From Deltaproteobacteria bacterium (lineage in GTDB: Bacteria; Myxococcota_A; Polyangia; Polyangiales; Houyiibacteriaceae): a DNA stretch of 64,000 nt. The position numbers and the translations under genes are program-made. The notes beneath the pieces were generated by a model, which saw only the letters and a program-made list of their open reading frames with translations, was not told the DNA's origin and ran no database searches. Position 1 is the first letter of the stretch; each line of letters opens with the position of its first letter. This document shows positions 1-64,000 of the stretch, piece after piece. The DNA is taken from assembly GCA_034670305.1 (NCBI GenBank), contig JAXMNT010000002.1, positions 128,001 to 192,000 of the forward strand, written 5' to 3'.

Positions 1-165
1 CGCCTTCGCCACGGCGGCCGGACGGTGCTGAGCGCGTTCGGCCGTTCGATGGCCCACCGAGTCGACGACGTCGCCGCCTCGGTCACCGCCATCGGCTACC
101 TGCGCCCCGACACCTGGCGCGGTGGAGACGCACTCGAACTGAGCCTCGAAGTCCTCCTCTCGTAG
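1..165 (+). CDS. recJ: 3' end of single-stranded DNA exonuclease RecJ (C-terminal OB fold), partial
   Basis: Frame 1 reads RLRHGGRTVLSAFGRSMAHR...VTAIGYLRPDTWRGGDALELSLEVLLS*, resembling the RecJ C-terminal 'AF/IG...L..n/dtWrG...lql.l' pattern; lies near secDF, a common recJ neighbour. Confidence 0.7.
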   Translation, partial: RLRHGGRTVLSAFGRSMAHRVDDVAASVTAIGYLRPDTWRGGDALELSLEVLLS

Positions 166-400
166 CCTCGGCCTCGGCCTCGGAGTGGGCTCGCGGCTTC
201 GGCTTCGGCGTCGGCTTCGGCGTCGGCTTCGGCTTCGGCGTCGGCGTCGGCTTCGGCGTCGGCGTCGGCTTCGGCGTCGGCATCGGCTTCGGCGTTTCGG
301 CGTCGGCCTCGGCCTCGGCTTCGGCATCGGCATCGGCATCGGCTTCGGCATCGGCGTCGGCTTCGGCTTCGCCCTTCGGCGCACGCCCTTCGGCGCTCGC
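166..400. repeat. Degenerate hexamer microsatellite (TTCGGC/GTCGGC/ATCGGC)n
   Basis: Directly visible 6-bp periodic tract starting right after the TAG at 163-165. Confidence 0.95.
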
Positions 401-455
401 CCCCGGCGTGCGATCCCGATCGCGCCGCCGCGCTCCCTGTACTACGCTCCTCCTC

Positions 456-1211
456 GTGCTGGCCCATCATCGCGTGCGCTCGTCCCTTCGAGACGCCGTG
501 GCCCTCGGATGGATGGTCTCGGTTCTCGCGTTCGCCTCCGCCGCCCTCGCCCAAGACGTGGGCGAAGAAGCCGACGTCGAAGTCGAGGTCGCTGAGAACG
601 AATCGGACGAGGATGCGCGCGCCCTCTTCGCGCGTGCCCGCGTCGCCTACGCCGAGGCGCGCTACGAGGCCGCCCTCCCCTTGTTCGTGGCGTCGTTCGA
701 ATTGAGCGGCCGAACCGAGCTCCTCTACAACATCGGGCTCACCCTCGAACGGCTGCGCCGAGACGACGAGGTCTTCGAGCCCTTCGAAGCGTACTTGGCC
801 AGCAACCCGCCCGCGGAACGGCGCGCTGAAGTCGAACGCCGGATCGAAGCGGCACGGGCCCGCATCGAGGCGCGGCGAGTCGAAAGCAGCACGCCCACGT
901 CGTCCCCTTCGGTCGCGCCCTGGGTGCTCGCCGGCATCGGCGGCGCGGTGGCCGTGGCTGGCGTGGTGTTGTGGGCGCTTGGCGCCCGGCGGGTCGCAGA
1001 CGTCGAAGCCTCGGAACCGGGCACCCGCGAGTGGATCGACGTGCGCGACGACGCCGAGTCCGGGCGCACGCTCTCGATTGTAGGTACCAGTCTTTTGGGT
1101 GTGGGGGTCGGGATTGGCGCCGTGGGGGTCGGCTGGGGGCTGGCCGCGGGCGGCTCGGACGACGACTCCATGCAAGCAGAAGCGGTGGTGACTTGGAGCG
1201 GCACGTTTTGA
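456..1211 (+). CDS. Exported TPR protein with C-terminal hydrophobic segments (myxobacterial TPR/PEGA-partner type)
   Basis: Signal-peptide-like VSVLAFASAALAQ; TPR-like ARALFARARVAYAEARYEAAL and LLYNIGLTLERL; Gly/Ala-rich hydrophobic C-terminal stretches; GTG 456 start is a guess (ORF open from 408). Confidence 0.75.
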   Translation: MLAHHRVRSSLRDAVALGWMVSVLAFASAALAQDVGEEADVEVEVAENESDEDARALFARARVAYAEARYEAALPLFVASFELSGRTELLYNIGLTLERLRRDDEVFEPFEAYLASNPPAERRAEVERRIEAARARIEARRVESSTPTSSPSVAPWVLAGIGGAVAVAGVVLWALGARRVADVEASEPGTREWIDVRDDAESGRTLSIVGTSLLGVGVGIGAVGVGWGLAAGGSDDDSMQAEAVVTWSGTF

Positions 1212-2671
1212 AGCTTGGTCGATGGTTGGGTGCGGGGCTCTGGCTGGTGGTTGCCGGGTGCGACGTGGCGCCGGACGACATGCAGTTCCTCTGCTCCGAC
1301 GGCATCACCTGCCCGGACGGACAAACGTGCGTCGTCGGTGTCTGCCGAGACGTGCTCGTGGACGCCGCCATCGACGTGGTCGAGATCGACGGATCGATGG
1401 ACGCGGGCGGTTCTGAGGACGGCGGTGTGGAAGACGCCGCCGTCGACGCGCCCACCGACGCGCCGCTCCCCACCGACGAAGTCTGTGCCCCGGATCCGAC
1501 CGGCCACGGCGTCGACGAGGACCTCGATGGCCTCATCGACGAGGGCTGTGTCTACCGCTTCGGCACGCCCCACCCAGTCACCGACATTCACGGACCGAAC
1601 CTCCACTTCAGCCCCGAGTTGACCGACGATGGGCTTCTGTACTTCGTGCGCGCTGGGAGCGAAGGGAACGGGATCTGGCGGTCGGAGCGTCTCTCGGACT
1701 TCGAGAAGTTCCGCGCTCCTTCCCTCGAGTTCGGGTTCGGCGGTGGACTCATCGATTCGATGTCGGTCACCGGGGACGGTTCCGAGTTCGTCGTCCAGAT
1801 CGGGGGGCAACTTCGGCAGGTCGTCGAGGGCACGATCGAACCCGGATTGGCGCTGGGCGTCGAGGCGGCGTACCACCCCAGCCTCAGCCGCGACGGAACC
1901 GAACTCTACTTCGCGGGCGAGGTCGGAGCGGACCGCAGGATCTACCGCTCCCAGCGGATCACGGATGGCTCCTTCGGCCCGGGCGTCCGAGTGTTTCCCG
2001 AATCGACCGAGAGGGAAGAGTTCCCGAGTCTCTCAAGGGATGGGTCCACGCTTTGGTACACCAGTGCCGCCGGCATGCGCATCGCGGTCCGGGCCGAAGG
2101 CGAGATGTTCACGACCTCCCTTCCATTCGAGGGCCTGCCCGTCGCAGCCGCGCAGCCGTTCTACCACCCGCCGACCCGCGAGATGTTCTACGTCCAGCGC
2201 GGGGCCGTGGAGTGGTCGCCCACCGACCACTCCATCTGGCGGGTCCAGGTGTGCCGAACCCGCACCGGTGCGTGTGAGGTCGATCCGATCCCCTGCGAGA
2301 GCGGCAACCGCTCGGACAACGGAAACCACTGCTACGAATCCACCGCGGACCCGACGTCGTTCTCGGCGGCGGCCGCTCGCTGTCTCTCGGAAGGCGGACA
2401 CCTGGTGACCATCCACTCCGCGGAAGAGGAGAACATCGTCAACCGGACGGCCACGCTCCCGACCTGGATCGGCGGAAGCAGAGGCCCCGGTGGCAACGAG
2501 TGGGTGACCATGGAGCCCTTCCTGTTCTCTCGGATCGACCGCGCCCCGCCCGACGGATGCCTCGCTCTGAATGCCATTGGTGGCTGGGCTCCGCTCGACT
2601 GTGAGGGCACCCGCATCGCGTCGGTCTGCGAATGGGACCGCTGGCCCGTGTGGGTCGACGACGCTCCGTAG
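1208..2671 (+). CDS. Cys-rich lipoprotein with TolB/PD40-like propeller repeats and C-terminal C-type lectin-like domain
   Basis: TTG overlaps the upstream stop (TTGA); lipobox VVAGC; DEDLDGLIDEGC motif; PSLSRDG repeats; C-terminal CY...AARC...GGHLVTIHSAEE...WIGG...C..L...W...C......CE pattern. Confidence 0.8.
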   Translation: MKLGRWLGAGLWLVVAGCDVAPDDMQFLCSDGITCPDGQTCVVGVCRDVLVDAAIDVVEIDGSMDAGGSEDGGVEDAAVDAPTDAPLPTDEVCAPDPTGHGVDEDLDGLIDEGCVYRFGTPHPVTDIHGPNLHFSPELTDDGLLYFVRAGSEGNGIWRSERLSDFEKFRAPSLEFGFGGGLIDSMSVTGDGSEFVVQIGGQLRQVVEGTIEPGLALGVEAAYHPSLSRDGTELYFAGEVGADRRIYRSQRITDGSFGPGVRVFPESTEREEFPSLSRDGSTLWYTSAAGMRIAVRAEGEMFTTSLPFEGLPVAAAQPFYHPPTREMFYVQRGAVEWSPTDHSIWRVQVCRTRTGACEVDPIPCESGNRSDNGNHCYESTADPTSFSAAAARCLSEGGHLVTIHSAEEENIVNRTATLPTWIGGSRGPGGNEWVTMEPFLFSRIDRAPPDGCLALNAIGGWAPLDCEGTRIASVCEWDRWPVWVDDAP

Positions 2672-2689
2672 ACACCTAGGCTGATTGAC

Positions 2690-2915
<226 letters not shown>

Positions 2916-2923
2916 CTGCCCCC

Positions 2924-2967
2924 CAAACGAGAAACGCGCCCAGCTCAGGGTGTGAGCGGGGCGCGTT
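2924..2967 (-). terminator. Probable intrinsic terminator of secF
   Basis: Hairpin AACGCGCCC...GGGCGCGTT (2933-2967) followed on the minus strand by TCTCGTTT. Confidence 0.55.
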
Positions 2968-2989
2968 GGTTCGCGAAAACGTGCGGTCT

Positions 2990-4174
2990 TCAGGTGGCGG
3001 CGGGCTTCGACTTTCGTCGGGCGCGGCCCTTGTTCTCCTTTTGGAAGAACTTGCGGTCCATCCATTCCGTCACGGGGGCCGCGACGTAGATGGAGGAGTA
3101 GGTGCCGATGAGGATGCCGCAGAACAGGGCGAAGCAGATGTCCTGGATGACCGGGGTGCCCCAGATGAAGAACATCACGACCGAGAGCAGCGTCGTGGTC
3201 GACGTCACGATGGTGCGCGAGAGCATCTGGCTCGTGCTGAGGTTGATGAGGTCCTTCAGCGGCTTGTCGCGGTACCGACCCATGTTTTCTCGGATGCGGT
3301 CGTAGACGACAATCGTGTCGTTGATGGAGTACCCGAGGATTGTTAACAAGGCCGCCACCGTCGTGAGGTTGACCTCCTTCTGGACGGCTACGTAGATGCC
3401 CAGGGTGATGACGGCGTCGTGGAACATCGCGAGCACGCCGCCCGGCGCGAAGCGCAGGTCGAAGCGGAAGGCGACGTAGACCATGATGAACGCGATGGCG
3501 TAGAAGAGGGACTTGAGGGCCGCGTCGCGAAGCTGCTCGCCCGCTTTCGGTCCGACCCATTCGACCCGGCGCTGCTCGGGCGCGCGCTCGCCGAGCCGTT
3601 CGCCGAGTGCCGCGACAATCTCATCGGCGATGCCCTTGAGCACGACCTCGAGCCGCACGTCGTCGCTGCCGACGAGGGGTTCAATGCCGTTGCCGCCATC
3701 GCCGGAACGGATGCGAACGCCTGCCCCTTCGATCGCGGCGGCCAGGCCGCCGTGGTCGACGTCCGAGCTCAGACGAAGGCTGATCTTGTCGCCGCCCGGC
3801 GAGAGTCGGAACTCGCGCAGGTTGCTGTCGCCGACGAACTCACGAACCGCGTTCTCGAGCTCGGTGGCCTGCGACTCGGAGAGCGCGGACACTTCTCCGA
3901 CCCGGACCATGTATTCGTCGCTCGCGTCGTCGACGCGCACGACGTCGGCGCCGGAGTAGCCCATCTCTTCGAGGTGGCCGCGAAGTTCGGCCGCCCCGAT
4001 CTCACCCTGGAAAGCGAGCTGGATCTCGGTGCCGCCGGCGAAGTCGATGCCGTAGTTCGGGCCGGGGTAGAAGATCGAGATGATCGACGCAATGACGAGA
4101 ACGAGCGACGTGCCCACCACCGGTCCGCGGTGGCGCATGAAGTCGATGTACGTGCCGGGTTTGACGAATTCCAT
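2990..4174 (-). CDS. secF: Protein translocase subunit SecF
   Basis: GIDFAGGT, VGPKAG, HDAVIT, GYSINDTIVVYDRIREN, GTYSSIYVA motifs; directly downstream of secD; ATG 4174. Confidence 0.97.
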   Translation of the reverse strand: MEFVKPGTYIDFMRHRGPVVGTSLVLVIASIISIFYPGPNYGIDFAGGTEIQLAFQGEIGAAELRGHLEEMGYSGADVVRVDDASDEYMVRVGEVSALSESQATELENAVREFVGDSNLREFRLSPGGDKISLRLSSDVDHGGLAAAIEGAGVRIRSGDGGNGIEPLVGSDDVRLEVVLKGIADEIVAALGERLGERAPEQRRVEWVGPKAGEQLRDAALKSLFYAIAFIMVYVAFRFDLRFAPGGVLAMFHDAVITLGIYVAVQKEVNLTTVAALLTILGYSINDTIVVYDRIRENMGRYRDKPLKDLINLSTSQMLSRTIVTSTTTLLSVVMFFIWGTPVIQDICFALFCGILIGTYSSIYVAAPVTEWMDRKFFQKENKGRARRKSKPAAT

Positions 4175-4176
4175 GT

Positions 4177-6045
4177 TCAGCCCACCCGCAGGCGCTTCAC
4201 GCGCAAGCCACGGACAATCCAATCAAGCATCACCTTCGAACAGAAGATGCCGGTGAAGAGCGAGGTCACGATGCCGATCATCAGCATGACCGCGAATCCC
4301 TTGATGGGACCGCTGCCGTACTGGAAGAGCACGATGCCCGCGATGAAGGTCGTGATCTGGCTGTCGACGACCGACCAGAACGCGCGCTTGAACCCTTGGT
4401 CCACTGCGCTTCGCGGTGACTTACCGTCGCGTAACTCCTCCCGTATGCGTTCTGTGATGAGCACATTCGCATCCACCGCCATGCCCACTGTGAGTGCGAT
4501 CGCCGCTACCCCCGGGAGCGTCAGCGTGGCCTCGAGGGCCGCCATGATGGCGAGGAGGAAGAGGAGGTTCAGGACCACCATGATGTCGGCGACGATGCCG
4601 GCGACTTGGTAGTAGAGGGCCATGAAGATGAGCACGATCACGATGCCGATGAGCGCGCCTTGGGCACCCTTCGCCACGGAGTCGCGACCAAGCGTCGGTC
4701 CGATGCGCTGCTGGTTCGCCGGGCGCAGCGGCGCGGGCAGTGCGCCGGCGCGAAGCACGACGACCAGGTCGTTCGCCTCGTCGAAGAGCGACTGGTAGTC
4801 GCCGCTGCCGAGCGAGATCTGCGCGCGGCCGCCACCGATGCGGGCCTGGATGACCGGCGCCGAGTTGGCGACTTCGTCGAGCACGATGGCCATGCGTCGT
4901 TTGACGTTGCGGCCGGTCATGTCCTCGAACTTGGTCGCGCCCGCGGAGTTGAACTGAATCGAGACGACCGGGCGGTTGCCCTCGCTCGGGTCGAAGCTGA
5001 CGAAGGCGTCTTCGACGTCTTCACCAGTCACGTTGGTGGTGCGCCACACGTAGTAGGTACGCCACGCTTCTTCTTCGGCGCCGAGGTCGTCGAGGTCCGC
5101 GCGCTCCACCTTGGCGAGCACCAGCTGGTGGTCGTCCGGGATCGTGAGGGTCTCGATGAAGTCGCTCAGCTGCTTGCGGACGCTGACGCAGGTGGTGTCG
5201 CCGGCCTCTTCGCAGACCGGGCCGCGGGCCATCAGGTACGTGGAGCTGACGCTCGGGCGGGTCTCGCCGGCCGGCGCCGACTCCACGAGCACCGAGATGC
5301 CGTCGGGTGCGGTCTCGCGCGCCGAGGAGAGGATGCTGGTGCCCTCTTCGTCGAGGACCTTGAACTCGAGGCGCGCCGTCTTGGCGATGATGTCGATGAT
5401 CGCGTTGAAGTCTTCTTCGGTCGCGCCGGGGACTTCCACGATGAGATCCGAGTCGCGCCCGATGACGGTGGCTTCCCGGATGCCGAGGGTGTCGACCCGG
5501 TTGGCGACCGTGAGCTGCGCCTGTTCGACCGCGGTCGTGGTCAACTCGTCGATGCGGTCTTCGCGCATCGAGAGATCGATGCGGTTGCCGTCGTCGCCGG
5601 TCATCCGGAGGTCGGTGAAGTTCTCCTCCAACCACTCGGTGTCGAAACGCTCGCGATCGGCGTCGTTCTCGAACACCACGCGGATGTTGCGGGCGCCGAC
5701 GCGCTGGACCGTGACGCGCTCCTGGACTTCCTGGAGCTGCTCGCGGCTCGCGTTGTCCTTCTCGTCGTCTTCGAAGACATCGAGAAGCACCCCGAGCTCG
5801 CGCACCATCTGTTCCGAGTAACGGTCACGCCGGTCGCGGATGTACTCGTCGACCTCGACTTCGTACATGAGCCGCAGCCCACCCCGAATGTCGAGGCCAG
5901 GGCTGATTCGGCCCGGGAAGTACTCTTTGACGATGTCGGGCGCCGAAAGCATGTCGGCCTGATCGAGGCTCGGCCAGAGCGACAACCAGGCGGAGATGGC
6001 CGCGCCGAGCACGACCAGGAAACGTAGATACCAGGAGCGTTCCAT
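4177..6045 (-). CDS. secD: Protein translocase subunit SecD
   Basis: GLDIRGG, NRVDTLG, LRAGALPA, IGPTLG, GMAVDANVLITERIREE, GPIKGFA motifs. Confidence 0.97.
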   Translation of the reverse strand: MERSWYLRFLVVLGAAISAWLSLWPSLDQADMLSAPDIVKEYFPGRISPGLDIRGGLRLMYEVEVDEYIRDRRDRYSEQMVRELGVLLDVFEDDEKDNASREQLQEVQERVTVQRVGARNIRVVFENDADRERFDTEWLEENFTDLRMTGDDGNRIDLSMREDRIDELTTTAVEQAQLTVANRVDTLGIREATVIGRDSDLIVEVPGATEEDFNAIIDIIAKTARLEFKVLDEEGTSILSSARETAPDGISVLVESAPAGETRPSVSSTYLMARGPVCEEAGDTTCVSVRKQLSDFIETLTIPDDHQLVLAKVERADLDDLGAEEEAWRTYYVWRTTNVTGEDVEDAFVSFDPSEGNRPVVSIQFNSAGATKFEDMTGRNVKRRMAIVLDEVANSAPVIQARIGGGRAQISLGSGDYQSLFDEANDLVVVLRAGALPAPLRPANQQRIGPTLGRDSVAKGAQGALIGIVIVLIFMALYYQVAGIVADIMVVLNLLFLLAIMAALEATLTLPGVAAIALTVGMAVDANVLITERIREELRDGKSPRSAVDQGFKRAFWSVVDSQITTFIAGIVLFQYGSGPIKGFAVMLMIGIVTSLFTGIFCSKVMLDWIVRGLRVKRLRVG

Positions 6046-6048
6046 GTC

Positions 6049-6429
6049 TTACTTTTCCTCCGACACCGGCGTGCCCTCGGGGCCCGCGATGTGGGAGCGG
6101 AGAACATCAATCTTCGTCTTGTCCGCAATCTTCAGGCGCACGGCAGCGTCGTCCAGGTCGACGATCTCACCGCGAATGCCGCCCGTGGTGCGCACGATCA
6201 ATCCCTTGCGCAACGACTTCAACATCGACTCCGTCTCGCGCGCACGCTTCTGCTGCGGGCGGATGATGAAGAAGTAGAAGACCAGGAACATCACCGCGAG
6301 CAAGCCGAGGTTCATGCCCCCCGCTGCGCAGTTCGGTGGACCCCCACCCGATGCTCCCGTGGCGGCGGCGCCCCCACCCGCGGAAGGGGCGGGCTGCCAG
6401 GTCATCAGCTCGAGAAAAAAGAGGAGCAA
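6049..6429 (-). CDS. yajC: Preprotein translocase subunit YajC
   Basis: FYFFIIRPQQKR...LRKG..V.TTGGI.G motif; first gene of yajC-secD-secF; start uncertain. Confidence 0.95.
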   Translation of the reverse strand: MLLFFLELMTWQPAPSAGGGAAATGASGGGPPNCAAGGMNLGLLAVMFLVFYFFIIRPQQKRARETESMLKSLRKGLIVRTTGGIRGEIVDLDDAAVRLKIADKTKIDVLRSHIAGPEGTPVSEEK

Positions 6430-6633
6430 CGTAGTTCAACCGTGAACGCGGCCCGGGCTTCCGGTTCCGCAGTAAAATTGGGGAATTGGCGAGAAGTCTC
6501 GCGAAAGACGGCGAGGCTTACTCCATGCCCTACCCCCCGTCAACCGAGTGGGGAGCGGGTTCGGGCGTCGAAAAGCGCAACGATCACACGGGCTGAGAAC
6601 CAGGGTCCGACCGTGGAATTGCCGGTTGCCCCG

Positions 6634-9585
6634 ATGCCCTCGGTGACGTCCAATGCGGCGGTGCATCCCGGTCCCGAAGACGTCCCGGCGGAGTCCGCCG
6701 CGGCGAAGGCTCGGGACGCCCTGCGTGTCCTGCGCCCCGACACCTCCGAGGCCCAGCTCGCCCTCGCCGAAGCCCTCGGGACCCACGCGCCGGCGCTGCT
6801 GCCCCTGGTCCTTGCGGATCCGAGCGTCCTGGACGATGTCCAGGCGCGGCCACTCGATCGCACCGACGACCGGGACGAGATCCGGAAACAGTTCGCCGTC
6901 TGCGCCGAGGCCAATGACGAGGCCACCCTCCACCGGCTGCTTCGTCAGACGCGGCATCGGGCCATGGTGCGCATCGCGCTTCGCGAAGTACTTCGATATG
7001 CAGACATCGACCAGACCGCGAGCGAACTCGCGGTGGTGGGCAGTGCGGCGCTGGATGCCGCGCTCAGCGCGTGCCGGCACCAACTGGTACAGCGCTTTGG
7101 GGACGCGCTGCACAGCTCAGACCCGAACGTGCCCATCGCGGTGTCGGCGCTCGGCATGGGCAAGCTCGGCGGTGGAGAGCTCAACTTCGGAAGCGATGTC
7201 GACCTCATCTTCTTCTACGACACGGACGACGGACAGGTGGGGGACGGGCTCGAGGTCACCGTGCACGACTTCTTCACCCGGCTCGTGCGCCTGGCGACCA
7301 AAGCCCTCTCCCAGGTCACCGAACACGGATTCGTCTTCCGCGTGGATTTGCGGCTCCGGCCCGAGGGCAGCCAGGGTCCGCTCGCGAACTCACTCGCGAG
7401 CGCCGAGCGCTACTATACGACCTTCGGGCGCACCTGGGAGCGGGGCGCGCTCCTTCGCGGGCGGCCGGTCGCCGGTGACCCCGCATTTGGAGAGGTCGTG
7501 GTGGACGCCCTGCGCCCCTTCGTCTTCCAACGTTCGGTCGATCCGTCGATCGCCGCGGAGATGCACGGACTGACCCGTCGCTCGCGCCGCGACCTCGCTG
7601 TCGACGACGCCCGCAACGTGAAGCTCGGACGCGGAGGCATCCGAGAGGCCGAGTTCTTCGTGCAATCGCTGCAACTCATCTGGGGCGGCCGCCATCCGGA
7701 ACTTCAGGTCGCCGGCACGATGGAGGGCCTTCGCCGCCTCCGCTCGCTCGGGCTCGTGACCCACAGCGACGCCGAGCAGCTGGAGACCTCCTGGGCGCTC
7801 CTTCGGCGTGTCGAACACCGCATCCACATGGTGGCCGGCTACCAGACCCACGACCTCCCGGAGCCACGGGGCCTCTTCGCGGCCTCGCTCGGCTTCGACG
7901 ACTCCGAAGCGTTGGACGACGCCCTGAGCAGCGCGCGCGAGATCGTGAAAGACCTCTACGACTCGCTCCTCGAAGACACCGACGAACAGACCGACGACCC
8001 AGATCTCGGCCGACTGATCGATCGGCTCTTCGACGGCGATGCCGCTCGGCTCGCGGAGATGGCCGAACGGCTGTTCGCTCAGGACGACGTGGACGAGGTC
8101 GTCGCGCACTTGACCCGGCTCGCCCGCTGGACGCGCTCGCCCTTCGGTCCCGTCGGCCGTCAATCGCATCCGCAGCTTGCACGTGTCCTGCTGCGCGAAG
8201 TGCTCGACGCGGCGGACCCCGTCATGGCGCTCTCCCACCTGGCGGACTTCTTTCTTCGTGGCGGCAGCGGCTTCGCGCGCTCGCTCGAGGCCGAGCCGCG
8301 CTTGACGCGACGGTTGATCGGACTGTTCGGGTCAAGCCCCACCCTGGCGGAACTCCTGGTGGGGCATCCCGAGACGCTGGGTGAACTGCTCGCGGGGGCG
8401 AGCCTCCCTTCCGCCGAACAAGTGGCGCGGGCACACGACGACGGCGCCGTGCAACGTGCCGACATCGAAGACTTCGTGGCGTGGCTGCGTCGGCTCCGGC
8501 GCGAACACCTGCTGCGGGTGGGGCTCGCGCAGATCGGCGGGGAGTTGGACGAACGCGGATCACAGCTCGCCCTGAGCGCACTCGCCGACGCCCAAGTGCG
8601 CGCTTCGTTGCACTACGCGGCGCGAGAGACGATCGCCAAACTCGGGCAGCCCGACGCGACGTGCGACGGCTTCGTCGTCGTGGGCATGGGCAAGCTCGGG
8701 GGCGGCGAACTCGGCTTCACGAGCGACCTCGATCTCATCTTTCTGTACGAAGGCGACGGAGAGACCGCGAACGGCCGGAGTCATGTCGAACTCTTCTCCC
8801 GGATCGCCCAACGGACGATGCGTCTGCTCTCCCAAGCCGATGCAGAAGGTCCCGGCTACGAGGTCGACGCGCGGCTCCGCCCCAGCGGCGCGCAAGGGTT
8901 GCTGGTGACCTCGATCGACTCGTTCGAGCGCTACCACCAAACCCGCGCGCAGCCGTGGGAGCGGCAGGCCTTGGTCCGCGCCCGCCCCGTCGCCGCCACG
9001 ATCGGCGCGGACGAGATGGCAGGCCGCGTCGCCCGATTGCTCGAAGAGACCGCGTACGGACAAGGCGAACCCGAGGTCGGCCGTCTGGTGGCGCTCCGCG
9101 CGCGCATGCAACGTGAACTTGCCGGCGAACGACCGGATCGATACCATCCGAAGCTCGGTTTCGGGGGCTTGGTGGACATCGAGTTCCTGGTTCAGTGGCT
9201 CCAGATGCGACACGGATCCGAACCCAGCGTCCGACGTCGGCACACCACGGGCGCCATCGAAGCGCTCCGGCGCCTGGCCGAGCGTGGCTCGAAAGAGCCC
9301 GGACTGACGGATCATGAAGCAGAGGCGCTCCTGGATGCGTATGCATTCTTCCGACGCGTCGAGCAGGCCGCCGGCTTGCTCGACCCGGCGAGCGGCGGCG
9401 CGCTGAGACTCGACGGGCCGCGCGGACGGGTGGTGGCGCGCGCGCTGGACTTTCGCGAACGCGATGGCGTCCCTCCCGTGGACGTCCTGCGTGCGTTCTG
9501 GCAACGACGGGCCACCGAGGTTCGAACTTTGTTCGAAGCGCGACTGGCTCCCGTGGGCGAGCCGCCGCCCTGGCGTGAGTCATGA
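6634..9585 (+). CDS. glnE: Bifunctional glutamine synthetase adenylyltransferase/adenylyl-removing enzyme
   Basis: Two nucleotidyltransferase halves: MGKLGGGELNFGSDVDL / RVDLRLRPEG / KLGRGGIREAEF and MGKLGGGELGFTSDLDL / VDARLRPSG / GGLVDIEF; start 6613-6634 (the ORF extension to 6091 overlaps yajC). Confidence 0.95.
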   Translation: MPSVTSNAAVHPGPEDVPAESAAAKARDALRVLRPDTSEAQLALAEALGTHAPALLPLVLADPSVLDDVQARPLDRTDDRDEIRKQFAVCAEANDEATLHRLLRQTRHRAMVRIALREVLRYADIDQTASELAVVGSAALDAALSACRHQLVQRFGDALHSSDPNVPIAVSALGMGKLGGGELNFGSDVDLIFFYDTDDGQVGDGLEVTVHDFFTRLVRLATKALSQVTEHGFVFRVDLRLRPEGSQGPLANSLASAERYYTTFGRTWERGALLRGRPVAGDPAFGEVVVDALRPFVFQRSVDPSIAAEMHGLTRRSRRDLAVDDARNVKLGRGGIREAEFFVQSLQLIWGGRHPELQVAGTMEGLRRLRSLGLVTHSDAEQLETSWALLRRVEHRIHMVAGYQTHDLPEPRGLFAASLGFDDSEALDDALSSAREIVKDLYDSLLEDTDEQTDDPDLGRLIDRLFDGDAARLAEMAERLFAQDDVDEVVAHLTRLARWTRSPFGPVGRQSHPQLARVLLREVLDAADPVMALSHLADFFLRGGSGFARSLEAEPRLTRRLIGLFGSSPTLAELLVGHPETLGELLAGASLPSAEQVARAHDDGAVQRADIEDFVAWLRRLRREHLLRVGLAQIGGELDERGSQLALSALADAQVRASLHYAARETIAKLGQPDATCDGFVVVGMGKLGGGELGFTSDLDLIFLYEGDGETANGRSHVELFSRIAQRTMRLLSQADAEGPGYEVDARLRPSGAQGLLVTSIDSFERYHQTRAQPWERQALVRARPVAATIGADEMAGRVARLLEETAYGQGEPEVGRLVALRARMQRELAGERPDRYHPKLGFGGLVDIEFLVQWLQMRHGSEPSVRRRHTTGAIEALRRLAERGSKEPGLTDHEAEALLDAYAFFRRVEQAAGLLDPASGGALRLDGPRGRVVARALDFRERDGVPPVDVLRAFWQRRATEVRTLFEARLAPVGEPPPWRES

Positions 9586-12242
9586 CCCGCGTTCTTCTCG
9601 TCCATCCCGAGTCCGCCCTCGCGCACCGTTCGGCCGCGGTCTTGCGAGACGGGGGCGTGGAGGTCGTGGTGGTCAGCAGCGGGGAGCGCGCGATCGATCA
9701 TTTCGTGCAGGACCCGAGCGAGGTGCTCGTCGTGGATCTGGATCTGCCAGGTCGGGATGGCGCCGCGACGATCGAGTCCATCCGGTGGGCGCCTGGCGGG
9801 GACGCAGCCCAGATGATCCTCACCGGCACCCGCGCGTCCGCCGACGAGGTCCGGACCGTTGCGCGGGAGCTGAAGGCGATCGCGGTGCCCGACGGGGACC
9901 CGCTCACGATCCTGTCCAAGCTGGAACTCGGGCACACGCCCAGTCGACCGCCCACCGCAACCCGCGAGCTCCCACCGCTCGAGTCCGCGAGCGGCGACGA
10001 GGCCGAAGGGCGGGACGTCGAAGAGCGCGCCGACAGACTCGCCCGGCTCGCGCGGCTCGACGGCCGCCTCGAGGACGTTCCCTTTCCAGCGCTCCTCGCG
10101 CGACTCGCCGAACAGCGGGCGAGCGGCGCACTGGTGCTCGGGTCCGCGGGGGACCCGCGATCGACGACGACCGGTGAGTCCCCGAAGAAGGTGGTGTTCT
10201 TTCGCAATGGCATCCCCGTGCACGTGCGGAGCAACCTCGTCGAAGAGTGTCTCGGCCAACTGCTCCAGCGGGAAGGGTTGATCTCTGGAGAGGCCCTGGC
10301 CGAATCGCTCGCGCGCGTGCAGGACGGCGACGGGCGCCAAGGAGGCATCCTGATCGCGATCGGCGCGCTCTCCCCCCAGCAGCTGCGCGATGCGCTGCAA
10401 CGGCAACAACGCGAGAAGTTGTTCGACGTCTTCTCGTGGCCAGCGGGCACATACGCGTTCAGCGAGTCGTCCGAGTTGCCGTCCGAGACCGTGACGTTGG
10501 AGATGGCCCTCGCGGAGATGGTCTACCACGGCATTCGCGAGCGCATCCCCTCCCCACGGGTGGCCGGCATGGTCGCCGAGATCGAACATCGGTACGCGGT
10601 GCCGGGGGGACCTGGGTTCCGCGGTCTGCTCCGGGTCGTGGATGCGCCCGAACGCGCGTTGCTGGAGGCGGTCGACGGTCAGAGCACGGTGGCGGTGCTC
10701 ATCGCGAGTGCCACCCGCCGCGTCGAGGCCACCCGGGTGTTCTTCGCCGCGCGCTGTCTCGGTGCCATCGGACTGCGGGACACCTCCGTGGTGAAGACCC
10801 ATGCCGACGTGCCGGACGACGACGACGGTCGGAGGCTGCTCGCCAAAGTCGTTCCCCTTCTGCGCGCCGGCAAGTGGGCCGAGGCGCTCGGCGTCGCCGC
10901 CGACGACGTCGAAGGCGCGCGGAAGTCGGCGAAGACGATCCGAGACACGCTTCGCTCGCTCTCCACCCAGGCAGACGTGGGCCGAGCGCTGAGAAATCTG
11001 GCGACCGAGACCATCGTGCGGCTCGCCCGGGCAGAGAGCGCGATCACCGATGCCAGCGGGTTGCACCCACCCCTGAGCGACAGTGCGCCGATCACCCGCG
11101 AGCTGCCCGCGCTCGCCACCCACGCCGGCGGCAAGGTGTCTCGGCCCAGTTCCAGCCTGAAGCCCTCCGCAACCGCCGTTGTGGGCAGCGGCGCGGTTTC
11201 CGGAAAGCCGGACGCGGTCACCCGCGACCACGCCGTCCCGAGCGAACCGGAGCGCGAACTCGCCGAGGTCTCAGAGGCACGTCCGCTGGGGTTCGACGGA
11301 GACGACGCGACCGGGGTGTTGCCGCCCGAGGTGGTGGAAGCCGCGCGCGCGGCAAGCGCGCACTCGGGTTCGACGGCGTCGGAAGAGATCTCCTTCGCGG
11401 GTGTGGCGGAGGCGGCGGGGGCGGCCGCGGGCCCCGACGCCGTGGTTGAAGTTGTGGCTGTGGCTGAAGCTGTTTCGGAGACTGCAACTGCTTCTGAAGC
11501 CGATGGCGTGGCCGAAGCCGTGGCCGCAGCCGAAGCCGTGGCCGATGCCGAAGCCGTGGCCGATGCCGAAGCCAAAGCCGAAGCCGAAGCCGAAGCCGAA
11601 GCCGTAGCCGTGGCAGCGGCCGATGCCGAAGCCGAAGCCGAAGCCGAAGCCGAAGCCGCAGCCGAAGCCGAAGCCGTGGCCGCGGCCGAAGCCGCGGCCG
11701 AAGCCGAAGCGGTTGCTGCGGCCGAAGCCGAAGCGGTTGCCGCGGCGGAAGCCGAAGCGGTTGCGGCCGAAGCCGCGCTGGCGGCGGAGCGGGATGCGCT
11801 GGCGGTCGCGGCTGCAGAGGAAGCCGAACGGGCGCGCGAGGCGGCGGCGGCGGAGGAGGCGGCGGCGACCTTGGACGATCGGGTGGAGGCGATGCTCCAA
11901 GCGGAGCGGCACTTCCGGCGTGGACAGCGCGCGCTCGGGCGGGGCGCGATCGATCAGGCCGTCGTCGCGTTCCGCAAGGCGGTGGAGACCGTCCCGGACG
12001 AAGGCGATTTTCTCGCCCACTTGGGGTGGGTGCTTCACCTCTCAGGCCAAGACGAGGAAGCCGAGCCGTTGCTCTCGAAGGCCAGCGGGCTCGCGCCGCA
12101 CGTCGCCCAGGTCCATGTGCTGCTCGCCCGGTTCTTCGTGACGCTCGAGAGACTGCCAGCCGCGCGCAACGCGTACGAGCGTGCGCTGGCCGCGGATCCC
12201 GACCACCTCGAAGCGCTCGAAGAACTTCGCGCCCTGAGCTGA
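9582..12242 (+). CDS. Atypical response regulator with DUF4388-like domain, Ala/Glu-rich linker and C-terminal TPRs
   Basis: Degenerate receiver (RVLLVHPE...VVDLDLPGRDG); DUF4388-like G.L....FPALL...SG.L.L...K.VFFRNG.P...SN...E.LG; AEAEA tract; terminal TPRs; ATGA coupling to glnE. Confidence 0.8.
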   Translation: MTRVLLVHPESALAHRSAAVLRDGGVEVVVVSSGERAIDHFVQDPSEVLVVDLDLPGRDGAATIESIRWAPGGDAAQMILTGTRASADEVRTVARELKAIAVPDGDPLTILSKLELGHTPSRPPTATRELPPLESASGDEAEGRDVEERADRLARLARLDGRLEDVPFPALLARLAEQRASGALVLGSAGDPRSTTTGESPKKVVFFRNGIPVHVRSNLVEECLGQLLQREGLISGEALAESLARVQDGDGRQGGILIAIGALSPQQLRDALQRQQREKLFDVFSWPAGTYAFSESSELPSETVTLEMALAEMVYHGIRERIPSPRVAGMVAEIEHRYAVPGGPGFRGLLRVVDAPERALLEAVDGQSTVAVLIASATRRVEATRVFFAARCLGAIGLRDTSVVKTHADVPDDDDGRRLLAKVVPLLRAGKWAEALGVAADDVEGARKSAKTIRDTLRSLSTQADVGRALRNLATETIVRLARAESAITDASGLHPPLSDSAPITRELPALATHAGGKVSRPSSSLKPSATAVVGSGAVSGKPDAVTRDHAVPSEPERELAEVSEARPLGFDGDDATGVLPPEVVEAARAASAHSGSTASEEISFAGVAEAAGAAAGPDAVVEVVAVAEAVSETATASEADGVAEAVAAAEAVADAEAVADAEAKAEAEAEAEAVAVAAADAEAEAEAEAEAAAEAEAVAAAEAAAEAEAVAAAEAEAVAAAEAEAVAAEAALAAERDALAVAAAEEAERAREAAAAEEAAATLDDRVEAMLQAERHFRRGQRALGRGAIDQAVVAFRKAVETVPDEGDFLAHLGWVLHLSGQDEEAEPLLSKASGLAPHVAQVHVLLARFFVTLERLPAARNAYERALAADPDHLEALEELRALS
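11500..11800. repeat. Intragenic (GCCGAA)n tract encoding Ala-Glu repeats
   Basis: Same hexamer family as the intergenic tracts, here in frame as AEAEA. Confidence 0.9.
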
Positions 12243-12383
12243 TCGACCCGCGCGTTTCAAAGCGCTGGGCCCGACAGATGCCCCTCGGTCCGGGGGGCAC
12301 AGTGAGGTTGGGGTTGCGCGCGTTGGTTGCGACGCGATACAGCGAGGGGAACCCGGGCACGTGTCCCGAGCCCTGGAGGAACG

Positions 12384-13301
12384 ATGGTCGACAAGGTCGA
12401 GAAGATCTGGATGGATGGCGCGCTGATCGATTGGGACGCTGCCAACGTGCACGTGCTCACGCACAGCCTTCACTACGGTCTCGGAGTGTTCGAAGGCATC
12501 CGTTGCTACAAGCAGAGCGATGGGTCGAGCGCGATCTTCCGACTCCGAGAGCACATCCAGCGCCTCGCGGATTCGGCGAAGATCGCCACGTTGCCGATGC
12601 CCTACGACGTGGACACCCTCTGCGCCGCGAGTGTCGAGACCGTGAAGGCCAACAAACTCGAAGAATGTTACCTGCGCCCGCTGGCGTTCGTCGGCGACGG
12701 AGCGATGGGCCTTGGCGCCCGAGACAACCCGACCCGCGTCACGATCATCGCTTGGAAGTGGGGCGCGTACCTCGGTGAGGACGGCCTCAAGCGGGGCATC
12801 CGCGCCAAGGTCTCCTCGTTCAGCCGCGCAGGCGTGAACGCGCTGATGGCCAAGGGCAAAGTCGTCGGTCACTACGTGAACTCGATCCTCGCCAAACGCG
12901 AAGTGCTCCAGAACGGCTACGACGAGGCGATCATGCTCGACCCGCAGGGGTACGTCTGCGAGGCGTCGGGCGAGAACATCTTCGTGGTCCGCAACGGCGT
13001 GGTCTCGACCGCACCGCTTGGTTCGTCGATTCTTGGCGGCATCACGCGCGAGACGACGATTCGATTGATGCAGGACATGGGTCTTGAAGTCCGCGAGCGC
13101 CTCATCGGCCGCGACGAACTCTACATCGCCGACGAAGTCTTCATGGTGGGGACGGCCGCCGAGGTCACGCCGGTGCGCGAAGTCGACGACCGCACCGTCG
13201 GCGCCGGCGAGCGTGGTCCGATCACCGAGAAGGTCCAGTCGCGGTACTTCGCCGCGGTGCGCGGCGACGGCCCGAAGGAATGGCTCACCCCCATCGCCTG
13301 A
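12384..13301 (+). CDS. ilvE: Branched-chain amino acid aminotransferase
   Basis: HSLHYGLGVFEGIRCY, YLRP, AK...HYVNS, EASGENIF, LGGITR, GTAAEVTP; GGAGG RBS before ATG 12384. Confidence 0.97.
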   Translation: MVDKVEKIWMDGALIDWDAANVHVLTHSLHYGLGVFEGIRCYKQSDGSSAIFRLREHIQRLADSAKIATLPMPYDVDTLCAASVETVKANKLEECYLRPLAFVGDGAMGLGARDNPTRVTIIAWKWGAYLGEDGLKRGIRAKVSSFSRAGVNALMAKGKVVGHYVNSILAKREVLQNGYDEAIMLDPQGYVCEASGENIFVVRNGVVSTAPLGSSILGGITRETTIRLMQDMGLEVRERLIGRDELYIADEVFMVGTAAEVTPVREVDDRTVGAGERGPITEKVQSRYFAAVRGDGPKEWLTPIA

Positions 13302-13316
13302 GTCCGATTCGTCAGA

Positions 13317-13408
13317 ACGAGAAAAGGCGGGCCGCAGAAGCGAGCCCGCCTTTCTTGTGGGGCGACGAGAAAAGGCGAGCCGCGTTCTGCCGGCTCGCCC
13401 TTCCCTTG
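13317..13408. terminator. Pair of related hairpins (bidirectional terminator / REP-like doublet)
   Basis: AAAGGCGGGC-N11-GCCCGCCTTT and GGCGAGCCG-N8-CGGCTCGCC between convergent ilvE and the zinc-ribbon gene. Confidence 0.75.
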
Positions 13409-13424
13409 TTCGTTGCGGGTTGTC

Positions 13425-14180
13425 TTACGCTTCTGCCGAAGGTCCATCCGGGTTCGGCGGCACGTATCCCTCGAGCGCACGTTCGTGCACGAGGAAGGCA
13501 CGGCACTGCGGACAGTCGCGGATGTCGTCGAAGCGCAGCAGCTCGATGTAGAACTGCGCGGGCAAGAGCAGCCGGCACGACGAGCACATCTCGCTCGTGA
13601 GAATGGTGACCGCCTTGTGCTTCGAGCGCTCTCGGAGGCGCTCGTAGCGCTTGATGATGCGCGGCGGCACGAGTTCCACGTACTTGCCGCGACCGACGAG
13701 CACCTTGTCTCGCTCGACCTTGACGACCTCGAGGCGGGCTTTGCCTTCCTTCTCTTCGGTCTCGAGAATCTGGCGGGCTTCCTCGAACTGGCTCTCGCGT
13801 TCGGCCAGCGTGGTCGCCTTCGCCTCGATCGTATCCTGGATCTGCGTGATCTCTTTTTCGCGTTCGGCCGCGGCGCGGCGGTTGGACTCCACCTCGCGCT
13901 CGGCCATGTCCGCTTCTTTCATCGTCTGGGCTCGAGAGCCCTTCGACTTCGCGCGGGTCACGGCTTCGCGCCGCTCGGAGAGTTCCTGGGTGCGCTCGGC
14001 GAGAAGCGCCTTGGCTTCGTCCAGCTGAGCACGCTCATGTTCGAGCAACTTCTCCAGTGTCGCGACGTCCTCGCGCATCGCAGCGAGTTTCGCGGGAATC
14101 GTCTTCAGTTCCTGGTCGTACGAGGACGAGGCCTCGTCGATTTCAGCAACCTTCGCTAGCGCCCTCAGCTTGTCCCGCAC
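13425..14180 (-). CDS. Coiled-coil protein with C4 zinc ribbon (DUF164/CT398-like)
   Basis: Long coiled coil then YERLR...CSSC.....P...I.L......CPQCRAFL; typical position downstream of rpoD/tRNA. Confidence 0.9.
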   Translation of the reverse strand: MRDKLRALAKVAEIDEASSSYDQELKTIPAKLAAMREDVATLEKLLEHERAQLDEAKALLAERTQELSERREAVTRAKSKGSRAQTMKEADMAEREVESNRRAAAEREKEITQIQDTIEAKATTLAERESQFEEARQILETEEKEGKARLEVVKVERDKVLVGRGKYVELVPPRIIKRYERLRERSKHKAVTILTSEMCSSCRLLLPAQFYIELLRFDDIRDCPQCRAFLVHERALEGYVPPNPDGPSAEA

Positions 14181-14261
14181 CCTGCGTCACCTCCACGCCA
14201 CGTTGGCGTGCCGCGCGTTTACCTTGCCCGCACCCAACACGCAACCCGCGTTGCTTAACAG

Positions 14262-14335
14262 TGGGCCCAGTCGGACTCGAACCGACACGTAGCCGGTTAT
14301 GAGCCGGCGGCTCTGACCAATTGAGCTATGGGCCC
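14262..14335 (-). tRNA. tRNA with CAT anticodon, probably tRNA-Ile2 (lysidine-modified)
   Basis: GGGCCCATAGCTCAATTGGTCAGAGCCGCCGGCT-CAT-AACCGG...GGTTCGAGTCCGACTGGGCCCA folds as a cloverleaf; paired first acceptor base pair (not initiator); position after rpoD fits Ile2; CCA not encoded. Confidence 0.9.
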
Positions 14336-14403
14336 AGATCGCGAAAACCCCGTCTTTCGACGAGGTCTTCGCTGCACGAACACTCGGTCGGAGTGGTCGC
14401 GCG

Positions 14404-16419
14404 CTACTTCTCTATGAAGCTGCGGAGCTGCTTGCTCCGGCTCGGGTGACGCAGCTTGCGCAGCGCCTTCGCTTCGATCTGTCGGATGCGCTCGCGGGTG
14501 ACGTCGAAGTCCTGACCCACCTCTTCGAGGGTGTGGTCGCTCTTCTCGCCGATTCCAAACCGCATGCGGAGAACCTTCTCCTCACGGGGCGTCAGCGTCT
14601 TGAGCACCCGACGCGTCTGCTCCTCGAGGTTGCCGTTGATGACGGCCTCCACCGGCGAGATGACCGACTTGTCCTCGATGAAGTCGCCGAGATGCGAATC
14701 TTCCTCTTCGCCGATGGGCGTCTCGAGGCTGATCGGCTCCTTGGCGATCTTGAGGACCTTGCGGACCTTGTCGAGCGGCATCTCCATGCGCTCGGCGATC
14801 TCTTCCGGAATCGGCTCGCGACCCAGCTCTTGCACCAAGTAGCGGCTGGTGCGGATGAGCTTGTTGATCGTCTCGATCATGTGGACCGGGATTCGAATCG
14901 TGCGTGCCTGGTCGGCGATCGCGCGGGTGATGGCCTGACGGATCCACCACGTCGCGTACGTCGAGAACTTGTAGCCGCGGCGGTACTCGAACTTGTCCAC
15001 CGCCTTCATGAGGCCGATGTTGCCTTCCTGGATGAGGTCCAGGAACTGAAGGCCGCGGTTCGTGTACTTCTTCGCGATGCTCACCACGAGGCGCAGGTTG
15101 GCTTCGACCAGTTCGGCCTTGGCGCGGTCCGCTTGGTGTTCGCCGCGTCGAAGCAGATCGTAGGTGCCGCGAAGCTGAGCGATCGGCTGCCCCAGATCCT
15201 CCTCCACCTTCTTGGCGGACTTGTGGGCCTCTTTGATCGTCTCGTCCGCCATGCGGAGGACTTCGAACGACGCACCGGTCTTGCGCAGGATGCGCTTCTC
15301 GGCCGAGGGGGTCGTCTGGATGGTCTTGATGGCCTTCTTGATGTCCCGATGAACCAAGCCGCCGCAGCGCGCTTCGGTGTCCACGATGGCCCGTTCCGCC
15401 CGATCGACGCGGCGGATGTAGCCTTTGATGCGCGAGACGACCTTGTCGATTTGTTTCTTCGACAGGCCCAGCGAGCGCAGCGTCGCGATGCGATCCTGGC
15501 GACACTTCTCGATCGTGCGTTCGCTCGTCTTGCGGACTCGATCGCTGACGCGTTTGCCGCCCTCGAGGTCCTCCTTGAGCTTGTTGGCCTGCGCCTCGAG
15601 CCGTTTGACCTTCTCGACCAGCTTGACCAGGCGCGCACGGACTTCTTCGTCCGTCTCGTCGCCCATGTCCTTGATGACGTCCTTGGTGCGGAGCTTGCCC
15701 TTCTTGAGGTTCTCACCGACCTCGATGAGCTCACCGACACCAACGCGGGAGTCGAGAATGACCTCGAAGATCTTGTCCTCGCCGCTCTCGATGCGTTTCG
15801 CGATCTCCACCTCGCCCTCACGGGTCAGGAGGGAGACGGATCCCATCTTGCGCAGGTACATGCGCACGGGGTCGTTCGACTTCGTGGTGTACGGGTCGCT
15901 GCTGGGCGGAAGAATCGACTCGCGCTTCTTCTTGCCTTTGACCTGCGCTTCTTTGCGCTTGGCCTGGGCCGCGGTGTCGACGATGTCGATGTCCTCGTTG
16001 CCGAGGCGCCCCATGAGCTCGTCGATCTGATCGCTCGTGACCACATCGGGCGGGAGCGCATCGTTGATCTCGTCGTACGTGAGGAACCCTTTGACCCGAC
16101 CGCGCTCCAGGAGCACCTGGATCTCCTTGCGCTCCTTGCGCCGCCGACGGCTCTCGAGAAGCTTGTCGACCTCGCTCTTGACCTTCTTTCGTCGGCCAGT
16201 CTTGGGCTTCGCTTCTGTCTCTTGAACCACGGGCTCCTCAGCGGGAGCCGCAACGGTACCGTTCGCGGAGCTGCCGTTGGCAGCCCCATTCTTTGTACCG
16301 TTCGCCTTCGCACGCGCCTTCGCCGCCGGCCGAGCCTTCTTGGCTTTGGCTTTCGGTGCGGCTTTCTTTGGCGCGCTTTTACGCGTCGTGGTCTTCGAAC
16401 TGCTGGCCTTCGTCGCCAT
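14404..16419 (-). CDS. rpoD: Primary RNA polymerase sigma factor RpoD/SigA
   Basis: [81 protein letters not shown] before ATG 16419. Confidence 0.98.
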
Positions 16420-18286
16420 CGTCACCTCTCGAACCCTTCTCATCCGTTCGATTCATCGTTCGTGCACCGCGGAAAAGCACTGTGCGCTCATCCGTCAACT
16501 GCTGTGCCAGGGCGTGATCGCCGCGCCTGCGCGCTTCTACGATCGCGTCCTTAAGAGTGGCCAGCCTACGCTCGCGCCACTTTTTCTCCATTCGCGGGAG
16601 CGCATCCCGAAGTACGAACTGCCCCTCCGCTTCGTCGTACTTCTGCAGCGCCAGCCGCCCTTCCAACCATCCCACTGCTTGCTCCGTCAGCGCTGGATCT
16701 TCTCGAACTCGTTCCAGCAGTGCCGGTGCCTCCACCCCTCCGCTCGCTTCCACCAAGCGGGCGGTGGCAACAAACATGGCGCGAAGATCCGGACTCGTCA
16801 AAAGCTCACCAAATTCTTTTGCTTCCTCGGTCTTGAAAAGCGTCGGTACATCCAAAAGCGCCCCAAAAGCCTCGCGCTCGACGGGGGGCAACGCGAGCGG
16901 CCCTACCCGACCGCGAGGTTGCACCTTCGATACTGCCGGTGCCCGTGATCCCTTGCGAGAACGCACACCCCGTCGAAGCTGCTGCCGAACCGCGTCCACA
17001 TCGCGTACCCCGAACTTGCGCGCGACCCGCTCCACGTGCAGCCGCGCTTCGACCGGGCTGACTTTCATGAGGATCGGCCCGAGTTCGGCGATCGCCCGCG
17101 CCTTCTCGCTCGCATCGCGGCCCGCGCCGGCGGCGGCGGCGTCGATCAAGTGCTCCACGATGCCGGGCGCGGCATCGATGTGCCGCTGCAGCGCTTCGTT
17201 GCCCTCGCGCGTCAGAAACGTATCGGGGTCGTCGCCCGGAGGCAGCGTGACCACTTGGGTGGAGAGCCCGTACTTCTGGAGCACGTCGTACGACTTGCGC
17301 ACCGCGCGACCACCCGCCGCGTCCCCGTCGAAGAGCAAGACCACCCGCTCCGCGAACCGCTTGAGCAACTTGGCGTGGTCTTCGGTGAGCGAGGTTCCAA
17401 GCGGCGCAACCGCGTTGTCGAACCCGCCCTGATGCAGTTTCACCAGATCGAAGTTGCCCTCGCACACCACGACCCAGCCGCCTCGGCGGATGGGGACGCG
17501 CCCTTCGTGCAGGCCGTAGAGCACCTTGCCCTTGGTGAAGAGTGGGCTCTCGGGTGAGTTGACGTACTTCGCGCGCTTCGCGTCCTCGTCCTCCTCTTCC
17601 CCCGGCGGAGCGTCGAGCTGCCGTCCGCTGAACGCGACGATGCGTCCTTGGTGATCGCTCACCGGGAACATCAACCGATGCCGAAACCGGTCGTAGTGAC
17701 CGGACCCGTTCTTCTTGCCGACCAGCAGCCCGACGGCTTCCGCGTCGGACGGGGAGTGCCCCTTGGTGCGCAAGTGGTTGGTGAGCCCATCCCATCCGTG
17801 CGGCGCGTATCCAAGCCGGAACGACGCGGCGATCTCCGCGCTCACGCCGCGCGCCTCCCACGCCTCGCGTGCCATGGCACCCAGCGGATGGGCGGTGACC
17901 TGTTCGATGAAGTACCCCGCGGCGGCATCCACCACCGACGCGAGCCGGTCCGAGCGCTGCCGTTCGCGCCGCACTTCGGCGTCGCGCACTGGATCCGAAT
18001 CCGGCAGCTCGACACCGGCGCGCTCCGCGAGATCGCGGGCCACCTCGGGGAAACTCAGGCCCTCGATGCGCATCATGAACGCGAACACGTCGCCCGACGC
18101 CTGACACCCAAAGCAGTGGAAGAAGTGCCGGTTGGGGTGCACGTAGAACGACCCCGACTTCTCTTGGTGGAACGGACACAACCCCACGTGCGAGTTGCCC
18201 TGCTTCTTGAGCCGGACGAACTCCCCCACGAGCGCCACGATGTCGACCCGCGCTCGGATCTCCGCGATCACCGCATCGGGAATCAT
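16379..18286 (-). CDS. dnaG: DNA primase
   Basis: CPFHQEK...CFGC zinc domain, [38 protein letters not shown] motifs; upstream of rpoD. Confidence 0.97.
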
Positions 18287-18403
18287 CCCCAACGCGCGCC
18301 TCCCCGATCCGTGATGCAGTCCTCCCCCATGAGGCCGGCCAGTGTGTGATCGCTGCGCAGCCAGTGCCAGGCGAGAATGCGTTCCTTGCCGCTGCGGGCA
18401 CCA

Positions 18404-18555
18404 GCTTCGGCATCGGCTTCATCGGCATCGGCTTCGGCATCGGCTTCGGCATCGGCTTCGGCATCGGCTTCGGCATCGGCTTCGGCATCGGCTTCGGCAT
18501 CGGCTTCGGCATCGGCTTCGGCATCGGCTTCGGCATCGGCTTCGGCATCGGCTTC
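18404..18555. repeat. Near-perfect (GGCATCGGCTTC)n 12-bp tandem repeat
   Basis: About 12 copies between divergent dnaG and the CPBP gene. Confidence 0.95.
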
Positions 18556-18604
18556 GTGATCGGCCCTCGCTGGCCCTGCCGACGCCGACTGCTAGGACTG
18601 GGAC

Positions 18605-19396
18605 GTGTCGGACGCGTCAGCCAGCCCCGCCGTACCGCGTCCGCTCCGGCCGACGAAGTCCGTCGTGCAGGAAGTGTTGTTCGTGTACCTGGCGCTCTGC
18701 CTCGCCACGTTCGTGCTCACCTTGTTGCGGGCGGTACCGCTGCTCACCGACTACGTGCACCTCGGTGTGGGCGCGCTGTTTCTACTCACGGCGATGCGGC
18801 TCGCGCAGCGTGAACCCGGGGGATACGACCGCTTCGGGATCCGGCTCGGCGGGCTGCTCTCGCCCCACGCGGACGACGAACGCGATCCGGGGCCGCTCGG
18901 CCTCTACGATCTCGCGCGCACCATCCGAGCCGGACTGCCGAGCGCGTCGAAAGAGACGTTCATCGCGCTGGGTTTGGCCGCGGTGATCTTCCCACCGTTC
19001 GCGATCGGATTTCACTGGTACCACGGCGCCGCGCACCCATTTCGCTGGAACCCGCCGGACGAACTGGCGTCTTTCGTCGCGGCCCAGTTCGTGGTGGTCG
19101 CCCTCACCGAAGAGGCCTTCTTCCGCGGCTACGTGCAGACCCGTCTCGGAGACGTGTGGAAGCCGAGACGGTTCCTCGGCGCCCTCGTGCATCCGGCGAC
19201 GCTCCTGGTGCAAGCCGCACTCTTCGCGGCGGTCCATGTGATCGCGACCCCCAACCCCGCGCAGCTCGCCACATTCTTTCCGGGCCTCGTCTTCGGTTGG
19301 CTGCGCGGCTGGCGGGGCGGCATCGGCGCGGCGCTCGTGTTCCACGCGGTCTGCAATGTGTTCAGCGAGTTCCTGGTGCGCGGGTGGCTGCGATGA
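18605..19396 (+). CDS. CPBP/Abi family intramembrane glutamic protease (possible myxosortase-type)
   Basis: EEAFFRG, FAAVH, FHAVCN motifs with multiple TM segments. Confidence 0.88.
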   Translation: MSDASASPAVPRPLRPTKSVVQEVLFVYLALCLATFVLTLLRAVPLLTDYVHLGVGALFLLTAMRLAQREPGGYDRFGIRLGGLLSPHADDERDPGPLGLYDLARTIRAGLPSASKETFIALGLAAVIFPPFAIGFHWYHGAAHPFRWNPPDELASFVAAQFVVVALTEEAFFRGYVQTRLGDVWKPRRFLGALVHPATLLVQAALFAAVHVIATPNPAQLATFFPGLVFGWLRGWRGGIGAALVFHAVCNVFSEFLVRGWLR

Positions 19397-20049
19397 GTGC
19401 TCGGCGCGCCGCCTTCTTCGACATGGACAAGACCCTCGTCCGCGTGAACACGGGCCGGCTCTACATGAAGTGGCGCATGGCGCGGGGCGAAGCCGGTTGG
19501 CGGGACATGGCGCGCTTCTCGCGCTGGATGTTTCGATACAGCCTCGGGTTGCTCGACCCGAGCGACATCACCCGACGTGCGGTCGGCACGCTGACCGGCA
19601 TCGAAGAAGCCACCTTCCGCCGCGAGCTCAGCGACTGGTACCAGACCCACGTGCGTCAACACATCTCCGAGGCCGCGCGGAGGGAGGTCGATCGATGCCG
19701 CGCGCGCGGCGACCAGTTGGTGGTGCTGACCGCCAGCACCCGCTACGCGGCCGACCCGCTCGCGCTCGAACTCGACATCGAACACGTGCTGGCCACCACA
19801 CTCGAAGTCTCGGGCGGCAAGTTCACCGGCGAGTGCGCGACGCTCTGCTACGGCGCTGGGAAAGTCGACGTGGCGCGCCAGTGGGCCGCGCAGCACGACG
19901 TCGATCTCCGCCAATCCGCCTTCTACACCGACAGCGTGAGCGACGCCCCGATGCTCGAAGTCGTTGGCGAGCCACGCGTCGTCAACCCCGACCTCCGCCT
20001 CGGCCGCCTCGCCCGCCAACGCGGCTGGCCCATCGACCACTGGCGCTGA
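19393..20049 (+). CDS. HAD-IB family hydrolase
   Basis: FFDMDKTL, LTAS, GK, YTDSVSD.PML, VNPD..L motifs; ATGA overlap with upstream gene. Confidence 0.92.
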   Translation: MSARRAAFFDMDKTLVRVNTGRLYMKWRMARGEAGWRDMARFSRWMFRYSLGLLDPSDITRRAVGTLTGIEEATFRRELSDWYQTHVRQHISEAARREVDRCRARGDQLVVLTASTRYAADPLALELDIEHVLATTLEVSGGKFTGECATLCYGAGKVDVARQWAAQHDVDLRQSAFYTDSVSDAPMLEVVGEPRVVNPDLRLGRLARQRGWPIDHWR

Positions 20050-20051
20050 CC

Positions 20052-20208
20052 CGGACGTCGGATTCGGATTCGGATTCGGATTCGGCTTCGGATTCGGATT
20101 CGGCTTCGGCTTCGGCTTCGGACTCGCACCGAGGGCAAGGGCACGGGCAAGGGCACGGGCAAGGGCACGGGCACGGGCACGGGCACGGGCAACGGCAACG
20201 GCAAGGGG
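20052..20208. repeat. Composite hexamer repeat: (TTCGGA/TTCGGC)n followed by (GGGCAA/GGGCAC)n
   Basis: Two adjacent 6-bp periodic tracts; ten GGG runs at 20133-20189. Confidence 0.95.
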
Positions 20209-20246
20209 TGTTCACGCGATCCGCGTCCCATGCTACCCAGCGAGGC

Positions 20247-21107
20247 ATGGCGAACCTCCAAGTGGAACCCCCTCCCCGGCTGGTCATCGAGCGGATCGTT
20301 CGGAACGCACTCGAGGAGGACATCGCGCGCGGCGATCTCACGACCGAGAGCTGCGTGCCGGTCGACGCGGTGGGGCGCGCCTCGATGAACGCGCGCGAGG
20401 CGCTGGTGCTCAGCGGTCTGTGTGTCGTGCGCGAAGTCTTCCGTCAGGTCGATGCGTCGGTCGTCGTGGATGCCAAAGCCAAAGACGGAGAATCGCTCCC
20501 GATCGGCGGCGTGGCGTGCGAGCTGCGCGGCTCGGCGCGCTCCATCTTGATCGGCGAACGCGTCGCGTTGAACTTCGTGCAGCGCATGAGCGGCGTCGCG
20601 ACCCTCGCCGCCCGCTTCGTCAGCGCGCTCCCCATCGGGTCCGCCACGCGCATCGTGGACACCCGCAAGACCACCCCCGGTCTGCGCGCGCTCGAGCGGT
20701 TCGCGGTGCGCTGCGGCGGTGCACACAACCACCGCGAGGATCTCTCGTCCGCGGTGTTGATCAAGGACAACCACATCGCCGCCGCCGGTGGCGTGAGCGT
20801 CGCGATCGAACAGGCGCGGGCCCGCGCGCCGCACACCAGCCGCATCGAGTGCGAAGTGGACACGTTCGAGCAGCTCGGCGAAGCGCTCGAAGCCGGCGCG
20901 GACATCATCATGCTCGACAACTTCGACGACGAAGAGGTCAAGCGGGCGATCCGGCTGGTCGATGGTCGCGCGGTGCTCGAAGCGAGCGGCGGCATCACCT
21001 TGAAGCGGATCCCGGCCCTCGCGGCGACCGGCATCGACGTCATCAGCTCGGGCGCGTTGACCCATTCCGCCCCCGCGGTCGATCTCGGACTCGATTGGCT
21101 GACGTGA
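20247..21107 (+). CDS. nadC: Nicotinate-nucleotide diphosphorylase (carboxylating)
   Basis: ALEED...GDLTT, ERVALNF, DTRKTTPGLR, NHR, IKDNH, ECEVD, IMLDNF, EASGGI, GALTHSA. Confidence 0.97.
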   Translation: MANLQVEPPPRLVIERIVRNALEEDIARGDLTTESCVPVDAVGRASMNAREALVLSGLCVVREVFRQVDASVVVDAKAKDGESLPIGGVACELRGSARSILIGERVALNFVQRMSGVATLAARFVSALPIGSATRIVDTRKTTPGLRALERFAVRCGGAHNHREDLSSAVLIKDNHIAAAGGVSVAIEQARARAPHTSRIECEVDTFEQLGEALEAGADIIMLDNFDDEEVKRAIRLVDGRAVLEASGGITLKRIPALAATGIDVISSGALTHSAPAVDLGLDWLT

Positions 21108-21116
21108 CTCTTCGCC

Positions 21117-21893
21117 ATGTTTGATGTGGCCCACTTCCAGAACCTGCGGATGGATCTGGGCGGATGGATCGGTGTCCCGTTCGAACGTTACGAGACGACC
21201 GACTCCACCATGGACGAAGCATTCGCCGCCTTGTCGGCGGGTGCCCCCGCTGGCCACCTCGTGTTGGCCGAGACCCAACGCGCCGGTCGCGGTGCCCACG
21301 GCCGGTCGTGGGTTGCGGCGCCCGGCGAGAACCTGACGTTCTCGTTCCTCGCCCCGGCGTCGCCGTGGACCACTCTGGCGGTCGGCGTGGGCATCGCCCG
21401 CAGCATCGACGCGTTGTTCGGCGAAGCGGGTGGCGAAGCTTCGGGTGCCGCATCGCGCACCCGGATCAAGTGGCCGAACGATGTGCTGCTCGGCGACGGT
21501 AAGGTCGCCGGCATCCTCGTCGAGAGCCGTTCGTCGGGGTCGCGCCCCCCGAAACTCGTCGTCGTGGGCGTGGGGTTGAACGTGCACCAGCGTACGTTTC
21601 CGCAGCAGGAGCAGGACAGCCTTCCCGCAACCTCACTCGCAACGACTGGGCTGAGCTGCGCCCGCGAAGAGGTGTTGGCCCGGACGACCCGCCACATCGA
21701 ACGTGCGCTCGAACTGCCACCAGCCCAGCTCGTCGATGCGGTCAACGCGCAACTGGCGTGGCGTGAGGAGCCGGTGCGACTCGACGAACACGAAGGGGTG
21801 CTGGTCGGTGTCCAGCCGAGCGGCGCGATTCGGATCCGGAGGCCCGACGGCAGCCACTCGGATCACATCGCCGGGCGCCTCCGCAGACGCTGA
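21117..21893 (+). CDS. birA: Biotin--[acetyl-CoA carboxylase] ligase (no N-terminal HTH)
   Basis: STMD, Q.AGRG.HGR.W, IKWPNDV, KVAGILVE, GVGLNV motifs. Confidence 0.93.
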   Translation: MFDVAHFQNLRMDLGGWIGVPFERYETTDSTMDEAFAALSAGAPAGHLVLAETQRAGRGAHGRSWVAAPGENLTFSFLAPASPWTTLAVGVGIARSIDALFGEAGGEASGAASRTRIKWPNDVLLGDGKVAGILVESRSSGSRPPKLVVVGVGLNVHQRTFPQQEQDSLPATSLATTGLSCAREEVLARTTRHIERALELPPAQLVDAVNAQLAWREEPVRLDEHEGVLVGVQPSGAIRIRRPDGSHSDHIAGRLRRR

Positions 21894-21895
21894 GT

Positions 21896-22921
21896 TCAGT
21901 ACCAGTAGATCGGACGCTGACCGTTGGGCGGCGGCGCCTGCTGCGGGGGCGGCTGGTTCGGCTGGTTGGGCGTCTGGTACTGGACCGGCGGCGGAGGCTG
22001 GGTCGGACGGATGGGCGGCCGGCGGTTCTGGTACCGACCATGTCCGGGAGGCGGACCCTGCACGCGGGGATCGGGGCGCAACAGCATCCCCGGACGAGCG
22101 CGCGGCGGCACTGGGAAGTACCACCAGCGCTGCCCGTGGAAGACCCAGTACCCGGCGACGCGACGCCGACCCGCTGGCATGCGCATGGTCGGGATGGTCG
22201 GCTGCGGCCGCACCTGGCGCGGCGGGCCCGCTTGCGTGCCGGGCTGTTGCGGCCCCTGCTGGATCTGAGGACCAGGACCGGCACCGGGCGCACCAGGGGC
22301 GGCCGGCACGGCGTTCGGGTTGGTGGGCGTGGGCACCGGCGCCGGTGGGGCCGGCGGCACTTGCGCGGGCTCGGCCTCCGGCTCAGCCGGGGTGTCCATC
22401 ACCGCGGGCGGGGGAAGTTCGGCAGGCGGGGGCGCGAGCGACGCGAACACCTGCGTCACGTACATGCCGTCCGGGCCACTCACCGAAGCCAGCCCGATGT
22501 GGGTGAACCCAGCGTCGAGCACCTGCGCCCGGTGCGCCTCGCTTCCCAAAATGGAACCGAACGCAGCCCGTGTGTTCTCTGCCCGGGCGATGTTCTCGCC
22601 GACTCGAAGCGTGCCCACGCCAGCTTCGCGCACCCGTCGACCGGGGTCCCCGGTCCGCTCGGACACGTGGACGAGTTCCTCGTGGCTGGCCATGTCGACG
22701 CTGTGGGCCTGGGCGGCGGCGTCCAGTCCTGGGTGCCGCTCGAGCGGAGGCACGCCCTCTTCGCCACGCAGCTGGTTGATCCGGGCGAGCATCGCGGTCT
22801 CGCCGTCGGAATCGAGGACGGGGGCAGCCGCCGGAGCGACGCGTGCCCGCCGACGTTGCGCGGAGGATGGGCTGGGGGCCAGCAGCGCGAGCGCAAGGAG
22901 GGAAACGAGAACTCGGGACAT
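21896..22921 (-). CDS. Secreted CAP/SCP-domain protein with Pro/Gln-rich C-terminus
   Basis: Signal peptide; IN.LR...G.PPL, AA..HS.DM, H, GENIA, S..HR..VL...FTHIG, YVTQVF. Confidence 0.88.
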   Translation of the reverse strand: MSRVLVSLLALALLAPSPSSAQRRRARVAPAAAPVLDSDGETAMLARINQLRGEEGVPPLERHPGLDAAAQAHSVDMASHEELVHVSERTGDPGRRVREAGVGTLRVGENIARAENTRAAFGSILGSEAHRAQVLDAGFTHIGLASVSGPDGMYVTQVFASLAPPPAELPPPAVMDTPAEPEAEPAQVPPAPPAPVPTPTNPNAVPAAPGAPGAGPGPQIQQGPQQPGTQAGPPRQVRPQPTIPTMRMPAGRRRVAGYWVFHGQRWWYFPVPPRARPGMLLRPDPRVQGPPPGHGRYQNRRPPIRPTQPPPPVQYQTPNQPNQPPPQQAPPPNGQRPIYWY

Positions 22922-23103
22922 GGGGCCAGTGTAAAGCAAGGCGCGGGCCAGAACACGCCAGTGAGATCACTGCGCTTTTGGGGAGTCCACGGCTTGGGGG
23001 GTGACAAACGGACGACCAGGCGAGAACCTTTGTTCACGCCCAGCGTCGACGGGAGGTGTGCGCCAACCCTCGCGTTTTGGCGGCAAGGGAGTAGAACCTG
23101 GAC

Positions 23104-23934
23104 GTGCCATACGCAGTGCTCGATGAAGTCGTGCTCCGGATCAGCGGCGACGACGCCCGATCCTGGTTGCAAGGTCAGATCACCGCCGACGTGGGAACCC
23201 CCGTTGGCTCCGCGCAGAGCTCCGGGTCCGTGCGGGCGTTGGTGCTGGACGTGCGGGGCAAGATCCTGGCGGCCCCTTGGGTGCTCGATCGCGGCGAAGA
23301 ACTCTGCCTCCGGGTGCCACGTCCAGCGTACGCCGACGTCGTGGCGCGCCTCGAACGGTACCTGGTCATGGAAGATGTGGACCTCGACGAGACCACGCTG
23401 AAGATCGTGCACTCCCTCGCCGGTCCGGCGGAAGTGGACGGAGTGCTGGAGTCGGTGCCCACGCCGCGGCTCGGCCCCGAGGGTCACGATCTGCTCACCG
23501 AGAACCCGGCCGATGTGCTGAAGGCCCTTGGCGCCACCGACATGGGCGAAGAAGCCTGGGAGAAGCTGCGGATCGAGGCGGGGGTGCCGCGCTGGGGGGT
23601 GGACTTCGGATTGGAGACCCTCCCCCAAGAAGCGGGTCTCACCGGTCACGTGTCGTTCTCCAAGGGCTGCTACCTCGGCCAGGAACCGGTCGTGATGCTC
23701 CAGCACCGGGGCAAACCACCCAAGAAGCTCGTACACCTCGTCTTCGACGGGGCGCCGGTCGCCGGCGACGACGTGCGGCAGAACGACCGGGTGGTGGGCA
23801 AGATCACCAGCGCTTCGGGGCGGTTCGCCATCGCCATGGTCAAACGCAAGGCACTCGAGGCGATCGACGAGGCACCTCTGAGTTCGAACGAACTGCGACC
23901 TTCGTCACTGGTCACCATCGGACAACAGGACTAG
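23104..23934 (+). CDS. ygfZ: YgfZ/GcvT-like folate-binding Fe-S maturation protein
   Basis: G.DA..WLQGQ.T.DV and SFSKGCYLGQE signature; next to an A-type Fe-S carrier. Confidence 0.9.
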   Translation: MPYAVLDEVVLRISGDDARSWLQGQITADVGTPVGSAQSSGSVRALVLDVRGKILAAPWVLDRGEELCLRVPRPAYADVVARLERYLVMEDVDLDETTLKIVHSLAGPAEVDGVLESVPTPRLGPEGHDLLTENPADVLKALGATDMGEEAWEKLRIEAGVPRWGVDFGLETLPQEAGLTGHVSFSKGCYLGQEPVVMLQHRGKPPKKLVHLVFDGAPVAGDDVRQNDRVVGKITSASGRFAIAMVKRKALEAIDEAPLSSNELRPSSLVTIGQQD

Positions 23935-23943
23935 GGTAGGCGC

Positions 23944-24351
23944 ATGTCCGAAGAACACGTGACCACCGAGCCGACGACGACCGACGCCACGCCCCCCGTC
24001 TCCCTCCCGGATGCGGACGAAGAGCGTGTCATCACCCTGACGCCCAAAGCGGCCGAAAAGGTGAAGGAGATCCGGGATTCTGAAGGCCTCGGGGATCAAG
24101 GACTGCGGGTGCGCGTCATCGGCGGCGGTTGCTCTGGCTTCAGCTACGACCTGTTCTTCGAAGACGAGACCACCGAACTCGATTCCACGTTCGAGTCGTT
24201 CGGCATCCCGATCTACATCGACATGATGAGCTTCCAGTACCTCGAAGGCACTGAGATCGACTACGTCGAAGGCCTGTACGGCGCGGGATTCAAGTTCATC
24301 AACCCGCAGGCCAAGCAGACCTGCGGTTGCGGCAGCAGCTTCTCCGCCTGA
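23944..24351 (+). CDS. erpA: Fe-S cluster insertion protein ErpA/IscA (HesB family)
   Basis: GGGCSGFSY and NP.AKQTCGCGSSF motifs. Confidence 0.93.
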   Translation: MSEEHVTTEPTTTDATPPVSLPDADEERVITLTPKAAEKVKEIRDSEGLGDQGLRVRVIGGGCSGFSYDLFFEDETTELDSTFESFGIPIYIDMMSFQYLEGTEIDYVEGLYGAGFKFINPQAKQTCGCGSSFSA

Positions 24352-24598
24352 TCGGAAATTCCACGGAGACGCGCGCTGAGACACCGATGAACCGGTGGTC
24401 TTGCCCCTCGATGGTGTGAGTTCTCGCGCGCCGACAGCGTCCAGCGGACGGGGTTTGAGGGTGGTGCCCTGAAGAAATATCCCTGCGGGTTGGCTGGACG
24501 TAACGCCGAGTGGTTCTCAGACGTCTGACCCCTGTCAGCGCACACACTGTCCATGAAATGTCAGGGACGTGTCGGGCGTTTGATCAGGCGAGGTCAAC

Positions 24599-25438
24599 GT
24601 GTACGAGAAAGATCAAGAACTGGACCGCTACATCGAGCGGGTTCGCGCGATTCCCAAGCTCTCCCGCCAAGAAGAGCATGACATGGCGATCCGCGCGCAA
24701 AACGGAGACGACCAGGCGGCCGACCAGCTGGTGGAAGCCAACCTCCGATACGTGGTCGCCATCGCCATCTCGTTCCGTCGGTACGGGATCAAACTCGGCG
24801 ACCTGATCGCAGAAGGAAGCGTGGGCCTCGTCACCGCGGTGAAGAAGTTCGACCCCGAGCGTGGCACCCGTTTTGTGACCTACGCCGGCTACTGGATCCG
24901 CGCGTTCATCCTCGAGGCCGTTGTCCGTTCACGCAGCCTGGTGGGTGGGGGCAGCGGTCCGCACCGCTCCAAACTCTACTTCCGACTGCGTCGCGAGCGC
25001 GCCAAAGTCGAAGCCATCGAGCGCGACCCGGATGTGCGGCTCGAGATGATGGCCGAACGCTTCGAGATGCCCATCCGCAAGATGGAGGGGCTGCTTCGCC
25101 GGCTCGACGGCAAAGATGTCTCGCTCGACGGCAAGGTGTTCGACGACTCGGGACTGAGCCTGGTCGACACCCTCGAGTCCGACGCCCCGGCACAGGACGA
25201 AGCGCTGGACCGACGGGACCGCCGCCAGGCGGTGCGCGACCGACTCGAGGACGCGCTCGGCGGGCTCGACCGGCGGGAGCGGTACATCGTCGAGAACCGC
25301 CTCCTGCGCGACGACGAGGACGAGATGACGCTGGCTGCCCTTGGGCGAGAACTCGGTGTGAGCCGAGAACGCGCCCGTCAGCTGGAGGTGCGGGCCAAGC
25401 AGAAGTTGCGCCGGCAACTCGCCGATTTGGCTGCTTGA
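24599..25438 (+). CDS. Sigma-32 (RpoH/SigB-SigC-like) family RNA polymerase sigma factor
   Basis: ANLRYVV, DLIAEG..GL..AVKKFDPERG.RFVTYA.YWIRA, RpoH-box-like KLYFRLR, GVSRERARQLE. Confidence 0.9.
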   Translation: MYEKDQELDRYIERVRAIPKLSRQEEHDMAIRAQNGDDQAADQLVEANLRYVVAIAISFRRYGIKLGDLIAEGSVGLVTAVKKFDPERGTRFVTYAGYWIRAFILEAVVRSRSLVGGGSGPHRSKLYFRLRRERAKVEAIERDPDVRLEMMAERFEMPIRKMEGLLRRLDGKDVSLDGKVFDDSGLSLVDTLESDAPAQDEALDRRDRRQAVRDRLEDALGGLDRRERYIVENRLLRDDEDEMTLAALGRELGVSRERARQLEVRAKQKLRRQLADLAA

Positions 25439-25554
25439 CGCCGTAGCGGTTTTCCCCCTGGAAGCGGGGGTGTCTGCCGGGGCATCATGCCGGACATGGC
25501 CCGACTCTCGACGCTGCGTTTCATCCAGCCGACCTCTCGACGGACGGTGAGGAC

Positions 25555-28500
25555 GTGAGCGACGAACGCACCGAGTCCACGATGGAGGTCTTGCTCGACG
25601 ATCTCGAGGAAGAAGCAGCCAAGGCGGGGAAGCCGGAACCCACTGGCGCGGTGCCGCCGCCCGCGCCCGCCGCCGCGCTCAAACCGTCGGTGCCCCCACC
25701 TCCGCCTGCGGCGGCTGCACGACCCGCGTCGATGCCGCCGCCCGCGCCGGGGGCACGCCCCAAAGCATCGGCACCCCCGCCCCCTCCAGCGGTCCCTCCC
25801 ACCCGGCCTCCACCGAGTTCGCCCGGCCTCGTCGCCGCCGCGCCACCCCCGGCCGGCCCGCCTCGCGCCGCGCCGCCGGCGTCCCCGAAGAAAGCCGCGC
25901 CCGAGTTCGCACCGCTCTCCGATGTCGCCGCGCCGGTCTCGGACCCTGCGATGAGCGTGGAGCTCGAAGAGATCTCCGACGCGTTCGCGGAGGAGTCGAT
26001 CGAAGCGGCGAAGGAACTCGTGGCCGATTGCGAAGCCGCCATCCGAGCCACCGAGGATCCGCGCCGGCTGGCCCGGTTGCACTTCGAGATCGCGCGGCTG
26101 CACGAGTCGCCGATCGGTGATCTGCGCAAGGCCGTCGCCCACTACCGCGAGGCGCTCGATCGCGCACCCGAACACCTTCCGACGCTCCGCGGCACCCGGC
26201 GCGTCTTGATCGCACGCCGCAGTTTTCAGGCCGCGCTCCAGCTCTTCGACGACGAGGTGCGCATCACGCCCGACCCCGCGCGCAAGGCTGCGCTGGTCCA
26301 CCAGAAAGGTCGCGTCCTCGAAGACGTGCTCGGCCGGAAGCAAGACGCCGGCGATGCCTACGCGACCGCACTCGAACTCGACCCCGGCAACCCGGTCATC
26401 CTGCGGTCGCTGTCCGACCGGTACATCGAAGAGAAACGTTGGTCGGATCTCGAGCGGGTGCTCAAGCAGGCCGCCAACAGCGTCAGCGACGACCCGAGGC
26501 ACCGCGCCGCACTCGTCGCGTGGCGCGCGCGACTCGCAGAACGGGAAGCGAACGATCCAGAGAAGGCGACCGAGCTCTACGAGATCGCACTGCGGCTGGA
26601 CCCACGGGCGAGTGGTGCGCTCGCCGCACTCAAACGCCTGCATCACGCCCACCGCCGCTGGCGCGACCTCATCCGCGTGCTCTCGGTCGAAGCAGAGCTG
26701 ACCGAACAGGCGGAGGTCGCGACGAGCGCCCTCTTTCGAATCGGCCAACTGCACAGCCAGCGACTCGGCAACCGGGACGAAGCGATCACCGCACTCGAGC
26801 GCGCGGTGGAGTTCGCGCCCGGCGACGCGATCATCCTCGACGAGCTCGCACGACTCTACGAAGAGGCCGGGCGCTGGGACGCGCTCGCCAAGGTGCTGCA
26901 ACAACTGACGCAAACCGCACGCGATCACACCGCGCGTCTCGGACTGCTGCACCGAATTGGCGACCTCTACGCCACGCGCCTCAACCAGGAGGCCGGCGCC
27001 ATTCATTGGTTCGCGGCCGCGCTCGCGATCGAGAGCACCCACCTCCCCACCCTGCAGGCCCTGGCCCCCCTCTACACCAAAGCGGAGCGGTGGGACGCGC
27101 TGGTGCAGATGTACCTGGACGAGGCCGAGAACGCGTCCAACGGCGAACGGCGTGCCGCGGCCTACGCGCGCATCGGCGACCTGATGGAGGGACAGCTCGG
27201 CGAGGTCGGCGGCGCGATCGAACACCACGAGAAAGCGCTCGCGACACGTCCCGGATACGAGCCCTCGTTCAAAGCGCTCGCGCGGCTCTACGCCAGCACC
27301 GGGCGGCACCGCGAACTGGTGGACCTGCACGAGCGGGCGGTCGACGTGTCGGACCCGGACCGCGCGGTGGCGCACTTGATGAAGGTGGGTCAGCTCCACG
27401 AAGAAGCGCTCGCGGACCCGGCCAACGCAGCGCACGCCTACAAACGCATCCTTCAGTTCCAGCCCGGCAACCTCGGCGCCATCCACGCCTTGCAGCGCGC
27501 GACCGAGACTGGAGGCCGTTTCCGAGAGCACGTCGAAGCGCTCGAAGGCGAGGTCGAACGCACCCAAGATCTGGATCGCAAAGTCGCGCTCCTGCATCGG
27601 GCAGGCGAAGTGCTGGAAGAGAAACTCGGGGACCGAGAAGGCGCGCTTCGGCGGTACCGCAGCGTGCTCGACATCGCGCCCGCGTACCCGCCGGTGCTGC
27701 AGAGTCTTGGGCGGCTCTACAACTCGCTCGGACGCTGGGAAGACCTGCTCGAGGTCTACCGCAAAGAACTCGCACTCGACCCGAGCGGCACCTCGGCGGC
27801 GGGTCTGCTGCATCGCATGGGCGAGCTTTGCGAACACCGCATCGGGCGAGAGAAAGACGCGCTCGATCACTACCGCAAGGCGCTCGACATCGAGCCCACG
27901 CACGGTCCGGCGCTTCACGCACTGACGCGCAAGCTGCGCGCGGCCGAACGATGGGAGGGCTTGGTGGAGGTGCTGCTCGTACAGCTCACCGGTCTGAGCG
28001 ACCCACGCACGCGCGCCCGGGTCGCGTGCCAGGTCGGTGAGGTGCGCGAAGAGCGCATCGGCGACATGAAGCTGGCGCTCGAGAGCTACCAGCAGGCGCT
28101 CAAGGAGTGCCCCGATCACCGGCCCGCGCTCGACGCAGTGACCCGCCTGCGCACCAAAGAGAACGGCTGGGCCGCGCTCGCGGGCGACCTCCAGAACGAG
28201 TCGACCGCCTCGTCCGATCCCCTTCTGAAGATCGACGCGGCGGTCCGTCGCGGCTCGCTCTACGCGGAGGAACTCGGAGAGCCGCGCAAAGCCATCACCG
28301 CGTTCGAAGAAGTGCTTGGCCAGGATCCGACCCACCTTGGGGCGCTGTTGGCGCTCGAGGAACTCTACCGGCGTGTGGGCGCCTGGGAACCGCTCTCCCG
28401 CGTGCTCGCCGCGCAGGCGAACGCGTTCGTGGACCCGCTCGCGCGCATCGGTGCACTCGAAGCCCGGGCCGCGCTACTCAGCGGACGCGGCGTCGGTACG

Positions 28501-30918
28501 CAAGAAGATCTCGGCGTGCTCTACGAGACCATTCTCAGCATCCATCCGGGTCATCCGGATGCGTTGCGGGGACTCGAAGCCGTCGCGCTCGCGATGCAAG
28601 ACCCGGCGCGCCTCGCCGACGCAGACCGCCGCTTGGCCCAGCTCGCGGACGACGCATCCGTGCGCGCGATGCACACCGCGCGCCTCGGAGAGTGCCTGGA
28701 GGCGCTCGGGCGCGAAGGCGCACTCGATGCGTTCCGCGAAGCGATTCGCTACGACCCGGAACATCTCGGCGCGACGCGTGGACTCAGCCGCATCGCCGCG
28801 CACCTCGACGACCCGGCGGTGCTCGCCGAAGCCGCGCGCCAGGAAGCCTCGGTGTCGCACGACCCAGCGACGATCGCGCGGCTGCTCGCGCAGAGCGCGG
28901 AGGTGCGCACCCACCGCCTGGGCGACATCGAAGGCGCGCTGGAAGATCTCGAACGTGGCCTCGAGACGTGCCCAGACTCCGAAGAAGCGGCCCACGGCCT
29001 GACGCGACTCTTGAGCGCGCGTGGCGAACCCGCGCGGCTCATCGATCGGCTCAGCCGGGCGGCCGGTTCCGCATCGCTCGGACATCGGTCCACCGAGCTC
29101 TGGCTCCAGATCGCCGACTTGCAGGCGGCACAGAACAACCTCGGTGGCGCGCTCGCCGCGCTGGACCGCATCCTGCGGAGCGCCTCGAACCACGTCCCAG
29201 CGCTTCGAAAGAGCGCGACGTTCCTCCAGCGCGATGGTCAATGGGCGGAAGCCGCCGCAGCCCTCGACCGGTTGGTCCGGCTCGCCCCCGATGAAACGGT
29301 CTTGGTGCAATCGCACCTCGAATTGGCCCAACTCTGGTCCACGAAGCTCGGGGACTCCAACCGAGCCCTCGTGAGCTTGCAGGCCGTGCTCACCATCGAC
29401 GCCGCGCATGTCGACGCGCTGCGCCAGCTCTCGGAGCTGCACGAACTCGAAGGCCGGCTCGACGAAGCCGCCGACGCGGTCTCCTTGCTGCTCGCCGAAC
29501 TCACCGGCGCGGAACGGGCACCCGACCTGGTCCGGCTGGCGCGCCTCGAGCGATCCCGCGACAACGACATCGCCGCCGTCGAGGCGCTTCGAGAGGCGGT
29601 CGCGTTCGAAGGCCCTGGCTCCGAGTCCGCGATCGAGTGCAAGGCGCTCTGCAACAGCACCGCGCAGTGGACGCAGTACCTGACCTCGCTCGAAACCCAC
29701 CTGAAGGGCCAAGCGCCCGAGTCCGCGTCGCTGACCTACCTCGAGATGGCGCGGGTGCTCTTCGACCAACTCGAGCGACCGGCCGAGTCGATCGACGTGC
29801 TCCAGCGCGGCCTGGAGTTGACCGGCGACACCCAGCTGCAGCGCGAGCTCGCGTTGCGCCTGCGCATGTCTGGTCGTCACGACGAAGCGGTCGAGACGCT
29901 GCAGCTCTTGGGCGCTGCCGAAGCCAGCCGCATCGACACCTGGCGGGAGCTGGTGCGCACGTACACCGAAGCGGGTCGACCCAACGAAGCGCGCCTGGCC
30001 GGAGACGCGTTGCGGCTCCTCGGCGCGGCGACCGAACGCGAGCAGTCCGTGCTTGGTCGCAACCCTCCCCGTCCCGGCGGCGCGCGGCCCGGTTCGCTCG
30101 CGCCGCTGCTCGATCGCCTGGGCAGCCCGAGCGCACGACAGACCGCGACCGGCAACCTGCTGCGCTCCCTCGAAGCGGCGCTCGCCAAGTTGTATCCGCC
30201 GGACCTGGAGAGTTACGGCCTCTCGAGCCGCGACAAACTCACGACCCGCGCCGGCAGCCCGCTCAAGCACCTCGCGGACCAGCTGGCCGCCATTCTCGGC
30301 GTCGAGTCGTACGAGCTCTACGTACACCGCGCGCGCACCCGCGGGCTCGGCCTGGAGCTCGGCACACCGTCCATGATCATCGTGCCGGCCGCGGTCGCCG
30401 AGTTGTCGAAGGCGCAGCAGGTGTTCCTGCTCGCGCGCCCGCTCGTCCACATCGCGCGCGGCTACTCCGCGGTCGACAAACTCACACCTCGCGAACTCGA
30501 GGTCTTGTTGGCCTCCGCCGCCCGCAACGTGCGGGCGGGCTACGGCGCCGGACTGACCAGCGAAGAGTTCTTGGACGACCAAGCCAAGCGGCTCTACAAG
30601 GCGCTCTCTCGCCGACAGCGCAAGGCCATGGAAGAAGCCGGCCGCGCGTACGTGGAGGCCGGGCGCGTCGACTTCGCCCGGTGGGTCCACAGCGCGCGCC
30701 GCACCAGCCACCGCGTGGCGGCGCTGCTGTCCGATGATCTCATGGCCACCATCGAGGTCCTTCGCCGCACCGAACGGGACCTCGCAGGCCTCGATGGCCC
30801 AGCCCTCGTCCGGTCTTCCGACACCGTCTCGGACCTGCTCACGTTCTGGGCGTCCAAGGCGGCCATGCACGTACGAAAACACACCGGGCTCTTGCAAGAC
30901 CCGAGCGCCCTGCCATGA
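25555..30918 (+). CDS. Giant TPR-repeat protein with Pro-rich N-terminus (myxobacterial type)
   Basis: 1787 aa of recurring A...Y..AL..DP....AL..L..L....RW..L repeats; strong GC3 bias in this frame. Confidence 0.88.
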   Translation: MSDERTESTMEVLLDDLEEEAAKAGKPEPTGAVPPPAPAAALKPSVPPPPPAAAARPASMPPPAPGARPKASAPPPPPAVPPTRPPPSSPGLVAAAPPPAGPPRAAPPASPKKAAPEFAPLSDVAAPVSDPAMSVELEEISDAFAEESIEAAKELVADCEAAIRATEDPRRLARLHFEIARLHESPIGDLRKAVAHYREALDRAPEHLPTLRGTRRVLIARRSFQAALQLFDDEVRITPDPARKAALVHQKGRVLEDVLGRKQDAGDAYATALELDPGNPVILRSLSDRYIEEKRWSDLERVLKQAANSVSDDPRHRAALVAWRARLAEREANDPEKATELYEIALRLDPRASGALAALKRLHHAHRRWRDLIRVLSVEAELTEQAEVATSALFRIGQLHSQRLGNRDEAITALERAVEFAPGDAIILDELARLYEEAGRWDALAKVLQQLTQTARDHTARLGLLHRIGDLYATRLNQEAGAIHWFAAALAIESTHLPTLQALAPLYTKAERWDALVQMYLDEAENASNGERRAAAYARIGDLMEGQLGEVGGAIEHHEKALATRPGYEPSFKALARLYASTGRHRELVDLHERAVDVSDPDRAVAHLMKVGQLHEEALADPANAAHAYKRILQFQPGNLGAIHALQRATETGGRFREHVEALEGEVERTQDLDRKVALLHRAGEVLEEKLGDREGALRRYRSVLDIAPAYPPVLQSLGRLYNSLGRWEDLLEVYRKELALDPSGTSAAGLLHRMGELCEHRIGREKDALDHYRKALDIEPTHGPALHALTRKLRAAERWEGLVEVLLVQLTGLSDPRTRARVACQVGEVREERIGDMKLALESYQQALKECPDHRPALDAVTRLRTKENGWAALAGDLQNESTASSDPLLKIDAAVRRGSLYAEELGEPRKAITAFEEVLGQDPTHLGALLALEELYRRVGAWEPLSRVLAAQANAFVDPLARIGALEARAALLSGRGVGTQEDLGVLYETILSIHPGHPDALRGLEAVALAMQDPARLADADRRLAQLADDASVRAMHTARLGECLEALGREGALDAFREAIRYDPEHLGATRGLSRIAAHLDDPAVLAEAARQEASVSHDPATIARLLAQSAEVRTHRLGDIEGALEDLERGLETCPDSEEAAHGLTRLLSARGEPARLIDRLSRAAGSASLGHRSTELWLQIADLQAAQNNLGGALAALDRILRSASNHVPALRKSATFLQRDGQWAEAAAALDRLVRLAPDETVLVQSHLELAQLWSTKLGDSNRALVSLQAVLTIDAAHVDALRQLSELHELEGRLDEAADAVSLLLAELTGAERAPDLVRLARLERSRDNDIAAVEALREAVAFEGPGSESAIECKALCNSTAQWTQYLTSLETHLKGQAPESASLTYLEMARVLFDQLERPAESIDVLQRGLELTGDTQLQRELALRLRMSGRHDEAVETLQLLGAAEASRIDTWRELVRTYTEAGRPNEARLAGDALRLLGAATEREQSVLGRNPPRPGGARPGSLAPLLDRLGSPSARQTATGNLLRSLEAALAKLYPPDLESYGLSSRDKLTTRAGSPLKHLADQLAAILGVESYELYVHRARTRGLGLELGTPSMIIVPAAVAELSKAQQVFLLARPLVHIARGYSAVDKLTPRELEVLLASAARNVRAGYGAGLTSEEFLDDQAKRLYKALSRRQRKAMEEAGRAYVEAGRVDFARWVHSARRTSHRVAALLSDDLMATIEVLRRTERDLAGLDGPALVRSSDTVSDLLTFWASKAAMHVRKHTGLLQDPSALP

Positions 30919-30924
30919 GTAGTG

Positions 30925-31003
30925 CTCCCCGCGGTGAAGCCAAGCGAAGCGAAGGCGCGTCACCGAGACGACGGGGTTTGGGGGCGGTGCCCCCAAGAAG
31001 TAC
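30925..31003. repeat. REP-like palindromic intergenic element
   Basis: CGGTGA...TCACCG stem enclosing GCGAAGCGAAG, then hairpin TTGGGGGC-GGT-GCCCCCAA. Confidence 0.6.
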
Positions 31004-31048
31004 TGGCTAGTCCGCGCCGACGCGTGGACCGTTGCGGAACGGAGATCG

Positions 31049-32335
31049 ATGGCGCGCGCACGAATCTTGGTGGTCGACGACAGCGCGACCGTGCGCCGCG
31101 TGGCGTGCCGAACGCTGCGCGACGCGGGCCACGACGTCAGCGAAGCCGAAGACGGTCAGGTCGGCATCGAACTCGCCCAGCGGGTGGTCCCGGATCTGGT
31201 GCTCCTCGATGCGGTCATGCCCAAGCTCGATGGCGAAGGGTTCTGCCGGGCGCTGCGGTCCATCTCCAATCTGCGCGACGTGCCGGTTGTGTTGATGAGC
31301 GCGCGCGCCGACAAAATCGCGCACCGGTTCATGGCCGTCACCGGGGCGGTGGATTCGATCGCGAAGCCGTTCGCACCGGAGGCACTGCTCGCGGTCGCCG
31401 CCCATGCACTGGAACGGGCGAAAGGCGAAGCGCCCGAGACAGAAGCGACCCCGGAAGACCGGGCGTCGGAGCGCGCCGCCCTCGCCGACCAACTGCGCGA
31501 GGTCCTCGAAGACGCGGGGGTCGAGTCCCTCGGCGCGCTGTCCGACGATGCGCTCGTTTCGCTGGCGGAGTCGCTCGGAGAGACGGTGCGCGGCGGCGAG
31601 TCCGCGTTCATGGGGCGGCTCGAGCACATCGCACTCGGCGAAGTGCTCCAAATGCTCCAACACCAGGTGCAGACCGGCGTGCTCCGGGTGCAGGACGACG
31701 AAGGACGGCGGGTGGAGGTGTGCCTGCGAGACGGCAACGTGGACGCAACGGTGGGGCGCCTCGGCAAAGTCGAGTTCCTGCTCGGCCGCTACCTCGTCGC
31801 CGAAGGCCTCGTCGATCCACGGGACCTGGAACGGCTGCTCGCACGCCGCTCCCAACGCACGCAAGAGACGAAGGGGGCCGACGAAGCGTTCCTCGGAACC
31901 CAGCTCATCAAGCTTGGGTACATCGGGCGGGACGACCTTGACCAAGCACTGACCCGACAGACGAGTGAGCTCATCTACGAGGCGCTCCGATGGCCGAGAG
32001 GCCGGTTCGAGTTCACCCGCTTCGCCACCCTCCCCGCGGGCACCGATGCGGCGCTCGCCCTCCCCGTCACGGCCATGCTGATGGAGGGATTGCGCCGGGT
32101 GGACGAGTGGAGGCTCATCGAAGAGCAAGTCACCAGTTTCGACCTCGTGCCTTCGGTGGATCGTCACGCGATGACCGCCGAGCAGCGCGAACGGATGACT
32201 CCGTCGGAGCGCACCGTGCTGGACGCGATCGACGGCCAACGAACCGTGCGTCAGATCATCGAAGAGACCCGCCTCGCGAGCTTCGAGGTCTGCAAGGTGC
32301 TCTACCAGCTCCTCAGCACAAGACTGGTTCGCTGA
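31049..32335 (+). CDS. Response regulator with DUF4388-like domain
   Basis: Intact receiver (VVDDS, LLDAVMP, MSA, KPF); G.LE...LGEVLQML...TG.L; ELIYEALRW..G.FEF; LMEGLRRVDEW. Confidence 0.9.
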   Translation: MARARILVVDDSATVRRVACRTLRDAGHDVSEAEDGQVGIELAQRVVPDLVLLDAVMPKLDGEGFCRALRSISNLRDVPVVLMSARADKIAHRFMAVTGAVDSIAKPFAPEALLAVAAHALERAKGEAPETEATPEDRASERAALADQLREVLEDAGVESLGALSDDALVSLAESLGETVRGGESAFMGRLEHIALGEVLQMLQHQVQTGVLRVQDDEGRRVEVCLRDGNVDATVGRLGKVEFLLGRYLVAEGLVDPRDLERLLARRSQRTQETKGADEAFLGTQLIKLGYIGRDDLDQALTRQTSELIYEALRWPRGRFEFTRFATLPAGTDAALALPVTAMLMEGLRRVDEWRLIEEQVTSFDLVPSVDRHAMTAEQRERMTPSERTVLDAIDGQRTVRQIIEETRLASFEVCKVLYQLLSTRLVR

Positions 32336-32365
32336 CTTCTTGCCGACGGGCTTCCCGTCGCTGGA

Positions 32366-34000
32366 TCAGATGCCGACGCTGATGCCGGCGGTGATGTCGA
32401 TGTTCAGGAGGAACGTCGGGAAGAGGATGTGGACCTCGGGCGTGACGAAGATGCCCACGTTCTTCATGAACCAGTAGCCCACCGTGCCGCCGATCTGGAC
32501 GCCGTTGAGACCGCTGATCATGTACGGCTCGTCGTCCCCGTTCTGACCCGGGTGCAACTGAATCTGGCCGTAGCTCGTGCCCACGAACGCGAGCGCTCGA
32601 ACCCCGACGTCTTCGGTGGGCTCGATGATGTTGGCACCGACCCGAAGTCCGATGAGGAAGTGGGAGAGCGATCCTTCGCCCGCGTCGATCTGGTAGCGGA
32701 AGGACGCGCCGATGATGAGCCGCTTGCCGAGGTTCACCTGCATGCTGAGCCGCGGGGCGTAGTTCACCAGGAGCCCGGGCTGCTCGAGCCGCACGCAGTA
32801 CTGGCTGTCCGGCAAGTCGCACAGGACGCCGTTGGAGTCTTCGGTGCCTCCCTGGACGTACGAGGCCGCTTGCGGCGCACCCGGATCGGCGGGCCCGGAG
32901 TCGGCGGGCTGGCCCGCGCTGGCGACGCCGAGGCCCAAGCTGAAGCCGACATCGAAGCTCACCATCCGGGCGAGTCCCGCGAAGAACCCTTCCCCGTCGT
33001 CTTCTTCGCCGCCTTCGCCCGCGATGCAGAAGTTGTCGTCGCACGCGAGGCCGCTGCGGCAGTCGGAGGTGCTCATGCAGGTGTCCCCGAGGCCAGCGTT
33101 GCCACCCGTCTCACACCCGGTCATGCCCGGCGGGCACTCGTTCTCGACGCACTGCGCCGGCGGCGCGTGGCCGGGGAGCGCGGGTGGAGGCTGGCTTCGG
33201 CTCGAGACGACCGGAACCGCGAACGGTTCCTCCGCGGTGCCGGCAAATCCCATCGGGCCACCATCGGAGTCGAACGCGACGATGTAGTACTCGATCCGCG
33301 GTGCCATGACTTCGGCACACGGCAGTTCGAGCCCGTACCCGCCACTCATCTCTTGCATGTCCATGCGGCGGAAATCGCGCATGCCGGGCGCCTTGTAGTA
33401 GACGACCAGGCTGCCGACCGGCGCCGACTCGGGCACCTCGACGAAGATCGGGAGCGCGGTGTTTCCGAGCTGCTCCGGCCACGGCTGGTGGGGAATCGCG
33501 CCGGGCCCACCACCACCGCCACCGCCGCCAGTGCCACCACCGCCGCCACCGCCACCGCCGCCAGTGCCACCACCGCCGCCACCGCCACCGCCGCCGCCGC
33601 CGCCGCCGCTACCCACGCGGCTTTGGGCCAGGCGGAAGACGGAGGAGATGTCGGGGCTGCTCGTCAGCGGGTCGAGCTGGACGTTCGGATCGGCCTCGAG
33701 CCCTTGCACGAAGTACTGCAAGCCCTGGCCGTTGTCGCCGAAGCCGCCGATGGAGACCACGCCGAGGTTGACGTAGGTCCGCCCCAACGGGGAGCCCGTC
33801 ACGTTGCCTCGTTCGGCCGCCTGAAGCGCCTCTTGAAGGAGCTCCATGGCCTGCTCGATTTCGAGGTTGTTGTAGGCCTCCATGCCCCGCCGGTTCAAGT
33901 CCAGCACGCGACGCAGCTGCGCCGAAGAAGGGCTTGCCCAGGTCAGGAGCATCATGAGGGCCGCTGCCCCCACCCACCACGATCGTCTCATCGAATCCAC
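32366..34000 (-). CDS. Exported protein: N-terminal TPR, poly-Gly linker, Cys-rich segment, C-terminal beta-strand (possible barrel) domain
   Basis: Signal peptide ending SPSSAQ; TPR-like; G-rich linker; ECPPGMTGC...C..TSDC.SGL.C....C; amphipathic C-terminal strands ending AGISVGI; start 34000 or 33991. Confidence 0.75.
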   Translation of the reverse strand: MDSMRRSWWVGAAALMMLLTWASPSSAQLRRVLDLNRRGMEAYNNLEIEQAMELLQEALQAAERGNVTGSPLGRTYVNLGVVSIGGFGDNGQGLQYFVQGLEADPNVQLDPLTSSPDISSVFRLAQSRVGSGGGGGGGGGGGGGGTGGGGGGGGGGTGGGGGGGGPGAIPHQPWPEQLGNTALPIFVEVPESAPVGSLVVYYKAPGMRDFRRMDMQEMSGGYGLELPCAEVMAPRIEYYIVAFDSDGGPMGFAGTAEEPFAVPVVSSRSQPPPALPGHAPPAQCVENECPPGMTGCETGGNAGLGDTCMSTSDCRSGLACDDNFCIAGEGGEEDDGEGFFAGLARMVSFDVGFSLGLGVASAGQPADSGPADPGAPQAASYVQGGTEDSNGVLCDLPDSQYCVRLEQPGLLVNYAPRLSMQVNLGKRLIIGASFRYQIDAGEGSLSHFLIGLRVGANIIEPTEDVGVRALAFVGTSYGQIQLHPGQNGDDEPYMISGLNGVQIGGTVGYWFMKNVGIFVTPEVHILFPTFLLNIDITAGISVGI

Positions 34001-34145
34001 CTCGAAGCTGTCGCTTCATAACAGGTTTTCGGGGCGAACGCCGAACGTTTGGACGAATCCGGTCCGGCGAGAAGCAAGCTGGGCCTGCGATTGTCGGTCG
34101 ATCGGGCGGTTCGCGAACCCACCCCGGGGGAGCGGGCCACGCCGG

Positions 34146-35324
34146 TCATGGGAGCTGGGATTGGCGGAACTGCTCGGCCGCCGCGTCGGTCCGTCGGAAC
34201 TCGACCCGGCGGTTCTCCGCACGGCCGGCCGGGGTGTTGTTCGTCTCGATGGGGCGGGTCTCGCCGTACCCCTGCGAAGTCATCCGACCCGGCGCGATGT
34301 TCTGCCGCAAGAGGTAGTCCCGGACCGCGCGGGCACGACGGTTCGAGAGGTCCATGTTGTAGTTGTCGCGTCCGCGGCTGTCCGTGTGGCCCTGGATCTC
34401 GACCGTGACGTCCGGGAAGTCCCGCAGGACCTGAGCCACCGTGTTCAGCAGCTCGAACGAATCGGGGAGGATGCGATCGCGGTTGGTGGCGAAATGCACC
34501 TTCTGAGTGATTCGAATCGCCGTCGCCGTGACCTGGACGTTCGCGTAGACGCGCGGGCAGCCGCGTTCGTCCGCAGGACCGGGCTCGTCCGGGCACTGGT
34601 CGTCCACGTCGAGGGTCGAGTCCCCGTCGTTGTCCGGGTCGGGGCAACCGTCTTCGTCCTGGAAGCCGTCGCGGTCCTCCGGTTCGATCACGCAGCGGTC
34701 GACGGTGTCGAGAACGCCGTCCAGATCGTCGTCTGGATCCGGACAGCCGTCCGCGTCCCCGCGCCCGTCCGCATCCTCGGGTTCGGTGACGCAGAGATCC
34801 CGCGCGTCGGGGATGCCGTCGCCATCGAGATCCTGGTCGTCGGGGCAGCCATCGGTGTCCTCGAACGCGTCGAAGTCCTCGGGCACCTCCGGGCAGGCGT
34901 CGTCTGGATCGAGGATGCCGTCCCCGTCCTGGTCGCCGGGCCTCGGCTCCGGCGCCCGTTCGGCCACGACCACGCCGCGAGGTGCGCAGCGATCCGCTGG
35001 GCTCAAGCGCAGCGCAGCGCGCGCGTTGGGCTCGGCGATCGAGTAGTGATCTTCTGCCCGCACCGGGTCGCCCTGCTGGAGTTCGTCCTCCGCGAAATCG
35101 AGGTGCGCCTTGGCAAGCGCCAACTCACGCGGGGCGCAGTGGTACGCGCCGTTGCGCTCGGCCTGCTCGACGACGTCGCGCAGGCCTCCGATGCGGCCGC
35201 GCACCATCGTGGCGCGCTGGCAGGCCCCGAGAAGGGCCGTGGTGCCCAGGAGCAGGCAAACCCACCCGAAGCGACTGCGTTTCGAACAGCCAACACCTCG
35301 CCCACCGAACGACGGCAGGGTCAC
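34146..35324 (-). CDS. OmpA-family lipoprotein with DUF4398-like N-terminus and TSP3-like Ca-binding repeats
   Basis: Lipobox LGAC; GA..CAP.ELALA; DxDGDG..D..D.CP repeats; IQGHTDSRG, NMDLS.RRA.AV, GYGE..P, NRRVEF. Confidence 0.93.
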   Translation of the reverse strand: MTLPSFGGRGVGCSKRSRFGWVCLLLGTTALLGACQRATMVRGRIGGLRDVVEQAERNGAYHCAPRELALAKAHLDFAEDELQQGDPVRAEDHYSIAEPNARAALRLSPADRCAPRGVVVAERAPEPRPGDQDGDGILDPDDACPEVPEDFDAFEDTDGCPDDQDLDGDGIPDARDLCVTEPEDADGRGDADGCPDPDDDLDGVLDTVDRCVIEPEDRDGFQDEDGCPDPDNDGDSTLDVDDQCPDEPGPADERGCPRVYANVQVTATAIRITQKVHFATNRDRILPDSFELLNTVAQVLRDFPDVTVEIQGHTDSRGRDNYNMDLSNRRARAVRDYLLRQNIAPGRMTSQGYGETRPIETNNTPAGRAENRRVEFRRTDAAAEQFRQSQLP

Positions 35325-35636
35325 TCAGCGACCCTGCCCACGCATGTTTCGGCGTGCGAGATCCCGAGCCTTCACCGCAAACTCTTCCGCGATCTTCGCG
35401 TGGCGAATCGCATCCTGGTACTCGGCCTCGCCCGCCTCTTCCCGCGCTTCCTGCAGGTGGGCTTCGGCGTAGTAGTACTCGTAGGGCGCATGCTCGGCCG
35501 CCCCGGCTTCCTCGGCCTCGTGGACCGAACGCGACGCGGGCAGCAAGTGGATGGTGTAGAAGGTCGGGCCACAACCGGCCGCCAACGTCCACAGCACCAC
35601 TGCCATCCATCGTGGGAGTCGCCGGATTGCCCGCAC
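35325..35636 (-). CDS. Small DUF4398-like lipoprotein
   Basis: Lipobox LAAGC; A...GA...APYEYY.AE.HL..AREE....EYQ.A; abuts the OmpA gene; start GTG 35636 or ATG 35606 (upstream ORF extension is repeat DNA). Confidence 0.85.
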   Translation of the reverse strand: MRAIRRLPRWMAVVLWTLAAGCGPTFYTIHLLPASRSVHEAEEAGAAEHAPYEYYYAEAHLQEAREEAGEAEYQDAIRHAKIAEEFAVKARDLARRNMRGQGR

Positions 35637-35642
35637 AGAGTA

Positions 35643-35672
35643 GACGTACTCGTCGGTCGAGAGCGCTGTCAA
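35643..35672 (-). promoter_or_regulatory. Candidate sigma70 promoter for the DUF4398-ompA operon
   Basis: Minus strand TTGACA-N18-TACGTC-N6-GTG; perfect -35, weak -10; would give a leaderless mRNA. Confidence 0.4.
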
Positions 35673-35965
35673 GCGCCGAAGACCGACGAAGTGCACAGCA
35701 CTTCGCGCGAAGCGAAGTTGGGGAGGAGGCCGGAGGGGCTTTGCCCCGCAGGCCGGAGGGGGATGCGCCCATCCCCCTCGGACAACAAACGTTGGGGAGG
35801 AGGCCGGAGGGGCTTTGCCCCGCAGGCCGGAGGGGGATGCGCCCATCCCCCTCGGACAACAAACGTTGGGGAGGAGGCCGGAGGGGCTTTGCCCCGCAGG
35901 CCGGAGGGGGATGCGCCCATCCCCCTCGGACAACAAACGGTCGAGAGCGCTGTCAAGCGCCGAAG
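35654..35965. repeat. Three identical 74-bp tandem units (35717-35790, 35791-35864, 35865-35938) bracketed by an exact 28-bp direct repeat (35654-35681, 35938-35965)
   Basis: Unit GTTGGGGAGGAGGCCGGAGGGGCTTTGCCCCGCAGGCCGGAGGGGGATGCGCCCATCCCCCTCGGACAACAAAC; flank CGGTCGAGAGCGCTGTCAAGCGCCGAAG. Confidence 0.97.
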
Positions 35966-36025
35966 CCCGCGGCGCCAGTGAATACCGCCCCACCGGGCAC
36001 GTGGTCGTACTATGCTCGACCCCCG

Positions 36026-36580
36026 GTGCCGCTGCCGACCCTCATCTGCCTGGTCTTTGCCACGGGCATTGCTTCCGCCCTCGCTGGGCGCGTCGAACTG
36101 CGTGTCAGTCCAAGGCCGTCCCTTCTGACCACCAGTTTCGGGGCATTCGCGGTCTTCGCCGCGCTCGTGGCGATCCCGATCGGCTGCTACTTCTACGTCT
36201 TCCACGGCGACTGGTTTCTGCTCTACACGATCGACGTGCGGCGAATTCCCTCCGCGTTGGCGCTCGTGGGATTCGTGCTGCTCGGCGGCATCGGCGCGCT
36301 GGGCTTCGCGGTGGGTGCGAGCATGGTGCGGGGACAACGCGACACCCTTGGCGGCGCGCTCGTCGGCCTGAGCGCGCTGGCGGGCATCGCCGTGATCCTC
36401 GTCGCCAAAGACCGCCTCGCGCTCGTTGGCACCTTCGGCCAGTACGAAGGCGGCTTCGGACTGCACTCCTTCGGCACCGGACCACTCGTGCAAGGCACGA
36501 TCGTGATGAGCGCGATCCTGTTCGTCGGGATCGTCTTCTTGCTCTACCGCCTGTTGCTGAGCGGCCGCCGCGTCAGTTGA
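36026..36580 (+). CDS. Integral membrane protein of unknown function
   Basis: About five hydrophobic segments; YFYVFHGDWFLLY motif; typical codon bias; GTG start inferred. Confidence 0.8.
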   Translation: MPLPTLICLVFATGIASALAGRVELRVSPRPSLLTTSFGAFAVFAALVAIPIGCYFYVFHGDWFLLYTIDVRRIPSALALVGFVLLGGIGALGFAVGASMVRGQRDTLGGALVGLSALAGIAVILVAKDRLALVGTFGQYEGGFGLHSFGTGPLVQGTIVMSAILFVGIVFLLYRLLLSGRRVS

Positions 36581-37682
36581 CGTCAGGCTTGTCTTCGTAC
36601 CAGTCCACGAACGCCCTCACCTCGCTCGCGTGCTGCCAGCGGTCACCGACCTGCCCACGCAGGTGGTCTGTCGGATCGTAGGAGTACAGGCGCTCGAGAT
36701 GTGGGAGCGCATCCGCGTGGTGGATCCGGTCGCCCGCGAGGATGACGCCGATGCGCCGCAACTGCTTCATCTTCGCGAGCGGTCGCAGATCGACGGTCAA
36801 CTCCGTTGCCCAACTGGTCAGCCAGAGTTCCTCGACACCAAGGCGAGAGAGCCCTTCGAGATCCCCGACATAGCCAACCTCGAGCGTCTTCAGGTTCGGG
36901 TGATGGGCCAGAACTTCGAGTGCCTCCGGGTCGGGCATCGTGTCGCCCAACACGAGCACCTCCAGGGTCGGCGAGACGGCTTTGGCGTGTGCGCCGGTGA
37001 AGTCGCTGTCGCCCAACGATGGGACGAGGTGGAGCCGCCGGAGGGACGCCATGGACTGAATCCGACTGGCGGACGGCACCGCCTCTCCCAAGACGTTCAA
37101 CTCTTCGAGCGTCTCCCAGCCCACCGAATCGCCGAGCGTCGGTACGTTCCGGCCCACGACGCGCAACGCGCGGAGCGACGACGGCAACCCAACAGCACTG
37201 CCCGGTTCAACCCTGTCGATCGACAATCTACGCAGCGAACTCGACTGCTCGAGGCACGCGCCACCGAGGACAGCCGTGCAGGCCCGAAGCACCAAGGTCT
37301 CGAGGTTCGGGAACTCGTGCAGCCCCTCGACTGAGATGGGGATGCGCTTCTTCTTCGTCAGCTGTCCGTCGATCGCGAGCGCAACCACTTGGTCTCGGAG
37401 CGTAGCGCCCACCGTACCTGCGGGCGCCGCGGCGATCAGACTCCGCATCGCCTGGCGGCGGTAGACCTGCAGGCGTGGTGACTTGAAGGCGCCCGTCGAT
37501 TGCAGACGCGCTTCGGTGATGTGCGGGTTCGAGTACTGGGTCCCCTCGAGCAGCGCGTCGAAGAGTGCAGGGTCCGCAAGTCCGGCGCAGAGTGCGGCGC
37601 CCTGCTCGATCTGCGCCGCGTCCTTGCTGAGCAGCAGCTTCTCCAGCTGCTTGCGCTGCTTTTTGTCCGTGGCAGCGCTCAG
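36573..37682 (-). CDS. Leucine-rich-repeat-like protein; start codon unresolved
   Basis: Repeated L..L.L/V motifs (FPNLETLVL, SSLRRLSI, SLRALRV, TLEELNV, SLRRLHL, PNLKTLEV); ORF open to 37808 but overlaps the upstream gene. Confidence 0.6.
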   Translation of the reverse strand: MSAATDKKQRKQLEKLLLSKDAAQIEQGAALCAGLADPALFDALLEGTQYSNPHITEARLQSTGAFKSPRLQVYRRQAMRSLIAAAPAGTVGATLRDQVVALAIDGQLTKKKRIPISVEGLHEFPNLETLVLRACTAVLGGACLEQSSSLRRLSIDRVEPGSAVGLPSSLRALRVVGRNVPTLGDSVGWETLEELNVLGEAVPSASRIQSMASLRRLHLVPSLGDSDFTGAHAKAVSPTLEVLVLGDTMPDPEALEVLAHHPNLKTLEVGYVGDLEGLSRLGVEELWLTSWATELTVDLRPLAKMKQLRRIGVILAGDRIHHADALPHLERLYSYDPTDHLRGQVGDRWQHASEVRAFVDWYEDKPDVN

Positions 37683-40600
37683 CGGTCGATTCCGATCGCC
37701 AATGCGTCGTCGTCCGCGGCCTGGGTTTGCGACGCCGAGGTGAGGATGTCGATGTTCACCGCCGCGTCGAGTTCGCGGTTGGTGATCGAGCCATGACAGG
37801 TGCCGCACAGTCCGTTGAAGAACCGGCGCGGGAACGATTGGGTGATCCGCTCGCCCGGGTAGAACTGCATCTGCTCTCGCTGGACCCGTTCACCGGTGAA
37901 CGCGTCGCCCTCCCCGAACATCAGCGCGCCGCCGTCTCCGTCGGTCGGCTGCAAGAGGACCGGCACGCCGCCTGGAAGTCGGATGCGGAGTGAGCTGTCG
38001 CCGTGGGTCGGGGCCCAGCCGAGCTCGTCGTAGCGCCGGTACACCATGCCGAACGCGTCCGTCACGACGTCGCCCGAGACTTCGCCAAACGAAGTCGTGC
38101 CGACAGGGGGCGGCTGCGGTTCGAACACCCGGAGTCCAGCCACCGCAGGATCGATCGGACGGCCGAGGCGCGCGTTCGCGAACAGGAGCGTGTCGAGCAA
38201 CCCCATGTCGAGGATGTGCACGTCCGCGTCGGGCGAATCGAAGAACTGCGACGCGCCGTTGGGCTCGTCGACTCGGGATGTGAAGATCTCGGCCGGCGCG
38301 GTCCGGCCGTACACGGCGACCGCATCCACGTTCGCCATGCCGGCGTCCCCACCGATGGAGCGCACGTTGCCCGTGTCCGGATCGACTTCGCACAATTCGA
38401 ACGCGTAGGGCCCTGCCCGCAGATCGGTCGCGCCGGGATCGCACGAGGCCAGGATGCGCCCGCTGGGAAGCGGCGCCACCGAGCGGTACACGCCTGTGGT
38501 GCCGGGACCGGCCGGTACGTCGGGGATGCGGCCGAACGCACCCGGCGCGGGCAGGTACATCGAGTGGATGTAGTCGCGGTCCATCGGCATGCGGTCGTCC
38601 TGGTCGGGGCCGATGGAGCGGTTCAGCACGACGATCGTGCCGACACCGTCGGTGGCGTCGAGCGGGCCGCCGATGAAGGCGAAGTTGCGGTCGGCGAGTT
38701 CCACCACGCCGGTCGCGGCCGGGAACCCGACGCTGTCGCGCTGCGCGAAGAGCGGGTGGTAGTCGCCACCGTCCAGGTTCTGACGGCGCAGCGCGAGTTG
38801 GTGAAAGTCCGGCTCGCGTTTCTCCGCGGTGAACACCAGGCGACCATCACCCATGAACGAAGGCGCGACCTCCTGGTTGAGCAGGAAGGTCAGTTCGCGG
38901 ACGCCCCCGTCCTCGCGCACGAAGAGGTTGGCGTTCGGCTGCATGGCGGCCGGCGTTCGGGTCGGGCCGGTGTAGCTCACGCGGCCCGAGAGATTGCCAC
39001 GGGTGCTCGCGAACACGAGGCGGCCATCGGGCGCAAACGCCGGATCGAAGTCGTGGATCAGCACACCGTTCGCTTCGGTCGCGCCCGCGTCCACGCCAGG
39101 GACAGGTTCGCAAGCGGTGCCATCCGCGTTCATCCACCACAGCCGAAGCGGTTCCGATGCCGAAGCACGGGCTGCAAACGCCACGCGCGTTCCGTCCCAG
39201 CTCACCGCCGGGCGCCGGATGTCCGCGCCGGGCGAGACGCCGCAGCCCCCGAGCAGACTCGTCGAGCCGGCCAGTGAGAGGGCTCCGTCCGCGGCCACGG
39301 TGGCGACGGCTTGTCGAAGGTCGGCGCCGCCGCGGAACGTGTCGAAGTCGCGGACGTCTCCGATGCCCGGCGGACGCGCGACGTAGACGACGGAGTCGAC
39401 GACCATCGCTTCGGGAAGCACCTCGCCGGACGCGATGGCCTCCTCGCGTTCGATCGCGTGCCAGCGGGCCAACACGCAGTACGCGGGGACCTCGTTCAGG
39501 TCGCCGGTGTCGGCATCGATCCCAGCGCAGGCCGCCGCGGTGGCGGGGTTGAGTGCGCCGCCCGAGCCGAAGTCTTCGAGGAGCGAGCCGCCTCGGTGGG
39601 CGATGCCACTGGCGCCACTGATCTGCGTGGCGGGGTAGAGGTTCTTGGCGACGATGCGGCTCGCGTTCGGATCCGGTGATTCCACCGCGAGCATCAAACG
39701 GGACATCTCGTAGTTGCGGCGGGTGGCGATGCGCGAGAACACCCCCTGGTCGCCGCCCCGGAGCCGCAGGTCGTGAAACATCGCGGGCGAGTGGCAGCCA
39801 AGAAACATGCAGCCCTTGCGCGCCAGCACCGGTTGCACCCGGTTGGCGAAGAACCGGAGCCCCGGATCGGGATCGGCATCGAGCAGCGAGTCGGGTGTGC
39901 GGGTCTCGAGGTCCTCGGCCCAGCGACGCAGGGTCTGGTAGTCGGCGTCTTCGGTGTTCGCGAAGATGTTGCCACCCTCGTGGAAGCTGCCGCCGGCCTG
40001 CGCGCTCAGCGGACGACGCAGCAGACCCGAAGTCGATGCGGGCGAGGTCACATGCGACAGCGCGACGTAGTAGTTCCACTGCAGTTGGGCGTCGTTGTTG
40101 CCGCAGGTGAGGTGCAGATCCGCGAACCCGCTCCCGTGGCAGCTCCCGCCGGCGCAGCGTTCGCGAAAGATGGGCGACACTTCGTTGCGGAAGATTTGGT
40201 ACGAGAGCGTGTCGGTGGGCACGACCGACGGATCGAATCCGTGCGGTGTCGTGATCTCCTCGGTGCAGGCACCACGGTTGGTCGCGAGCGACTCGTCCGG
40301 CACACCGGTCCGCTGGGAACTTTCGTCGATCCAACGTTTGATCTCGGAGTACCCGCTGGACCCGGTCTCGATGATGCTGCCCGCGTTGTGCCGGACGTCG
40401 GTCACCAGACGCGCGATCCGCGTCCCGCTGACCGGATCCGCATCCCAGACTTCGATCGGCAGGTCGACGTCGTCGCCCGCCTTGAGCAGCAGGAGCCCAA
40501 CCGGATACGGACCATACGAAGGAAGCACATCCGAGCGACGCATGAGCGCGTCGAACGAACTCAAGTCGAGGTTGCCGGTCGCGGCGCCGTCCAGATCGAT

Positions 40601-40843
40601 GTGACAGCCGTTGGTCTGCAGCGCGCACCCCACCGCGAACACCGGCTGGATGCGGTCGTCGTAGAAGGAGCCCGCCGGCGGCGGCACGTCCTCACAGCCG
40701 ACCAGTGGCAGTACGGCCGCGACCAACGCGCATTGCAGCACGACGCGAAGCCCCCGCGCGACACCGAACGGGGACGCGGTTCGGTGGAGGGCGCTGCGGG
40801 CGCTGGCGAGGTCGAAGGCCTGCTCGATCCGGGGCCGATTCAT
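37679..40843 (-). CDS. Multiheme c-type lipoprotein with TolB-like propeller and hydrazine-synthase-alpha-like C-terminal domain
   Basis: Lipobox LVGC; three F...(I/V).P.(F/L)...C-X4/6-CH domains; PAVSWDG..VAF, DFDPAFAPDGRLVFASTR, PSFMGDGR; DSS....P.GVP..LQ..D...QFYPGE...CGTCH. Confidence 0.8.
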   Translation of the reverse strand: MNRPRIEQAFDLASARSALHRTASPFGVARGLRVVLQCALVAAVLPLVGCEDVPPPAGSFYDDRIQPVFAVGCALQTNGCHIDLDGAATGNLDLSSFDALMRRSDVLPSYGPYPVGLLLLKAGDDVDLPIEVWDADPVSGTRIARLVTDVRHNAGSIIETGSSGYSEIKRWIDESSQRTGVPDESLATNRGACTEEITTPHGFDPSVVPTDTLSYQIFRNEVSPIFRERCAGGSCHGSGFADLHLTCGNNDAQLQWNYYVALSHVTSPASTSGLLRRPLSAQAGGSFHEGGNIFANTEDADYQTLRRWAEDLETRTPDSLLDADPDPGLRFFANRVQPVLARKGCMFLGCHSPAMFHDLRLRGGDQGVFSRIATRRNYEMSRLMLAVESPDPNASRIVAKNLYPATQISGASGIAHRGGSLLEDFGSGGALNPATAAACAGIDADTGDLNEVPAYCVLARWHAIEREEAIASGEVLPEAMVVDSVVYVARPPGIGDVRDFDTFRGGADLRQAVATVAADGALSLAGSTSLLGGCGVSPGADIRRPAVSWDGTRVAFAARASASEPLRLWWMNADGTACEPVPGVDAGATEANGVLIHDFDPAFAPDGRLVFASTRGNLSGRVSYTGPTRTPAAMQPNANLFVREDGGVRELTFLLNQEVAPSFMGDGRLVFTAEKREPDFHQLALRRQNLDGGDYHPLFAQRDSVGFPAATGVVELADRNFAFIGGPLDATDGVGTIVVLNRSIGPDQDDRMPMDRDYIHSMYLPAPGAFGRIPDVPAGPGTTGVYRSVAPLPSGRILASCDPGATDLRAGPYAFELCEVDPDTGNVRSIGGDAGMANVDAVAVYGRTAPAEIFTSRVDEPNGASQFFDSPDADVHILDMGLLDTLLFANARLGRPIDPAVAGLRVFEPQPPPVGTTSFGEVSGDVVTDAFGMVYRRYDELGWAPTHGDSSLRIRLPGGVPVLLQPTDGDGGALMFGEGDAFTGERVQREQMQFYPGERITQSFPRRFFNGLCGTCHGSITNRELDAAVNIDILTSASQTQAADDDALAIGIDR

Positions 40844-40897
40844 AGGGGGAGTTTCGCACGTTCGCCCGCCCTGATGCGACCCCAACCCGCACAGGGG

Positions 40898-42727
40898 TCA
40901 TTCTTCCGGGGTGAGCCGGGCGTCGAGCAACTTCTCGAGTTCTTCGCGGGTGACGCCGAGTCGGCTCGCCACCTGCGAGGCAAGGCTCGTCGGGGCCACG
41001 CCTGGGACGAACTGGTAGGTGGGCGTCTCGCCGTCGAGCTCGACCTGAAGGAACTCGAGCCGCTCCACGAGCGCGTCCTGTTCGAGTGCGCGCGCGGCGT
41101 CGAGAAAGTGGGTGGTGAGAAACACTTGCGGGCGCGCGCGAGGCAGCAGCGAGAGCACCAGCTCGAAGATGGCGATGCCTTCGCCCGGGTTGGTGCCGGA
41201 GCAGAGCTCGTCCAAGATCACGAGTGCGCCAGGTCGAAGCGTCTCGAAGAGCCGCCGCACCCGCCGCAGCTCCGTGCCGAGCCGCCCCTCGCTCTGGTCC
41301 GCGCGACCGGTCTCGATGAGCGACAGAAACATGCCCGGCGCGGGCACGAGCCGCGCCGACGCCGCTGGTACGTAGAACCCGCCCTGCCCGAGCAACTGCG
41401 CGATCCCGATCGCCTGAAGCAAGCGCGTCTTGCCGCCGGAGTTCGGACCGGTGACCAGCACGAGCCCATCCGGATGTTTGGGCGCGAGGTCGCAGGGCAC
41501 CGGCGGTACCCGTTGCAGGAACAACAGCGGATTGAAGAGCCGTTTCATCGCGGCCGGTTTGTCGGAGGACATCTCTGCCAGACACGTCTGCAGCCCCTGC
41601 TGCCGCGCGACGGTTCGAAATCCGAGCGCCGCCAGGTAGACCTCGAGCTGGCCCACCAGTCGAAAACACGGAAGCACGAGATCTTCGAGGTCCTCGAACA
41701 CTTCGTCGATGACCTTGAGCAGGACTTCGTTCTCGCCGTAGCGGTAGCCGCGGATCCACGCGCGCAGCCGGGTGAAGAAACGCGACCACGCCGAACGCAC
41801 GTGTGGGTTGAGGGTGTTCTCCTTGGCGCGGAGCAACTCGAAGTCGCGAATCTTTCCGTCCGCGGCCAGCACCAGGCGCACTTCGACCGTCGCCAAGTTC
41901 GATTCGAAATCGAGGATCTGTTCGAGCCGCTGCACGACGCCACTGCCTCGGACGGATTCCCCGAGCTCCACGATGCGCCGAAGCGCGGAGGTCGAGTTGG
42001 CAAGCGCAGCGGACTCGTCGAGAAACGTCTTGAGGGTGGTGAGAACATCGATCTTTCGACGCACCGTCTCGTCCGGCAGCATCGCGCGTTCATCGAGCAG
42101 CGTGCGCAGCCGACGCAGCGAGAGGTACACCCGCTCGACCGAGCCACGGAGCTCGGCGTTTGACTCGAGTTCCCGAAGCACCCCCTGCCGGAGGGCGACG
42201 TCCCGCGCATCGATCGGAGGATGGGTGAGCACCCGTTCCAGGTGACCGAGGCTGGGTTGAAACCGTTGTTCGTCGATGACGATCGGGAAGGCCTCGGACA
42301 ACAGCTCCCGCAGGAACAGGCCGTCCGAGAAGGTGTCGGGGTCGAACTCAGAGGGGGCGAGTTTGCCCTCCTCGACGACCAACTCGAGCAGGCCTCCCGC
42401 GTCGCCGCTCTCGAACGCGAAGCGGAGCGCCTGCCGCAACACCTCGACGCCTTCCACCGCGAGGGGCGTGTGGTGCAACACATCCACCCAGCCCTCGGTC
42501 AGAGGCTTCGGAACGAGTGGTGGAACACCTTGCTCTTGGACCGAAGGTCCCCTCTCCCGTTCCGCCGCCTTCGCGCGGGCCTTCCGGCGGTCGCGTTCGC
42601 GGGGGGAACGCCAACTGGTCGAGGTCTTCGAGAACTCCACAAAAACACCTTCGCACATTCCCGGCCCCGAGGGGCCTGGCTCGCTTCGCGAAACCGGGGG
42701 CACCACAAACAACGAGGGCTCCGACAT
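40898..42727 (-). CDS. MutS-related ATPase (domain V with helical N-terminal part; no mismatch-recognition or Smr domain seen)
   Basis: LFNPLL, TGPNSGGKT (Walker A), EGRLGTEL, LVILDELCSGTNP.EG, TTHF, YQFVPG....S.A..VA..LG; start uncertain. Confidence 0.88.
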   Translation of the reverse strand: MSEPSLFVVPPVSRSEPGPSGPGMCEGVFVEFSKTSTSWRSPRERDRRKARAKAAERERGPSVQEQGVPPLVPKPLTEGWVDVLHHTPLAVEGVEVLRQALRFAFESGDAGGLLELVVEEGKLAPSEFDPDTFSDGLFLRELLSEAFPIVIDEQRFQPSLGHLERVLTHPPIDARDVALRQGVLRELESNAELRGSVERVYLSLRRLRTLLDERAMLPDETVRRKIDVLTTLKTFLDESAALANSTSALRRIVELGESVRGSGVVQRLEQILDFESNLATVEVRLVLAADGKIRDFELLRAKENTLNPHVRSAWSRFFTRLRAWIRGYRYGENEVLLKVIDEVFEDLEDLVLPCFRLVGQLEVYLAALGFRTVARQQGLQTCLAEMSSDKPAAMKRLFNPLLFLQRVPPVPCDLAPKHPDGLVLVTGPNSGGKTRLLQAIGIAQLLGQGGFYVPAASARLVPAPGMFLSLIETGRADQSEGRLGTELRRVRRLFETLRPGALVILDELCSGTNPGEGIAIFELVLSLLPRARPQVFLTTHFLDAARALEQDALVERLEFLQVELDGETPTYQFVPGVAPTSLASQVASRLGVTREELEKLLDARLTPEE

Positions 42728-42813
42728 CCGTCGAAGCCCTCGGTTCCCCCTGTTGGACCGAACTGTCGGTCAGAACATCGGGTGTGGTTGGGCACGCGGA
42801 CGCGCCCTCCCAC

Positions 42814-43704
42814 TCAGCGCATCTGAATCGCTACGTTGATGGCGTCCCGAACGATCGAGACCTCCTCGACGGTGGACGCTTCGCGAAGCGCCGCGCGGGC
42901 GTCCGCTCCACCGACGCGGCCAAGGGCCCACGCGGCGGCCTGGCGAACCAGGTTGTCGCTGTCGCTTCGGAGCATGCCAGCCAGGGCCGGCACCGCTTCG
43001 GCGACACGCTTCGCTCCGAGCAGACGGGCCGAGCGCATACGGATGTACGCGTCGTCGTCGCCGAGCGTGGTCATGAGCGCGTCGTCTTCCCGGAAGAAGT
43101 TGACGAGCAGGACCTGGTCAAGCGCGGCACGCCGCACTTCGTTCGCGGTGTCACCGAGACCGGCCGCGATCGTGGCGTTGCCGCCCGGGTGGTTGAGCCG
43201 ACCGAGGGCTCGAATCACCGCTTCGCGAACCACCGGTTCGCCATCCGTTTCGAACGCCGTCACGAGGGGCGTGAGGCCACCCGCGTCGAGGAACTCACCG
43301 ATGGCGCTGGCTGCCCGAGCCCGTCGCGTCGCGTCCGCATCCGTCGCCAGGACAGCCTTCATGCGGTTCATGATGGCGCCGATGGCGAACGGGCGGTGAC
43401 GAAGCCACCAAGCCGAGATGCGGCGGGTCTCCGCGTTCGAGTCCTCGAGCAGCTTCTGCTCGAGGAGCGGCACGCAGGCGTGACACTCGACGCGCTCGCC
43501 GTACTCCAGCATCGCTTCGAGCGTGGTCGGCGCGGCGCTTCGGATGGCGTTCATGAGCTGCGCCTGGGTGGGCGCGCCCGTACCGGGGCTCAGTTCACCC
43601 CGCGCACGGTCGTGCGGGATCTCCTGAGCTTGGGTGGAGGTGCTGAGACCAGCGACCGCGAGCATCGCGGCGAGTCCCAGCAATGTTGCGTTTCGCTTGT
43701 TCAT
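42814..43704 (-). CDS. Secreted HEAT-repeat protein with a CxxC motif
   Basis: Signal peptide MNKRNATLLGLAAMLAVAGLSTSTQAQ; ECHAC; repeated VR..A..ALG HEAT units. Confidence 0.85.
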   Translation of the reverse strand: MNKRNATLLGLAAMLAVAGLSTSTQAQEIPHDRARGELSPGTGAPTQAQLMNAIRSAAPTTLEAMLEYGERVECHACVPLLEQKLLEDSNAETRRISAWWLRHRPFAIGAIMNRMKAVLATDADATRRARAASAIGEFLDAGGLTPLVTAFETDGEPVVREAVIRALGRLNHPGGNATIAAGLGDTANEVRRAALDQVLLVNFFREDDALMTTLGDDDAYIRMRSARLLGAKRVAEAVPALAGMLRSDSDNLVRQAAAWALGRVGGADARAALREASTVEEVSIVRDAINVAIQMR

Positions 43705-43752
43705 CGTTTGCACCTTGTCGTTCGTGGTTGAGGTTGAGGTTCGAAGCATGGC

Positions 43753-46014
43753 TCAGTCCTCGTACTCGACGGCACCCCAGGCAGCGGCACCTTCAACGTT
43801 CTTGCGTGACCAGAACTGCCCACCGAGGTCGGCCATCTGGATGAGGATCAAACGATCCTCGCGGGAGAGGGTCGTGCCAGCGACATCCTCGAGGTGACCG
43901 ACACCGTCGAAGGCCCAGCGGCTCGGGTCCGCTTGCGAGTTGGCGTTGACGACTTCGATGAGACGCGAGGTGCGCGCGAGACCGGGCGTGACCCACTCGG
44001 GCGGCACATCGCCGACTGCGATGGAGTCGCCCATCATGGCCGACGGGTAGAGCAGCGAGACGTAGGACGCCGGGTACTCCGCGACTTCGTTCTCGTAGTA
44101 GGCGGTGACCGGGACGTCGGTGAGCAAGAGGTACGGAATGTCGTACTCGAGCATCTCGCCGTCCATGGTGGTGACCTGAACCTGGTAGGTGCGGCCCGCG
44201 TACATGTCCATCTCGCCGCCATCGTGGCAGGAGATGCAGTTGTCGTTGAAGACGTCCTGCACGTTGCGCGCGCTCGGTGCGCCGATCCACGGCAGCTCCG
44301 TGCGGTCCGGGATGGCCAGGTCGAACTCTTCCGGTCCGGCCTGCTGCGCAAGCGTGGTGGCACCGACGCGGGGAAGCACCTGACCGGTGCGATCCTCGTG
44401 GCAGCCGCCGCAGCGTCGCTCTTCACCCGGCATCGCCTGGATCCAGAGCATCTGGTTCCGGATGGCCATGCCGTACTCGTCGAGCGCCTGAAGGTGGTAC
44501 GGAAGCCGCGAGGGCACTTCCGCTTCCCAGGAGCCGTCTTCGTAGACCGTGGCTTCACCCACGATGGCGCCGCCTTCGTGCATGGTGAGACCGAACTCGC
44601 GGAAGCCGCCGCCGATCTCCGTCGAGAAGCCTTCGATGATGCGGACCGCGACGGTCTCGTCGAGTGCCGCGTCGAGCGTCATGCCGTCGAGCGAAGCCCC
44701 GCGCACCGTCTCGTTGAGACCGGTGATGGTGACGTCGATCGAGCCGAGGATGGACGGCGTGGAGGGGTCGGGCGCCGGCTCGAGCACACCGGCGTGAACC
44801 GGGGGGATGTCGCGGGGCGCGATCGGAATCGCGTAGGTGTCCCAGGTGTCGGGCTCGTCGAACACGAGCGTGCGGCGACGGGTCTCGGGGTCCCAGAGGT
44901 AGATGCCGAAGTCCGGCGCCGTCTCTGCGAGCTCGTTGCGCTCGTTCACGTCACCGTCGGCCCAAGCCACCAGGAACTGACCGTTGTCGAGCGGGAACGG
45001 ACGACGGTAGCGGCCCACACCGGAGGGCGGGCTCTCTTCGTCGCGCGGCACGTTGGGCGTGAGCACTTCGAAGGTCGCGTTCTGCTCGTCGAGCACCACA
45101 CCGGCCACTCCGCCACCCGCGCGGGCGTCGAGGTGAACCATGGCACCGGCCTGAATCGTTCCGCGACGGCTCGTCGCGATGCCGATGTACTGGCCTTCCG
45201 AGATCTCGTGGAACTGCACGAGGCTGTTGGACGGCTTGCCGCCCGTGCCACCGAGACCGACCATCTGGGTGCAGTCGGTGTTCATCGTCATCAGCTTCAC
45301 GTCGTTGACGGGGCCAAGGTGCTCCCAGCGAGAGAAGCCGACGCGGCCATCGCTCATGAGGAACGGGTCGGCCGAGTGGCTGAGGTTCTGCGCGCAGAGC
45401 CGACGGTCGGCGTCGCCGATCATCAGGCTCACGGTGGCGATCTGAGTGACCACGCGAGAGTGGTTGTACTCGTCCGCGCGGGTGCCCATTTCGGTGTAGG
45501 GCTGGTTGGTCACGAACGCGACGCGGTCGCCCGGTACGAAGACCGGTTTGACGTCGTGCCAGTCACCGAACGTGAGCTGGCGAATGTTCGCCGGCCCTTC
45601 CACGTTCGCCACATACAGGTGGTAGTGGCTGTCGGCGGCGTGGCGCATCGCGAACACGACCTGGGAGCCATCGAAGCTCAGGTCGATGCCGCTGATGTCG
45701 ACACCGTCGATCGGCGAACCATCGGTCCACGTCTCCGTGAGGTTCCGAAGTTCACCGGTTGGGGTGGGTGGTGTCAGCGTGTACACGCCGCCACCGGGCA
45801 CGTACCGCAAGTAGTCGATGGTTTGGTTCGAGCCGCCCGCAACGTTGTGGTCACCATCTGGGGTGACGAACGCGCGACGCACAAACACCATCGCCTGAAC
45901 ACCAGGCAAAACACTCTCGCCAGGGTCACCGTTCCCGCAACCTGGCAAAGCCAGGCTAGGTACCGCGAGCCCCACCGTGAGCGCGATCATCATTATTCGA
46001 GAGCGATAACTCAT
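43753..46014 (-). CDS. Hydrazine synthase alpha-subunit-related diheme lipoprotein (beta-propeller + HZS-alpha middle domain + cytochrome c)
   Basis: GGAGG RBS before ATG 46014; lipobox LPGC; LSFDG..VVFAM, RQLT, D..P..., DEY, P..MSDGR..FSRWEH; DGSW.AEVP...PY.LQALD..GMA......W....PGE.R.CGGCHE; second CISCH. Confidence 0.85.
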   Translation of the reverse strand: MSYRSRIMMIALTVGLAVPSLALPGCGNGDPGESVLPGVQAMVFVRRAFVTPDGDHNVAGGSNQTIDYLRYVPGGGVYTLTPPTPTGELRNLTETWTDGSPIDGVDISGIDLSFDGSQVVFAMRHAADSHYHLYVANVEGPANIRQLTFGDWHDVKPVFVPGDRVAFVTNQPYTEMGTRADEYNHSRVVTQIATVSLMIGDADRRLCAQNLSHSADPFLMSDGRVGFSRWEHLGPVNDVKLMTMNTDCTQMVGLGGTGGKPSNSLVQFHEISEGQYIGIATSRRGTIQAGAMVHLDARAGGGVAGVVLDEQNATFEVLTPNVPRDEESPPSGVGRYRRPFPLDNGQFLVAWADGDVNERNELAETAPDFGIYLWDPETRRRTLVFDEPDTWDTYAIPIAPRDIPPVHAGVLEPAPDPSTPSILGSIDVTITGLNETVRGASLDGMTLDAALDETVAVRIIEGFSTEIGGGFREFGLTMHEGGAIVGEATVYEDGSWEAEVPSRLPYHLQALDEYGMAIRNQMLWIQAMPGEERRCGGCHEDRTGQVLPRVGATTLAQQAGPEEFDLAIPDRTELPWIGAPSARNVQDVFNDNCISCHDGGEMDMYAGRTYQVQVTTMDGEMLEYDIPYLLLTDVPVTAYYENEVAEYPASYVSLLYPSAMMGDSIAVGDVPPEWVTPGLARTSRLIEVVNANSQADPSRWAFDGVGHLEDVAGTTLSREDRLILIQMADLGGQFWSRKNVEGAAAWGAVEYED

Positions 46015-46219
46015 TTGGTCCTCCGACATCGGAGGGACACTGTGCAAAGTTCGATCCCAACCACTTTTCTCAATGATTACAGACACTACCGCATGTCCAA
46101 ATTGGGGTTTCGCCCCCCCAGTCTGACCTTTGAGGGGGCTCTGGCCCCCTGGTTTTCCTCCATGTTTTTCGGGGGATCGGGGAACACGAACCGGCCCGAG
46201 ACCAGTGTACAGTCCCGCC

Positions 46220-48736
46220 ATGACGCGCCTGTTCCGCCACGCCCTCTCTGCAGTCCTCCTCGCCGCTTCGGTCGGCTGCGGTCCCGCCATCACGGTCCAC
46301 CACCACGAACCAGAACGGCAGCCCGAACCCGTCGCGGCTTCACCGACGGTGTTCCCGGATGGATGGCAACCTGCGGCACCCCCGGTGCGCGACGGTGCGT
46401 CGGGCGCGCTCGGTGGACCGGTGCCCCGTGGCCTGCGCGGTCAGATCTGGTCGATCGAGTGGTCCCCGCACGGTGATGTCGTGGCGGTCACCACCAGTGA
46501 GAAGGAGGTTGCCCTCATCGACGTCCGGACCGGTGTGATCCGCGCCTACAAGCGGGTGATGGTGCGACGCGAAGACGTGGTGAACCTCGTCGGGTTCGAC
46601 CCGACCGGGACCCGGCTGGTGCTGCACGCGTACGACTACGAGCGTGGGCACATCGTCGTCTGGGACTTGCACGAAGACGAGTTCCACACCGTCCAGGTTC
46701 AGGAGTCCCAAGAAGCCCAGGAAGCGCCGTTCATCTGCGGCGCGGGGATCATCACGCAGGACGGAATCCACAACCGCTACATCCCGTTCGAGGGAGATGC
46801 CGGAAGTTTTCCCGTCGGGACTCCAGTGGGCATGCTGTCTCAGGGCACCCAGTGCTTGCTCCAGCGGGGCGGGGAGACGATGCGCGTGAGCGTGGCCGGC
46901 GAGACGCTTGGCACGTACGTCGGCAGCTTGCTCTCGGTGCACCCGACCGGCGCGGCGTTCATCGTCCGCGATGGCGAGACGTTGCACGTCCACCGCTCGG
47001 ACGGGACCGAGGTGGGTGCGATCCGAATCACGGACGGCACGTTGATGCGCGCGGACTGGACCCGCAGCGCGCTCTTCTTGGATGTGCGACCCGCCATCCC
47101 CGAGGCCGCGGTGGGCGAGACGCCCGGCGACCGGCCCGCACCCTACCGCGCCGAGTACGACAACACGCTCGCGGAAGTGGCGCGGTACGAAATCCCAGGC
47201 GACTCGTTCGGACTGGTCGGCCACGCGAGCCTCCACTCCGAGACCGCCGAAGGTCAGTTCACCGTGCGGCCGCTGACCCCGCTGGGCGAAGCCGCGTCCG
47301 AACCCACCCACCGACTTCTCGAGGCGTGGGCCGAGGACGAGGACGTGCCGTACGACGAGATGACCGGCGAAGAGATCCGAGTGGGGCGGTACACCGAAGG
47401 ACCTGCCGGAACCTTCTTGGTGGCGCGTGGCCGCGAGCTCTACTTCTTGAACCAGGCGTTCGAGATCGTCGGCACGAGCACGCCCGCGATGGGAGGCGAG
47501 AGTTCCATCTGGGGCACCCGCGACGATCCGAGTGGCGGTTATACCTGGGCGCGCGCGGGCACCGAGTACTGGGGTCCCGAAGGCGCGGTGCGGTTCACAT
47601 GCGACCAAGGAAACCCGCTCGAGGTGGAAGGCCTGCGCGCGTGGGCGAACGACTACCAGCTGTGCGTCGATGGCCGCGAGCCACGCCGCCTGCAATCCGG
47701 CGCGGAGAACGTGGAGCGCCGCATCATCGGCACCCGCGACAACGATCTGCTCGTCGCCAACATCGGTGCCGCCGACCCGCCGTCGATTCAGATCTGGGAT
47801 CCTGTGCGGTGGCGGGCCAAGCGCACCATCCTGTTGCCGCCGGGCACCACCGTCGAGTGCTACGACGACTACTGCCCGCTGCGGTACTTCCCCCTCGGTC
47901 GGGGCGGGCTCGTCGTCGATGACAACCAGGCGTACTGGGATAGTGGACGCGGCCGATTGCAGGTGCGGGAAAACCTGCCCATCAACAACATTCAAGCGAG
48001 GCCCACCGTCATCCTGATGGGCGGTCACGGCTTCTCGTTGCTGGATGCGCGCGGCCGGGTCGCGATGCAGCACGACGACGCGTCGATGCCCGTGCTCTCC
48101 GCCGATGGCTCGACGGTCGCCTACTGGGACAGCACCGCCTCCCAGGCCGTGGTCGCCGCGGTACCCGGCGGAGAGATGCGCATGCAAGCGACCCTCGCGG
48201 AAGGGGAACCGGTCCGCATCCTGCTCGAGGGAGACCTCGTGGCCTTTCGTCACGAGCAACAGCAGGCCTGGACCATCTGGCATGTGCCCAGCAACTCGCA
48301 GCGGGTGCGGCTCGGGACCACGGACACGTTCGCGCTTCTCGGTGGCAGCCGGATCGCCGTTTGCAGCGACGACCAACTGACGCTTCGCAGCGGGCTCGAC
48401 GGTTCGGTGACCGATCAACTCGGGGGCTGTGCGCTCGCCGACGACTTGAGCACCATCGAGAACGGCCATGTCCTCGTCGTGCGTTCGCGGACCCGCGCGA
48501 CGTTCGTTCGGTTGAGCGACGGTGCGCGGATCGAAGTCGGCAACGTCCGTGGCCCGAACCCTTCCGCGTTCGCGTTCCAGGGCGCGCGTGGGTGGCTCGA
48601 CGCCAACGCGGGCGCGTCGCTCCGATGGCGTGGTCCGGGGCCGATCGCGACCGCGACCATGGAAGAAGATCCCACGCCGCATCACGACCCGGACTTCTTG
48701 CGCGCGTTCTTCGCCCCGCCCCCGACCGGCGGGTGA
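46220..48736 (+). CDS. Large beta-propeller (WD40-like) lipoprotein
   Basis: Lipobox SVGC; IWSIEWSPHG, FDPTG, VWDL, IQIWD, LSADG, WTIW beta-rich repeats. Confidence 0.7.
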   Translation: MTRLFRHALSAVLLAASVGCGPAITVHHHEPERQPEPVAASPTVFPDGWQPAAPPVRDGASGALGGPVPRGLRGQIWSIEWSPHGDVVAVTTSEKEVALIDVRTGVIRAYKRVMVRREDVVNLVGFDPTGTRLVLHAYDYERGHIVVWDLHEDEFHTVQVQESQEAQEAPFICGAGIITQDGIHNRYIPFEGDAGSFPVGTPVGMLSQGTQCLLQRGGETMRVSVAGETLGTYVGSLLSVHPTGAAFIVRDGETLHVHRSDGTEVGAIRITDGTLMRADWTRSALFLDVRPAIPEAAVGETPGDRPAPYRAEYDNTLAEVARYEIPGDSFGLVGHASLHSETAEGQFTVRPLTPLGEAASEPTHRLLEAWAEDEDVPYDEMTGEEIRVGRYTEGPAGTFLVARGRELYFLNQAFEIVGTSTPAMGGESSIWGTRDDPSGGYTWARAGTEYWGPEGAVRFTCDQGNPLEVEGLRAWANDYQLCVDGREPRRLQSGAENVERRIIGTRDNDLLVANIGAADPPSIQIWDPVRWRAKRTILLPPGTTVECYDDYCPLRYFPLGRGGLVVDDNQAYWDSGRGRLQVRENLPINNIQARPTVILMGGHGFSLLDARGRVAMQHDDASMPVLSADGSTVAYWDSTASQAVVAAVPGGEMRMQATLAEGEPVRILLEGDLVAFRHEQQQAWTIWHVPSNSQRVRLGTTDTFALLGGSRIAVCSDDQLTLRSGLDGSVTDQLGGCALADDLSTIENGHVLVVRSRTRATFVRLSDGARIEVGNVRGPNPSAFAFQGARGWLDANAGASLRWRGPGPIATATMEEDPTPHHDPDFLRAFFAPPPTGG

Positions 48737-49887
48737 CCCCCACCCTCTCCAAGGAGGACGCACGCCGGAAGTTGCTGTCTCACCTCCGGCTGGCGACGTC
48801 GGAACCTGGAAGCGACGACGCGATCCGGGCGCTGCTCAAACACCTCCGATGCATCCAGCTCGATCCGCTCGACACGCTCGGCACCAATGCGGATCTCGTG
48901 GTGATGGCGCGCCTCACGGACGTGGCGCGCGGCGATGTGTACCGCGCGCTCGAGGCGCCCCACGCGTTCGAACACTTCGCCAAGGAGCGGTGCCTGCTGC
49001 CGGCGGACTCGTTCCCGTTCTACCGGCAGCAAGCGACACGCACCCCGCACTGGCGCACCGCAGAGCGTCACCGAGCGGTCCCAGAGAGTGTCCTCGACTC
49101 CGTACTCGACGAGGTGCGGCGGCGCGGACCGCTGGGCAGTGCGGACCTGACCGAGCGCGGACACATCGCGCAAGCCGGTCCGGTAGGCTGGAAGAGCACG
49201 CGCCGGATCGCAGCGCTCGCGCTCTACGTGTTGTGGGTGCAGTGCCGGGTGACCGTCGTTCGCCGGACCGGCCGCGGCAAACTCTACGACGTGCCGGAGC
49301 GCGCGTTGCCGGATCCGGAACCACGGGAGGGGTACGACCGCTGGGGCGTGCTCGAGCGCGTGGCGGCCGCGGGGTTGCTCGCTCGATCGACCGGACCGAC
49401 CTGGTCGATGTTGAAGGCGCAGCGGCAGACGACGGTCGACGCGATGTTGTCCGATGGGTCGCTTCGAGAAGTCCGCGTCGAAGGATCGTCGCGTCCCTTC
49501 CTGACCACCGAAGCGTTCCTCGAACAAGCCGTCGAACCCATGGACGACGACCTGCGGATCCTCGCGCCGCTCGACCCGCTCCTGTGGGACCGAAAGCTCG
49601 TCTCCCAAATCTTCGACTTCGACTACGTGTGGGAGGTCTACAAACCCGCCGCGAAACGTTCCTACGGCTGGTACGTCGTGCCGCTCTTGCACCACGGAGC
49701 GCTCGTCGCGCGCCTGCAAGGCCACGTGGACCGCAGCACCGAGAGCGCGACCTTGGTCATCGACGACGTGTGGCCCGAGTCGGAACGTTCGGTCGACCTA
49801 CCCGCGCTCGACCACTGCCTCGCCGACCACGCCGCACGCCTCGGCTGCAGCCACTTCACCCGCCCGCACCCAGACGACTTCGGCTAG
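48733..49887 (+). CDS. YcaQ/AlkZ-family (HTH_42) DNA interstrand-crosslink glycosylase
   Basis: Catalytic-type QxD (IQLDPL); YDVPER; ILAPLDPLLWDR...FDFDYVWEVYKP..KR.YGWYV.P.L; GTGA overlap. Confidence 0.88.
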   Translation: MTPTLSKEDARRKLLSHLRLATSEPGSDDAIRALLKHLRCIQLDPLDTLGTNADLVVMARLTDVARGDVYRALEAPHAFEHFAKERCLLPADSFPFYRQQATRTPHWRTAERHRAVPESVLDSVLDEVRRRGPLGSADLTERGHIAQAGPVGWKSTRRIAALALYVLWVQCRVTVVRRTGRGKLYDVPERALPDPEPREGYDRWGVLERVAAAGLLARSTGPTWSMLKAQRQTTVDAMLSDGSLREVRVEGSSRPFLTTEAFLEQAVEPMDDDLRILAPLDPLLWDRKLVSQIFDFDYVWEVYKPAAKRSYGWYVVPLLHHGALVARLQGHVDRSTESATLVIDDVWPESERSVDLPALDHCLADHAARLGCSHFTRPHPDDFG

Positions 49888-49890
49888 CAA

Positions 49891-50045
49891 CGGACGGCTT
49901 CGGCTTCGGCTTTGGCTTCGGCGTCGGCTTCGGCTTCGGCATCGGCTTCGGCTTCGGCTTCGGCGTCGGCTTCGGCTTCGGATTCGGATTCGGCTTCGGG
50001 CTCAACCAACGAAGGGCAAGGGCACGGGCACGGGCACGGGCAAGG
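49891..50045. repeat. Composite hexamer repeat: (TTCGGC)n followed by (GGGCAA/GGGCAC)n
   Basis: Same two-part design as 20052-20208; five GGG runs at 50014-50040. Confidence 0.95.
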
Positions 50046-50073
50046 AACCCCTGGTTCTGCCGCGAGCGCTCTG

Positions 50074-51231
50074 TCAGACGAACGAGCCGTGGTAGCCGGC
50101 GTCTTCGATCGCGGTCGCGGCCGCGGTCTGCTCCAGCGGCGCGAACGTGTCCAGCATCACCGCCAGCTCGTTGGTCTCGCGGTGTCCGACCGAGCCTTCG
50201 TACGCACCCGGGTGTGGGCCATGCGTCACGCCCATCGGATGAAAACTCACCGAGCCCGGACCGACGCCACGGCGCGAGGTGAAGTTGCCGCGCACGTAGA
50301 AGAGCACTTCGTCGCAGTCGACGCTGGAGTGCGGGTACGGGCACGGGATCGACTCGGGATGAAAGTCGACCGCACGCGGTACGAACGAACAGATCAAGGC
50401 GCCGCGGGTCGCGAAGGTCCCGTGCCAGTCCGGCGGCAAGTGCACGAGTCCGGCGCGCGGCTGGAAGTTGAGAATCGGGAACACCCACGGGTACACGCTG
50501 CCGTCCCAGCCGACGACGTCGAGCGGTGAGTGGTCGCTCACGAACCCGTGAAAGCCGGTGCCGACACCAGCACGTTTGACGACGACGCTGCGGATCGCTT
50601 CGTCGCAGGGTCCATCGAACACCGGTCGGCGAAAGTCGCGATGGCAGTACGGCGCGTCCATCCGGAGTTGCCCGGTTTCGTTTCGCCACTTCGAGAGCAG
50701 GCCCATGCCGCCGAGACACTCGATGTGGAGCCAGTGCTGCGGTCCCTCGTTCGGAATGATGCGGTGGAGCACGCCCTTCGGAACGCAGACGTAGTCGTCG
50801 ACGCCGAACGGCAGATCACCGAACACGCTCCGCACGACGCCGCCGCCTTGAAACGCGAAGTACAGATCGTCGCCGTCGCCGTTGAGGAAGTAGACCGGAT
50901 CCGGTTCCGTCGGACGCAGGACGGACACGACGACGTCGCGGTTGAAGAGCAAGGGCACGCGCGCGTCGATCGGCGCACCGCCCGCGGCGCACCCGCCGGT
51001 GGTGTAGTGGCGTTTGCGCAGCTCACCGGACACGTCGGCCGTTGGTAGCGACCATCCGTGGGTGGTCGGTTCCGGCATCTGCGTCTGCGGACGGCCGAGG
51101 TGGTACAGGATGCTGTACGCCCCATCGAAGCCCTTGCGGGTGAGGCACTCCTCGCGGGTGAAGACCCCATCGACGACATGGCGGATGTGGTGCTTCGCGG
51201 GGATCGATCCCGCCTGCATGCGCTCGAGCAT
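50074..51231 (-). CDS. hmgA: Homogentisate 1,2-dioxygenase
   Basis: GF.G.YS.LYH, N.DGD.L.F, HSPLDVVGWDG, HLPP..H, SFVPR, PYPHS..D.DEVLFY, HGPHPG, ELAVM.DT; TGATG coupling with hppD. Confidence 0.95.
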   Translation of the reverse strand: MLERMQAGSIPAKHHIRHVVDGVFTREECLTRKGFDGAYSILYHLGRPQTQMPEPTTHGWSLPTADVSGELRKRHYTTGGCAAGGAPIDARVPLLFNRDVVVSVLRPTEPDPVYFLNGDGDDLYFAFQGGGVVRSVFGDLPFGVDDYVCVPKGVLHRIIPNEGPQHWLHIECLGGMGLLSKWRNETGQLRMDAPYCHRDFRRPVFDGPCDEAIRSVVVKRAGVGTGFHGFVSDHSPLDVVGWDGSVYPWVFPILNFQPRAGLVHLPPDWHGTFATRGALICSFVPRAVDFHPESIPCPYPHSSVDCDEVLFYVRGNFTSRRGVGPGSVSFHPMGVTHGPHPGAYEGSVGHRETNELAVMLDTFAPLEQTAAATAIEDAGYHGSFV

Positions 51232-52400
51232 CAGGCCTTGCCTGTCTGCTGCCGTTCGATGCTTTCGAAGAGCGCGCGGAAGTTGCCACCGCCGAACCCC
51301 TGGTCGCCCTTGCGCTGGATCACTTCGAAGAAGAACGGACCCGCTTCCGCTTCGTTGTAGGTGCCTGCGGAGTCCTGCAGGAAGATCTGCAGCAGGTAGC
51401 TGTGCTCCCCTTTGCCATCGACCAGGATCTCGAGTTCGCGCAGCACCTCGATGTCCTCGTCGATGCGCCCAATGCCGAGTTCGGCGATGCGGCCGGGCAA
51501 CATGTCGTAGTACTTGCCTGGCGTCGGATAGAACGAGACGCCCCGTTCGCGCAGCGCACGCACGGTGGGCACGATGTCCTTCACCGAGAGCGCCGCGTGC
51601 TGAATGCCATCGCCACGGTGATCTTCGGTGAAGAGCGCGATTTGCGAGCGCCGGAAGAAGGGCCGGAAGGGTTCGTTGTTGGCGAACTTCGCGTTGCTCT
51701 TCGGATCCCAGAACACCTTGGAGCGAAGACCGGAGCCGTCGGTGCTGTCGGGCGCGACGTCGTTGGTGTGAAACTCGATGCCCCAGAACGGCTCGAATCC
51801 CATCACATGCTGCATCCACAGCAGCGCCGGGCTCATGGTCTCGAAGTTGGACGTGACGTGGTCGATCTTGTCGAACCCGAACGCGTTCGTACCGCCTTTG
51901 GGCTCCGCGTGTCTCTTCATGCCCGGAATGAACATCGGGTCGCCGGACACGCGCTGAACGAAGCGGAACGTGCTGCTCCCGAACGGCGTCGTGATGGAGA
52001 ACGTGCGAAGCACGTTGTCGCCTTCTTCAAACGTCTGGATGTCCTGCATGGGGGTGCCGCCGCGGGCGTCGAGCACTCGGAAGGTGTGCTCGATGTCGGC
52101 CACTTCGAAGACCACGGTGCCGACTCCGTCCGGATGGCGCTTGAGCCAGCGCGCGGCGCGGCCACCCTCTCCAAGCGGTGCGCTGATGAGCAGCCGCACG
52201 TCGCCCGCCACGAAGAGCGCCGAGCGTTGTTTGCCGCGCTCCTCGAGCGCTTCCGAGCTGACCGACACTTCCGCGAAGTCGAGCTTGTCGGCGTAGAAGG
52301 TGCGCGAGCGTTCGAGGTCGTGCACGTAGTAGTGCAGCGCTTCCATGCGGACCAATCCAAGGGATTCTACGGACGATGCTTTCGAAGACTCCATGTGCAT
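51231..52400 (-). CDS. hppD: 4-hydroxyphenylpyruvate dioxygenase
   Basis: HPDGV, IDHV, GLRS, NNEP, SQI, GIQHAAL, YLLQIF, FFEVIQRKG..GFG.GNFRALFESIER. Confidence 0.96.
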   Translation of the reverse strand: MHMESSKASSVESLGLVRMEALHYYVHDLERSRTFYADKLDFAEVSVSSEALEERGKQRSALFVAGDVRLLISAPLGEGGRAARWLKRHPDGVGTVVFEVADIEHTFRVLDARGGTPMQDIQTFEEGDNVLRTFSITTPFGSSTFRFVQRVSGDPMFIPGMKRHAEPKGGTNAFGFDKIDHVTSNFETMSPALLWMQHVMGFEPFWGIEFHTNDVAPDSTDGSGLRSKVFWDPKSNAKFANNEPFRPFFRRSQIALFTEDHRGDGIQHAALSVKDIVPTVRALRERGVSFYPTPGKYYDMLPGRIAELGIGRIDEDIEVLRELEILVDGKGEHSYLLQIFLQDSAGTYNEAEAGPFFFEVIQRKGDQGFGGGNFRALFESIERQQTGKA

Positions 52401-52403
52401 TCC

Positions 52404-53054
52404 TCAGTCCTGCTCGGGGCAGTCGGGTTGACGGTCTGGGTGGGCCGCGATGAAGGCCGGCAGTTCGGCGCACGCTGCGGCGGCTCGAACGAGGGTCGGA
52501 AATGCGTTCAACTCGAGACCGAAACGCTCGGCGTTGTAGAGCTGAGGCACGAGGCATAGATCGGCGAGAGAGACTGTGTCGCCGACCAGGAACGTGCCGG
52601 CAGAAGTCGCGAGACGTTCCATCGAAGCGAGTCCTCGCGCGATGACCTCTTGGCCGTGCGCGCGCTTGTCCCCACCCAGCGACTCGACCATCTGGAGCGT
52701 CGCGAGGTTCTGCTGGGGCTGAATCCCGGAGTTGACGACCTCCGCCAGCTCCCGCGCTTTGGCGCGGGCCATCGGATCCGTGGGCAAGAGCGACTTCGGT
52801 CCGCGCTCGGACAACATCTCCAGGATCGCGAGGGACTGGGTCAGCCGCTGCGGTCCGTTTTCCGTCCACTCGAGCACCGGCACCTGACGCATCGGGTTGT
52901 GGTCCCGCTCGTAGGCTTCGGTGCGCTGCTCCCCGCCGTCGCGCACCAGATGGACCGCAACATACTCGTAGTCGATGCCCTGCAGTCCGAGCGCGATGCG
53001 CACGCGCCACGAACAGGAACTCCGCCAGTACGAGTAGAGCCGAACGTCTTTCAC
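52404..53054 (-). CDS. maiA: Maleylacetoacetate isomerase (GST zeta class)
   Basis: LYSYWRSSCSWRVRIAL, NP..QVP.L, QSLAI, GIQP.QNL, AD.CLVPQLYNA.RF, AHP..QPD; GTGA overlap. Confidence 0.96.
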   Translation of the reverse strand: MKDVRLYSYWRSSCSWRVRIALGLQGIDYEYVAVHLVRDGGEQRTEAYERDHNPMRQVPVLEWTENGPQRLTQSLAILEMLSERGPKSLLPTDPMARAKARELAEVVNSGIQPQQNLATLQMVESLGGDKRAHGQEVIARGLASMERLATSAGTFLVGDTVSLADLCLVPQLYNAERFGLELNAFPTLVRAAAACAELPAFIAAHPDRQPDCPEQD

Positions 53055-54025
53055 GCGCGCGCCACCTTCTGGTCGATGGTGCCGAAGAGGTTCTTGCCGG
53101 CCTCGTCCCGCATCTCGATCCGCACCCGGTCCCCATCTTCGAGGAACTGCGTGGTGGGTTTGCCGTCCTTGAGGATCTCTCGCATCCGCCGCTCGGCGAG
53201 GCAGGAGACGCCACGGGCTTCGTCTTGGTTGGAGACCGTGCCGCTTCCGAGAATCGTCCCGGCGGTGAACGCACGCGTCTTCGTGATGTGCTGGATCAGA
53301 TCGAAGAAGGAGAAGTGCATCTCCGGTCCCGCGTGCGGGTCGCCGGCGAGCTCGCCGTTCAGGTGCGACAGGAGCGGCAGGTGGACCCGGCCCTCCTTCC
53401 AGGCCGGTCCGAGTTCGTCCGGCGTGATCGCGAACGGTGCGAACGCCGTGGCGGGTTTGCTGTTGAAGAACCCGAAGTTCTTCTTCAACTCCGCCGGAAT
53501 GAGGTTCCGCAGCGTCACGTCGTTGCAGACCATCAAGAGCTTGATGTGCGACGCCGCTTCGGACGCCTTCACCCCGCGCGGCGTGTCCCCGAGGACGACG
53601 CAGATCTCCGCTTCGAAGTCGAGACCCCACGCTGGGTCCGGCAAGGGGATGTCTTCGGTCGGCGCGAGGAAGATGCCGCTGCCGCCCTGGTAGACGAGCG
53701 GGTCGGTTTCGAGCGTCTCGGGCGGCTCGGCGCCGCGGGCCTTCCGGACGAGCACGATGTGGTTGATGTACGCCGACCCATCGACCCACTCGTAGGCGCG
53801 CGGCAGCGGTGCGTGGAGCTTGGCGGGGTCGAGCGGTTCCCCCTCGGTCGAGTCCGCCAGCGCGGCTGCGATCGACTGCAGCTCCGGCTCGGTCTCTGCC
53901 CAACGGTCCAACGCCGCCTGCAGGGTGGGCGCCACCGTGTCCGCCCGCCGGTACCGGCTGCCGTCCGGGCTCACCACGACCAAGGATCCGTCTCTTCCAC
54001 CTTCACGAAGCGTCGCAAGTCGCAT
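53051..54025 (-). CDS. fahA: Fumarylacetoacetate hydrolase family protein
   Basis: PLPRAYEW.DGSAY, YQGGS, DFEAE, NDVTLRNL, SKP, GSGTVSN; first gene of the homogentisate operon. Confidence 0.9.
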   Translation of the reverse strand: MRLATLREGGRDGSLVVVSPDGSRYRRADTVAPTLQAALDRWAETEPELQSIAAALADSTEGEPLDPAKLHAPLPRAYEWVDGSAYINHIVLVRKARGAEPPETLETDPLVYQGGSGIFLAPTEDIPLPDPAWGLDFEAEICVVLGDTPRGVKASEAASHIKLLMVCNDVTLRNLIPAELKKNFGFFNSKPATAFAPFAITPDELGPAWKEGRVHLPLLSHLNGELAGDPHAGPEMHFSFFDLIQHITKTRAFTAGTILGSGTVSNQDEARGVSCLAERRMREILKDGKPTTQFLEDGDRVRIEMRDEAGKNLFGTIDQKVARA

Positions 54026-54172
54026 ACCGCCCCCATAGTGCCTAGGAACCCCTGTTTTCAAGGGTCGGCTCATGCGCGGCCCACATCCATGGGCACTGCG
54101 CGCCCGAGCCCCTGTGAATCCTCACGCAGAGGGGTCGAACTGCTACCCTGCGCGCGTGTGGAGAGGGCTGTG

Positions 54173-55039
54173 ATGGACGCGCGTCGAGACCACCCGCGGG
54201 CTGCCAAGCGGGTGTGCCTCTGGGGTGCGGGGCTCGTGTGCCTGGCAGCGTTCGGCCCCAGCGTCGGGCAGGCGCAACCGGAGGACGCCCCGGAGCTTCA
54301 GCTTCAGGCGGCGCGCGGTGCCTACCTCGAAGCCCAGTTCCCCGAGGCGCGTGACCTGCTTCGCGACCTGCTCGATCACGCGGAGCACCTGACCCGCAGC
54401 CGAATCATCGAAGCCCTCGCCCTCGAAGCGATGGTGCACTTTGCGATGCGCGACGAACCGGCCACGCGTCGGACGCTGCGACAACTTGCCGTCGTGGCAC
54501 CCGACCATCGTTGGAGCGAAGAAGCCCCTCCCCCGATCCGCGATCAGTGGACCCTCGAACGCACGCAAGTCGAAGAGCCGACGGTGGACGCGCACGCGGT
54601 CCGCCATGGAGCGCAAGTCCGGATCGAAGGGGCGGTCTCGGGCGATTTGGCGGGTCTGGTCGATCGCTGGGAGCTGCGCGCACGCGAAGGAACACAGCCA
54701 TGGCAAGTCGGATCGGATCCGCTTCTGGTCGAGTTCGAGAACCCGCACGCGGCGACGTACGAGGTCGAGCTCCGCGCGCTCGGACCTGGAGGCGTGGCGC
54801 TTCGAACCGTGTCGCGCCAACTTCAGGTGGTGTCGGATGCGGTGCTCGCAGTGGGCGCGGGTGGCGAGGTGGGCGCGACGGCGGACGCCGGCGAAGCGCG
54901 CACCCGAAGAAGACAGCGCTGGATCCTCTCGGCCGCCTCGGTGCTGCTCTTCTCGGCGGTCGTGGCCGGCGTCGCGATTCGGGTCTCCCGGATCCAGCCC
55001 AGCCCCTCCACCGAGCTTCAAGGACCCTTCTTCGAATGA
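54173..55039 (+). CDS. Exported TPR-like protein with C-terminal TM anchor
   Basis: Signal-like segment; A...Y.EA.F.EA..LL helix pair; Ig-like beta region; RRRQRW followed by a TM helix; precedes the kinase. Confidence 0.7.
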   Translation: MDARRDHPRAAKRVCLWGAGLVCLAAFGPSVGQAQPEDAPELQLQAARGAYLEAQFPEARDLLRDLLDHAEHLTRSRIIEALALEAMVHFAMRDEPATRRTLRQLAVVAPDHRWSEEAPPPIRDQWTLERTQVEEPTVDAHAVRHGAQVRIEGAVSGDLAGLVDRWELRAREGTQPWQVGSDPLLVEFENPHAATYEVELRALGPGGVALRTVSRQLQVVSDAVLAVGAGGEVGATADAGEARTRRRQRWILSAASVLLFSAVVAGVAIRVSRIQPSPSTELQGPFFE

Positions 55040-55130
55040 GGCTCCACTCCCGATCCTCTCTCCAGGAGCCCGGCGCTCGCACCTCCCCCCTCGCGCGGGA
55101 TTCCGGGTTCGGGGTCTGCGTGGGCACTCG

Positions 55131-57281
55131 ATGAGTTCGGACGAGGACAAGACCCCCGCGCCGGACGCGCCCAGCCCGTTCGATGCCGAGACCTCAGACG
55201 ACATCGTCATGGGCGGCGGCGCGGATTCCGCGGGCGGGACGCTCCCGTCGCTCGTCGGACCACCCGAGGACGAGACGTTGCTGGAGGACGCGCGCGGTTT
55301 GCCCTCCGTCGAGCCGGCCGCATCCCCTCCCAAGACCACCCGCGCCGACCCGACCCCGACCCCGCACACCATCGCACTGCCCGGCCGCGGACTCGCCGCT
55401 GCGGCCGCGTCCGAGGCGCGGCGGGCGCCGCGGGTGCCCCACTCAGCGCTCGATGGAGACGCGACCTCGGAGGAACTGGAGCTCTCCGTCGGATCCGACG
55501 GCGTGATGGAACTTCCCGCGGCGGGCGACGGCAGCGACGCGACGATGATCGAAGATCGGGTGGCGCTTGCCGAGCTCGCGGCGAGCCTCGGCAAGAACAT
55601 CGACCACATCGGTCGGTACCGCGTGCTGCGCCATCTGGAAGCGGGCGGGTTCGCGAACGTCTACCTCGCGCGCCTCGTTGGCGTGGCCGGGTTCGGGCGG
55701 TTCCTCGCGATCAAACGCATCCACGATCACCTCGCCGGGCAGCATGAGTTCCTCGAGATGTTCCTCGACGAAGCCCGGGTCGCTTCGGCCATCGATCACC
55801 CGAACGTCTGCGCGCCGATCGACTTCGGACGCACCGAGGACGGCGCGTACTTCCTCGCGATGGACTACTTGCTCGGCGAGCCGCTGACCGCGGTCCGTCG
55901 AGCGCTCGGAGCCCAAAAGGGCACGACGGTCGAAGACGAAGACATCGCGTTCGCGCTGCGGATCATCGCCGACGCCGCGCACGGACTGCACGCGGCGCAC
56001 GAAGCGATGGATGTGCGCGGACGGCCGATGGAGGTCGTGCATCGGGACGTCGCGCCCGGAAACCTCTTCGTGCTCTACAGCGGGCACGTGAAGGTGGTGG
56101 ACTTCGGCATCGCGCAGGCGGCCCGCAAGCTGCACACGACTAAGAACGGCATGTTCAAGGGCCACCTCGCCTTCGCGTCCCCGGAACAGATCAAGGGCGA
56201 GCGGATCGACCGCCGGGCGGACCTGTGGTCGCTTGGTGTGATCTTGTGGGAGATGCTCGCGCGCAAACGACTCTTCCGTTCGGCCCATGAACTCGCGCTG
56301 GTGAACATGATCCTCGCGGACCCGATCCCCGACCTCCGCGTCGAAGCGCCGTGGGTCTCGGAACCGGTGGCCGCGGTCGTGCATGGCTGCCTTTCGCGCA
56401 CCCCTTCGGAGCGACCGGACAGCGCGCTCGATCTCGCGCTCGCGCTCGAAGCCATCCTGATGGAGATGCGGGTGCCGATGGGCACGCACGAGGTGGGCAG
56501 CTACGTGTGCGCGCTCTTGCCCGACCGCGCGCACCAGAAGCACCGCGAGCTCTGGGCGTTGGCCGGAGACCTCGGCAGCGGCTCGGGCGTGCGGAGTCTG
56601 GACGAGCAAGACCTGCACGAGGTCATGGAAGGGGCGGAGACGTCGCCCGAGATCGAACCGCCGCGGGTCGTGCCAACGGCGGCGTTGCCGAGCGGGAGGG
56701 CCGTGGGCGATCCTCTGATGACGACCGCGCCCATGCCGGCTGTGGCCGGGCGCCCGCGGCCGTACTGGCCGTGGCTCGTGGCGGCGGCGGCCGCGTGCGT
56801 CGCGTTCTACTTCATGGGGCGCCTGGGCGGAGCGGTTGAGGAGGCGGTGTTGTCCTCGAACACCGAAGCGCTGCCGTTGGCGGCTGGGGTGGCGCGGGTG
56901 GAGGTTGCGGGGGTCGGCGCGGCGGAAGCCGAAGCCGAAGCCCAAGCCGAAGCCCAAGCCGACGCCGAAGCCGAAGCCGATGCCGAAGCCGAAGTCGTGG
57001 CCGAAGGCGAAGCCGAAGCCGAAGCCGAAGGCGAAGCCGAGGCCGAAGCTCCGGTCATGCGGGCGATGCGGCGGGGGTCGGGGATTGTGGCGGTGACGAC
57101 GTCGGGGGGGTGGGCCGAGGTGTTTCACGGGCGGCGCCGGCTGGGGGTGACGCCGGGTCAGTTCGAGCTGCGGGCCGGAAGGAAGCGGCTGCGGATCGTG
57201 CCGCATGAAGGCGGGCGCGCGCGCACGGTGTGGGTCCGGGTTCGGCCGGGGCGCATCACCCGCACCCGCGTCAACCTGTAG
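55131..57281 (+). CDS. Membrane Ser/Thr protein kinase (Hanks type) with Ala-Glu linker and PEGA-like C-terminus
   Basis: [53 protein letters not shown]...R.LGVTP. Confidence 0.95.
56924..57050. repeat. Intragenic (GCCGAA)n tract encoding Ala-Glu repeats
   Basis: Visible hexamer tract in the extracytoplasmic part of the kinase. Confidence 0.9.
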
Positions 57282-57287
57282 CGGCGC

Positions 57288-58367
57288 TCAGAGCGCGGGT
57301 TCGTCGCACACGAACGGAAACGGGTCCACACAGGGACGGTCGCGCCAGCCGACCGGATCGGTGTCGTTGACCGAGCGCACGCAGCGCGGCGGATCGTTGT
57401 CGGGATCCCCGAGCACGAACGGCGCGTAGGCGCCCACTTCGGAACCATCCGGCCACTCGAACACGTCGGCGCCGCGGCGGTCGGACAGACCGATCCAGAA
57501 CTGGGGGATCGAGAACTCGCGCTGCATCGCGGCCCGGAGCGCGTCGTCCTCTTCCACCGCTTCGATGGTGGCAAGCGCGCGCCCCGAGGCCGCGCACGCG
57601 TCCTGAGCGAGCGGCCAGGAGGTGGGATCGGGGCAAAGCAGGTAGCCACGGCCAGCGATCGAGGTCGGTCGGCACGGGGCGCATCCTTCGCCGGGCACGC
57701 CGCCTTCGTCGGTGGCGTCGTCGCAGTCGTCGTCGATGCGGTTGCAAGTCTCGTCCGCGTCGGGATGCACCGTCGGGTCGCCGTCGTCGCAGTCTCCGTC
57801 TCGAAGCGCGCGCCCGGGACCTGGACACCTCTCACTCGCCGCGCCGCTGCCGAACCCATCCCCATCCACGTCTTCGAAAGTGGCGACCGGTGTGCAGGCG
57901 TCCACGCCGCCGTCCTCCGGCGCCGCATCCGCTCCCGCGTCGCCGCCACCCGCGTCCGAGCCGAGGCACAACCCCTCCGAACACGCCGCCACCGGACACC
58001 GGGCGTCTTCGCGCAGCAATGCGAGCCGCACCGTCACGTCCTGCGGCACCGGCACCTCGAACGCCGTGCAGCCGCGGGCGTAGGGACGACACTCCCCGTC
58101 GACCGCGGTGACTTCGATCGACGCCGAGCCCGGTTCGAGGCTCAGCGTCTGGGGATCTTCTCCGCGCCGCACGACGAACGACTGCGTGGCCGTCAGCGCG
58201 TCGCAGCCACCCGCGAGCACCCGCACCTCGAATCGGGTCTGGGGCCGCTCCGGCGGATCCATGCGGATGTGCCAGCGAAGCGGGCCGTCCTCGCCGCACG
58301 CCATGCACAGGCCCAGCGCGCCGAAGAGAGTGAGCAGGACACGGACTGCGGCTGTCGAAGCCAGCAC
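57288..58367 (-). CDS. Lipoprotein with MopE-like putative metal-binding repeat and C-type lectin domain
   Basis: Lipobox-like CMAC; DVDGDGFG...DCDD....HP.A.E.CN.IDDDCD..TDEG; CTLD SW..A...C......LATI...EE, FWIGLSD, W.DG, DPD, WRD..C...FVC; start uncertain (58367-58448). Confidence 0.82.
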   Translation of the reverse strand: MLASTAAVRVLLTLFGALGLCMACGEDGPLRWHIRMDPPERPQTRFEVRVLAGGCDALTATQSFVVRRGEDPQTLSLEPGSASIEVTAVDGECRPYARGCTAFEVPVPQDVTVRLALLREDARCPVAACSEGLCLGSDAGGGDAGADAAPEDGGVDACTPVATFEDVDGDGFGSGAASERCPGPGRALRDGDCDDGDPTVHPDADETCNRIDDDCDDATDEGGVPGEGCAPCRPTSIAGRGYLLCPDPTSWPLAQDACAASGRALATIEAVEEDDALRAAMQREFSIPQFWIGLSDRRGADVFEWPDGSEVGAYAPFVLGDPDNDPPRCVRSVNDTDPVGWRDRPCVDPFPFVCDEPAL

Positions 58368-58412
58368 TGGGGCTGTCGAAGCCAGCACTGGGGTTCCCGA
58401 ACCCAGCACTGG
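58350..58412. repeat. 21-bp tandem repeat (two exact copies plus one degenerate)
   Basis: GGCTGTCGAAGCCAGCACTGG x2, then GGTTCCCGAACCCAGCACTGG. Confidence 0.9.
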
Positions 58413-58472
58413 TGGTTGTGGCGGAGCGCGCACCCGACAACGATACACCGCCCACCCGAAGAGGCGACTGCT

Positions 58473-59528
58473 CTACTCCAAGCGCAACGCTTGGCGCATG
58501 CGGGGGACCAGGACCTCGTCGAACTCGAACTCGGTCGCAGCGGGCGCGAAGCGGTAGAGCCAGGAGACCCCGAGCCGGCCGACGTAGTCGTCGGGCCGGG
58601 CGTAAACCGGGTCCCGCATCGCTTCGTCCAGCGTGATGAACGCAGCCCCCTCCGCCGCGAGCGCATCGACGAACGCACCGATGTGATCGGCCGCCAAGAC
58701 ATTGGCGTGAAGCAAGAGCACGTGCGCGACATCCCGCCCCACCCTCGCTCGGGCCACGCGCTGAAAGAGACGCGTCGCTTCGACACCGTGGGCGACGTAG
58801 CCCGCCACGAGTTCGTCCGCGCGCTCCGAATCGCCCGCGTCGAGCGCGGCGACGTACGCGCCGACGATGCGCCAGTCCGCGGTGTCGATCGTCACCGGTG
58901 CGACCTCGTGCCCGAGTTCGGCCAGCACCGCGCGGCCGGCATCGCGCCGCTCCGCGCTTCGGCCCCGCTGCAGGTACGGGTACCGAAACCACCGCACCGG
59001 TCCTGTACCAAGCCCCACCAACGTATCCCGGCAGCCCTCCACCGAATCGCGCCAGAGCGCCGGCCCGATCGAGTCGATCGCACGGTGGCGTTCGGTGTGG
59101 TTGGCCAGCTGCATGCCGGCCGCCATCCACTGCCGCACGATCGCCACCTGCGCCGGCGCGCCCTGCATCCCCGCCGCGAGCGATCGACACACGACGAACC
59201 CAGTCGCCGGGATCCGCCGCGCCGTGAGCTGTTCGAGCAGCCGCTCCGTCGCTTCACTCCGGCCGCGTCCCTCCGGCATCGCGCCCACAAACGGCAGGTC
59301 ATCAAACGTCAGCGCGATGCGAAGCGGCGCTTCGGAGTCGGCTCCGGCTTCGGCTCCGGCTTCGGCTCCGGCTTCGGCTCCGGCTTCGGCTCCGGCTTCG
59401 GCTCCGGCTTCGGCTTCGGCTTCGGCTTCGGCTTCGGCTTCGGCTTCGGTTCCCCCGCAACCCGCCGCCACGAAACCCGTCGCACACCACACAAGAGACC
59501 ACCGAAGCGCGAACGTCACCGAGCTCAC
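58473..59528 (-). CDS. Polysaccharide deacetylase (NodB/CE4) lipoprotein with Ala-Glu linker
   Basis: Lipobox AAGC; LTFDDLP, ATGFV, NHT..H, FRYPY, DW, LLLH motifs; start 59519-59582 uncertain. Confidence 0.88.
   Translation of the reverse strand: MSSVTFALRWSLVWCATGFVAAGCGGTEAEAEAEAEAEAEAGAEAGAEAGAEAGAEAGAEAGADSEAPLRIALTFDDLPFVGAMPEGRGRSEATERLLEQLTARRIPATGFVVCRSLAAGMQGAPAQVAIVRQWMAAGMQLANHTERHRAIDSIGPALWRDSVEGCRDTLVGLGTGPVRWFRYPYLQRGRSAERRDAGRAVLAELGHEVAPVTIDTADWRIVGAYVAALDAGDSERADELVAGYVAHGVEATRLFQRVARARVGRDVAHVLLLHANVLAADHIGAFVDALAAEGAAFITLDEAMRDPVYARPDDYVGRLGVSWLYRFAPAATEFEFDEVLVPRMRQALRLE
59336..59450. repeat. Intragenic (GCCGAA/GCCGGA)n tract (minus strand) encoding AEAG repeats
   Basis: Visible GGCTCCGGCTTC / GGCTTC tract on + strand. 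Confidence 0.9.
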
Positions 59529-59624
59529 TCTACCAGTCGACCCAGCTTCGCCGGCCACATCCGAAGGGCTCGTGCGGCGCATGCGGGTGAGTCACCGGGG
59601 CAATTTTCCAGTCCATGTGAGCGT

Positions 59625-59701
59625 TGGCACCCCCGAGAGGATTCGAACCTCTGACCTTTCGCTTAGGAAGCAACTGCTCTATCCAGCTGAGCTACGGGGG
59701 C
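59625..59701 (-). tRNA. tRNA-Arg(CCT)
   Basis: GCCCCCGTAGCTCAGCTGGATAGAGCAGTTGCTT-CCT-AAGCGAAAGGTCAGAGGTTCGAATCCTCTCGGGGGTGCCA cloverleaf with encoded CCA. Confidence 0.95.
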
Positions 59702-59869
59702 AGGTGGCCACGGGTAACACGCGTTGGCCGCGTGGCAAACGGGACGCGTGTCCTTCTGTCCGCCGCCCCGACCCCAACCCGCATCCGGTCTTGGAATAGA
59801 TCCTCTGGATCCCGGTTTTCTCAGGGAAGGCGGGGCATCCCGCTCCGCCCACCAGACGGAGGTGAAGAG

Positions 59870-60166
59870 ATGACGCAGGACGCTCGTTTTGCCTCGCTCC
59901 GGGGCAAGTCGCGCAAGTGGATGGAGGCGTACTTGGCCGAGTACGAGGACGGCTTCGACGATGGGCTCGACCCGTACCACGATCACAAGACGTTCGACTT
60001 CCACGACCGGCACGACCAGTACGACCACGTCTTCGACTTCGGCGACGAGGACGACTTCGACGATCAGGACGACCGCTGGCTGCACCTGTACGACGGGTGG
60101 GGCCCGATCGTCCCTCGACGACGGGTCGACCGGGCACCCGACCGGTGTTCGCCCGACGACGGATAG
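59870..60166 (+). CDS. Small Asp/His/aromatic-rich hypothetical protein (98 aa)
   Basis: Strong GGAGGTG RBS before ATG; C-ending codon bias; hairpin directly after the stop. Confidence 0.6.
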   Translation: MTQDARFASLRGKSRKWMEAYLAEYEDGFDDGLDPYHDHKTFDFHDRHDQYDHVFDFGDEDDFDDQDDRWLHLYDGWGPIVPRRRVDRAPDRCSPDDG

Positions 60167-60176
60167 GAAGGAGCTC

Positions 60177-60205
60177 CGCTCGGCGCCCGACCTGGGCGCC
60201 GAGCG
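60177..60205. terminator. GC-rich hairpin between the convergent small ORF and apt
   Basis: CGCTCGGCGCCC-GACCT-GGGCGCCGAGCG, 12-bp perfect stem, no long U tract. Confidence 0.55.
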
Positions 60206-60211
60206 TTGCGC

Positions 60212-60742
60212 TCAGATCTTCCAGAGGCTCTCGACGAGGTGGGGCTCGAGGCGGGCCCGCCCGTCGAGGAAGCCGAGTTCGATGACGAAGAGGAACCCCG
60301 CCACCACACCGCCCACTTCTTCGACGAGATCCCCGGTGGCCGCCGCGGTGCCGCCGGTCGCGATCAGGTCGTCCACGATCACCGTGCGCGCGCCGGTCTT
60401 CATCGCGTCGGCGTGCATCTCGAGCGCGTCGGTGCCGTACTCGAGCTCGTACTCGACCTTCACCGACTTGGCCGGAAGCTTGCCCGGTTTGCGCGCGGGA
60501 ACGAAGGGCAACCCGAGGCGGAGCGCGAGCGGCGCGCCGAAGAGAAACCCGCGCGACTCCATGCCGACCACGACCTCCGCATCCATCTCCCGCGCCTGCT
60601 CTTCGAGGAGCGAGAGACAGGCGTCGAACGCGGCGTGGTTGCCGAGCAGTGGCGTGATGTCCTTGAAGAGGATGCCGGGCTTGGGAAAGTCCGGAACGTC
60701 GCGGACGGAGTCCTTGAGCAGAGCGAGTCGGGAATCGGTCAT
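60212..60742 (-). CDS. apt: Adenine phosphoribosyltransferase
   Basis: PDFPKPGILFKDITPLL, ESRGFLFG, RKPGKLP, YELEYG, VDDLIATGGT. Confidence 0.98.
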   Translation of the reverse strand: MTDSRLALLKDSVRDVPDFPKPGILFKDITPLLGNHAAFDACLSLLEEQAREMDAEVVVGMESRGFLFGAPLALRLGLPFVPARKPGKLPAKSVKVEYELEYGTDALEMHADAMKTGARTVIVDDLIATGGTAAATGDLVEEVGGVVAGFLFVIELGFLDGRARLEPHLVESLWKI

Positions 60743-61548
60743 GGGGAATCGTCCTCTTGAGATGCTTCTTCAGGGGGCCCGGCCATGAAGGCGGCCAGGC
60801 CGAAGTGGTCGGGATGGGTGACATCGAGCCGAAGCGGCGTGACGGAGACGAAGCCCTCGTCGACGGCGCCGGTGTCGCTCTGTTCGAGTTCGCCGTGGGT
60901 GACGCCGCCGGGGCCGCCGATCCAGACGTATTCGCCGCCTCTCGGATCGACCCGCACGTCGACGCCTTCGTCGTAGCGGCGGATGCCCATGCGGGTCGTT
61001 CGCACACCGAGCGGTGCCTCGGCCGGGAAGTTCACATTCAGGAGCGGGGTCGTGCCTTCGCTCGGTGGCGTGGCGGACAGGAGCCGCTCGCAGAGGGTGG
61101 CCGCCAGGTCCGCGGACCTTCGATACACCTCGGGGCGGCCTCCGATCTGGGAGAACGCGATCGCTGGGATGCCGCGGAGCGCGGCTTCGCGGGCCGCCGC
61201 AACGGTGCCCGAGTAGTGCACGTCGACCCCGAGGTTCGGTCCGTGGTTGATCCCGCTCGCGCAGAGATCCGGCCGGCGCGGCAGGAGGCCCTCGCGAAAG
61301 AGTCCCACGTACACGCAGTCCGCCGGGGTGCCGTCGACACTGTGGATCGGCCCTGCAGCCGCGTCGGCCGGGTGGATCCGGTGGCGCAGCGGATGGTGCA
61401 GCGAGAGCGCGTGGCTCTTGGCGCTCTGCTCGCGGGCCGGGGCCACCACCACGACGTCGGCGAAGCGGGCGAGCGCCGCACGCAAGGCCCTCAGACCGGC
61501 GGCTTCGACGCCGTCGTCGTTGCTGACGAGGATGAGGGGACGGGTCAC
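60739..61548 (-). CDS. surE: 5'/3'-nucleotidase SurE
   Basis: ILVSNDDG, VVAP..EQS, GTPADCV, SGINHGPNLG, YSGTVAAA.EA, NVNFP, VSVTPL; ATGA overlap with apt. Confidence 0.97.
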   Translation of the reverse strand: MTRPLILVSNDDGVEAAGLRALRAALARFADVVVVAPAREQSAKSHALSLHHPLRHRIHPADAAAGPIHSVDGTPADCVYVGLFREGLLPRRPDLCASGINHGPNLGVDVHYSGTVAAAREAALRGIPAIAFSQIGGRPEVYRRSADLAATLCERLLSATPPSEGTTPLLNVNFPAEAPLGVRTTRMGIRRYDEGVDVRVDPRGGEYVWIGGPGGVTHGELEQSDTGAVDEGFVSVTPLRLDVTHPDHFGLAAFMAGPPEEASQEDDSP

Positions 61549-61707
61549 GCCGGTGCGTATACCAGACAGAGCGGCGAACGAACCCGGCAGCGTGCCGACG
61601 CGCACAGCGTCGGCGTCAGGTCGGAACAGGCGCCGTGGACCACCGGCGCTTTGAACGCAGCGAAGTCGGGCTGGAGGCCGAAAGCGGTTCGCCCGCAGGC
61701 TAGGACG

Positions 61708-62064
61708 TCAGCCGGTGGAGCTCTCGTCGGAGTCTTCGCCCTCGAGGCCAAGCTTCTCGCTGGCCTCCTTCTTCAGCTCTTCCTTCTCAGGGTTCAGCAC
61801 CCCTTTGAGGACCTGACTCGGCTTGAAGGTCAGCACGCGGCGGGCGCTGATCGGGATCGGGTCCCCCGTCTGAGGGTTGCGACCGATGCGCTGCGCCTTG
61901 TCTCGAACGACGAAGTTCCCGAAGCCGGAGATCTTGATCTTCTCACCGTCGGCGAGGACCTCCTTCATCGTGTCGAAGACCGCCTCGACGATCTCGGCCG
62001 CTTCCTTCTTCGAAAATCCGCCAACCTTTTCGTAGACGGCGTCGATGATCTCGGCCTTGGTCAT
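61708..62064 (-). CDS. ihfA: Integration host factor subunit alpha
   Basis: MTKAEI, KISGFGNF.VRDK..R.GRNPQTG..I.ISARRVLTFKPSQ; linked to pheT. Confidence 0.95.
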   Translation of the reverse strand: MTKAEIIDAVYEKVGGFSKKEAAEIVEAVFDTMKEVLADGEKIKISGFGNFVVRDKAQRIGRNPQTGDPIPISARRVLTFKPSQVLKGVLNPEKEELKKEASEKLGLEGEDSDESSTG

Positions 62065-62189
62065 CCAGTCTCCTCCGAGGGCCCGGACGGCGTCCGGGGA
62101 GGCAGGATGGAACCATGATTCGGGACGGATCTCAACGGCTTACGGCGATTAGGTCTCAGGAGGAGACCCGCTTCGCGGGTGGCTCGCGC

Positions 62190-62225
62190 AATAAAAAACC
62201 CGGAATCTCGTGAGAGATTCCGGGC
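62190..62225 (-). terminator. Intrinsic terminator downstream of tRNA-Pro
   Basis: Minus strand CCCGGAATCTC-TCAC-GAGATTCCGGG followed by TTTTTTATT. Confidence 0.85.
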
Positions 62226-62231
62226 TACCGG

Positions 62232-62305
62232 TCGGGGCGACTGGATTCGAACCAGCGACCCCCACACCCCCAGTATGGTGCGCTACCAGACTGCGCTACG
62301 CCCCG
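62232..62305 (-). tRNA. tRNA-Pro(GGG)
   Basis: CGGGGCGTAGCGCAGTCTGGTAGCGCACCATACT-GGG-GGTGTGGGGGTCGCTGGTTCGAATCCAGTCGCCCCGA cloverleaf; CCA not encoded. Confidence 0.95.
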
Positions 62306-62404
62306 GCCGTAACCGCCCCGAAGGACGGTAGGGGACGCCGACCATAACCTCCGGCGAAAAGAGCGCAAGCCAGATTTGACTCCCAGTGGGCCGAGTTCTC
62401 CGGT

Positions 62405-64000
62405 TCAGCGGATGACCGCGTCGAACGACTTCTGAGCGGCCGCGACCGCGGCGCTGTGGGCTTTGTCGACGCGCTTGTCGGTCAGCGTTTCCGCCGGGTC
62501 CCGGTAGCGGATCCGGAACGCGAGACTCTTCTGTCCGTCCGGCAGACCGTCCCCTTCGTAGAGGTCGAACAGCTCCACCGACTCGGCCAAGCCACCGCTG
62601 GCTTCTTCGAGCGCCGCCGCTACGGATCCCGCCTGAACGGTCTGCGCGACCTGGAGCGCCACGTCGCGGGTGACCGCCGGGTACTTCGGCGGCGAGACGG
62701 CCTTCTTCTGGTGCGCCACCGACTGGAGCAACTTCACGACATCGAGCTCCGCGTAGGTGACCCGGACCTCGAGGCCGAACGCGTCCGCCACTTCGGGATG
62801 AATCTCACCGGCGAACCCGAGGACGGTGTCCCCGACACGCACCTCTGCGACGCGGCTCGGGTGGGACCAGGCCGGCGGGTCGGATACGACCTCGAAGGTG
62901 GGCGTCTCGCCGGTGCTCGCGCGCACCAAGAACTCGACGTGGGCCTTGAGGTCGTAGAAATCGACGTCGCGGGCGCCGCCGATCCAGCCCGAACGAAGGC
63001 CGCCGAGCAGCAGACCGAGCACCGGGTGTTCGAGCGGGAGGGACTGGTCCTCGGCCGGCTCGGAGTGGGTGCACTCGCCCCACGCGCCAGCCGCCACCGC
63101 GTCCGAGGTGCGGGGACGGAAGACGCGGCCGAGCTCGAAGAGGCCGACCTCGTCGACCTGGCGCCGGAACGAGTGGTCGGCCGCCTGCGCGAGTCCCGGC
63201 AAGAGCGAGGTGCGCATCACCGAGCGGTGGGTGCTCATCGGGTTGGAGATCTCCACCACTGCCGTCGGGACCTTGGCCTTCGCCAGGTCGTCCGCGTCCA
63301 CGAAGCTGTACGTGACGGCCTCGAGCAGCCCGGAGGACGCCGTCGCTTCACGCAGCTGCCGCTCGAAGGAGACGCGCGGGCCGCTCTCGGTCCGCGAGGA
63401 GGCGGGGCGCACCGCCGGCACGACGGTGGGGACCAGATCGTAGCCGCGCACCCGCCCGACCTCTTCGATGAGGTCCGCTTCCCGCCCGAGATCCGGCCGC
63501 CAGCTCGGCGCCACACACTGCAGTGCCGTGTCGTCCCCGGACACCAGAACACCGAGCGCTTCGAGCGCTTTGCGGGCATCCGCCGCTTCGACACGCACTC
63601 CGAGCAGCCGTTCGATCGCGTCGATCCGCAACGTGATCTCGGCACGCTTTGGAAGGTTCGGCGCCAGATCGCGGGCCTGTGCCACCGCCGTGCCGCCGCC
63701 GAGCTCGGCCATCAGCGACGCCGCGCGCGCCATCACATGGGGTACGTCGTCGAAGTCGACGCCGCGCTCGAATCGGTGGCTCGCGTCGGTGTGGAGATCC
63801 AAGCGGCGCGACGTGCGGCGCACCGAGCGCGGATCGAAGTACGCGCACTCGATGACGACGTTCTTGGTGTCGTCGCCGATCTCGCTGTCGGCGCCGCCCA
63901 TCACACCCGCGATGGCGACCGGCCCTTCGCCGTCGCAGATGAGCAGATCGTCCGCGTCGAGTTGCCGGGTCTGCCCGTCGAGCGTCTCCATCGTCTCGCC
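62405..64000 (-). CDS. pheT: Phenylalanine--tRNA ligase beta subunit (5' part outside window)
   Basis: AIAGVMGG..SEI, TDASHRFERGVD, PSWRPD..READLIEEV.R, NP.S....MR.SLLPGL, LFELG.VF, GEIHP, RDVA, LFDLY.G, KSLA. Confidence 0.97.
   Translation of the reverse strand, partial: GETMETLDGQTRQLDADDLLICDGEGPVAIAGVMGGADSEIGDDTKNVVIECAYFDPRSVRRTSRRLDLHTDASHRFERGVDFDDVPHVMARAASLMAELGGGTAVAQARDLAPNLPKRAEITLRIDAIERLLGVRVEAADARKALEALGVLVSGDDTALQCVAPSWRPDLGREADLIEEVGRVRGYDLVPTVVPAVRPASSRTESGPRVSFERQLREATASSGLLEAVTYSFVDADDLAKAKVPTAVVEISNPMSTHRSVMRTSLLPGLAQAADHSFRRQVDEVGLFELGRVFRPRTSDAVAAGAWGECTHSEPAEDQSLPLEHPVLGLLLGGLRSGWIGGARDVDFYDLKAHVEFLVRASTGETPTFEVVSDPPAWSHPSRVAEVRVGDTVLGFAGEIHPEVADAFGLEVRVTYAELDVVKLLQSVAHQKKAVSPPKYPAVTRDVALQVAQTVQAGSVAAALEEASGGLAESVELFDLYEGDGLPDGQKSLAFRIRYRDPAETLTDKRVDKAHSAAVAAAQKSFDAVIR

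Follow-up and report, generated by a model that had tools for sequence, protein, structure and literature searches.

What would proteins with the fold of the hydrazine synthase alpha subunit be doing in a myxobacterium? No function is known for any HzsA homologue from non-anammox organisms, including those of clades I–IV, whose non-anammox hosts are Planctomycetota and Desulfobacterota; in the work on these clades, the main text names no myxobacteria and Polyangia are confined to rows in a supplementary BLAST table (PMC12758564). The window considered here, the whole stretch of 64,000 nucleotides that was analysed, carries five co-oriented open reading frames (g1 to g5), which an earlier note had interpreted as one surface redox module. 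The frames are real, with a coding-like GC3 of 0.79–0.85, but the module is smaller. As judged from sequence and gene order, g1, g2 and g4 form a conserved three-gene operon of the sigma54 type in Polyangia myxobacteria, while g3, inserted between g2 and g4, and g5 appear to be local passengers with no role in the complex. No published description of this trio was found in the literature.

Table 1. Genes and candidate regulatory elements of the locus, in window coordinates.
Feature	Coordinates	Strand	Remarks
Distal GGGG-N-CCCC palindrome	46134..46149	(-)	Candidate enhancer-protein site; GGG-N8-CCC conservation
Proximal palindrome	46103..46119	(-)	Candidate enhancer-protein site; sequence conservation
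A+T-rich tract	46065..46079	(-)	Presumed IHF-site-like; A/T positions partly conserved upstream of the sigma54 site
Sigma54-type -24/-12 site	46043..46058	(-)	9/12 consensus positions
g1	43753..46014	(-)	753-aa lipoprotein, full HzsA architecture
g2	42814..43704	(-)	Exported HEAT/PBS-lyase-type solenoid; alternative start 43749
Terminator-like hairpin, g2-g3 spacer	42713..42742	(-)	Outside the conserved module
REP-like repeat (~30 bp), g2-g3 spacer	42672..42701	.	Genome-wide; 79 other blastn hits
g3	40898..42640	(-)	MutS domain III/V ATPase; probable start GTG 42640, first ATG 42727
g4	37679..40843	(-)	~1054-aa lipoprotein, HzsA-type; start uncertain
g5	36573..37682	(-)	Single unit of an LRR-like repeat family; without canonical start

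The g1 protein is a lipoprotein with a propeller and two CxxCH motifs, as the earlier note had read it. It has a lipobox (Cys26), a six-bladed propeller, a middle domain carrying the heme-I motif CGGCH (535–539), and a cytochrome domain with a second motif, CISCH (593–597), and His707. The HMM check for the HZS-alpha middle domain bears this out (Pfam PF18582, 59 bits for a cut-off of 26.6). In g4, the CGTCH (1013–1017) is confirmed too, within an HzsA-type middle domain that comes after a propeller, but three atypical motifs in the N-terminal part had been overlooked. These belong to cytochrome-like modules (CX6CH with H152, CX4CH with H288, CX4CH with H416), the first being CX6CH in the window and CX6/8CH across the family. 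The motif pattern recurs in 96 of 98 orthologues, and the three candidate distal histidines in all 98. Pfam matches the expected PD40 repeats in g4; HZS_alpha gives no hit of its own there and stays sub-threshold in the orthologues, but profile-profile and structure comparisons do match. HzsA of Ca. Kuenenia stuttgartiensis (5C2V chain A) is the top structural hit for both models, with Z 33.9 and an rmsd of 3.4 Å over 577 residues for g1, and Z 32.7 and 3.4 Å over 462 residues for g4, whose N-terminal modules lie outside that test and are poorly modelled at their start (pLDDT <50 over much of 1–105). An Atlas search with g4 returned only generic cytochrome c clusters. The models thus point to a shared HzsA fold that unites propeller, middle domain and heme-I CxxCH, as had been proposed; the two “paralogues” are nevertheless only 22% identical, and are old homologues rather than a recent duplicate pair.

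How far does this likeness extend? Identity to HzsA is only 17–21%. The six-bladed propeller and heme-I middle domain are common to both proteins, whereas the C-terminal cytochrome domain with its His772 equivalent is kept in g1 only (His707, 97/97 orthologues); g4 lacks this heme alpha-II domain and has its three N-terminal atypical hemes instead. Unlike HzsA, both are lipoproteins without Tyr591: the residues following the g1 CxxCH are E-x-R, and no tallied row has a tyrosine among the next four residues. The ligand comparison suggested earlier holds for His772 of the bis-His heme alpha-II and fails for Tyr591, the proximal ligand of heme alpha-I in hydrazine synthase. The HzsA Zn-site region (Cys303, His587) did not align, and none of the g1 propeller cysteines is invariant (C207 and C248 in 73/97). 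Clades I–IV have likewise lost Tyr591, through a two-residue gap after CxxCH, but they adjoin fused beta-gamma genes, of which the trio has no linked counterpart, and clade I lacks the His772 that g1 retains (PMC12758564). As had been stated, no hzsB or hzsC was found among the flanking genes scanned; elsewhere in the genome, however, lie three unlinked propeller plus di-heme genes, weakly HzsC/CCP-like (best E 7.5e-17 to 5C2V_C). An obligate HzsBC partner was considered and rejected, a HzsC-like match (E≤1e-8) occurring in just 16 of 45 g2-positive genomes. Scores against the NCBIfam hydrazine synthase model NF052339 are 56 and 18.8 bits (cut-off 800), and a genome search with the HAO/HDH profile PF13447 gave no match, its control likewise matching nowhere. 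With neither Tyr591 nor any linked HzsBC gene, the trio is on sequence grounds not a hydrazine synthase, and the denial of an anammox role stands. In place of beta and gamma subunits it pairs two alpha-like chains with a HEAT protein. Other Myxococcota classes have single-gene g4-like proteins, which combine CX4-5CH cytochrome modules, propeller and HZS middle domain in the same way, but have two N-terminal modules rather than three and often a C-terminal heme; they adjoin beta-gamma-like, ApbE or DUF1501 genes, and four of their loci contain neither g1 nor g2.

The HEAT protein g2 is exported and matches HEAT in Pfam, HEAT bilin lyases (weakly) and, in the Atlas search, HEAT clusters only. 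Its “ECHAC”, present as described, belongs to an invariant E-x-x-E-x-x-x-CxxC plus WW, with the CxxC in 113/113 orthologues. The histidine is replaced by leucine in 69 of these 113 and does not follow the second cysteine, so that the motif is a CxxC and not a heme motif; comparison of the orthologues reveals no c-type cytochrome CxxCH in g2. An envelope complex of the two lipoproteins on a HEAT scaffold had been proposed, and its g1-g2 pair, the one modelled, is predicted to be in contact: the complex scores 0.86 against 0.00 for the best of three controls, with at least 67% of contacts in common between runs and a partner pLDDT of at least 86. Among 157 solved complexes 116 attained the score mark, as did 2 among 215 mismatched pairs; this calibration applies only roughly here, as our own alignments were used. 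The predicted interface is not better conserved than the rest of either protein (0.65 vs 0.65; 0.58 vs 0.56).

The co-occurrence postulated for the three exported genes is borne out by the neighbourhood survey. g1 and g2 are adjacent in 80/80 loci and g2 and g4 in 71 of 73 testable ones, the remaining two carrying an insert of ~2.3 kb; among 24 further genomes all three are adjacent in 21, with g4 away from g2 in the other three. Full-strength g1 and g4 orthologues occur in the same 25 of 301 genomes, even where g4 has relocated, and stand-alone second g4-like copies are found at five family loci. The trio is kept across several families of one class, Polyangia, and a g1 orthologue is present in a cultured species, Sandaracinus amylolyticus. 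By contrast, MutS-V (g3) and LRR (g5) genes are found at none of the 80 trio loci, which marks them as lineage-specific insertions; neither occurs at the loci of the 24 further genomes, nor at 16 family loci where g2 adjoins g4. In the lineage of the window, the hairpin and the two inserted genes break up the operon. As for spacing, the claimed gaps of about 50–90 bp stand as nominal values (48, 86 and 54 bp), but the g2-g3 spacer contains a hairpin and a repeat, and g5 lacks a canonical start. The hairpin alone is weak evidence, because six terminator-like sites were found where 5.1 are expected; the repeat is 14 nt shorter in a related strain's contig. Together, they make GTG 42640 the probable start of g3. 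Between the g4 stop and 37448 there is no ATG, GTG or TTG start for g5, which is thus either CTG-initiated, overlapping the g4 stop, or 5′-truncated.

Of the passengers, g3 matches Pfam MutS_V, with a weak MutS_III, and shares this and Walker A/B with MutS2/KamC-type ATPases, but it falls below every NCBIfam cut-off (mutS2 106/400 bits, KamC 86/300 bits), Pfam matched no Smr or mismatch-binding domain in it, and it forms a family of its own within the order Polyangiales; the LRR hits of g5 are sub-threshold only. A MutS gene upstream of g1 at nine loci of other orders was discarded as a g3 candidate, the two scanned being canonical five-domain MutS.

Upstream of g1 lie a putative sigma54-dependent promoter, scored with the consensus GG-N10-GC, and paired GGGG-N-CCCC palindromes. 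A sigma54-like site with at least 9/12 positions precedes 70 of 75 loci (11% in shuffles, and 4/75 on the opposite strand), 67 of 70 promoter regions contain GGG-N8-CCC where shuffling gives 13.2, and the window promoter ranks first among 4379 candidate sites when the matrix is built from other genomes. A sigma70 promoter scan returned no site.

The explanation that we favour, and consider probable, is that g1, g2 and g4 make up a lipid-anchored, six-heme heme-c oxidoreductase of the envelope, in which the passengers play no part. The three would be subunits of one membrane-anchored complex, most likely periplasmic, a location as likely as the surface or more so, and their transcription from the sigma54 promoter would be controlled by an enhancer-binding protein of their own. 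Predicted to clamp g1 over its propeller, middle domain and heme-II domain, g2 may stand structurally where hydrazine synthase has HzsB. In both g1 and g4, heme I would sit beneath the propeller as in HzsA, its proximal ligand the ordinary CxxCH histidine and its distal side open, and would be catalytic; electrons could reach or leave it through three bis-His hemes in g4 and through heme II in g1. The CcmF- and CcmC-type maturation genes present in the genome are in keeping with this explanation. Conserved g1 residues M478, H213, H232 or H507 could ligate heme, counter to an open distal side. The chemistry is most likely a redox reaction in which ferric/ferrous heme turns over a small oxygen or nitrogen oxide, not hydrazine synthesis; within this explanation peroxide or O2 is a possible but doubtful substrate, and NO or hydroxylamine a still less likely one.

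Could the six hemes instead all be six-coordinate and merely pass electrons between periplasmic or outer-membrane partners? Such a non-catalytic conduit or capacitor, which we hold to be rather unlikely, agrees with the bis-His appearance of four of the six hemes and with the ApbE, thioredoxin, DUF3570 and cytochrome b/Fe-S genes adjoining single-gene g4-like relatives in other classes; but the propellers and middle domains hold many polar residues that do not vary (DEY, NxSH, WEH and EGFSxE in g1, E990 and DYHP in g4), which fits an active site, and the operon has no porin gene. Alternatively, g2 might be no permanent subunit but a dedicated maturation factor, a thiol reductant or heme-attachment chaperone for CX4CH/CX6-8CH, comparable to CcmH/NrfF-type CxxC proteins and HEAT bilin lyases. 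Its invariant CxxC, its bilin lyase matches and the atypical g4 motifs speak for this; the model, however, places g2 on a large folded surface of g1, which has canonical motifs only, and the g4-like CX4CH/CX5CH genes of other classes manage without a g2 match in four loci, leaving this reading improbable.

An alpha-alpha′ heme enzyme, its CxxC-HEAT clamp replacing beta-gamma and a triheme wire (CX4CH/CX6-8CH) supplying electrons, might perform N-O/N-N chemistry, which we rate no higher than the maturation factor; if true, it would make what the HzsA fold originally catalysed accessible in a genetically tractable model. That g1 and g4 join an unlinked HzsBC-like propeller and di-heme protein for N-N or N-O coupling similar to that of hydrazine synthase is very unlikely: the three unlinked fusions exist, and g4-like genes of other classes adjoin such fusions, but the patchy distribution of HzsC-like matches and the absent Tyr591 tell against it. 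Least credible is the original five-gene module, with g3 as a KamC-like reactivase and g5 as an extra subunit. Related strains do retain the g2-g3 and g4-g5 joins (contigs, runs X5 and X6), and there is the weak KamC match; yet both genes are absent from every trio locus surveyed, g3 has no signal peptide and therefore belongs to another compartment (cytoplasmic) than the exported trio, and its orthologues, in 48 of 101 genomes, lie elsewhere among shifting neighbours.

With a trio conserved across families, a cultured host and a clear promoter signature, a pre-anammox role of the HzsA fold becomes testable by knockout and assay. The trio also supplies natural CX8CH/CX6CH heme motifs for studies of cytochrome c maturation, and its promoter adds a candidate sigma54 enhancer motif. 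There is a hint, but only a hint, of a wider regulon with DUF1592/DUF1552 genes. Just 31 of the 45 trio genomes carry DUF1552, and 13 DUF1592 homologues from other genomes all had promoter scores of 10.5 or lower. A similar promoter precedes 2 of 13 DUF1592 genes in the same genome, and a strict version of the pattern gives three matches in five genomes, one of them (G270) just upstream of g1.

The trio of g1 and g4, two lipoproteins with the fold of HzsA (the alpha subunit of anammox hydrazine synthase, HZS), and g2, an exported HEAT protein, is real, conserved and uncharacterised. All five minus-strand ORFs described in the earlier note as co-oriented genes are present in the window and look coding. 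A Pfam-type domain search, which that note had proposed, places HZS_alpha in g1 above its cut-off, HEAT repeats in g2, MutS_V in g3 and PD40 in g4, with g5 matching weak LRR models only. One contig of sequencing run X1, which may itself be where this DNA comes from, covers 35936-46400 with zero differences from the window, and contigs from related strains in two other studies bridge g2-g3 (run X5) and g4-g5 (run X6), so the gene arrangement is no assembly error.

Features in the window and in its genome, G000
Feature	Location	Strand	Remarks
g1	43753-46014	-	HzsA-fold lipoprotein
g2	42814-43704	-	exported HEAT protein with CxxC
g3	40898-42640	-	MutS III/V ATPase; conserved stand-alone family of the order
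g4	37679-40843	-	HzsA-fold lipoprotein; three atypical and one CxxCH heme motifs
g5	36573-37682	-	LRR-like unit
Possible g5 start	37679-37682	-	CTG that overlaps the stop codon of g4, resembling ATGA coupling
Repeat cluster	35400-36000		tandem 74-bp repeats; genome-wide REP-like family, 103 blastn hits
DUF4398, OmpA-TSP3 (TraB-like, below cut-off) and TPR genes	32366-35720		follow the trio in several same-family relatives
L059	G000:C46:10424-14002		third HZS_alpha protein of the genome; PSCyt1 heme domain, weak MYXO-CTERM tail
DUF1592 gene	G000:C58:3301	-	sigma54-like site and the trio's paired palindromes
DUF1592 gene	G000:C29, about 28430	-	sigma54-like site and the trio's paired palindromes
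Promoter-like site	G000:C38:49203	-	strong palindrome pair, A+T tract and near-sigma54 site preceding a gene
Palindrome pair	G000:C7:214069		upstream of a sigma70-family-like gene (label from sequence reading); no sigma54 site found here

Synteny and co-occurrence counts are given as descriptions rather than tests, because the genomes are kin and not independent. At the g1 loci of 24 genomes from the phylum sample, g2 follows g1 wherever the contig permits and g4 comes next in 21, while none has g3 between g2 and g4 or g5 behind g4. An independent set, the best 80 of 213 matches to a g2 profile (hosts named there include Polyangiaceae, Sandaracinaceae, Labilithrix and Sorangium), has g1 adjoining g2 in 80/80 loci; g4 directly neighbours g2 in 71, lies no more than about 2.4 kb away in 2, and is cut off in the other 7; no match to g3, g5 or the divergent upstream gene appears in any of the 80. 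Within the window's family, g2 immediately precedes g4 in 16 loci, one genus carrying another gene there. Among 301 phylum genomes, one set of 25, all in the window's class, carries full-strength orthologues of both g1 and g4, and near-full-length g2 orthologues occur in 45 of 151 class genomes (four partial HEAT matches left out). The conserved unit is three genes: the three exported genes do co-occur, as the earlier note expected, but g3 and g5 of its five-gene module do not belong.

Among 101 genomes from the order, 48 carry g3 orthologues (42-60% identity, Arg-rich N-terminus); their neighbours vary, and no orthologue in the 14 loci inspected sits next to g1 or g4. The canonical mutS upstream of g1 in nine loci of other orders (L048-L056) is apparently unrelated to the inserted g3. 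A single unit of a repeat family, g5 has no canonical start codon; the family occurs in 7 of 151 genomes, mostly within 600-1700-aa frames. At locus L034 (genome G059), g2 is split over two frames and has no g4 next to it, so that the operon looks decayed or mis-assembled.

The g1 model (pLDDT 82) matches HzsA (structure 5C2V, chain A) end to end (TM 0.63, Z 33.9; second-best match TolB, 26.1), and profile comparison with 5C2V_A gives E 5.8e-25. The g4 model (pLDDT 73) matches HzsA 43-661 (Z 32.7), and g1 and g4 share homology in the propeller as well as the middle domain (22% identity, probability 99.9). The HzsA likeness that the earlier note read in both lipoproteins is borne out. His707 of g1 aligns with HzsA His772, but where HzsA has YGSY with Tyr591 after the heme-I CxxCH, g1 has E-x-R; g4 differs from HzsA in three extra N-terminal modules. 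The trio is a variant of the HzsA-fold family and not a hydrazine synthase, in line with the suggestion of chemistry unrelated to anammox. Heme motifs of g4 are spaced 8-4-4-2 in 69 of 98 sequences and 6-4-4-2 in 27, and every atypical motif has a partner His further along the chain, conserved in 98/98. These motifs, a weak likeness to the HzsA heme-II domain and the Atlas cytochrome clusters suggest that the atypical sites bind heme c; Ccm can mature widened heme motifs, and the genome encodes CcmF- and CcmC-type genes. Single-gene g4-like proteins of other classes (L058, L060, L061) neighbour ApbE, thioredoxin, DUF3570, propeller + di-heme fusions or DUF1549/DUF1501 genes.

In its accessible part, one study describes non-anammox HzsA homologues without Tyr591, linked to beta-gamma fusions, names none with confirmed function, and leaves undiscussed the 8 Polyangia rows of its HZS-A BLAST table (PMC12758564). 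From what is accessible of two further sources, a wider family with other substrates has been proposed (PMC10732223), and a preprint deals with the anammox enzyme (bioRxiv 10.64898/2026.02.25.707902). No published account of the trio operon was found in the literature searched, which excludes most subscription journals.

As read from its sequence, g2 has a signal peptide and lacks a lipobox; E66, E69, C73, C76, W98 and W99 are invariant. The predicted complex of g1 (38-742) with g2 (30-295) scored 0.86 against 0.00 for the best control, with at least 67% of contacts common to the runs and partner pLDDT of at least 86. Of 157 solved complexes, 116 reach the score mark, as do 2 of 215 mismatched pairs; the calibration is only roughly valid here since our own alignments were supplied. 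It is unlikely that the predictor had learned a similar assembly, because the solved HZS complex contains no HEAT subunit. On g1, the predicted contact surface takes in the heme-II domain, blades of the propeller and two loops (175-188 and 465-478) that have little order when g1 is modelled alone. Conservation at this interface is no higher than elsewhere in the proteins. The prediction is support for, not proof of, binding of g1 to g2.

The trio is probably a lipid-anchored six-heme redox complex. Beneath each propeller would lie a catalytic heme I with ordinary His ligation, supplied by the bis-His hemes, and g2 would act as a clamp. Heme alpha-II of HzsA lies beyond electron-transfer range of the other hemes, according to the accessible part of one study (PMC12607021), so that a partner wire, such as the putative g4 triheme, can reasonably be inferred. 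That the trio is instead a pure electron conduit seems unlikely, and g2 as a maturation factor somewhat more so. An HZS-like reaction that also involves a beta-gamma protein encoded away from the operon is improbable, a beta-gamma-type match occurring in only 16 of 45 trio genomes, and given the absence of g3 and g5 from the trio loci surveyed in other genomes the five-gene module is scarcely credible.

Sigma54-like sites (GG-N10-GC, matching a 12-position consensus at 9 or more positions) precede g1 in 14 of 24 phylum-sample loci and, in another count, 70 of 75 (shuffles 11%; opposite strand 4/75); upstream of g4 they occur in 5 of 21, and in 0 at 10 positions. Further upstream of the site lie paired GGGG-N-CCCC palindromes, spaced mostly 31-35 or 21-23 bp, plus an A+T tract. 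By a matrix from other genomes, the window's promoter ranks 1 of 4379 candidates in this genome. Rank 2 is a DUF1592/DUF1552 operon; this link did not carry over to other genomes. Two of the genome's 13 DUF1592 (PSD/PSCyt3) cytochrome genes carry the trio-type promoter pattern, and from this pattern they may share an activator with the trio.
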